A stretch of DNA of 34,137 bases from a virus (lineage: Duplodnaviria > Caudoviricetes): IMG/VR virus record IMGVR_UViG_3300043579_000150, positions 1-34,137 of that record; one strand, given 5' to 3'. The first letter of the stretch is position 1. The number at the start of each line of letters is the position of its first letter. The translations under genes and the position numbers were made by a program. The notes beneath the pieces are model-generated. The model searched no databases, was not told where the DNA came from, and was given only the letters and a program-made list of their open reading frames with translations. Positions 1 through 34,137 of the stretch are shown in pieces.

Positions 1-26
1 CCTAACATAAAAGTTACTGATAGGAG

Positions 27-33
27 TATTTAG
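27..33 (-). promoter_or_regulatory. T4-like late promoter candidate (CTAAATA)
   Basis: Minus-strand CTAAATA just after the gp5C stop and upstream of an ATG at 8-6 that runs off the window; T4 late consensus is TATAAATA. Confidence 0.45.
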
Positions 34-46
34 CATTTGCGAGTGC

Positions 47-580
47 CTATGGATTTATAGAAACGATTCCGCCAATTATTGTGTGAGTTCCACCTGTTTC
101 AGTTGTCATATTACCAGCAACTTTCATATTCATATTACCTTTGATGTTCTGGTTCATGTTACCTTTCACCCCAAGATAAGCATCTCCAGCAACAGCAGCT
201 TTCATGTTTCCGCCAACAACCATATTGGAATGACCCCCAACAACCACGTCAGCATCACCTTTTACAGTTACGATTGTTCCTCCGCTATTGTTTTCACGTT
301 TATGTCCATGAGTTTTTACATCTTGGTTTTCATCAATAGTAATAGTCACGCCGCCTTTGTTATACTCTTGTTTATTGCCAACAGTAAGCTCAACCTTGCG
401 ACCATCGGGAGAGATTTCTATATATGTCCCTTTCTTGTGGGCGAACCGAATCCGTTCCTTTCCAGGCGTGTTATCAATATGAATCTCATGCCCAGCCTCA
501 GAAATGAAAGCTTGATTATAAGGATACTTTGATTCATATGAAGTCTTTGCAATGCGCGTTTTTTTATCTTTACCAGCCAT
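47..580 (-). CDS. gp5: Baseplate spike, gp5 C-terminal beta-helix part
   Basis: YPYNQAFISEAGHEIHIDNTPGKERIRFAHKKGTYIEISPDG matches the T4 gp5 post-lysozyme segment, followed by 8-residue VxG(N/D) beta-helix repeats. Confidence 0.88.
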   Translation of the reverse strand: MAGKDKKTRIAKTSYESKYPYNQAFISEAGHEIHIDNTPGKERIRFAHKKGTYIEISPDGRKVELTVGNKQEYNKGGVTITIDENQDVKTHGHKRENNSGGTIVTVKGDADVVVGGHSNMVVGGNMKAAVAGDAYLGVKGNMNQNIKGNMNMKVAGNMTTETGGTHTIIGGIVSINP

Positions 581-583
581 GAT

Positions 584-973
584 TTATGTAATTTCCTTTT
601 CTAATTGTTCTAATTCATCTTCTAGCTTACTTATTGCTGCTCTTATTTCGTTTTCCGACTTAATAAGCTCTTCAGTTTGTGGCTCAATATCTAACAAATC
701 CTGAAGCATCTGGCGAAGTCGCTCTAGTTCAGCTAGTATCTCATCTCTTCTCTTTTTCTTGTCTTCATTCTTTTGGTTGTTTGGATTAGAGAATGCTTGA
801 GCTACTTCAGCCATCATACTTCCAAGATTACCAGCCCCAACAGCTTGTTCCATTGTTGGGTTGCCCTGAGACTCCCGTAAACTCTTTACTAGGTCCAAAG
901 CCTTTTTGATTGAGCCTGAAACATTATCTGGCGTTTTACTCTTTGTGAAGTCTGTCGCTGATTTTCTACTCAT
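584..973 (-). CDS. Hypothetical coiled-coil protein between the two gp5 halves
   Basis: 129-aa ORF with weak AAGG SD; C-terminal heptad-rich helix; same frame as both gp5 halves. Confidence 0.7.
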   Translation of the reverse strand: MSRKSATDFTKSKTPDNVSGSIKKALDLVKSLRESQGNPTMEQAVGAGNLGSMMAEVAQAFSNPNNQKNEDKKKRRDEILAELERLRQMLQDLLDIEPQTEELIKSENEIRAAISKLEDELEQLEKEIT

Positions 974-982
974 TATAAACCT

Positions 983-1543
983 TTAGGCATAAGCATATTC
1001 CCCAATTGAATGGTTTTGTTTCTCATCTTCATCTACTTCTTTACCCTTTTTCTTTCCATAGGGATTGTCACTTTCTTTCTTTGCATAGTCTGTTATACCT
1101 TTTTGGTCATAGTCTTTTTTATCTGAGGCATAACGAAAATCGCCTCCACCTTTATCTTTGTCGCGAGAATGACGGTTCAAGTCATGATTGCGCCCTTGGT
1201 TGTTTAGTTCTCCTTCTCCACTTTCATCTTTACCTGTTTTACCGATTGAGCCTAAAAGCATAGGTTTCTGTTGATCGCCATCCATATAGAAACCAATCAT
1301 ATAGGAATTTTCTGTAGCGCCTGTCAATGGGCCGCCGATGCCTCCATCTTGCGGATTTGAAACGCTGGCAATAGGTCTAGCCCAATGCAATTGATTGTCT
1401 GGAATACCGCCCTTGTCGTCCTGATAGCCTACAGCGCGAACACGCAAGCGGCCACCTTGCTCGGGGTCTTTGCGATCTACGACTTCCAGAATAACATGTC
1501 TGCCTGCCCCACCATAACTTGACTTTGAAGGATGAGATGTCAT
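983..1543 (-). CDS. gp5: Baseplate spike, gp5 N-terminal OB-fold part
   Basis: VVDRKDPEQGGRLRVRAVG...LHWARPI...GIGGPLTG...GFYMDGDQQKPMLLGSI matches the gp5 OB-fold signature. Confidence 0.88.
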   Translation of the reverse strand: MTSHPSKSSYGGAGRHVILEVVDRKDPEQGGRLRVRAVGYQDDKGGIPDNQLHWARPIASVSNPQDGGIGGPLTGATENSYMIGFYMDGDQQKPMLLGSIGKTGKDESGEGELNNQGRNHDLNRHSRDKDKGGGDFRYASDKKDYDQKGITDYAKKESDNPYGKKKGKEVDEDEKQNHSIGEYAYA

Positions 1544-2478
1544 TATTGTAATTTACCTCCGCGTCTTTTGAATGGAAGGACGAACTGCCGAAATTGGCCT
1601 CTTCCTTCTCGCCCTTGTGGAATTTCTGGTTGTGGATGCGGTTTATTTAGCGGTCCACCAGATAGTCTTTGCTTCATTATTTTTCTGACATGAGGATCAG
1701 GATCGTTGGCTAGATGTTGAATAGTATGAGGTTCCGCATAAGACGCAACATGGGCTCTTACTGTTGGATCAGGATCATCAGCAAAATGGTGCAGTTTGAT
1801 GCCAGCGTTCAAAAGATGGGCATGAACTTCTTTTGTAAAATGTGTATCGTCATTATCAGTGCCAGGGATTTGATAATTATCTGTTCTACTTACATGATCG
1901 CTTCCTTTAGCATGTAGATATTGAATATGTCCTAATCTATCCATCGCAGCAGTTGAAGTGCGTCCATGTAAATTTCTGCCTCCTGGAAGATTCTTAATAT
2001 GATATATAAGCTCATCATGGGACATTTTTGTTAGAGGATGTTTAGGTCGCTCCCATTGTTCATCAAATCCAGTATGAGGGATTCTCTCCATTTTCTCCCC
2101 CCACTCAACAGGAATTTGGTGATATGATAAAGCTCCTTGTGTTTGAGTTTCTGGAACACGATTACCATGGTTATGTTGTATCCAATGCTGTGTTCTTTCA
2201 TTTCCATGATGAATCATAAAAATATTTCCATTTCTTAGATAACCATGTGCATTCGTGTCCCCTGATCTATGAGGAGTATTCGTGCAGAAGTTTGTTCCTT
2301 GGCCAAAATCATAACAGGCTTGGGGAGTTTTTAGATGATAGATTTTTACATTATCCTCGCTGTGAATCAAGTCGGCGCCTGGATGATGTAATGCAACGCT
2401 TCCATCTGGATTAGCCAAATAATGATCTAGCTGCCGTTTTGACATTGATTCATAAAGAAACTCATAAAAGGTTAGCAT
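1543..2478 (-). CDS. Hypothetical protein with capsid-targeting-like N-terminus and C-terminal LRV/HEAT-like repeats
   Basis: Starts MLTFYEFLYE; two DPDPxVR repeats; His-rich; TAATG-coupled to gp5N. Confidence 0.7.
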   Translation of the reverse strand: MLTFYEFLYESMSKRQLDHYLANPDGSVALHHPGADLIHSEDNVKIYHLKTPQACYDFGQGTNFCTNTPHRSGDTNAHGYLRNGNIFMIHHGNERTQHWIQHNHGNRVPETQTQGALSYHQIPVEWGEKMERIPHTGFDEQWERPKHPLTKMSHDELIYHIKNLPGGRNLHGRTSTAAMDRLGHIQYLHAKGSDHVSRTDNYQIPGTDNDDTHFTKEVHAHLLNAGIKLHHFADDPDPTVRAHVASYAEPHTIQHLANDPDPHVRKIMKQRLSGGPLNKPHPQPEIPQGREGRGQFRQFVLPFKRRGGKLQ

Positions 2479-2482
2479 CTTC

Positions 2483-3712
2483 TTATCCCTTTTTATTACA
2501 ATTGAAAGTTGATGTTGCTTGCACAGTCTTGTTTACTAATTGAAGTTCATGACACACTTCAGTTACAAGATATTCTCCTGACATATCTGAGCGACCATAT
2601 CCATCAATATCACCCATTGGAGGCAAGAGATTCAGGTATATTCCTTTTCCTACTGTGACATACATTCCTGATTGAATAGGAACTTTCACCCGCATTCCTG
2701 GACCATTCTGAAACAACGCGGCAGAAAAGTGTTCTTGTGGGCTTTTCTGGTTTGGATCAACAGAAGTCGGCTGATGTGCTCCATCCATTACACCATAATT
2801 AGCAACGCCACCTAGTTTACCTCCAATACCTGGGATGCTGCCAAGGATAGAGCCCATACTTTTAGCTTGAATTTTGTCAATAGCTCTGTTTTTGGTGCGC
2901 ATATCAAAAAGAGACTGACCAGCACCTTGAGCCCTAGCAACGGAGTCTGTGCTGGCGCGGCCTTTGTCATCAACGTTCGCTTCAGCAACGATAATCACAT
3001 TTCTTTCTCTCAGGATATCCAAAGGCCACTGTGAACCAAGGGTATGAATTTGGTTGAAGGTTTCTTGGATGCCCATCGTCGCAAACAGAACTTCCAAAGG
3101 AGAAAGGACATGGTGTTTTGCATCTTTGAAGAATAAACAGTTGCCCGAGCCTCCAAAGTTACAATGCTTCTTTATATCATCAATCGCTTTGAATGGTTTG
3201 ATAGCAGATTTGATATAGCCTTCCTTTGAGATAGGACCATTGGAAGGTTGTTTGATTTCCAAAGAGCCGCCAATATACTGATTGAAAATAGCTGAAATAG
3301 CTGATGTGGCTGGAATGTTCTTATAGGAGTTTTGCACGAGGTTCTTTGCATCACTGAAGTATTCTGCACCGATCAACTCTATATTATAAGTGACACAACG
3401 GGGATTACGACTGGTTTGTTGGCCATGAACAGAGAACACATAAAGTGTTGTCTCATATATCTTAGGCTCATCACAATCCCAGGCCACAGAACAAGCCTCA
3501 CCACCACGTAGATTCATGTTTTCAATGATGTTATTGTGATCCTCAACGACAAGCTTTGCTGTATGATAAGGTTTATAGATGCTTTCATAGATTGAAATAG
3601 AGCGAAGGTGGCCAAGAATATTCGCATCGGGAAGAGGATTACCAAAAGCATCCAAACTACCCGTTGACAAAGAAAAAGAACGAATATTAACCTGGATTGG
3701 AAAATCAGTCAT
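2483..3712 (-). CDS. Baseplate hub protein (gp27-like)
   Basis: Lies between gp53 and gp5; ISIYESIYKPY N-terminal motif and SGEYLVTEVCHEL C-terminal motif typical of hub proteins. Confidence 0.7.
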   Translation of the reverse strand: MTDFPIQVNIRSFSLSTGSLDAFGNPLPDANILGHLRSISIYESIYKPYHTAKLVVEDHNNIIENMNLRGGEACSVAWDCDEPKIYETTLYVFSVHGQQTSRNPRCVTYNIELIGAEYFSDAKNLVQNSYKNIPATSAISAIFNQYIGGSLEIKQPSNGPISKEGYIKSAIKPFKAIDDIKKHCNFGGSGNCLFFKDAKHHVLSPLEVLFATMGIQETFNQIHTLGSQWPLDILRERNVIIVAEANVDDKGRASTDSVARAQGAGQSLFDMRTKNRAIDKIQAKSMGSILGSIPGIGGKLGGVANYGVMDGAHQPTSVDPNQKSPQEHFSAALFQNGPGMRVKVPIQSGMYVTVGKGIYLNLLPPMGDIDGYGRSDMSGEYLVTEVCHELQLVNKTVQATSTFNCNKKG

Positions 3713-4590
3713 TATTCTTGTAGTTTCTTTCTACGCTCTTCAACTAGAGGTAAAGTATATTGTGCATCAATCAAATAAATATTCTTGTTTCTTTCATTGC
3801 GTTCTCTTTCCCAATCAAAGTAATAAGTCGGAGTCCAATAAACAAACTCTTCATCGGGAATAACTTTGTCTAGTATATCTTGATTGATTACATTAGCAAA
3901 GGCATTAGAAGAAAGTCCAGTCAGAATTTGATTTGCTGATGTGTTACCTGTGATATGCTGGATTTTCACAACGGAAGAGTTAGCTATGATCACTTCCCCA
4001 TTGCCAACTGTCGCTGTGCTCATACTGTTTTTGACTAGAACACGCTCGCCATTAGAAAACCCTGTATTTGCATTCAGAGTGATTTCCAAACGAACAAGTT
4101 GATTGGTATTGATAACCCAATCTTCTTGCCTACGCCTATAATGAAGTATCTTTGTGCCTTTTCCGAAATAGGCTGAATAGTATTTCTTCAGGGCTTCCGG
4201 GAGTATATCTTGATAATGAGAAACTGAGATTTCTTTGGTATCATCTGGCCAGTTTATAGCATAGTGTCGGACTTTCTGTTGTGCTTCTTCAATAGATCCA
4301 TATTTCTTCTTGATAAACTCAATGAAATCTTCATCAGAGAGATACCAGTCATAGTAAGGATCAAGGATACCATTAGCTAGAAAGATTAACCATTCCAGAT
4401 AAGAATCATTATAGTAGCCATAAGAGACTACATCAGGACGCATGTTATGTTGAATCTCATAAGGATAGAAAAGAACAGGACGCCCGGCTAGATTAGGATT
4501 GAGCGCAATATTCTTAGCAATGTTCACACACTTTAGTTGATCATCACCATATTCAATTACAGGAAAGCGAGAAAAATAAAATTCAGGCAT
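3712..4590 (-). CDS. gp53: Baseplate wedge subunit gp53
   Basis: YFSRFP N-terminus; RPDVVSYGYYNDSYLEWLIFLANGILDPYYDW...KKYGS; ERERNERNKNIYLI C-terminus. Confidence 0.88.
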   Translation of the reverse strand: MPEFYFSRFPVIEYGDDQLKCVNIAKNIALNPNLAGRPVLFYPYEIQHNMRPDVVSYGYYNDSYLEWLIFLANGILDPYYDWYLSDEDFIEFIKKKYGSIEEAQQKVRHYAINWPDDTKEISVSHYQDILPEALKKYYSAYFGKGTKILHYRRRQEDWVINTNQLVRLEITLNANTGFSNGERVLVKNSMSTATVGNGEVIIANSSVVKIQHITGNTSANQILTGLSSNAFANVINQDILDKVIPDEEFVYWTPTYYFDWERERNERNKNIYLIDAQYTLPLVEERRKKLQE

Positions 4591-5543
4591 TATGGTGATC
4601 TTGGATTTGGATCGTCATTAGGATTACCACCGACGCCGCCACCTGGAGGAAAGTTACTATCGCCAGAATCACTACGAGTATCATTCGTTCTTGGGCCGGT
4701 TACATCTCTTGGATCATTATTATCTTTGAAGTCCCCAGTCAACCAATACTCTAGTTCTAGAAACTGCATAGAAATTTCAAAACCTTCCGGGGCATTACCT
4801 CTTCCGCCTGGATTTAGTGGTGTTTGATTCGATTCTCTATAGAAAGCTGGCTGCCCGCCTGGAGTATAGTTTACAACAAGATTTTCTAGAACACAAGGTT
4901 TGAACTTATACATATACTGTGAGTTTGGGTGAATTTCAGGATAGAAGATTTTGGGCATTTTGAACCAAGAAACCAGTCCAAGAGCTTTACTTACAATAGA
5001 CGGCGACATTGCATTATTCAATTTTCTGATTATATCTTTCATTGTTTTAGATTCGGCTGGAGTCTTAGGAGAAATACGCCAAGCAAACTGTATTCTTTTG
5101 TATTTCGGGCCTTTGAGAAAGATAGTCAAAATATTATTTGGAGTGTAACCAAGATTTTTTATGACATTAACATCTGTTAGAGAAGCTAATCCGCTTAGAA
5201 CCTGATTCAAAGGTTGTTCTTCATAATCAACAATATGGTTATCAATCAAACCAATAGGCAAAGGAAGTCTAATAATACCTTCAGGATTTATTTGGACCCG
5301 ACTTGTTAGTGCTCCCCCTGTTGGATCAAAGAAATCTCGTTGATAGTTTGAAACAATCAATTGAAAATAATACTTTGGTAAATCATGAGGATAAGTAAAG
5401 GTAAACATGCTTTTTATGCCAGCAAATCTATCCTCAATAATGACTCTTGGATCACCAGCTTGATCAGCTACATTCATGTCCCACCAAGGTTGAAGTGGTG
5501 ATGCGGCAGCATTTGCATTAGATAAGCCGGGAGTGATTGCCAT
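4590..5543 (-). CDS. gp48: Baseplate tail-tube cap gp48
   Basis: IRLPLP, FLKGPKYKRIQFAWRISPKTPAES, KFKPCVLENLVVNYTPGG and MQFLELE motifs. Confidence 0.85.
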   Translation of the reverse strand: MAITPGLSNANAAASPLQPWWDMNVADQAGDPRVIIEDRFAGIKSMFTFTYPHDLPKYYFQLIVSNYQRDFFDPTGGALTSRVQINPEGIIRLPLPIGLIDNHIVDYEEQPLNQVLSGLASLTDVNVIKNLGYTPNNILTIFLKGPKYKRIQFAWRISPKTPAESKTMKDIIRKLNNAMSPSIVSKALGLVSWFKMPKIFYPEIHPNSQYMYKFKPCVLENLVVNYTPGGQPAFYRESNQTPLNPGGRGNAPEGFEISMQFLELEYWLTGDFKDNNDPRDVTGPRTNDTRSDSGDSNFPPGGGVGGNPNDDPNPRSP

Positions 5544-5550
5544 TAGGTTC

Positions 5551-5584
5551 CTAAATAAAACTATCAGTGTTTCTTGGTATTTAG
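5551..5584. promoter_or_regulatory. Paired late promoters for the divergent operons (CTAAATA on both strands)
   Basis: CTAAATA at 5551-5557 (+, toward gp4) and at 5584-5578 (-, toward gp48) in the 64-bp gap between divergent structural operons. Confidence 0.7.
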
Positions 5585-5607
5585 TATAGGAAAATCAAAA
5601 CGTAACA

Positions 5608-6126
5608 ATGGCTAAACGGGGAGAACAACAAGTCTTTTATGAGCGAAACAACAGTCATTTCTATAAAGGACTGTTCAAGCCTCGGAATCCTAAGAAATAC
5701 CGTGGAAACGCTAAGAACATCGTTTTTAGAAGCCATTGGGAGCTGGAATACATGCGGATGCTGGATGAGAAGGATAATTGTATCTCTTGGGCCTCGGAAG
5801 AGTTCTCAATAAAATACTACCATCCGATCAAACTAGGCTATAAGCGTTACTTTCCTGATTTTTTTGTTGAAATGCGCCAGAAAGATGGTAAGATATTCAA
5901 AGCTATTGTAGAAATCAAGCCAGCCAATCAGATTGCACCTCCAAAACGAAGACGCAATGGTAAGATGCAGAAGTTTCTCTATGAAAGTATGACGTGGGCT
6001 GTAAATAGGGCGAAATGGGAAGCCGCTATGAAATTCTGCAAAGAGCACAACTTGAAGTTTTATGTGGTAACTAAGGACAGCAAAGAACAATTTGTCCTAT
6101 TGAATGAGGAACAACTACAATTATGA
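5608..6126 (+). CDS. gp4: Head completion nuclease gp4 (TnsA-like)
   Basis: YKGLFKPRNPKKYRGN, FRSHWE, WASEE, RYFPDF, VEIKP and NRAKWEAA motifs. Confidence 0.92.
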   Translation: MAKRGEQQVFYERNNSHFYKGLFKPRNPKKYRGNAKNIVFRSHWELEYMRMLDEKDNCISWASEEFSIKYYHPIKLGYKRYFPDFFVEMRQKDGKIFKAIVEIKPANQIAPPKRRRNGKMQKFLYESMTWAVNRAKWEAAMKFCKEHNLKFYVVTKDSKEQFVLLNEEQLQL

Positions 6127-6326
6127 CCGCAAAGATTAAAGATAAGCATCCAATAACAGGAATAGAAACTGAGATAGATGAAGGTGAGCTTTTTAAAGAT
6201 TTGAAATCACTTCGTATGTCTGATCCTATTGAAGTTTTAATTGGCATCCTTTTGAATCAAGATATGTCTCCTGAAGATATGGATGAAATTATAGAACGAT
6301 TCAAAGTCTGGCCTAACAAAAAGTAA
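6123..6326 (+). CDS. Hypothetical protein
   Basis: 67-aa ORF with ATGA and TAATG overlaps coupling it to gp4 and gp2. Confidence 0.65.
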   Translation: MTAKIKDKHPITGIETEIDEGELFKDLKSLRMSDPIEVLIGILLNQDMSPEDMDEIIERFKVWPNKK

Positions 6327-6967
6327 TGCCTAATCCTTTTCTAGAACAACTTAAAAGACTAGCTGCCTCTATCGGCATAACGAACCAAAACTCTTGGGCC
6401 GCGCGCAAGTGGTTTGAGGGAATGGCTAGACGTGTTGTTTCTATGGATGGCAACCAGTATATGAATGCTCAACCTGATAAGCTTTTGAAAACACGAAACA
6501 TCAATGCTTCAATGATCGGAAAGATGATTATGTATTATTATGATCCAAAAACGAAAGACAAGCTCCCCTATTATGATCGTTTTCCTTTGGGTTTCATTGT
6601 GGACTTAGCGCCAAAAGGACACTATATGATCAATCTTCATTATCTGTCCCCATTTCAAAGAGCGAAATTGTTTGATGCTCTCTATCAAGCCACGTTACAA
6701 AACCCTGGAACTGAAAAACAACGATTGAAGATTTCTTATGCGATTTTGAAAAGCACATCCAGGCTTCAAGCCTATAAGCCATGTTTCAAGCGATATCTGT
6801 CCCTGCATGTGCGTTCTCGTTATCTTGTTGTTGATCCGGCCGATTGGGGCACAGTCATGATGTTGCCTCTAGCACGCTTTGAGAGAGGTGGCAAAGGCGG
6901 CGGCACAGTTGGTTCGCCAATTTCACAGACTAAAGTTTGGGCCGATAGCAGAAAGAAAATAAAGTAA
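6326..6967 (+). CDS. gp2: DNA end protector protein gp2
   Basis: GKMIMYYYDPKTKDKLPYYDRFPL, INLHYL and KPCFKRYL motifs. Confidence 0.92.
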   Translation: MPNPFLEQLKRLAASIGITNQNSWAARKWFEGMARRVVSMDGNQYMNAQPDKLLKTRNINASMIGKMIMYYYDPKTKDKLPYYDRFPLGFIVDLAPKGHYMINLHYLSPFQRAKLFDALYQATLQNPGTEKQRLKISYAILKSTSRLQAYKPCFKRYLSLHVRSRYLVVDPADWGTVMMLPLARFERGGKGGGTVGSPISQTKVWADSRKKIK

Positions 6968-6968
6968 G

Positions 6969-7637
6969 ATGCCAGAGATTCAAGGGTTTAATATTCAGAA
7001 ATTTAAATCTGTTATTGAACAAAAAGGACTCCATAAAAATAACAAGTTTCTTGTTTATTTTCCAGTCCCACAATTTATGATGCTAGGGAGCCAAGGACGG
7101 AGCCAAGGATTTACGGATACTAATAGAACTATGCATTTTTGGTGCGACTCTGCAACATTACCTGGAGTGCAATTATCTTTGCGACAAGTTATAAGATATG
7201 GCTATGGTCCTGTTGAAAAGAAACCATTTGCTCCAGTTTTCAATGATGTCACGTTCACAGTGATGCAAGATGGTTCTAATAAGAATTGGTCTTATCTTCA
7301 TGCCTGGATGAGCACTGTGGTTTTATGGGATGCGCGGCAAGGAATTAATGGTTCAAGGGAGCAACAAATTAAACCTTTTGAAGTATTTTATAAAGAAGAT
7401 TATAAGGTAGATATGACCGTGATTGCTTTTAATGATATGGGTAATCCAACAACGAAGATTATTTTCCGAGAAGCTTATCCATTCACAATGGGCGATCTGC
7501 CTTTGAATTGGGCTGATAACAACACGATTATGAGAATACCTGTTTCATTTACTTTTCATGATTGGTTTTGGGCCTCGGTTCCTGAAAATGAAATGTTGCC
7601 TATTCCAACTCAACAACCCGAAATACCCCTGAAATAA
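6969..7637 (+). CDS. Tail-tube initiator / tube-fold baseplate protein (gp54-like)
   Basis: CDSATLPG, FNDVTFTV, AYPFTMGDLPLNW and VSFTF motifs of tube-fold proteins; synteny with gp2 and gp26. Confidence 0.7.
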   Translation: MPEIQGFNIQKFKSVIEQKGLHKNNKFLVYFPVPQFMMLGSQGRSQGFTDTNRTMHFWCDSATLPGVQLSLRQVIRYGYGPVEKKPFAPVFNDVTFTVMQDGSNKNWSYLHAWMSTVVLWDARQGINGSREQQIKPFEVFYKEDYKVDMTVIAFNDMGNPTTKIIFREAYPFTMGDLPLNWADNNTIMRIPVSFTFHDWFWASVPENEMLPIPTQQPEIPLK

Positions 7638-7653
7638 AATCTAAGGAGATATT

Positions 7654-8358
7654 ATGTTACCTAAAATTGTAACCCCAACTGCAAAACTAAAAATTCCAAG
7701 CACAGGGAAACCTGTTTCTGTGCGACCATTCCTTGTCAAAGAGGAAAAGATTCTGTTGATGGCCAAACAAGCTGGCGGCTATACAGATATTCTAGGAGCA
7801 ATCAAGCAAGTGGTTGGTAACTGTTTGCTGGAAAAAATGGATGTCAACAAGCTTGCTCTATTTGATATTGAGTATTTGTTTCTCAAGCTCCGCGCTCTCT
7901 CCGTTAATAACATCGTCAAAGTCACCTATAAGGACAATGAGGATGAGAAGGAGTATCCCTTTGATATTGACCTGGACAAGATAGAAGTCAAGTTTCCTGA
8001 TAAAGTAGAGAAAGTCATTGTTTTGAATGATGAATATTCTCTGCTCATGAAGTATCCAGAGTCAGCTATCTACTCCGAAAAGGAGTTTCAATCAGACGAT
8101 CCTAGCTTGAATATTGAGTTCTTTGTGACTAACACCATTGATAAGATTTGTCAAGGCGATAAGATGATTGATCTGAGAAATGCCACCAAACCAGAAATAA
8201 CTGAGTTCGTTGAAAGCATTCCAGCCAAAGCTTATGACCAAATTAAAGAGTTCTGGAACAATATACCTAAATTACATTATGAAATCAAGTATACAAACGC
8301 TAAAGGAACAGAAAGAAGTATCGTTCTGGAGAAATTAGCCGATTTTTTTACTTTTTGA
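7654..8358 (+). CDS. gp26: Baseplate hub assembly protein gp26
   Basis: MLPKI, RPFLVKEEKILLMA, FDIEYLFLKLRALSV, IPKL and LADFF motifs; AAGGAG SD. Confidence 0.9.
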   Translation: MLPKIVTPTAKLKIPSTGKPVSVRPFLVKEEKILLMAKQAGGYTDILGAIKQVVGNCLLEKMDVNKLALFDIEYLFLKLRALSVNNIVKVTYKDNEDEKEYPFDIDLDKIEVKFPDKVEKVIVLNDEYSLLMKYPESAIYSEKEFQSDDPSLNIEFFVTNTIDKICQGDKMIDLRNATKPEITEFVESIPAKAYDQIKEFWNNIPKLHYEIKYTNAKGTERSIVLEKLADFFTF

Positions 8359-8510
8359 TGACGCATAATAGTCTCGAAAACTATTATCGCACTAATTTTA
8401 TGATGACATATCATCATCATTATGCTTTGAGTGATCTAGAGAATATGTTGCCTTTTGAATTGAATATATATTCGGATATGGTAAAAGAAGCACTACAAAG
8501 TAAGAAGTAA
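8358..8510 (+). CDS. gp51: Small gp51-like baseplate hub assembly catalyst (not in ORF track)
   Basis: Hand translation MTHNSLENYYRTNFMMTYHHHYALSDLENMLPFELNIYSDMVKEALQSKK (50 aa) resembles the short gp51 annotated in T4-like cyanophages; TGATG overlap with gp26. Confidence 0.8.
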   Translation: MTHNSLENYYRTNFMMTYHHHYALSDLENMLPFELNIYSDMVKEALQSKK

Positions 8511-8516
8511 GTTTAA

Positions 8517-11500
8517 ATGGTTGCCCCAGTTTTCGCTAGATTGTTTGGAGGTATTGGAGGATTAGCTAAAGATTCAGCTAAGCTCGGCGCGGCTACATTT
8601 TTGTCCCGTCATGGAGGTATTTTCGGGCAAGCTGCCTCCATGGGTGTTCTTGGGCATAACTGGCAAGATATTCGCACAACTGTTCTTGTGGGTTTAACTT
8701 ATCAGGCGTTTCAAGGCACTGGTGTTATTGGTAATCTGGTTCAAGTCGGAGTTATGAAAGCTCTGACTCGGTCGTCTCTCAAAAACATTGAAGATGAAAT
8801 AAAAAAGGCTGAAGTTACCAGAGTTGAGCCTAATCAAAAAAATGAGCCCAAAGATTTACTTGGTCTTATTCAGAAGATTGATAAGAAGCATGTGGATTCT
8901 GTCAATCAAGTACGCCAAGCCATGCAAAAGACTAACACATATTTTTATAAGATCACTCAAGAGCATACCAAGGGATTTGAGAAGACTGGGAAACATCTTA
9001 CTCTTCATCAACAGCATTTAGATAAACTTGAGCGAGATATCAGAAATATCACGACTCGGCTTAATATACTTGGCGGCGCCACTTCAAAACTACAACAGTC
9101 TAGTCCTCTAAAACCAAATGTATATGATTCAAATCAGAAAGCGTTACCAAAACCATCTAATATCGTTGATGCTGATTATGAAGAAATCAAGGAAATCTTC
9201 TTACCAAGTACAAGCGGTAAAAAAGCTCTTCCAAGTCCACAGAATATAGGAAAAGTTGCTGATAAGGTTGGAGAACTAGCATTTAAAGTTCCATTACAAA
9301 GAGGCGGCGGCGCTTTACAAAACATACAGAAACTCGTATCTGGTGTTTTATTTTCAATGCCGAGTTCTATGCTTGCTGGTTTTGCAGCTGGAACGCTTGG
9401 AGGACTTCTAGGTAGTTTTATTGGCAAGGCTATGGCTGGTGGTGGCGGAATGACTGATCTACCGAAACAAGTTGATTGGACGCCTGATTATTTCAATCTC
9501 CGCGTAAAAAGCAATATCTTTATGGAAAGTAGTAAGGATATTATAATCAGAGGAAAAAATGTAACAATTCGCGCCGATAATGAACTAAGACTTATTGGAG
9601 GAAAAATTATTGGTGGACCTGGAACGGGCGGAACAGGAAGCGGAAGAGGAGGACTAAACACTACTCATACGCCTGGTAAAGTTGGAACTGGTATTGGAAG
9701 CGATATGATTGGCGAGCCTGATAATCGTTCTCGTTTTGAGGCAATGAAAGATAGAGCATTTGGAAGAACACCAAGCGCTGCCCCAGATACCACAGGTAGT
9801 TATCCAACATATCCAGGTGGCTCTCCAACTCCCGGAGGTATGCTGCCTTCTCCAAGAACAGGTGGACCAGAATATAACATACCTGGGCTTACACCACAAC
9901 CTAGTTTTCCTACTGATGGTCCAATAAGTCCTGAAACTTCATTAAATAAAGGTAAGGCCCCATTTTCAGGAATACAAACTCCTTCAACTCCATCAATAGA
10001 TTATGGTCAAGGTTCACAAATTCCTGGATTTATGGGAAGACAACCAATTGCTCCTGGAACACAAGGAGGTCTTTTAGGAACTACTGGAACAGCAATTGAA
10101 AGTGGAGAATTAACTCCCGGCGCTATGAAAATACGGCGTGATCTTCCTGTTATTCAAGGAGTTCCTGCTTCAATAAGATATAATAATCCTGGAGCACAAT
10201 ATCCAAGTCTTGCAGCTGAAAAGTATGGTATGACAAGTTATGGTATCATTGGTGGTGGACATAAAATTGCGCAGTTTCCAACCAGAGTTCATGGCTTGGC
10301 TGCTAACATGGATAATTTCAATCGTGGTTATGTTGGATTAACTTTAGAACAGGCTAAAAGTAAATGGCGAGATGATGCAAGAAATGGTGCAAGTCCTATG
10401 CCTGCTGGGTTTGATCCAAGTAAAAAACTAACAAAAGAAATGCTGCATGATCCTAATTTCATGGTTCCTTGGATGAAAGCTATGTCCAAACATGAAGCTG
10501 GAAAACATAATCCAATTACTGATGATGAATATAAACAAGCTCATGAATGGTTCAAACAAGGTGGAATAAAAGGAGCAACCGGGTCTTCTGGAGGAAATAG
10601 ACAAGATCAATTCAATCCAAAAATGTCTTCCACGCCTGGAACTGCTTTGGATTTTAGCCAATCAACTCCAAAATCTTTATTACCTGATCAAATGTCTCCT
10701 TCTATGGGGCCTTGGAGTAATTTTCATAGAAATGAAGCTTGGAATCCAAAAGCTCCATCACCTGATGCTCTAAAAAATACTCCAGAAAGTATTATTAGTG
10801 ACGCAATGTTTGGTAAAGGTGATCCGCGTTCTTTAGCTGTTGATCGTGCCTTAACTATGAGAGGATTACATGAACAAAAGGATAGAGAAGTAGTAAAACA
10901 ATATCTCGCTAAAGGTGGAGCGGGAATGGACCCTGCACAAATTGCTTGGTGTGCTGCCTTTGTCAATTCAACTTTGCAACAAGAAGGTATTCAGGGAACA
11001 ACAGGTCCAAGTAGAATGATGGCGCGAAGTTTTCATTCTTGGGGAGATAATGTCAGAGGTGATCCACAAAAAGGCGATGTGATGGTGAAAGGATCACACG
11101 TCGGTATTTTTACAGGCATTACTAGACAACGTGGTGGACGTACTGAATATCAAATGGTTTCTGGTAACAGTGCTGATAAAGTTCAAGAAACATGGCATGG
11201 TGCAGGAGAATATCAATTTAGACGTGCTAGTGATAAAGAATTAGGTAAGCTTGGTGAAGATAAAAATCATTTACAACGGGAGCATGATAAAGAAGCAGCC
11301 AGTAAATTTCCTTGGCAGCCATTAGACCCAGAATGGCGAAAAATGGTGGGCAAAGATTCTAAAGGAATGAGTGCTCTTCAAAAAGCATATGAAGATCAAA
11401 CTGGAAAGAAAGCAGCTGAAGACCCTGAAGCTTTTAAGGCATGGCATGATAATTTTGTGAAAAATCTTCCAGGAATTAGTGTAGATAAACCCCAACCATC

Positions 11501-12455
11501 CTTTACTCCACCAGCTGATTTTGGAAAACAACAACCTGATGCTACTCCAGTTGCAAAACCAGATACAAGAAGTGATTTTGAAATAGCAAATGATCCAAAA
11601 GGTAGGGGATTTCCAACTGATCTTTCAAGTGTTGAAAATAAAGTGTATCCTGATGGAACTGTAAGAAATAGAGCTATTGAAACTCAAAGAGATATTTTGA
11701 ATAGAGCTTATGGAGAAAGATCAGAAGAAACACAGCGTTCCGAAATTGGAATACCTGGAAAAGTTGTTGGAACGGACAAACCATATGACAAAGTTCCTTA
11801 TGCTAATCCATTTCATCCAGATTCAAAAATACAAGATGCTACAGCTATTCCTAAACCAGATATGAATGAGGTATATCCGTCATCAGAAAGAATCTTTGAT
11901 CCAAATGCTCAAGATCAATCTGGTAAAAAACATCCAATGAATAATATGCCAGTTCATCATCTCGGAAAAGATGGTGTCTGGCGTGAATACAAAGTTCCGG
12001 GAGCAACAGTTTCTCCTCAAGCTCGCGCCGAAACTCTGAGAAAATTAAAAGAGCATGTCGCAAGAAATCCTGGACAATCTATAGAAGGTATGCCAAAACA
12101 TGCCTGGAAACTAGATAATAAAATAGGTCCAAATGCACAAGAAGCATTGATGACTAATGCTCAAAACTATGCAGAAGGTGAATTTCGTGGAACAAAAACT
12201 CCTAATCCAAATGACTTAAAACCAGCCGATTCTTCTCCCGCGAAAAAAGACATTCAAAGTGACAGTGGTGACATTACCAAAGGTTCATCAGAAGAATTGA
12301 ACAAACAAATTGACAGGCAGATTGAAACGAGGGAAACTAGCGATCAAGCTAACGATATCAAAGACCCACGGCACAGTCCAGAAACGAAATCTCCTGGTGT
12401 AAGTGATAACGGATACGGTTCAGAAAACAAAGGGAAGCCAGATGCATCAGACTGA
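8517..12455 (+). CDS. Tape-measure-like virion protein with lysozyme-like and CHAP/NlpC-like domains
   Basis: Follows gp26/gp51; Gly/Ala hydrophobic and coiled-coil N-terminus; SIRYNNPGA motif (~10170); AWCAAFVN...GSHVGIF...SGN motif (~10940-11170). Confidence 0.7.
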   Translation: MVAPVFARLFGGIGGLAKDSAKLGAATFLSRHGGIFGQAASMGVLGHNWQDIRTTVLVGLTYQAFQGTGVIGNLVQVGVMKALTRSSLKNIEDEIKKAEVTRVEPNQKNEPKDLLGLIQKIDKKHVDSVNQVRQAMQKTNTYFYKITQEHTKGFEKTGKHLTLHQQHLDKLERDIRNITTRLNILGGATSKLQQSSPLKPNVYDSNQKALPKPSNIVDADYEEIKEIFLPSTSGKKALPSPQNIGKVADKVGELAFKVPLQRGGGALQNIQKLVSGVLFSMPSSMLAGFAAGTLGGLLGSFIGKAMAGGGGMTDLPKQVDWTPDYFNLRVKSNIFMESSKDIIIRGKNVTIRADNELRLIGGKIIGGPGTGGTGSGRGGLNTTHTPGKVGTGIGSDMIGEPDNRSRFEAMKDRAFGRTPSAAPDTTGSYPTYPGGSPTPGGMLPSPRTGGPEYNIPGLTPQPSFPTDGPISPETSLNKGKAPFSGIQTPSTPSIDYGQGSQIPGFMGRQPIAPGTQGGLLGTTGTAIESGELTPGAMKIRRDLPVIQGVPASIRYNNPGAQYPSLAAEKYGMTSYGIIGGGHKIAQFPTRVHGLAANMDNFNRGYVGLTLEQAKSKWRDDARNGASPMPAGFDPSKKLTKEMLHDPNFMVPWMKAMSKHEAGKHNPITDDEYKQAHEWFKQGGIKGATGSSGGNRQDQFNPKMSSTPGTALDFSQSTPKSLLPDQMSPSMGPWSNFHRNEAWNPKAPSPDALKNTPESIISDAMFGKGDPRSLAVDRALTMRGLHEQKDREVVKQYLAKGGAGMDPAQIAWCAAFVNSTLQQEGIQGTTGPSRMMARSFHSWGDNVRGDPQKGDVMVKGSHVGIFTGITRQRGGRTEYQMVSGNSADKVQETWHGAGEYQFRRASDKELGKLGEDKNHLQREHDKEAASKFPWQPLDPEWRKMVGKDSKGMSALQKAYEDQTGKKAAEDPEAFKAWHDNFVKNLPGISVDKPQPSFTPPADFGKQQPDATPVAKPDTRSDFEIANDPKGRGFPTDLSSVENKVYPDGTVRNRAIETQRDILNRAYGERSEETQRSEIGIPGKVVGTDKPYDKVPYANPFHPDSKIQDATAIPKPDMNEVYPSSERIFDPNAQDQSGKKHPMNNMPVHHLGKDGVWREYKVPGATVSPQARAETLRKLKEHVARNPGQSIEGMPKHAWKLDNKIGPNAQEALMTNAQNYAEGEFRGTKTPNPNDLKPADSSPAKKDIQSDSGDITKGSSEELNKQIDRQIETRETSDQANDIKDPRHSPETKSPGVSDNGYGSENKGKPDASD

Positions 12456-14286
12456 TAGCAATCTGAAACTTGTGATCTGTCCTGAAAAAACAAGTCACAT
12501 CTTTAGCCCCCCGAAAAAAGCCGGACTTTCCACCTCTAACACTGTTCTCCTGACAACGCTGATCACTGGAGTTTGTTTTTCTTCTCCAGCCGCCATTTCA
12601 GCGATTCATAGAGAAGTGTTTGTTATGCCTGGGAATCTCTCAGGTGGCGACGTTCAGGCTGGCCGCACCTCATGGTTTGGTCAGTATGGCTTTGGCAAGC
12701 ACGTTGACGGCCTCCACAAGCACGTCTGGCGCGACCCTGACAAGCCAGCTAATCGCGTCCCTGCCTCAGGCTTGCCTCAGACGGTGCCAGGGATCGCGTT
12801 GCCGTCTCCTAAGACCCTGAAGCACTGGTATGAAGTAGAACTAAAAGGCAAGCGTTACAAGGTCCAACAAACGGATATCATGCCGGATCAACGCAAGGGT
12901 CGCAAGATAGATATCAATGCGCCTCTAGCTGATATGGTTGGTTGGACTCCCGATGACTTTCCAACGGACTCTATTGTTCGCTTCCGTTATCTTGGAAAAG
13001 AACTACCTTTGTCCCAGCCGGAACTAAGTCTTGGAGGAAGTGAAACAAAATCTGAGAAAAAACAGGGAGAAATAGCACCCAGAAAAACTGGCATTGACAG
13101 GTCTATGTTTGCCAAGGAGCTAGAAGACGATAAAGTTTTAATTCGTCTTTATGCTCTCACTTTGGCTGAAGTTGGCGCAGAGCATGAAGATGCACAAACA
13201 GCCCTAATGGAAACTATCTTCAACAGAGCTTTTTATCGCAAGACTTCTCTCTGGGAGCAAATGCAAGCCAACTACTATGAGCCCTTGCAAACCGGCAGCT
13301 TCCAACGCAATGGAATGGGGCGCCTGAACAAAACAACAAGGGCTAAACTAGCGAAAGTTTTGGAGCGAGTGAAAGCTGGATCAAATGTCAGCAACTTCGC
13401 TGTGCATAATAGTTCCGCTCACGTCGCAGCTAACGCCAAAAGAAATCATGGCTGGTATAAAACAATCGGCGGCGAAACTTTCTCAACCAAAATAGGCGCT
13501 CCTGGTGATCCTGATGAAACGGATATCATCAAGCGTCTGCCGAGAATAGAAGTTGCGGAGCTTCCAAAACTGGCGATGCTTGAAGCTGGCCCTGATATGA
13601 AAGAAAGATCGCTCACGGCTGGAATACCAAGACAAGAAAGTATGGATGAACTGAGTATCGGTCTTCCGCCTCCAGTTCTATCGAAGAAAACTCTGAAAGA
13701 CATGTCGCCAAAAATCCATGGCAAAGTACCCCATGGAATGCATCCTGTCATCAAAGCCAGTATGACAGAAGCCAGTAAGATGCTGCCGGAAGGATATAGC
13801 GTGCGGTTTGATAATGCTGCGCGCACGTCTTCTTCAATCGGCGGCCGGTCTTATCATCTGCAATGGGATAGGCATGGCGCCCTCGCAGTTGATATTGAAA
13901 TCAGAGGCCCAAAAGGCCCCTTGCGTAACATTGCTTCCCCGAAAAACTTTGCGATGTATAGGGACTTTATGCACTGGACGAAAAAAATCCAGTATGAATT
14001 GTTCCCGGATTACAGAGGAAAAGGGCGTTGGGGCGGCTACTTTACAGCTGGTGTTTCTCAAGACCTAATGCACTATGATTTAGGTCCAGAAAGAGGAACA
14101 ATGGCAGGAAACTGGGAAGTCGGATTGAAGAAACAATGGCGTCACTTCGGTTTGCCCGGCGATGTGGGGAAGGGGATGGGAAGCCTCGCCGGGTTTAAGC
14201 TGCCCATGCCGATACCGCCTGATATGCGCACGGCCTCTATTGACTTCGTTCGCGCCGGTCGGCCTGGAAGGCATTCGCGCAGATAG
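12403..14286 (+). CDS. Multidomain cell-wall hydrolase: DPBB/RlpA-like, SleB/Hydrolase_2-like and M15-like peptidase (start uncertain, possibly ATG 12625)
   Basis: TSWFG...IALP...TDIMP...IDI (DPBB-like); LTLAEVGAE...ETIFNR (SleB-like); SYH...AVD...RWGGYF...DLMH (M15 Zn peptidase-like). Confidence 0.7.
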   Translation: MITDTVQKTKGSQMHQTDSNLKLVICPEKTSHIFSPPKKAGLSTSNTVLLTTLITGVCFSSPAAISAIHREVFVMPGNLSGGDVQAGRTSWFGQYGFGKHVDGLHKHVWRDPDKPANRVPASGLPQTVPGIALPSPKTLKHWYEVELKGKRYKVQQTDIMPDQRKGRKIDINAPLADMVGWTPDDFPTDSIVRFRYLGKELPLSQPELSLGGSETKSEKKQGEIAPRKTGIDRSMFAKELEDDKVLIRLYALTLAEVGAEHEDAQTALMETIFNRAFYRKTSLWEQMQANYYEPLQTGSFQRNGMGRLNKTTRAKLAKVLERVKAGSNVSNFAVHNSSAHVAANAKRNHGWYKTIGGETFSTKIGAPGDPDETDIIKRLPRIEVAELPKLAMLEAGPDMKERSLTAGIPRQESMDELSIGLPPPVLSKKTLKDMSPKIHGKVPHGMHPVIKASMTEASKMLPEGYSVRFDNAARTSSSIGGRSYHLQWDRHGALAVDIEIRGPKGPLRNIASPKNFAMYRDFMHWTKKIQYELFPDYRGKGRWGGYFTAGVSQDLMHYDLGPERGTMAGNWEVGLKKQWRHFGLPGDVGKGMGSLAGFKLPMPIPPDMRTASIDFVRAGRPGRHSRR

Positions 14287-14308
14287 CTTCCGCACCGACT
14301 GCGCGGAT

Positions 14309-14361
14309 ACCGGCTAGGAAGAAAAGATTCGCCTCCGATCTTCCTAGCCGGTTCTTTTTTT
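14309..14361 (+). terminator. Intrinsic terminator ending the plus-strand structural operon
   Basis: 14-bp inverted repeat ACCGGCTAGGAAGA / TCTTCCTAGCCGGT followed by a T run. Confidence 0.8.
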
Positions 14362-14437
14362 GGTAGCCCTGGTCGGATTTGAACCAACGATCAATCACTT
14401 ATGAGGTGACGGCTTTGACCAACTAAGCTACAGGGCC
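14361..14437 (-). tRNA. tRNA with CAU anticodon, probably Ile2 (lysidine), alternatively elongator Met
   Basis: GGCCCTG/CAGGGCT acceptor stem, D arm, GTCAC-CTCATAA-GTGAT anticodon arm, GGTTCAAATCC T arm, encoded CCA; resembles bacterial ileX-type tRNA. Confidence 0.92.
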
Positions 14438-14440
14438 AGT

Positions 14441-14631
14441 TTATTTTTTCAGGTCTTTAAAATGACGCCAAGCGATGGCATCATATATTTTTCCAAGCCG
14501 CCTCAGAACAAACTCAACAAAATCCTGAATCAAATCGGAGAAGACATACCAGAACATGCTTGCCCACCACAAAACAATCCAGGTGATAAACTTGCGTTTG
14601 TTTTTGAGAGCAACAGGATAAACTCAAACAT
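14441..14631 (-). pseudogene. Frame-disrupted remnant of a membrane protein gene
   Basis: GGAG SD and ATG at 14631 are out of frame with a protein-like frame at 14623-14441 (YPVALKNKRKFITWIVLWWASMFW...RHFKDLKK). Confidence 0.4.
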
Positions 14632-14647
14632 AATACTCTCCTTTTTC

Positions 14648-14989
14648 TCAGGTTGATTTTGGTTGTTTGCGGATGATCAGATAATCAACCCGCTTTCGGT
14701 CTTTGATACGATAGAACTTAGCTCTAGATTTTAAATAAGCGTGTAGTCTGTTATCATCCCATTCAGTGATGTTTGAAACTTCTCGGATGATTTTGTGATT
14801 CTCCCCATCAAATGTATTGTGCCCGGTATCTGTAAAAAATTCTTTTATTTCTTTTTCAATTTGTTTCAGGTGTCGGATACGTGCCCTGGTTTGAATAAAG
14901 ATATCAATTATCTCAGAAAGTGAAGCCCCATCTAGTCTATGCCGTAGGGAGGAGTCGCTTGAAATTCTTACGCGCTTGAGCATTACCAT
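14648..14989 (-). CDS. Hypothetical protein
   Basis: 113-aa ORF in a tightly packed minus-strand array. Confidence 0.6.
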   Translation of the reverse strand: MVMLKRVRISSDSSLRHRLDGASLSEIIDIFIQTRARIRHLKQIEKEIKEFFTDTGHNTFDGENHKIIREVSNITEWDDNRLHAYLKSRAKFYRIKDRKRVDYLIIRKQPKST

Positions 14990-15155
14990 GGTCCCCTGTT
15001 TTCAACAATTCCCGTGTGTGGAACCTTAGCACATGTCGGATGAAGACTTCAAGCGACATTTCATACTTGGCTGCAAGAAAACGCATATCTTTCACGTCTT
15101 CTGCATCCAGGTCTAATGTTATCTTTCTTTTGGAGATATCAAGCTTAGTCGTCAT
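14937..15155 (-). CDS. Ribbon-helix-helix (CopG-like) DNA-binding protein
   Basis: KRKITLDL beta-ribbon followed by two helices (LAAKYEMSLEVFIRHVL). Confidence 0.6.
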   Translation of the reverse strand: MTTKLDISKRKITLDLDAEDVKDMRFLAAKYEMSLEVFIRHVLRFHTRELLKTGDHGNAQARKNFKRLLPTA

Positions 15156-15348
15156 TGTTTCTCTCCGGGATAATCACAAGCCTGTAGTTTTCAGGATCAA
15201 ACGATTCAGCTGTTTGCCTCCTGATATAGTTATTCGCCTCGTCTTTTGTGAATGCATAAGGCTGGCCGCCCGTTGGTCTTACTGCTTGCCATTGGAATTG
15301 GTTGCCAGTTCTCGGAAGCCGCACTTTCACTTCCACATGGTATTTCAT
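15145..15348 (-). CDS. Hypothetical protein (start MKYHVEV)
   Basis: ATGA overlap with the upstream ORF; purine-rich SD. Confidence 0.55.
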   Translation of the reverse strand: MKYHVEVKVRLPRTGNQFQWQAVRPTGGQPYAFTKDEANNYIRRQTAESFDPENYRLVIIPERNNDD

Positions 15349-15638
15349 TTCTTTTCCCCTTTGGGTTTCTTCCACATCCTGAGTTGATCCAAGTGGATAT
15401 GATAGTAGCCGAACCCTTCAAAGAAAACGATGCTGTGATTAGGTCCAAAAGGCCGAGAATATCCCACCTTCCCGATACTTCTTTTCGGAATGGGAACCAT
15501 ATGTTCTCCGCGTGAATGTTCTTTAATCAAAACAACTTTCTGACCGGGAACCTGTTTCGGTTTCCGCAACAAAGAAAGTTTTGAATCATAATCTAGAAAG
15601 TGCGTCTTGTTGCTCATGTTGTTCATTTTGTTCTTCAC
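15345..15638 (-). CDS. Hypothetical protein
   Basis: 97-aa ORF overlapping both neighbours by 4 nt. Confidence 0.55.
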   Translation of the reverse strand: MKNKMNNMSNKTHFLDYDSKLSLLRKPKQVPGQKVVLIKEHSRGEHMVPIPKRSIGKVGYSRPFGPNHSIVFFEGFGYYHIHLDQLRMWKKPKGEKK

Positions 15639-15724
15639 TTTCCAATGTAGTAGAGTGCAAGGACTAAAAGTCCAACTAACACCAACACATCAATGGTAGT
15701 GATATATCTTAATATATGTTTCAT
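15635..15724 (-). CDS. 29-aa single-TM peptide (not in ORF track)
   Basis: MKHILRYITTIDVLVLVGLLVLALYYIGK; ATGA and GTGA overlaps on both sides. Confidence 0.5.
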   Translation of the reverse strand: MKHILRYITTIDVLVLVGLLVLALYYIGK

Positions 15725-15897
15725 GACATATATTTTCCCAATTCACTTCTTTCCAGATTCCAACCCATACCAGTGAGAATCAAATCCCAAATCATTCCCA
15801 TATGATAAGCATGATGAGCACCATATATTTGAACGCCATTTGTATTGGCCAGTTTCAAATGCAGAAGAATTTTTTCAGCGTCGGTCGGATAGTTCAT
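15721..15897 (-). CDS. 58-aa hypothetical protein (not in ORF track)
   Basis: MNYPTDAEKILLHLKLANTNG...; ATGA-coupled at both ends, fills the gap exactly. Confidence 0.55.
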   Translation of the reverse strand: MNYPTDAEKILLHLKLANTNGVQIYGAHHAYHMGMIWDLILTGMGWNLERSELGKYMS

Positions 15898-16250
15898 GAC
15901 ACTTCTTCTTTCTCCATATCAGCATACACTTTGATGATCGCTTGTTTCAAATCCTCATATTTTACGGTGAAGATGTGATCACCGTTGCCATAGCCGTCAT
16001 CATCATAAAGAGAAAATTCTAGCTCATTTGTAACCGGGTCTTTAGCGATAGCAAATGCTGCTCTTGTAGTTTTGTATGAAGTTTCTTGATGCTGGCGCCA
16101 AGCCTCCAAATCATCTAGAGTTCTTTTGAGCGGCGCGAACGGACAGCTATAGCGCGCAGGCGAATAGTTGGAACAGTTTCTCGGGGGAATTTCCACGTCC
16201 CGCCGATTACAGACTGAGCAATTGGTTTTCATGACACGTTCAACCTTCAA
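15894..16250 (-). CDS. Hypothetical protein with N-terminal Cys cluster
   Basis: CSVC...C...CP possible Zn site; packed in the operon. Confidence 0.55.
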   Translation of the reverse strand: MKVERVMKTNCSVCNRRDVEIPPRNCSNYSPARYSCPFAPLKRTLDDLEAWRQHQETSYKTTRAAFAIAKDPVTNELEFSLYDDDGYGNGDHIFTVKYEDLKQAIIKVYADMEKEEVS

Positions 16251-16995
16251 TCACGCGCTGACTGTCTAGTTGGGCGTCCTGGCGCAAGGCCACATTATCA
16301 CCAGCCTTCAAGCCAGCTGCATAGGCGTTAGGATCGACCTTCTTGCCCTTCACAGCCGCGCCGGGCTTGAGCTTGAGTCGTTGCTGCATCTGAGCCCACA
16401 ACGAAGTCACCACATCCTTGCGGATCACAACCAACGCATTTCTGCTAGGAACGTTCCGCTTACGCTCTTCCATGATTTCAAAAAACCGCTGATTGATTCG
16501 GTTGGTCATTCCGAACATGAAAGAAGCACGAAGTTTTCGGCCATGTATCACGCCGCGATTGACATGCAGATAGTGCGCAAACTCCGTTTCCATAACCATA
16601 CGGATCATGTCAGTCATTTGGTGGGCGAGTTCCGTGTGCATTTCCGAGCCGAAATAAACCAGTTCTCCGCCCTGGCCTTCATTGACTAAAGCAGTAGTGA
16701 AAACGCGGCAGTCAAAAAACTCCGCAATTCGCATCAAGCAATTGTGAACCTCATGAAAGGACTTGCGCCGTCTGGAACCACGGACATACCCAGGCTTTCC
16801 GCGAGCCCCATAACGCTCGCCGCGCACCTCTTGCTCCATGTCCACATAGGTTAGATCATACTCTGCCATGAGTTTAGCGGCCATTGCAGCAGCGTTCATG
16901 GCCTCGCCTTCCGTGGCCCCATTCTCAATAGTCAGAGCTAGAAGCGCACGCACCTTGGCCCTGATCTGTTCTCTTTTTGTGCTACCTTCGTTCAT
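16240..16995 (-). CDS. DUF2786-type domain protein (start revised to MNEGST)
   Basis: KVRALLAL...EGEAMNAAAMAAKLMAEYDL N-terminal motif; C-terminal AYAAGLKAGDNV. Confidence 0.78.
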   Translation of the reverse strand: MNEGSTKREQIRAKVRALLALTIENGATEGEAMNAAAMAAKLMAEYDLTYVDMEQEVRGERYGARGKPGYVRGSRRRKSFHEVHNCLMRIAEFFDCRVFTTALVNEGQGGELVYFGSEMHTELAHQMTDMIRMVMETEFAHYLHVNRGVIHGRKLRASFMFGMTNRINQRFFEIMEERKRNVPSRNALVVIRKDVVTSLWAQMQQRLKLKPGAAVKGKKVDPNAYAAGLKAGDNVALRQDAQLDSQRVIEG

Positions 16996-17035
16996 GATAC
17001 AGGGGCCTTTCTTTGGTGCGTTGTTTCTAGACAAA

Positions 17036-17080
17036 AGAATAGCCCAAAGAAAGTCGGCCGTCCAATCACAACTTTGTGAT
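17036..17080 (-). promoter_or_regulatory. Sigma70-type promoter with adjacent 16-bp palindrome
   Basis: TGGACG-N17-TATTCT (17064-17036); ATCACAA-CT-TTGTGAT at 17065-17080 abuts the -35. Confidence 0.55.
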
Positions 17081-17373
17081 CAATGTTTCGTGGCATTGTT
17101 TGGAGGTTGTTCTTTTACTTTTTCTATGATTTCTTCTCCATCCACTAAAGCAATACAAGCTATAGTGGAATGAAGAGTTACATTCACTTGGCGTAAAAGA
17201 TTGACTAAAGAAAGTTCATCTTTTTCATGAAGATTATCAGCAATCATCATCAATAATAGAAATATAAAAGCACAGGCCGTATTCTTATCGGAATACTCGG
17301 CCTGTGCTTTTTCTTGCATAAAGTTGTCAAGTTTTTCTGCCAACTTTAGTTGATCTGGAGTCAAGATTCGCAT
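17080..17373 (-). CDS. Hypothetical protein
   Basis: 97-aa ORF, TAATG-coupled to the upstream gene. Confidence 0.6.
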   Translation of the reverse strand: MRILTPDQLKLAEKLDNFMQEKAQAEYSDKNTACAFIFLLLMMIADNLHEKDELSLVNLLRQVNVTLHSTIACIALVDGEEIIEKVKEQPPNNATKH

Positions 17374-17753
17374 TAGTTGGATTTAGCCCTCAAAACGAAT
17401 TGGAGTCCCATGGCGTCAGCTATGGCACATGTTGTTGTCATATAGGGACCATGAACATAATACATATACTTTCCGCCGCGTCCATAGTTGAGAAAGCGAT
17501 TCACAGTTCCCAAAGCTGTTATTCCACCGTCTGCTTTGATTCTTTCTGCGATTTGTTTTGTTGTTATTTTCAAATGAATGTTGCGCTTTGCCAATTCCTC
17601 TTGAACGTCGCGGACCATTTTTTTGTATTTGTTATTGTCCTTGAAAGTTCGTTTTGGAATGTCATGTTGAGAAGATAGTTTTCCTTTTATTCCGCCGCTT
17701 TTGGCAATAAGCTTATCTACTTGTTCTTGGATTCGCGCAGTTGACTTGAGCAT
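17373..17753 (-). CDS. XRE/Cro-like helix-turn-helix protein
   Basis: TKQIAERI...GTVNRFLN...PYMTTTCAIADAMG pattern; GGAG SD. Confidence 0.6.
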   Translation of the reverse strand: MLKSTARIQEQVDKLIAKSGGIKGKLSSQHDIPKRTFKDNNKYKKMVRDVQEELAKRNIHLKITTKQIAERIKADGGITALGTVNRFLNYGRGGKYMYYVHGPYMTTTCAIADAMGLQFVLRAKSN

Positions 17754-17818
17754 TTTAGACTCCGGTTTTCGGTGGTGGTAGATGCTGATATTCCCCTAGT
17801 TTTCAAACATAGGGATCA

Positions 17819-17926
17819 ACGGGAAGAGGTTTAGGCTTGTGTGCAGGATATCCGCCAATCACTATCCTAAGTCGAGAGACTTGGGGACTAGGATGATAGA
17901 AGGACCGATTGGATTTCTCTTCCCGT
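17819..17926. ncRNA. Candidate structured RNA in a divergent intergenic region
   Basis: Nested stems ACGGGAAGAG/CTCTTCCCGT, CCAATC/GATTGG and TCCTAAGTC-GAGA-GACTTGGGG (GNRA loop on +). Confidence 0.4.
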
Positions 17927-17994
17927 GCCCCTTGTCATATCACATGACACGCCTCCAATAGGGTTTGTCACAAAGTAGACTTCTAGACAAGTGG

Positions 17995-18024
17995 ACCCTA
18001 GCACGATCCTTTGGCAATGACAAG
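17995..18024 (-). promoter_or_regulatory. Sigma70-type promoter candidate for the leftward early operon
   Basis: TTGTCA-N17-TAGGGT on the minus strand. Confidence 0.4.
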
Positions 18025-18085
18025 CCTCTTGTTAGCCTGTTCTCAAAAAAAGTGGCCAAGAAAGAACAGACGAAAGAAGTCCCCT

Positions 18086-18114
18086 CTTGACAGGCTGTTT
18101 TTCTATCTCTATGT
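18086..18114 (+). promoter_or_regulatory. Sigma70 promoter of hns
   Basis: CTTGAC-N17-CTATGT, close to the rhizobial RpoD consensus CTTGAC-N17-CTATAT. Confidence 0.7.
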
Positions 18115-18146
18115 AGGAGCTTCTGTCCCTAACTGGAGAAGTCACG

Positions 18147-18503
18147 ATGAATAAGTCTGAACAAGAGAGGTTTCTGAAAGCAGCCAAGGGCGCCGATTTG
18201 CCCGCGCTGGAAAACTTGATTACCCAGCTGACTGGTATGGCCGAGGAAATCAAGGTTGAGAAAAGGGCTGGCCTGAAGGAGCGAATCGAAGAGATGTTGG
18301 CTGGCGCTGGAACCAACATTGCCGAGGTCTACGGCAAGATCAAACAGCCCTCAACTCGCGCGGCCAAATACCGTGATCCAAACAATCCGACCAATACCTG
18401 GACTGGCCAAGGTCGGATGCCGGGCTGGATGACGGAAAAGAAGAAGGCCGGTGTAAATCCCGAGGATTTCAGGATCAAGGAGGAAGAGCCAGCGAAGACC
18501 TAA
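18147..18503 (+). CDS. hns: H-NS family nucleoid-associated protein (short HvrA/BpH3 type)
   Basis: AKYRDPNNPTNTWTGQGRMPGW is the H-NS DNA-binding motif TWTGxGRxP; coiled-coil N-terminus; GGAG SD. Confidence 0.92.
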   Translation: MNKSEQERFLKAAKGADLPALENLITQLTGMAEEIKVEKRAGLKERIEEMLAGAGTNIAEVYGKIKQPSTRAAKYRDPNNPTNTWTGQGRMPGWMTEKKKAGVNPEDFRIKEEEPAKT

Positions 18504-18505
18504 GA

Positions 18506-18569
18506 CCAAAAACGGCGACAAAAAAAGGGTGCCTTCCTTATCTCGGGAAAGCACCCTTTTCCGTTTTGG
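18506..18569. terminator. Bidirectional intrinsic terminator between hns and gp32
   Basis: AAGGGTGC/GCACCCTT stem flanked by A and T runs; outer AAAACGG/CCGTTTT repeat. Confidence 0.8.
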
Positions 18570-18616
18570 CCTTTGCACACTAGCAAAGAGACGCCCTTAG
18601 GTTGGCAACCAAACCT

Positions 18617-19489
18617 TTATTGTTTATTTACTAGGCTTTGAAATAGACTTACAGTTTTCTTGTGCTCTTCATCTGTTTCATCCACATCAAATGGAGGAGG
18701 CGAATTATCATCAACATCAGCTGCAACTGATGCTACGCGCTTTCCAGTTGTTCCAAGAACCCGATCTAGTCGAGCCTTGAGTTCATCATATGTTTTGAAG
18801 TTTTTTCCAGAAACAAATTCTTGTAGAGAATGCTGTTGATTCCAAATTTTTTCTAGCTCTTCATCATTGTCTGTAAGAGGAGAAGGTGGTTTCACAAACT
18901 CTGATTGATCATAGTTTCTATATCCTTCAACAATGCAAATTTTCAGCCGCAAAGGAACACCAGCCCAAAAATCAAAAGGATTGATTGGCGGTTCATCAGG
19001 AAACTGAGGGATCATAAGGTTGTTTAGTTTATCAAAAATTTTCTTGCCATAACGGAACAAAAAAACTTTGCCCTCATTTTCTGGATGAGCAATATCCTTC
19101 ATAACTAGAATATTAGAAATGTAAGTAAGTTTACGTTTTTGTTTCCGAGCAACTTCTTTATCAGAATCCTGCCCGCTATTCCAAAGAATTGAATTATACT
19201 CACTAACAGGATCAGGTTTGCCTAGAGTTGTTAGGGAGTTTTCAATATACCAGCTGCCAGTTTTGCCCTGAAAAGAATGGAACCAAACACGCACAAAAGG
19301 AACTTCTTCGCCTCTTGGTGCTGGTAGGAAACGAATTACTGCATAACCGTTTCCAGCTTTATCAACGTCAGGATACCAAATCCTGTCATCTTCAACGAAT
19401 TTTGGAGCGGTTTGTTTTTGAAGTTCGGTAGTCAGAGATTCTAAGGATTTAGCTCTGCTATTTTTTAGGTCTAAAAATGAAAGTACCAT
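18617..19489 (-). CDS. gp32: Single-stranded DNA-binding protein gp32
   Basis: DKAGNGYAVIRFLPAP, WYIENSLTTLG, YGKKIFDK and GYRNYDQSEF motifs; lacks the T4 Zn cysteines. Confidence 0.95.
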   Translation of the reverse strand: MVLSFLDLKNSRAKSLESLTTELQKQTAPKFVEDDRIWYPDVDKAGNGYAVIRFLPAPRGEEVPFVRVWFHSFQGKTGSWYIENSLTTLGKPDPVSEYNSILWNSGQDSDKEVARKQKRKLTYISNILVMKDIAHPENEGKVFLFRYGKKIFDKLNNLMIPQFPDEPPINPFDFWAGVPLRLKICIVEGYRNYDQSEFVKPPSPLTDNDEELEKIWNQQHSLQEFVSGKNFKTYDELKARLDRVLGTTGKRVASVAADVDDNSPPPFDVDETDEEHKKTVSLFQSLVNKQ

Positions 19490-19490
19490 A

Positions 19491-19694
19491 TTATTCTATT
19501 TTTTCTCCTGTATTATTATTTGTTGTATTGTCTATATTTTTGATTTGTTTTAGATAGTATAAACTTTGAGATATTTGATATATGTATTTCAAAGTTTCAA
19601 TGTCACTCGTATTATAAGTGCCATATACTTGTGGCAAAGTGCATAATAAACTTTCTAGTCTTTGTATCAATGTATCAAGTTGATATCCTAACAT
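19491..19694 (-). CDS. Hypothetical AT-rich ORF upstream of gp32
   Basis: GGAG SD before the ATG; very AT-rich, may double as the gp32 leader. Confidence 0.45.
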   Translation of the reverse strand: MLGYQLDTLIQRLESLLCTLPQVYGTYNTSDIETLKYIYQISQSLYYLKQIKNIDNTTNNNTGEKIE

Positions 19695-19714
19695 TATTTC
19701 TCCATAATATAAAG

Positions 19715-19803
19715 TGGCGGCAAGGGCAGTTCGCGAAGCTGCATCTCCCAGCTAAAACCTTTCGGCTCTGATCTGCTAGGGCTCTACTTTGAGCTACCTC
19801 ACC
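19715..19803 (-). ncRNA. tRNA-like RNA lacking a canonical anticodon loop
   Basis: GGTGAGG/CCTTGCC acceptor stem + G + CCA; GCTC/GAGC D stem; CTAGC/GCTGG stem enclosing AGAGCC-GAAA-GGTTTT; GCAG/CTGC T arm with TTCG. Confidence 0.75.
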
Positions 19804-19811
19804 ATACGTTG

Positions 19812-19818
19812 TATTTAG
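19812..19818 (-). promoter_or_regulatory. Late promoter candidate (CTAAATA) for the tRNA-like RNA
   Basis: Motif ends 8 nt upstream of the predicted 5' G. Confidence 0.6.
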
Positions 19819-19822
19819 GCGC

Positions 19823-20173
19823 TCATAATAGCTGGACGCCATATATTCCAGAAATTGCTTCATCAACATTACGAAAGAATGAAATGCCACGAATTTGTGT
19901 TATGTAAGACACTCTTTTATCATCTAAAAATGTAGCTGTGCGGCTATTCTCCACATCTATTAGAATGTTTCCTGTGATGCTATCAAATCCTGCTTTTCTT
20001 GCGAGTCCATTCATATAATCACTATCATAGTTTTGTTGCCAATTCCGAAGCTGCAAAATACCATAGATTGCACGAAAAGCCTCAGATGCTTCATGGACAA
20101 TTGAAGCTCCCCGAAAAGCAAACCCTGAAAGAGGAATAGCTAGCACCGATAGAACGAATTTGCGACGGTTCAT
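19823..20173 (-). CDS. Hypothetical protein with twin-arginine-like signal (start MNRRKF)
   Basis: MNRRKFVLSVLAIPLSGFAF; GGAG SD; TAATG coupling. Confidence 0.55.
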   Translation of the reverse strand: MNRRKFVLSVLAIPLSGFAFRGASIVHEASEAFRAIYGILQLRNWQQNYDSDYMNGLARKAGFDSITGNILIDVENSRTATFLDDKRVSYITQIRGISFFRNVDEAISGIYGVQLL

Positions 20174-20307
20174 TAGTCTTCTCCCTGACATGGTTTGCTT
20201 AGTTCTTTTTGAGTCGGTTTATTCCTTATCGCTATAAGTCCACATTTGATGCAATAACGCCAGTTTAGAAACATACCACTTAGCTTGTGCGGCTTTCCTT
20301 TTGCCAT
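20173..20307 (-). CDS. 44-aa putative Zn-binding peptide (not in ORF track)
   Basis: MAKGKPHKLSGMFLNWRYCIKCGLIAIRNKPTQKELSKPCQGED; H...CxxC...C; fills the gap after gp59. Confidence 0.55.
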   Translation of the reverse strand: MAKGKPHKLSGMFLNWRYCIKCGLIAIRNKPTQKELSKPCQGED

Positions 20308-20846
20308 CTGGTAATGATCATGCCTCTGAGTTTTTGCCAGTCATATTTCAGAAATGGTGCATACTTCTGGAGGCGTGTCATGTAGACCGGATTGCTAAGA
20401 TTTCCAGTATAATACTCCCAAAGCTGGAGTTTGTCAATCAGAATTGTTATCGTCTCAGCAGAAATTTCGTTTCGGGTATAAAGTTCTTGAATATAAGGCA
20501 GCTTCCCGACTTTTGGCTGGAAGTTGGAATCAAAATCGTCCTGAAGCTTACCTAAGTCTGTTTTGAATAGATAAGCTAGAGATTGTTGTCGTCGCTCCCA
20601 TTCCAGGTAACGATCCTGAGTCATATCTTTTATCCAGCGATCTTTATCAATTAGATTCGCCAAAAAGAGATTATGCGGAGATTTGTGTTTGGTTAGTTTC
20701 TGAAAGGCGTATTTGTCATTGCGCCTTTCAAATGATGCTGGAGATGCGTTCTTTAGTTTTCCATGATATTTGAAATAATCATAGGTCGGATGATTGAAGT
20801 GTTGTTTCAGGGCGAGATAATCAACATATATCTCAAAGGAGTTCAT
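20280..20846 (-). CDS. gp59: Helicase loader gp59
   Basis: YLALKQHFN...YDYFKYHGK...FERRNDKYAFQKL...QSLAYLFKTD...ISAET...KYAPFL. Confidence 0.9.
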   Translation of the reverse strand: MNSFEIYVDYLALKQHFNHPTYDYFKYHGKLKNASPASFERRNDKYAFQKLTKHKSPHNLFLANLIDKDRWIKDMTQDRYLEWERRQQSLAYLFKTDLGKLQDDFDSNFQPKVGKLPYIQELYTRNEISAETITILIDKLQLWEYYTGNLSNPVYMTRLQKYAPFLKYDWQKLRGMIITRWQKESRTS

Positions 20847-21274
20847 TGTTCCAACCGAACTTTACCTTCTCTTATCATTTTTGCAATTTCAAGAAAAGAA
20901 CTGCCCGAATCATTTGCATCCACTAGACTCATTTTTTGATCATCTAATAATGGATTTGTGAACATACCATTATTATCAGTAAACCCAAGCCATTTCTTTA
21001 CTTCACAGGGAAGCACTCCAGTAATCCTTTGGCCATTGGAGCCTGAATAATAAAAAACATTCATGTAAGCATCATACTCTTCTTTTACAAGTCTGACACC
21101 ATTTTCCATCGCCAATTCACAAGCGACTCCTAAACAGCAATAGAGTTGATTTCCATCTACTTTCTGGCATAAAAACTTCTCGCCTTGTTTGAAGCGACCA
21201 GATTCCAAAGCATCTGCCAACAGTTTGCGATTGGCAGCTTGCTCTTCTTTTGTGTAGGTTGTTTTGTTGTTCAT
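20843..21274 (-). CDS. Phage hypothetical protein (start MNNKTT)
   Basis: ALESGRFKQG...YCCLGVACEL...NDSGSSFLEIA motif seen in many phage proteins; ATGA overlap. Confidence 0.7.
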   Translation of the reverse strand: MNNKTTYTKEEQAANRKLLADALESGRFKQGEKFLCQKVDGNQLYCCLGVACELAMENGVRLVKEEYDAYMNVFYYSGSNGQRITGVLPCEVKKWLGFTDNNGMFTNPLLDDQKMSLVDANDSGSSFLEIAKMIREGKVRLEQ

Positions 21275-21684
21275 GCGAAAGTTCCATTCCAGGGACGCGG
21301 ATAGTGACTGATATAGGCAAAGGCTTCTATGTTCTGTGGCATCATTTCTACATGGCCGCGAGCAAATGCCACAAAGCCTGCCCACAGTTGATTTGAGTCG
21401 TTTCTAATCAGTGTTTTCACAAATTTCTGCATACTGGTGCCTGTGGTCCAAACATCATCCACTATCAACCACGTTGGCGCTCCAGGTGTTACATAGGGCA
21501 GGAATGCATCTCTTAGAGCCCAGCCGCCCGAGGGAACGCCATAGACCTGACCAAAGGCCCCGATCTTGACATGAGAGGCATGAGCGATACAGGCCCAATC
21601 CTCTTTTGTCAGCGCATCACATTCTATCTTCCAATCCAAAGTCAAGCCAGCTGCGGATTGGAACTGTCCGATTTTGAAGAGCAT
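21271..21684 (-). CDS. Type I phosphoribosyltransferase-like protein (orotate PRTase-like)
   Basis: PRPP-binding motif LIVDDVWTTGTS; GVPSGG loop. Confidence 0.8.
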   Translation of the reverse strand: MLFKIGQFQSAAGLTLDWKIECDALTKEDWACIAHASHVKIGAFGQVYGVPSGGWALRDAFLPYVTPGAPTWLIVDDVWTTGTSMQKFVKTLIRNDSNQLWAGFVAFARGHVEMMPQNIEAFAYISHYPRPWNGTFA

Positions 21685-21690
21685 GTGTTT

Positions 21691-21888
21691 TTACTGTCTC
21701 CAATTGTTGACATCACGCGCAACTGCCAGAATTAGAAAAGCTATTGGTAATGCAATAAGAACTATAGCTAGTCCCGGTGGAAAGTTCCCCACCAATGCTC
21801 CGAAAAATGCAGCTATTCCAAGCGCAATTCCAACTACAAAAAACTGTAACTCACGCGGAGTAGCTGTGAAATGCCATTTTGGTTTCAT
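21691..21888 (-). CDS. Small two-TM membrane protein
   Basis: Two hydrophobic helices separated by NFPPG. Confidence 0.6.
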   Translation of the reverse strand: MKPKWHFTATPRELQFFVVGIALGIAAFFGALVGNFPPGLAIVLIALPIAFLILAVARDVNNWRQ

Positions 21889-21892
21889 TTTT

Positions 21893-22336
21893 TTATGTCC
21901 ATGTTTTGACTAACCAATCCATACCGATAGGATAACTAGTATGAGAGTTTGTGTCTGGAGCAAATACTTCCACTTGATTACCATCCAGAAAGTTTGTCAC
22001 CCTATACCAATGATGAGGAACATCTGACCAATGCTTTTGTTTTATAAAGTCTCCAATCTTGAACTTAGCTTCTGGTTGTGTAACTTCTTTACCGACATAA
22101 GAATCATGTGCATCTAAGTTATCACACTCATAATCACACTCAAGCACAAGCCTAATAGTGCTTGCTGCATATTTACGCATTGAAAGTATTTCGTCTTCTC
22201 TAGTAGACTCACTCTCTATTGATTTTATATAACCAACTCCATTATTAAAATCCCCATGCACAGTAAATGGCAGGGATAGGACGCGCATATAAGAAATCGC
22301 GTCATGTGCATTGCGAAACGGCCCAAAGCTTGTCAT
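21893..22336 (-). CDS. Hypothetical protein
   Basis: 147-aa ORF, ATGA-coupled. Confidence 0.6.
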   Translation of the reverse strand: MTSFGPFRNAHDAISYMRVLSLPFTVHGDFNNGVGYIKSIESESTREDEILSMRKYAASTIRLVLECDYECDNLDAHDSYVGKEVTQPEAKFKIGDFIKQKHWSDVPHHWYRVTNFLDGNQVEVFAPDTNSHTSYPIGMDWLVKTWT

Positions 22337-22608
22337 GTGATGTTCCTTTCCTGTTGCTCGTATTGTTCGTATTCCAGTTTGAATACTTTACGAAAGTCAG
22401 GCGTTATTGTTATGTCTTCAAACCCAATGCTAATAATAAGATCGTTTTGCAAGAGATGTTTCAAAAGATGATTTCTTTGTTTTAATGTATGAACTATAAT
22501 AGAACAAAATAAATAATGACGCTCTTGTAATGTGTATCTAAATGGAATCGTCATCATTTTGAAATATGGTCTAGCAGTTTGAAAGTCTTGGAATGGTCCA
22601 TATTTCAT
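22333..22608 (-). CDS. Hypothetical protein
   Basis: 91-aa ORF, ATGA-coupled; N-terminus resembles that of 21893-22336. Confidence 0.6.
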   Translation of the reverse strand: MKYGPFQDFQTARPYFKMMTIPFRYTLQERHYLFCSIIVHTLKQRNHLLKHLLQNDLIISIGFEDITITPDFRKVFKLEYEQYEQQERNIT

Positions 22609-22853
22609 ATCGGGAGCCTGCTTGTTTTCTTTTTGAGGAGGTTCAGAGACTCAGCTTCTATTTCCAGCTGCGATTTGATATTCTCATTCTTGCTCATGAT
22701 TTCCGCCAGAACTTCAATCTCAATACCTGATGTTTGAGAGTAATGAACAATACCATCAATGTAAGATACACCATTGGCTTTCACCAACTTTTCAATCTCT
22801 TTGACGACATTGTTAGAGAGATTGAACTTGTTTAGATCAACTTCATTTTTCAA
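22605..22853 (-). CDS. gp33: Late promoter transcription co-activator gp33
   Basis: EIEKLVK...SYIDGIVHY...IEIE...EAESLNLLK..SRLPI pattern. Confidence 0.85.
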   Translation of the reverse strand: MKNEVDLNKFNLSNNVVKEIEKLVKANGVSYIDGIVHYSQTSGIEIEVLAEIMSKNENIKSQLEIEAESLNLLKKKTSRLPI

Positions 22854-23076
22854 TTAAACTCAACTCCATTTCTACTTCGTCTATAATATCTTGCGCATTC
22901 GGGTCCACTCCATAAAACAGAGCAAGAGCCGTGCAGAAGTCTCTATAGACGATTTTTCTTGATCCACCGTTACGTGGTGCTCTTTCATAACGCTCAACGA
23001 AACCATTCTTTAGAATTTGTAATTGATCCAGCCAAACTTTATGCTGGCCTATTGTTGTGGCGCGTTGTTGGTCCAT
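22843..23076 (-). CDS. Hypothetical protein
   Basis: 77-aa ORF with GGAG SD. Confidence 0.6.
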   Translation of the reverse strand: MDQQRATTIGQHKVWLDQLQILKNGFVERYERAPRNGGSRKIVYRDFCTALALFYGVDPNAQDIIDEVEMELSLIEK

Positions 23077-23102
23077 TTTATTGCTCCCCTTCTTCTTCTT
23101 CC

Positions 23103-23561
23103 TCAGATTCCACCATGGAAGTGTCTTATTTCATCAAAGCCTTCTTCCAACGTCGGCATTTCAAACGCGCTAACATAATAGTCATAGCTTTGTTTACGTT
23201 TGACTGATGCTTCTCTGATATTCCAAGCATCATAGGTAGGATGTGGAAAAACATATATCGTCTTTATATATCCAAAATCCTTGAATAAATCAAGTAAAAT
23301 CTTACGATCAGCTGAAAATATATTCAGATCGTCTATTACGATTTTTCTGTTTTGTTTGAGGGAGACTTTTATTCTACGTTCCTTGATGAAATTCAAAATA
23401 TGTCCATGAACGGTGCCAATATCTTCCCAGCACATCGTCGCAATTCTTTCAGCAATAGCATGACCAGATATATGATCATAATCTATTGCATCAAAAGTCT
23501 GCTCTCTAAATTTAGTCTTTCCACTATACGGGATTCCACATAAAAAATAAACCAAACTCAT
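23103..23561 (-). CDS. P-loop kinase (AAA_33 / polynucleotide-kinase-like)
   Basis: Walker A CGIPYSGKT; IVIDDLN; FEMPTLEEGFDEI C-terminus. Confidence 0.8.
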   Translation of the reverse strand: MSLVYFLCGIPYSGKTKFREQTFDAIDYDHISGHAIAERIATMCWEDIGTVHGHILNFIKERRIKVSLKQNRKIVIDDLNIFSADRKILLDLFKDFGYIKTIYVFPHPTYDAWNIREASVKRKQSYDYYVSAFEMPTLEEGFDEIRHFHGGI

Positions 23562-23582
23562 AATGTTTCTCCTAACTTTGTG

Positions 23583-23771
23583 TTACCATTTTTTCAAAAT
23601 TGCTTCCCACATAGAAAGTATACCAGCGACATTTAATTCAACTCCATTATGATAATGTAAGAATATATAAGCCAAAGTTATAGCAACGACAATCAAAACA
23701 ACAGACATACATAAGGCGAGAATACAAACCCAACTAACTTCAATTGCTGGATGATGTATCCGCTGTCGCAT
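23583..23771 (-). CDS. Small membrane protein
   Basis: One long hydrophobic stretch. Confidence 0.5.
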   Translation of the reverse strand: MRQRIHHPAIEVSWVCILALCMSVVLIVVAITLAYIFLHYHNGVELNVAGILSMWEAILKKW

Positions 23772-23772
23772 G

Positions 23773-23850
<78 letters not shown>

Positions 23851-23919
23851 ATATAGAAAAGGAAGAGACAAATACCGGACGCCTCTTCCTAAAATCCCAG
23901 CCGGTAAGGGAGTTCTTTT

Positions 23920-23926
23920 TATTTAG
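23920..23926 (-). promoter_or_regulatory. Late promoter candidate (CTAAATA) upstream of tRNA-Asn
   Basis: Overlaps the SPFH stop codon, about 70 nt upstream of the tRNA. Confidence 0.5.
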
Positions 23927-24873
23927 TTAGTGCGACGTGGAACAACTCCTTTTTCATCCACGCTCATGAAAGGCACCGTGTTGGATAGCATGGTATTGGG
24001 TAGGGCGCCATTCCAGGTTAGAGCCTTTGTGTATTCCACCAGCTGCGCATTAGAGGCGAGAGCATCGGCCTTGGATTTGATCGCTGTGGCTTCGGCCTTG
24101 CCCCTCAACTCTATTGCTTGGGCATCTGCAACGGCTATAGCGAGTTTTGAGTCCGCTTCACCCTTGGCCTTGGTAACAGCCCTTTCGGCCATCTTTCGCT
24201 CTTGCTCAAGCTCTTGCTGGCGAGTTTCAACACCGGCCTTGGCTTCAGCGGCTTTGTCCACTGCGGTTTGGAAGCTCTTGGAATACTCCAGGTTTGGAAT
24301 CTGGAAGTCCGTCACTTCAACGCCCAGTGTCTTTGCTTCTTCAGCCACGACCGCTTTGATTTTATCACATAGCTCGGCACGATGAGAAGCAACGTTTTGG
24401 GTATTGACTTTACCCATTTCTCGCTTCAGCCGATCCACCGTAATACTAAAGAGACGTGCTTTATAATCCTGCGCGTTTCTCCAAACAAAGCTGATTCTTT
24501 CGTCATTTTTGGGGATGCGATAGAACAGCTTCCACCAAACATCTACTTCTTGGTTATCAACTGTAAATGTATTAGACTTTTCTTTATTAAATAGCTCCTG
24601 GATATCAGTGCGAATAAAGTTGGCCGAATGAACACCGGGAACTTTGAAATTCAATCCAGGCGCAGTATTGATGCTTTGAATCTGGCCAAAGCGAGTGAGA
24701 ACTACGGCTTCATATTCTTCAATTGTGTAGTAAGTTGTGAAGAATAGAATCAAAGCGACAACACCAAATATTCCAGTCAAAACAAGCTTCAACATGTTAC
24801 TTTTCTCCTGTGTTTCTTCTTTTGGTTTTTTGCGAGGAGGCATCTTCTTCTTTCTTGGTTCTTTCATAATCAC
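23923..24873 (-). CDS. SPFH/Band 7 (prohibitin-like) membrane protein; start uncertain
   Basis: TM helix, VVLTRFG...PGLNFKVP, Ala/Glu coiled coil and WNGALP motifs. Confidence 0.9.
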   Translation of the reverse strand: MIMKEPRKKKMPPRKKPKEETQEKSNMLKLVLTGIFGVVALILFFTTYYTIEEYEAVVLTRFGQIQSINTAPGLNFKVPGVHSANFIRTDIQELFNKEKSNTFTVDNQEVDVWWKLFYRIPKNDERISFVWRNAQDYKARLFSITVDRLKREMGKVNTQNVASHRAELCDKIKAVVAEEAKTLGVEVTDFQIPNLEYSKSFQTAVDKAAEAKAGVETRQQELEQERKMAERAVTKAKGEADSKLAIAVADAQAIELRGKAEATAIKSKADALASNAQLVEYTKALTWNGALPNTMLSNTVPFMSVDEKGVVPRRTN

Positions 24874-24940
24874 GGTAGGTAAGTATGATTAAAAAAAGCA
24901 AACAAAGTATGAATAAAATAATTGCTAGACCTATCATTCG

Positions 24941-25234
24941 TTATCCTTCTTTTTTCTCCGCTTTACTGAACTTACCTAACACGGCACCATAAAGACCGCT
25001 CTCTATGATTTGTTTCTGCCAAAAATCAGGCATCCTTCCGCTATAGGATCGTTTTACCTTCTTGACATTCTCATCCCACTCAAATTGAGACTTGGATGAT
25101 TTCATCAATGTGATGATTTCACCGATTGACATAGGAGTTAGCGGGATTCCCATAGTCTGTCCTCCTTTTCGCGTTTGGACATAGTAATCTACCAAATTCT
25201 CTAGAGCTTGTAAAGCAGTATGTTCATTCCTCAT
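24941..25234 (-). CDS. Hypothetical protein
   Basis: 97-aa ORF in the operon. Confidence 0.6.
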   Translation of the reverse strand: MRNEHTALQALENLVDYYVQTRKGGQTMGIPLTPMSIGEIITLMKSSKSQFEWDENVKKVKRSYSGRMPDFWQKQIIESGLYGAVLGKFSKAEKKEG

Positions 25235-25574
25235 CTAGTTTTTTTCTTTCTCGCTTTCTCCTTGCCTCTTCTCCCATTTTTACTCCCATTGCAAATGCTT
25301 CTGCATCTGTAACTTTGTGTTCTGTGATCTTTCCAAAAACTGGATGCGCGCAATCAAACAATCTTTCCACACGCTCTCTTGTGTCGTCTGTATAATAGCC
25401 AGCGAAGTAGCCAAGGTTAGCCTTTTGGATTGCAAGACATTCTTCTCTTGTCTTTTCAGGTGCGATCTTCTGGCAATGATCTACCATCGCCTCAAGATAC
25501 TGTTTAGCATCTTCAGGATCAGTGATTTTCATCGCCACTGCGAGCGTGTGTTTGTTTGGATCAAATGGCGTCAT
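25224..25574 (-). CDS. Phage hypothetical protein
   Basis: NLGYFAGYY...RVERLFDCAHPVFG motif; GAGG SD. Confidence 0.7.
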   Translation of the reverse strand: MTPFDPNKHTLAVAMKITDPEDAKQYLEAMVDHCQKIAPEKTREECLAIQKANLGYFAGYYTDDTRERVERLFDCAHPVFGKITEHKVTDAEAFAMGVKMGEEARRKRERKKLDEE

Positions 25575-25580
25575 GGTTGT

Positions 25581-25991
25581 TTACCTCGTTCCTGAACCCG
25601 CGACCCGAAGGAAATAACGCTCATCACATTCTAGGAGAAGTTTTTGAGCGAGATAGTTATCCCATTCTGGTACATTTGGAACGTATGCACAATATGTTTG
25701 ATAAGTTTCATGGCAACATATGTTCATTGTCACTGATCTTGTAAAAAGATGGTAAACGCGGCCAGACACATTTCCTTTCACAGGAATCCAGCCATCCATG
25801 AGAAAACATCTATATTGTTCAAGAGTTAGATGGGAGAGAAACAACGCCTTTGATTTTTTCTGCGCAGCAAATTGCTTACGCTTTCTTCTTATATTAACAA
25901 TAGTGTAACAAAAAGCAACCAGTAATGCTGCTGTCCCAATAATAACAGAAGCACAGCCTATTGCAAATATAATAAGCTGATGTAGTTTCAT
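25581..25991 (-). CDS. Hypothetical protein with N-terminal TM helix
   Basis: TM helix followed by VKGNVSGRVY...DNYLAQKLLLECDERYFL. Confidence 0.65.
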   Translation of the reverse strand: MKLHQLIIFAIGCASVIIGTAALLVAFCYTIVNIRRKRKQFAAQKKSKALFLSHLTLEQYRCFLMDGWIPVKGNVSGRVYHLFTRSVTMNICCHETYQTYCAYVPNVPEWDNYLAQKLLLECDERYFLRVAGSGTR

Positions 25992-26003
25992 TTTCGCTAA
26001 TTG

Positions 26004-26040
26004 AAAAACTCCCCCCGACCTTTTGGAGTCGGAAGGAGTC
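26004..26040 (-). terminator. Intrinsic terminator after the DUF932 gene
   Basis: ACTCC..CCGAC / GTCGG..GGAGT hairpin followed by a T run on the minus strand. Confidence 0.65.
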
Positions 26041-26058
26041 TTTTCCTTTTCTGTTTCT

Positions 26059-27039
26059 TTAGTTGCTGCTACCCTTGCTCGCCATTTCCATTGCCAACCC
26101 CATAGCCTTCAGTTTCTTCGTCCTGTTTGGACCATACCAGTTGCTATTGAGGCGGGTTTCCGATGTGCGGCCTAAAACGTGATCCAGGGCAAAAGTCACG
26201 GCATTGAAAGGCTGCCACCACGTTCCCTCACCAAGTTCCGCGCCGGGCTGATTGGTCAGAGCCAGCATGGCCGTCTCAGCTGCCCTAGAAACCGTCTTCT
26301 CGCTCTTTGTGCTTACCGGGAAGATGGCATCAAAGTAGAGCTTGATATCCTCTTCATCCGCGCGCTTAGAAGCAAGAAACTCGGCAACCTCCTTATACTC
26401 GTCCGCGCGCTTGGTGGCAAGACCCATGGCTTCCTGCGCGGCCTCAACATCAAAAGGCTTGGAGTGATTGAGGCGCACTTCATAATCGGCCTTTTCACGC
26501 AGGCCCATCATGATCGTGTTTTCGCAAACAACGCGAGTTGCGATTACACGAATGTCAACGCGCTTGCCATAGATGTGCGGATTGGAGAAAAGAAGAAACT
26601 TGCGGAAGGTATCTTTGCCTTTGAGGATAGAAAACTCACCTTCCATCCGCGCCAGCATCCAAATGTGGGAGCCGCCATTGAGAGCACCGGCCGTGTCCAT
26701 CTTGACTTTGTTTTCCTCAACAAAGTCATGAAAAAAGTCAGCGACCTGTTGATTCTGAACCGGGTTCCAATCCTTAGACGTTGTGCAGAATTCTTTCATG
26801 TCGGTCTTGCGGACCAATGACTGATCCATTGAACGATAGACCTTATCGCTGTTTGGATCGCCATAGAAAAGCGGCATCTTCTCGACTTCCCAATCCAGGT
26901 CCGCTGCGACCAACATTTCCTTGGCCGAAAGATCGTTTGAAACCTTGGTGCCAAGACCGTGCCAGGGTGTCTCTCCCGCATAAGCCATCGCTGCCTTACC
27001 GAGAATCATCTCCAGGTTGTGTGACATTTCCAACTCCAT
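26059..27039 (-). CDS. DUF932 family (TIGR03299 phage/plasmid-like) protein
   Basis: MAYAGETPWHGLG, LDWEVEK, PVQN, TAGALNGG, RVVCENT and GTWWQPFNAVT motifs. Confidence 0.9.
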   Translation of the reverse strand: MELEMSHNLEMILGKAAMAYAGETPWHGLGTKVSNDLSAKEMLVAADLDWEVEKMPLFYGDPNSDKVYRSMDQSLVRKTDMKEFCTTSKDWNPVQNQQVADFFHDFVEENKVKMDTAGALNGGSHIWMLARMEGEFSILKGKDTFRKFLLFSNPHIYGKRVDIRVIATRVVCENTIMMGLREKADYEVRLNHSKPFDVEAAQEAMGLATKRADEYKEVAEFLASKRADEEDIKLYFDAIFPVSTKSEKTVSRAAETAMLALTNQPGAELGEGTWWQPFNAVTFALDHVLGRTSETRLNSNWYGPNRTKKLKAMGLAMEMASKGSSN

Positions 27040-27069
27040 TGCTTGGGGAACGTCTCGTCTGATGTTTCA

Positions 27070-27121
27070 AACATAGCATTTCCCCAGACGGAAGTCAACC
27101 CAATCGTAAAAATTATTTTTA
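27070..27121 (-). promoter_or_regulatory. Early sigma70 promoter with AT-rich UP element
   Basis: TTGACT-N17-TATGTT (27098-27070) preceded by AAAAATAATTTTT. Confidence 0.75.
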
Positions 27122-27161
27122 GAAGCTGATCACGTTTATGTTACTTGTTCACGATTGTTTT

Positions 27162-27199
27162 TGTTCATGGTTTGTTCCCTCTTTGTTCTTGTTTTGTTC
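27162..27199. promoter_or_regulatory. Tandem alphaproteobacterial LexA-type boxes (GTTC-N7-GTTC x3)
   Basis: GTTC at 27163, 27174, 27185 and 27196, each preceded by TT; extra half-site at 27147. Confidence 0.6.
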
Positions 27200-27312
27200 T
27201 TTTCTCAGTTTGCGTTGGCGACGTTTCCATATCTCGTGTCTTTTGCGCATTCTATGAATAAGACCTTTACGTCCCATGAATTTCGGATGATAAAATGCTC
27301 GTGAATAGTAAC

Positions 27313-27555
27313 TCACTGTTTTTCTCTTTCCGAATATTTGGCGCTGAACATAAGTTTTGGATGACGTGCGAAAGGAGTTCTATAACATTCAAATACTTTC
27401 TCTGTGGAATTGTAATTACCATTAGAATGCATTGCAAAGCACTTATCGTATTGTTCTTGCACCCAGGCTCTTTCTGGACTTTTGGTGCCTACTGCAAGCA
27501 TTATAATAACAAAAACAGAAGCGAGGGACCAACAGAATATCATAATAGGATTCAT
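27313..27555 (-). CDS. Hypothetical protein with N-terminal signal or TM helix
   Basis: Hydrophobic N-terminus; TAATG coupling. Confidence 0.6.
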   Translation of the reverse strand: MNPIMIFCWSLASVFVIIMLAVGTKSPERAWVQEQYDKCFAMHSNGNYNSTEKVFECYRTPFARHPKLMFSAKYSEREKQ

Positions 27556-27737
27556 TATTCAACATATTCCTTTCCAATAAAGGGACCACCATAAATGCAT
27601 CGGCCCCAGAACTCTTTTGCGATTTTTTGATTGGCGGCATAAATCCAGCACTGGTGGCAAAGCTCACACTTGCCACGCTCTACTAGATAACCGTCAAGTT
27701 TTTTTCTTAGTTTAGGGTTTTCTTCCAACAATGTCAT
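27555..27737 (-). CDS. Small Cys-rich hypothetical protein
   Basis: CELCHQC...RCIYGGPF. Confidence 0.55.
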   Translation of the reverse strand: MTLLEENPKLRKKLDGYLVERGKCELCHQCWIYAANQKIAKEFWGRCIYGGPFIGKEYVE

Positions 27738-28038
27738 AAACAGCCTGCATATAATCTACTTTGGATGAATATTTTAGTTTGAATATACCACACTGAAATC
27801 CTTGTTTACTCCGATGTGATATAACTTGATTCATATGTTCTTCTGTTAGACAAGCAACAATGAAAAGAGTCGGGCTTACAGAAACATAGGCATGTGTGCT
27901 ATCATCGTTTTTTTCATATTTGTTATTTGCTCCACTCCAGACAGCAAATGGATAAGTTGTTTTGATACGATCTACTATCCAATCGTAGTCATCCTTATAG
28001 ACTATATCGCTTTCTGAGATTCCAGTTATTGCTACCAT
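27712..28038 (-). CDS. Hypothetical protein with shared C-terminal tag
   Basis: Ends KVDYMQAVYDIVGRKP. Confidence 0.65.
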   Translation of the reverse strand: MVAITGISESDIVYKDDYDWIVDRIKTTYPFAVWSGANNKYEKNDDSTHAYVSVSPTLFIVACLTEEHMNQVISHRSKQGFQCGIFKLKYSSKVDYMQAVYDIVGRKP

Positions 28039-28352
28039 GGACGCCTCCCGATGATATCATAGACAGCTTGCATACAGTCTACTTTCGGCTGGATACACTC
28101 AGGCCAACCTTTACCGCACCACATCCCATCTTTATAAGTGACATTCATAATAACTATGTTATAATCAGAATCGCGTCTTTTCTCATCCTTATAAAGCCAC
28201 ATGCGAATACTTTCTGTAACGTTTATTACACAGGCCGTATCATTTATGCTCAAGGAAGACGTGTTATACATTTTATCTAGCCATAATGGATAAGGATATT
28301 CTTTCTCCTTCTTCCTGAGTAGATCAACATTTTCTTTCAGTATCATAACCAT
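28032..28352 (-). CDS. Hypothetical protein with shared C-terminal tag (start MVMILKE)
   Basis: GAGGAG SD; ends KVDCMQAVYDIIGRRPW. Confidence 0.65.
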   Translation of the reverse strand: MVMILKENVDLLRKKEKEYPYPLWLDKMYNTSSLSINDTACVINVTESIRMWLYKDEKRRDSDYNIVIMNVTYKDGMWCGKGWPECIQPKVDCMQAVYDIIGRRPW

Positions 28353-28369
28353 CGTTTTTTCTCCTCTTT

Positions 28370-28642
28370 TCATATGTGCGTAAAGAGATAGACAGAGCCC
28401 AGCACTGTTCCTATAGTTCCAAGAGTTATCACTGTCCACCAGATCATCGGTGGCCTGACAAACTTATAGGTTGCTACTCCATTACAAACGCAAATGAAAA
28501 ACAACACCTCTAGTTGCGCTCGTTTCCAATATGAAAAATTCTTGTTGTAAAATGGTCCAAAAACATTCCAAAGAAAATTGCCAACGAAAAATCCTAAAAC
28601 AATCCCGATAGTAATTCCATAGATGAAAAGGAACGTGCTCAT
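28370..28642 (-). CDS. Three-TM membrane protein
   Basis: Three hydrophobic segments; ATGA overlap. Confidence 0.6.
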   Translation of the reverse strand: MSTFLFIYGITIGIVLGFFVGNFLWNVFGPFYNKNFSYWKRAQLEVLFFICVCNGVATYKFVRPPMIWWTVITLGTIGTVLGSVYLFTHI

Positions 28643-28857
28643 ACTTCGGCTCCTATTGGCTTGAATTCCTCTTTGACGAGTTTGTATTCCCCATCAATGC
28701 AGATTGCGACTTTTCTCAACATATTTTTCTCAACATAACAATGAGGATGATATATGACTGTTACGAAAGAGTTGATTGGCTCTACCAAACACCTCTTACC
28801 TGCTGTTGGAAAGAAGATCGGCCGCTTGCAATGATCGCAGCGCAGTACCCACTTCAT
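28639..28857 (-). CDS. Small Zn-finger-like protein
   Basis: CDHC...HPHC; GGGGAG SD. Confidence 0.6.
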   Translation of the reverse strand: MKWVLRCDHCKRPIFFPTAGKRCLVEPINSFVTVIYHPHCYVEKNMLRKVAICIDGEYKLVKEEFKPIGAEV

Positions 28858-28891
28858 AACTGTTCTCCCCGGTTTTATTGCCTAGAGTAAT

Positions 28892-28984
28892 GAGGCGGTG
28901 CCAACTCAAGTTTACCGCAATACAGGTGCGTGATTGAGGGTAACTGACGGCACCGCCCCACAGTCGGAAGCGTAGGGGACGACT
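28892..28984 (-). ncRNA. Candidate structured RNA element
   Basis: Minus-strand 11-bp stem GGGGCGGTGCC/GGCACCGCCTC enclosing CTCAA/TTGAG and CGCA/TGCG stems; upstream AGTCG/CGACT hairpin. Confidence 0.4.
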
Positions 28985-28993
28985 AGCGAAAAG

Positions 28994-29521
28994 TCAAGAC
29001 CTTTTCTTGTCTGGTTTGAATTTTATGTTGTGTTCTTTGACGAAGTTTTTATAGCGTCTATAAAGACCGTATTCTCGTCCATTTGCATCTATTTCCCAAG
29101 GTAGATCAAAGTAATGAACTTTCGTTTCATTTGTGAATTGTTTTTTCCACTTGGTAAGAGTCATATCTTTTCTGGTGAAAGTATTTCCTAGTTCGCCCTT
29201 GGTGTATTGTTTGCAATGAACTAGCTCATGTGCTAGAGCCATAAGTTGTTGGCGTTTTCCTGGATTAGTATTCAAAACAATCTGAAAAGTTTTTGGCCGA
29301 TAGGTAGGAATGTCATCATCTAGAACATAAATGAAACCATCAAGCTTTTGTTTACTTTCTATTGGTTTAGACTCAATCAAAAGTGTTGTCTTGTTATGTA
29401 TTCTTGTAGAGACTAGCATACTATACATAAACTTAGCAGCGAACTTCAATTCATCTCTACAAATCTTTGGGTTTTTATTCTTTGTATAGACCCGAATTTC
29501 TTGCGTGTTGTTATTGGCCAT
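28994..29521 (-). CDS. HExxH zinc metallopeptidase-like protein
   Basis: LAHELVHCKQY...YFDLPWEIDA. Confidence 0.8.
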   Translation of the reverse strand: MANNNTQEIRVYTKNKNPKICRDELKFAAKFMYSMLVSTRIHNKTTLLIESKPIESKQKLDGFIYVLDDDIPTYRPKTFQIVLNTNPGKRQQLMALAHELVHCKQYTKGELGNTFTRKDMTLTKWKKQFTNETKVHYFDLPWEIDANGREYGLYRRYKNFVKEHNIKFKPDKKRS

Positions 29522-30164
29522 CCTTGAATATCTTTGTGACTAGAGGAATAAATTCATCAATATCTTTCACAAAAACTTGGGGATGTTCATTACTAGCAAT
29601 CATAATAATAGCGATTTGTTTAGTAGGAACATAGATCAGACCAGCCATCAAAGCATATGCTGTGGCTTGAAGAAAGTAACCAAGAAGGTCTTTTTCTTCT
29701 TTGGGCTTTCTAGCTGTCTTGTAATCTACGATTGTTGGTTTATGATTCCAGGAGCAATAAAGATCGGCTCGGCCAGCTGTTTTATATTCATAGGAGTAAA
29801 GAGGAAATTCTAGGCCATGAACTTCGGTGACATTTTTATCTAGAACTTCTCGGACACGTAAAAAGTCCGATAGATTGACAGGCATAACTCCTTTGGCATA
29901 AGCAGGATCATTGAGAAGATACTTTTCAGCCAGACCATGAATAGCTGTTCCGCGTGCAAAAGCCTGAGTTGTAATCTGGTTAGCTTTCTGTTCTCCAACT
30001 CGTTTCTTCCATTTGGCAATCCATTCTTTTGGAAGAAGTTTCGTCTTACCTAAACGAGTTGTAACAGACTCTACAATTGTGCCATTAGGAAGGTTGTAGA
30101 ATCTCCCGCCTTTATCTTCAAAACTTGTTAGTTCTGTTCTGGGGAATAAGTTGTGCGTAAACAT
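29511..30164 (-). CDS. PD-(D/E)xK exonuclease (RecB/Cas4-like)
   Basis: SVTT, RGTAIH, AGRAD, IVDYKT and YFLQATAYA motifs; adjacent to phoH as in T4-like cyanophages. Confidence 0.88.
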   Translation of the reverse strand: MFTHNLFPRTELTSFEDKGGRFYNLPNGTIVESVTTRLGKTKLLPKEWIAKWKKRVGEQKANQITTQAFARGTAIHGLAEKYLLNDPAYAKGVMPVNLSDFLRVREVLDKNVTEVHGLEFPLYSYEYKTAGRADLYCSWNHKPTIVDYKTARKPKEEKDLLGYFLQATAYALMAGLIYVPTKQIAIIMIASNEHPQVFVKDIDEFIPLVTKIFKDGQ

Positions 30165-30859
30165 TTAATATCATCTTCATTTGATGCAATTATTAATTCT
30201 CTTACAAAGTCACTTCTAACGATATCTTGTATTCCAAACTCAATTGGCGCAAATGACTTCATTTTTCTAACAACACGAATAAGCTTCTGGACACCCGAAC
30301 GCTCTAGGTCCGATTGTCTGTAGTCGCCGGAAATTATGACACGACAGTTGCGGCCCATGCGAGTGAGAACACTGTAAATCTCGCCATAGGACATATTTTG
30401 AATCTCATCAAGGATAACGATAGAATCACGAATTGTCAATCCCCTAACAAAGGAGGTTGACATAAATTCTACAATGTTTTTGCTTTTCAGAACGTCATAA
30501 GCATCGCCGCGTTGAAACAAGTCTGTGCAGATGCTACGATATGGTAGTTCATACTCACGAATCTTATCCTTTACACTTCCTGGCAAGAACCCAATATCAC
30601 GACTTGGAACAGCACTTCTAACAATGATAACCTTGTTCTGAATACAAAGACCAGACATAACCTGATCTAAAGCGAGAAACAGGGAAACTAATGATTTCCC
30701 TGTCCCTGCAACTCCATGTAAAAATAAATGTTTGTTATTATAAAATGCGTCGTATGCTAATTCTTGGTTTTTAGTAAGTGGTTTTATAGTAATAAGTTTA
30801 AGTGAAGTATTAGGAGTAACCTTGTCTTTGAGTAATGCTCGTCTTTCTTTTTTAGTCAA
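30128..30859 (-). CDS. phoH: PhoH-like ATPase
   Basis: PLTKNQ, GVAGTGKS, RDIGFLPG, RGLT, DEIQN, LTRMG, GDYRQSDL and DIVRS motifs. Confidence 0.95.
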   Translation of the reverse strand: MTKKERRALLKDKVTPNTSLKLITIKPLTKNQELAYDAFYNNKHLFLHGVAGTGKSLVSLFLALDQVMSGLCIQNKVIIVRSAVPSRDIGFLPGSVKDKIREYELPYRSICTDLFQRGDAYDVLKSKNIVEFMSTSFVRGLTIRDSIVILDEIQNMSYGEIYSVLTRMGRNCRVIISGDYRQSDLERSGVQKLIRVVRKMKSFAPIEFGIQDIVRSDFVRELIIASNEDDIKCLRTTYSPEQN

Positions 30860-30887
30860 TTTTTTCTGCCTAATAGAAGTTACTCCT

Positions 30888-31121
30888 TTAGTATGTATTT
30901 ATGGTATTCCTTGGGTTACGCTTCTTGATTTCTTTCAGTTTGTCTCTGAAAGCGTCGTCTATTTTTGGCTTAGTTCCGACCATGGAAACAATCCGTGGCG
31001 CACCATATACCAACTGTTCCACATGCGGATTTGCGGCTAAAAACTCATCTCTGGCAGAAATGGACATAAAATCTGTCCATTCTTTACCAGTTTGATGATT
31101 TACGAAGAGGTAGGTTGGCAT
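30888..31121 (-). CDS. Conserved T4-like hypothetical protein (FmdB-like, Cys-free)
   Basis: MPTYLF...MSISARDEFLAANPH...FRDKLKEIKK; typically found upstream of phoH. Confidence 0.75.
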   Translation of the reverse strand: MPTYLFVNHQTGKEWTDFMSISARDEFLAANPHVEQLVYGAPRIVSMVGTKPKIDDAFRDKLKEIKKRNPRNTINTY

Positions 31122-31122
31122 G

Positions 31123-31518
31123 TTAGGTAAGCTTCAATGGAGGATTAGAAGTCGTGCCATCAGCTATTGTAACCGTTTTTGGACCTTCTTTTTCAATAAT
31201 GATTTCCTTTACCTTGCCAAGTTTCGCTTCTAGTTCATCAATGCGATCTTCAAGAATCTTGATATGATTGGCCTTGTTTCTTTCTTCAGGACAAGGACAT
31301 CCCCCAATTGAATCCTCCAGGGCCTTGACTTCTTTTAGAAGCTCTAGATACTCTTTTAGCTTGGTTATGTCCCAAGGCTGATATCCACCAGTTCCGCCGC
31401 TTCCAGGATAATGAGGTTGAGGCCAAATAATCGGATCAGGAAGATTTGGATGTGGTTTTGGCCACATTGGAGGATCATACCTCCAAGGCCAATCTCCAAC
31501 ATTGCAATACACACACAT
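31123..31518 (-). CDS. Hypothetical protein (start MCVYCNVGD)
   Basis: AAGGA SD; Pro-rich segment, CPC and a coiled coil. Confidence 0.6.
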   Translation of the reverse strand: MCVYCNVGDWPWRYDPPMWPKPHPNLPDPIIWPQPHYPGSGGTGGYQPWDITKLKEYLELLKEVKALEDSIGGCPCPEERNKANHIKILEDRIDELEAKLGKVKEIIIEKEGPKTVTIADGTTSNPPLKLT

Positions 31519-31519
31519 C

Positions 31520-31714
31520 TTAGTAATTTCCTTTATAGTAATCTTCTTTTTCTCGTTCGTCAATATCAGCGTTTTCTCTGTATTCCAGATTTTTCCTGCG
31601 ATTCATGTTTTTCATTTTTTGATACTTACGACGATTTTGAAATTTTCTTTTCTTGTTATAATATTCATCATAACCATATTCATCATAGCTATGACGGGTT
31701 CTGCTTTTAGACAA
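31520..31714 (-). CDS. Small charged hypothetical protein
   Basis: AGGAG SD; highly charged, 64 aa. Confidence 0.55.
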   Translation of the reverse strand: MSKSRTRHSYDEYGYDEYYNKKRKFQNRRKYQKMKNMNRRKNLEYRENADIDEREKEDYYKGNY

Positions 31715-32180
31715 AATAAAATTCTCCTACATTCTTTTTGGCAAATTCCTTATATGCAATATGTGCTTCATTCGGTGTTGTATAGCTTCCGAGATAGTGA
31801 GTTTTACCATTTACACTACAACGAGCACTATATGAGTTTCTATCTTTACATACTCCGCGAGGGAAATCACGTAGTTTCTGAGTTCTATTATATTTATTTT
31901 GAGTTTTTGTAGCTTCACGTAAGTTATTCCATCTATCATCATGTCGGACCCTATTTTTATGATCCATTTCTTCTTTCGGCCAATTACCAGACATATAAAA
32001 CTTTGCGACATGAGATGCAGGATAAATTTTTCCATCAAAGCAAATTTGCCGATATCCACGTTTACCTAAAGAACCAGCTATTGCTCCTTGTTTTGCTCTA
32101 CTTCCAATATTTTTCTTCCACCGAAATTCTCCAGTATCAGGATTGTAGTGGATTCTTTCTTTCAACTCTTCTAACGTCAT
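31707..32180 (-). CDS. Free-standing HNH endonuclease with AP2 domain (homing-type)
   Basis: YNPDTGEFRW, MDHKNRVRHDDRWNNLREAT...N and RGV...YLGSY..PNEAHIAY motifs. Confidence 0.9.
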   Translation of the reverse strand: MTLEELKERIHYNPDTGEFRWKKNIGSRAKQGAIAGSLGKRGYRQICFDGKIYPASHVAKFYMSGNWPKEEMDHKNRVRHDDRWNNLREATKTQNKYNRTQKLRDFPRGVCKDRNSYSARCSVNGKTHYLGSYTTPNEAHIAYKEFAKKNVGEFYFV

Positions 32181-32210
32181 TTTGTTTTGTTAGTCTTTTT
32201 CCTTTTCTGT

Positions 32211-32624
32211 TTATGTTGTTATCAGTCCAGGAAATGCTTCTTTTATTAGCTCTTCCGTGACTGTTTTATATGGTAGTTTCTTGTTTCTTATTTCTAGCAT
32301 CAGCAAGGCATCGGACGGCGATAGAGCCTCTAGAAAGAGCCTCCAGAGCTTGTCACGCTTGTCTTGTGTGAGGGTAGGGTGTCCACCTTCAACGAATAGA
32401 TAGAGTTCCCTGGCCTTGGCATAAAGAACGCTATCGCAATCTGTAAATTCATTGAACCGATAATTGACTTTCTCGGGTAGCAGGAATTTGATAGATGGGT
32501 CTAGAAAGTGTCGGAGAATTTCTAGGAACGGCTTGTTTGCTTGTGCTCTTAGAAATTCAATCTTCTCTTTTTTGGATGGTAGGTTATCAGTTTTCTGAAG
32601 TAATTCAGAGATACTTAGTTTCAT
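32211..32624 (-). CDS. Conserved T4-like hypothetical protein (DUF6433-like)
   Basis: KKEKIEFLR...FLLPE...LYLFVEGG...LEAL...DA.L...EAFP. Confidence 0.7.
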   Translation of the reverse strand: MKLSISELLQKTDNLPSKKEKIEFLRAQANKPFLEILRHFLDPSIKFLLPEKVNYRFNEFTDCDSVLYAKARELYLFVEGGHPTLTQDKRDKLWRLFLEALSPSDALLMLEIRNKKLPYKTVTEELIKEAFPGLITT

Positions 32625-32860
32625 TGATTATTTGCCCATACTTCAGCATCAATTTTCTGCTGATCTGTAAATTGAATTGTGTGTGCGGTAGATTTCAATG
32701 GTTTCTTTACTTGCTTCTTAAATTCAGCAGAACATTTAGAATAATTTTTTTGAAAGTCAGCTTGAACCTCATCAAAATAATAATCAGACCATGGTGATTC
32801 TGCTATCATCCAATAATACAAGTAACACGCCCATATATATTGTTTCTCAAGTTCAGTCAT
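32621..32860 (-). CDS. Stand-alone NAD-dependent ligase domain Ia-like protein
   Basis: YLYY...SPWSDYYFD resembles the LigA YxYH...SD/PDxxYD NMN pocket. Confidence 0.6.
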   Translation of the reverse strand: MTELEKQYIWACYLYYWMIAESPWSDYYFDEVQADFQKNYSKCSAEFKKQVKKPLKSTAHTIQFTDQQKIDAEVWANNQ

Positions 32861-33657
32861 TTGAATACTCTTAGGAGTAATGTGTTGGGACCAATGCGGC
32901 CAGTAAGGTGGCGCGGAGTGTAAGGGTGTTTCTTGACATACTCAACAACATAATTGAAGTTACCTGTCATCATGCACGGGATAAGCGCACTATCCAGAAT
33001 CTTTATTACTGACTTTCCTTCATCAAAATTTATAAGTGTCGTCCTATTGAATGACAAAGCTTCATTTGGTTTAGCCACGAACAAAGCTATCGTACTATAT
33101 TTAGAGTTCCAGCAAAGTAGCCCTTGGGCGCCAATGATTTCAGACGGATGAATAGATTGTATATGGAGCTTAGAATCAATGATTTGCCATTGAACCAATT
33201 TTGTCAACTCTGTGGCAGACTTTATTTTTTTCTTTTTCTTCTCAGGCTTTCCATCCATGTAAGTCTTGATTTGACCGCAAAAATCAAAGAGAAACTGGCT
33301 ATAGTTTTTTAGCTGTTTCTCCGTCATTTTTTCATAGCCTTCTCTCAGGTCTTGGTTCTTTTCAGGCTCATAGGTGACACCATAGACTTCCTGGAGAAGA
33401 GGCAGATAACGCCGTAGGATGACATGAGCTTGACGACGGCCAACATCAGCCTCCGCAAGTATGAGATTTAGTGGTTTGTCAAAATGCACGCGATTGATAT
33501 CATAGTCAGCATTATAGAAAACATCAATTCTGTTTTCGATTTCTTCAAATATTCTAGAAATCGCTTCCGGGGCGGCCGACATAGGGACTCTCCGTTCAAG
33601 CTTGCAACCATTTTTAGCATAGTTTTGTAGCGCTGTCAAGCTCTCATTTCCTATCAC
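32857..33657 (-). CDS. Conserved T4-like hypothetical protein
   Basis: DLREGY, SIHPSEIIGA...WNSKY and LTGRI..NTLLLRVF motifs. Confidence 0.75.
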   Translation of the reverse strand: MIGNESLTALQNYAKNGCKLERRVPMSAAPEAISRIFEEIENRIDVFYNADYDINRVHFDKPLNLILAEADVGRRQAHVILRRYLPLLQEVYGVTYEPEKNQDLREGYEKMTEKQLKNYSQFLFDFCGQIKTYMDGKPEKKKKKIKSATELTKLVQWQIIDSKLHIQSIHPSEIIGAQGLLCWNSKYSTIALFVAKPNEALSFNRTTLINFDEGKSVIKILDSALIPCMMTGNFNYVVEYVKKHPYTPRHLTGRIGPNTLLLRVFK

Positions 33658-34137
33658 GAAGTTTTGTAATGAAACATTGGAGCTTTCTTTATCTCTTTAG
33701 ATTCATTTGCGAAACTCCTTAGAAAATTCTCCCATTGTATCTTTCGCAAATCCCAAGAATAAAAAAGGTCCACATAACTTTTTTGACCCATGAGTTTTGA
33801 GTCGTCTTTGTAATTATCAGAAAGAACGTGATCAATAACGTCTTTCAGAACGCCATAGAAAGTTCTTGCATGACCGTTAGCATCTTCATGAAACTGATAC
33901 ATTTGAGTCCAGTTCGCAGCTGTTTCAGGAAGAGCACCAAAGTTTGGATGGACACACATCAATCCAGCACTCATTGCTTCCATCAAACAAATACAACTTG
34001 TTTCTGGCCAAATAGAAGGATAAGCAAAGACATGAGCATTCGTTAGAGCTTCGCGAACATCTTCATTGGAAACAGACCCATGATAAGTCATTTGAGGATG
34101 ATTGCGAACCTTATTGAAAAGTTCTTCAAATGGCTTG
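33654..34137 (-). CDS. Glycosyltransferase family 4 (GT-B), 5'-truncated by the window edge
   Basis: AYPSIWPETSCICLMEAMSAG (Ex7E) and GALPET; frame stays open to the window end (KPFEELFNKVRNHPQ). Confidence 0.88.
   Translation of the reverse strand, partial: KPFEELFNKVRNHPQMTYHGSVSNEDVREALTNAHVFAYPSIWPETSCICLMEAMSAGLMCVHPNFGALPETAANWTQMYQFHEDANGHARTFYGVLKDVIDHVLSDNYKDDSKLMGQKSYVDLFYSWDLRKIQWENFLRSFANESKEIKKAPMFHYKTS

Follow-up and report, generated by a model that had tools for sequence, protein, structure and literature searches.

The window analysed here is the whole 34,137-nt virus record IMGVR_UViG_3300043579_000150, which is ~20% complete and comes from a T4-like phage, as its baseplate and tail genes, gp33, gp59 and gp32 indicate. 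Between gp59 and gp32, on the minus strand, lies a tRNA-shaped RNA gene of 89 nt. The genes and features of the locus are as follows, with the basis of each RNA feature in brackets.

18147..18503, plus strand: H-NS C-terminal-domain gene, facing gp32 and kept in the orthologous locus
18617..19489, minus strand: gp32 single-strand DNA binding protein gene, downstream of the RNA unit on the same strand
19490..19539, minus strand: A-rich unstructured stretch preceding the gp32 start, 64% A (67% in the orthologue), resembling a gene 32 operator
19491..19694, minus strand: 67-codon AT-rich ORF between the RNA and gp32, missing from the orthologous locus
19715..19803, minus strand: tRNA-shaped RNA gene, 89 nt, ending in G73-CCA (sequence, fold and orthologue)
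19715..19725, minus strand: 3' strand of the acceptor, discriminator G73 and encoded CCA (sequence and orthologue)
19726..19742, minus strand: T arm of four pairs with a C53.A61 mismatch and the loop UUCGCGA with C58 (sequence and orthologue)
19747..19780, minus strand: anticodon-position arm with a 6-bp stem, a 5x1 internal loop and the inserted hairpin (fold and orthologue)
19754..19769, minus strand: inserted 6-bp hairpin, GAAA cap at 19760-19763 (fold and orthologue)
19781..19794, minus strand: D arm with a 4-bp stem and the 6-nt loop AAAGUA lacking GG (fold and orthologue)
19797..19803, minus strand: 5' strand of the acceptor stem (fold and orthologue)
19812..19818, minus strand: CTAAATA late-promoter-like box, 8 nt upstream of the unit (7 nt in the orthologue; predicted leader of 2-3 nt)
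19823..20191, minus strand: 122-aa ORF with no assigned function, just upstream of the RNA and 54% identical in the orthologous locus
20280..20846, minus strand: gp59 helicase loader gene, the upstream synteny marker

No homologue of the 67-aa ORF was found, and the 122-aa ORF had no tblastn match among 50,697 cultured phage records. Because, in addition, the listed cultured gp32 proteins are at most 52-61% identical (the closest among 30 matches listed), this phage appears to have no close cultured relative. In both phages compared below, the ORF upstream of the RNA (122 or 119 aa) has a hydrophobic stretch near its start, together with what we take to be a twin-arginine-like motif at its N-terminus. 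The H-NS C-terminal-domain gene facing gp32 possibly encodes a silencing or counter-silencing factor.

Fold and promoter box of the RNA unit

The sequence of this 89-nt minus-strand stretch as written in the first-pass annotation holds letter for letter. The cloverleaf with a 6-bp GAAA-capped hairpin at the anticodon position is both the minimum-energy and the centroid fold, and the two loop anomalies noted before are real: the D loop has a single G, and position 58 of the T loop is C instead of A. Beyond that earlier description, positions 53 and 61 form a C.A mismatch that leaves a T stem of four pairs, and C26 can pair with G44, which gives a 6-bp stem and a 4-nt variable loop. The stretch enclosed at the anticodon position is 22-24 nt long and GAAA-capped, and holds no 7-nt anticodon loop with U33 and a purine at 37. 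The G+C content of the unit is 56%, as against 40% and 25% in its two flanks. Its folding energy does not exceed chance (z -1.27; 22 of 200 shuffles fold equally well), so that the case against a chance fold rests on the orthologue described below.

The CTAAATA motif was confirmed at its reported distance of 8 nt. With 7 copies against 6.1 expected, the motif is no more frequent in the window than chance predicts. Its placement does depart from chance: of the 14 sites that 56,364 nt of this phage contain, 4 fall within 80 nt upstream of the 7 RNA genes, both mimic units included (P ~6e-7, for an 80-nt span picked post hoc); at the two real tRNAs with a box, it is 27 and ~70 nt away. Two sites face one another in the gap between divergent structural genes. 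CTAAATA has been proposed as the late promoter of the T4-like phage Aeh1, with a start at -12 (PMC1524935), and a start of that type therefore predicts, for both orthologues, RNA synthesis beginning 2-3 nt ahead of G1. The number of sigma-70 boxes in this region does not clearly exceed chance (11 against 6.9 expected, sd 2.6).

An orthologue with compensatory changes

Of 39 loci matched by a pattern that combined D arm and T loop, three (L473, L488 and L503, mutually identical over 194 aligned nt) carry the orthologous unit in a related phage. Two more loci, L107 and L139, are identical to the window unit (L107 over 3,016 nt), and the exact unit is known from only two independent genotypes. 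The order gp59, 119-aa ORF (122 aa in the window), CTAAATA box, RNA, gp32 and H-NS-like gene is common to both phages, whose gp32 proteins are ~90% identical. Three flanking proteins are 91%, 76% and 54% identical and their fourfold sites 58%, 42% and 58%. Against these 42-58%, the RNA is identical at 72 of 89 positions (81%). In the orthologue, no ORF of at least 45 aa spans the unit.

Aligned by structure, the two sequences differ at 19 of 89 columns, 14 of them paired columns, and yet all 27 pairs are intact. Six double and two single compensatory changes are spread over all five helices; the acceptor stem holds three of the double changes and one of the single ones, and the D stem changes from C13-G22 to U13-A22. 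One double change sits within the inserted hairpin, so that the covariation which had been named in advance as what would set this hairpin apart from a decaying tRNA was found, in a comparison of two sequences. When an equal number of random substitutions was introduced, a fraction of 4e-5 of 200,000 trials left no pair broken and none attained six double changes. Structures slid along the alignment were 28-54% paired with zero double changes. A shuffle control of the structural alignment gave 6/500, a test limited by there being two sequences only.

The inserted hairpin grows from 6 pairs with a GAAA cap in the window to 9 pairs with GGAA in the orthologue, the GNRA cap being retained. Also kept are the D loop, T loop, variable loop, G73-CCA and CTAAATA box, as well as, at the sequence level, four of the five internal-loop bases and the weak A-U/G.U helix. 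The 53-61 mismatch is retained in changed form (C.A to A.C). On the other hand, the tandem U3-G70/G4-U69 wobbles, which had been pointed out as a feature of the acceptor, are not supported as meaningful, the orthologue having C3-G70 and U4.G69.

These comparisons bear on the reading of the unit as a decaying tRNA pseudogene or a chance fold. It is consistent with the unremarkable folding z-score of -1.27 and with the D-stem and acceptor-stem mismatches of a second unit in the same phage (see below). However, the 27 of 27 pairs kept, the six double changes, one of them inside the insert, the identity of the RNA above that of neutral sites and the retained promoter box largely refute it, and we regard it as highly improbable. 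The unit is very probably a real, selected RNA and, judged by the two genotypes, is not a decaying tRNA.

The insert could instead be a short intron after position 32 of a tRNA-Lys(UUU) gene, masking the anticodon until it is removed. If nucleotide 26 is left out of the frame, a single deletion in either orthologue produces a 7-nt loop that has Y32, U33, a UUU triplet and A37; the 3' block is invariant, and two other loci, L509 and L467, use that frame. Introns reported without explanation in tRNA genes of Lak phages provide a loose precedent (PMC6784885). Against this, the standard frame yields no such product (0/8 for each sequence), we estimate the chance of such a match at ~1 in 16 per try, and position 38 would pair with 32. 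Furthermore, the inserts, of 17 and 23 nt, differ between the orthologues and are far too short for a self-splicing intron. The product would also still lack G18G19 and A58, and would carry G73 where A73 is listed for lysine (PMC9976931). We therefore consider an intron quite improbable.

Relation to known RNA families

As had been anticipated, annotation tools pass over the unit. In the window, ARAGORN called only tRNA-Met and tRNA-Asn, and Rfam gave no match at the unit with E up to 5; neither an Rfam match (E up to 1) nor an ARAGORN call was obtained for the orthologue. BLAST of the unit against the 50,697 cultured phage records returned one 21-nt chance match. A literature search, mostly without subscription papers and bioRxiv supplements, found no description of this RNA.

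With the tRNAs of RF00005 the unit shares a 7-bp acceptor, U8, A14, A21, a GCUC/GAGC D stem, T-arm spacing and an NCCA end. The nearest canonical bodies are three tRNA-Thr(UGU) genes whose D loop is short (L094, L098 and L225), and the same AAAGUA D loop occurs in L094/L110 and L098; L225 also has a 53-61 mismatch. Unlike canonical tRNAs, the unit has no anticodon loop, has C58 rather than A58 and a 53-61 mismatch, and contains the inserted GNRA hairpin. The normal tRNA elbow is built from contacts of G18/G19 with 55/56, U54.A58 and G53-C61 (PMC10424219, PMC7609411), a set from which the unit departs with one G in the D loop, C53.A61 and C58.

The tRNA-like domain of tmRNA has G3.U70 and A73, lacks a D stem and is joined to a tag reading frame. 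As a candidate it was rejected: the unit has U3.G70 (C3-G70 in the orthologue), G73 and a 4-bp D stem, and neither ARAGORN nor RF00023 called a tmRNA.

Kinship to the species 1/2 RNAs of T4, which the first-pass annotation mentions, is not supported. T4 rnaC and rnaD (NC_000866) are small stable RNAs of a T4-type phage with no annotated function and lie beside tRNA genes, and rnaC terminates in a T arm. They are 139 and 119 nt long with no D arm at tRNA spacing, however, rnaC keeps the normal UUCGAAU loop, and in that T4 stretch the models of the unit and of its clan match real tRNAs only. YrlA resembles the unit in being tRNA-derived and non-decoding with D and T arms kept, and also occurs in phages (PMC4201824). 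As that source describes it, its acceptor-like stem is an internal stem-loop placed between T arm and D arm and it lies beside Ro60, whereas the unit has plain tRNA order, a free CCA end and no match to RF02553. Ro60 was not among the 55 ORFs of the window (PHROGs; record ~20% complete) or the Pfam-scanned neighbours of related units.

Irregular polycistronic tRNAs and allo-tRNAs form odd arrays linked to toxin-antitoxin loci, and some are charged yet unused in translation (Mukai et al., PMC5389517). They differ in having 8/4 or 9/3 acceptor branches, and in the rows examined they keep anticodon loops and a GGUUCGA T loop, as against the 7-bp acceptor, four T pairs plus mismatch and C58 found here. 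The inserts in Lak megaphage tRNA genes, for which no route of removal is known, are as a rule the same from one genome to another (PMC6784885); the insert of the unit differs in both length and sequence yet retains its fold, and sits in a body that is itself non-canonical. On these sequence comparisons, the unit is best described as a variant of an already-known kind of non-decoding tRNA mimic, and what is distinctive is a non-standard elbow that it shares with other phage units.

The identity of its acceptor end bears on the earlier idea of an aminoacyl carrier, which in this form would be an RNA for non-ribosomal amino-acid transfer. The most plausible enzyme to charge it would be SerRS, because this synthetase does not read the anticodon. 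The CCA is encoded, and the window unit has G73, C72, G2-C71, R4-Y69, C11-G24 and G30-C40 of the bacterial serine set (PMC9976931). The main serine element in that set, a long variable arm, is missing (the variable loop is 4-5 nt), and R4-Y69 is lost in the orthologue with U4.G69. The alanine set (G3.U70, A73) is absent too, and acceptor ends vary over the clan. Thus the idea is weakened, no anticodon-independent identity set among those listed being present (PMC9976931), and such a carrier is improbable.

A wider clan of phage tRNA-like units

Further units were recruited with D-arm patterns, later ones also requiring the T loop and all requiring a D loop without GG. A descriptor scan of all loci gave 182 distinct cloverleaves, of which 16 have C58, every one without GG in the D loop; C58 occurs in 0 of 140 cloverleaves with GG. 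The clan alignment consists of 18 units chosen for C58, nine of which (the window, L086, L130, four of L147, L195 and L387) came from steps that did not require C58. Omitted were the L113/L150 units (GNRA-capped arms and a GG-less D loop, but A58), L465/L471 (which have a normal loop of isoleucine type and a longer T stem), L147e and two units of L474. The alignment is 92% paired with 12 covarying pairs. Its pairing and shared features are partly built in, because the patterns needed a GG-less D loop and later C58, and the descriptor needed paired stems. Not built in are the 53-61 mismatch in 14 of the 18, the split of position 56 into C (nine) and A (nine), and the variation of the acceptor sequence and discriminator (A73 in 10, G73 in 7, U73 in 1); only 9 of the 18 encode CCA. 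Across 19 distinct clan units the anticodon-position arm encloses 6-45 nt and is GNRA-capped by folding in five. The 7-nt U33/R37 loop is absent from 17 of these, and the other two have one in a frame lacking nucleotide 26.

With the clan model, a held-out unit at L551 scored 58 bits, the highest value outside the training set across 89 sources, where the runner-up reached 53. The orthologue obtained 63 bits from a model that had not included it. Three other clan units pass the RF00005 gathering cut-off weakly (32-38 bits). In all 18 units a D-loop GU is able to pair with T-loop R57-C58, a pairing that we put forward as a hypothesis, since those columns barely vary. Several clan loops look like threonine anticodons, and the same D loop is also found in ordinary tRNA-Thr(UGU) genes, so that descent of the clan from tRNA-Thr is a fair inference.

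Wider searches added little. The L086 and L510 units gave nothing useful against the cultured phage records, and among the matches listed 80 gp32 loci contained no unit resembling this one, with ordinary tRNA-level scores of up to 40.5 bits against 74.2. Two loose patterns returned mostly chance matches, with one clan unit (L356) in 120 loci and none in 76, and a pattern of T arm plus CCA returned 10 loci, four being the two known genotypes and six chance. In one genome for each of 185,579 prokaryote species, a strict pattern matched nothing and a wider one once, among arrayed tRNA genes of a Flavobacteriales bin, on a contig of 158 kb; absence from cells is not demonstrated by this, because the patterns are narrow. 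Low-depth contigs of related phages from two sequencing runs do not extend over the unit and are uninformative about it.

Tandem arrays at L147:612-1268 (minus strand, five units, none detected by ARAGORN) and L474:1303-1757 (minus strand, four units) combine an altered T arm with differing anticodon-position arms. An unannotated clan unit is present in the cultured Xanthomonas phage Elanor (ON189045.1, ~4171-4244; L541:1495-1568, plus strand). It lies in a gap of 876 nt that follows the terminase gene; the same gap contains a tRNA, likewise unannotated, and another tRNA-like unit ending in CCA. The clan unit was not found in 7 of 7 loci of related phages and is therefore dispensable there.

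Related forms were seen outside the alignment. At L113:1494-1675 and L150:994-1251 (plus strand), tandem tRNA-like units with GNRA-capped anticodon-position arms and A58 directly follow a PTH2 peptidyl-tRNA hydrolase gene (Pfam match in L113); PTH2 is near L195 too. L082:1494-1560 (plus strand) has a tRNA-Thr(UGU) body whose anticodon arm is shrunk to a short GAAA hairpin, and L094:1450-1523 (minus strand) is an intact, otherwise near-identical gene in related contigs; from their sequences, the pair appears to be an anticodon-arm replacement caught in one step. In L099, L104 and L106 (~1494-1622), dense tRNA arrays include tRNA-like units of 129 nt that end in CCA and contain large inserts. 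At L088:1132-1589 and L100:1428-1893 lie GOLLD RNAs, where the Rfam match takes in a stretch that looks like a degenerate tRNA and has the same D loop without GG.

The window phage itself has a second clan unit, at L387:8057-8128 (plus strand) of a longer contig identical to the window where compared. It follows a ribonucleotide reductase gene and is preceded at a distance of 9 nt by CTAAATA; its loop is 6 nt long, C53 faces C61 in a mismatch, and neither ARAGORN nor Rfam detects it. The same contig holds at L387:8874-8950 (plus strand) a tRNA with an 8-nt anticodon loop, unassigned by ARAGORN, that gives a weak tRNA-Sec match.

The position of this second unit matters for the possibility that the RNA upstream of gp32 works in cis, as the 5' end of a late gp32 transcript serving as stabiliser, processing site or nucleation structure for self-repression in place of the T4 pseudoknot. 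The T4 gene 32 operator is described as a ~28-nt pseudoknot, the nucleation site, adjoining an unstructured A/U stretch (PMC535899). Here too a folded element precedes an A-rich unstructured stretch and the gp32 start, on the gp32 strand and with no terminator-like site between, and in the orthologue the CCA is directly followed by a 49-nt, 67% A, unfolded stretch and the start of gp32, which is the T4 layout as described there. The element is nevertheless a whole cloverleaf with CCA rather than a pseudoknot, and in the window a 67-codon ORF intervenes and the CCA is 225 nt from the gp32 start. Moreover, the second unit follows a different gene, and other clan units lie in tRNA arrays. Finally, 30 of 60 gp32 loci scanned (60 of 80 were scanned) carry a tRNA or tmRNA nearby, 28 of them upstream, and this is therefore a usual site for stable-RNA genes. 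We consider a role in cis unlikely. What lies upstream of gp32 in many T4-like phages (loci L002-L081) is a permuted tmRNA, tRNA-Arg(UCU), or a 92-94-nt class-II-shaped tRNA with a UAU anticodon.

Clan neighbourhoods share no protein family (76 ORFs from 14 loci plus the window, Pfam); PTH2 adjoins two loci only, on contigs that are fragments. Taken with the variation of acceptor and discriminator, this fits a shape-based role in trans. It also bears on whether the unit serves a dedicated phage protein as scaffold or ligand, in a small ribonucleoprotein comparable to that of Y RNA with Ro60, the rebuilt elbow and the 5x1 internal loop being what the protein would read. The sequence conservation of the T loop, D loop, internal loop (4 of 5 bases) and weak A-U/G.U helix in the orthologue argues for such a partner, as does the recurrence of the alternative elbow in unrelated phages. 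The lack of a common neighbour family argues against it, with a distant partner conceivable given the fragmentary contigs, and we hold this explanation to be doubtful.

Proposed function of the RNA

The earlier proposal of a conserved tRNA-shaped unit with a late-type promoter box and no anticodon loop is supported by the orthologue and by the placement of the box. Bacterial identity sets with G73, as listed in PMC9976931, require the anticodon or, for serine, a long variable arm. With no anticodon loop, an altered elbow and these sets incomplete, the RNA should neither decode nor be charged, and it is very probably non-decoding. The explanation that we favour, at a probability of about 40%, is a decoy working in trans on tRNA-attacking or tRNA-sensing proteins of the host.

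According to this decoy explanation, an 89-nt CCA-ended RNA would be transcribed from its own late promoter. Its predicted start 2-3 nt before G1 means that little or no 5' processing would be needed, and its 3' end would be cut from a longer transcript continuing into gp32. The absence of an anticodon and of identity elements would exclude it from synthetases and the ribosome, and it would likely stay uncharged. The changed elbow would adopt a fixed alternative fold, possibly with D-loop GU against T-loop R57-C58, and would keep the RNA out of host tRNA pathways. The RNA would then bind host proteins that cleave, modify or sense tRNA, presenting no anticodon loop for cutting. The least certain part is whether its partner belongs to the defence or surveillance proteins of the host.

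It is established that some defences cleave or modify tRNA and that phages counter them with tRNAs (PMC13728456, PMC12445682). As a decoy for such defences, a late RNA made in abundance, with the top half of a tRNA, a free CCA and no cuttable loop, would be well suited, and free variation of acceptor and arm fits recognition by shape. A pure decoy, however, would seem better served by a normal elbow, and the conserved alternative elbow may point to a dedicated partner. In addition, in the one tested case, the tRNA-Thr of an OLD-resistant phage protected by replacing the host tRNA and not by competing for the nuclease (PMC12445682), which speaks against a decoy. The encoding of CCA by only half of the 18 aligned units and the dispensability of the Elanor unit count against it as well. 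A broader conjecture, which we advance only tentatively and think more likely wrong than right, is that the clan comprises phage tRNA derivatives, probably from tRNA-Thr(UGU), with a second type of elbow in which D-loop GU:R57-C58 replaces the G18/G19 and U54.A58 contacts and with a freely exchangeable arm, forming an uncleavable RNA inhibitor of tRNA-targeting anti-phage defences.

In summary, the unit is overlooked by standard annotation, and the altered elbow that it shares with the clan is a structural surprise, because the bases concerned are nearly universal in tRNA. The 89-nt unit, its covarying orthologue and the clan member in a cultured phage make the role of phage tRNA-like stable RNAs directly testable. 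A known phage counter to tRNA-cutting defence is substitution of the lost tRNA (PMC12445682); a non-decoding tRNA-shaped RNA under purifying selection, transcribed from a late promoter of its own, would represent another kind of counter-measure or else serve some other function entirely.
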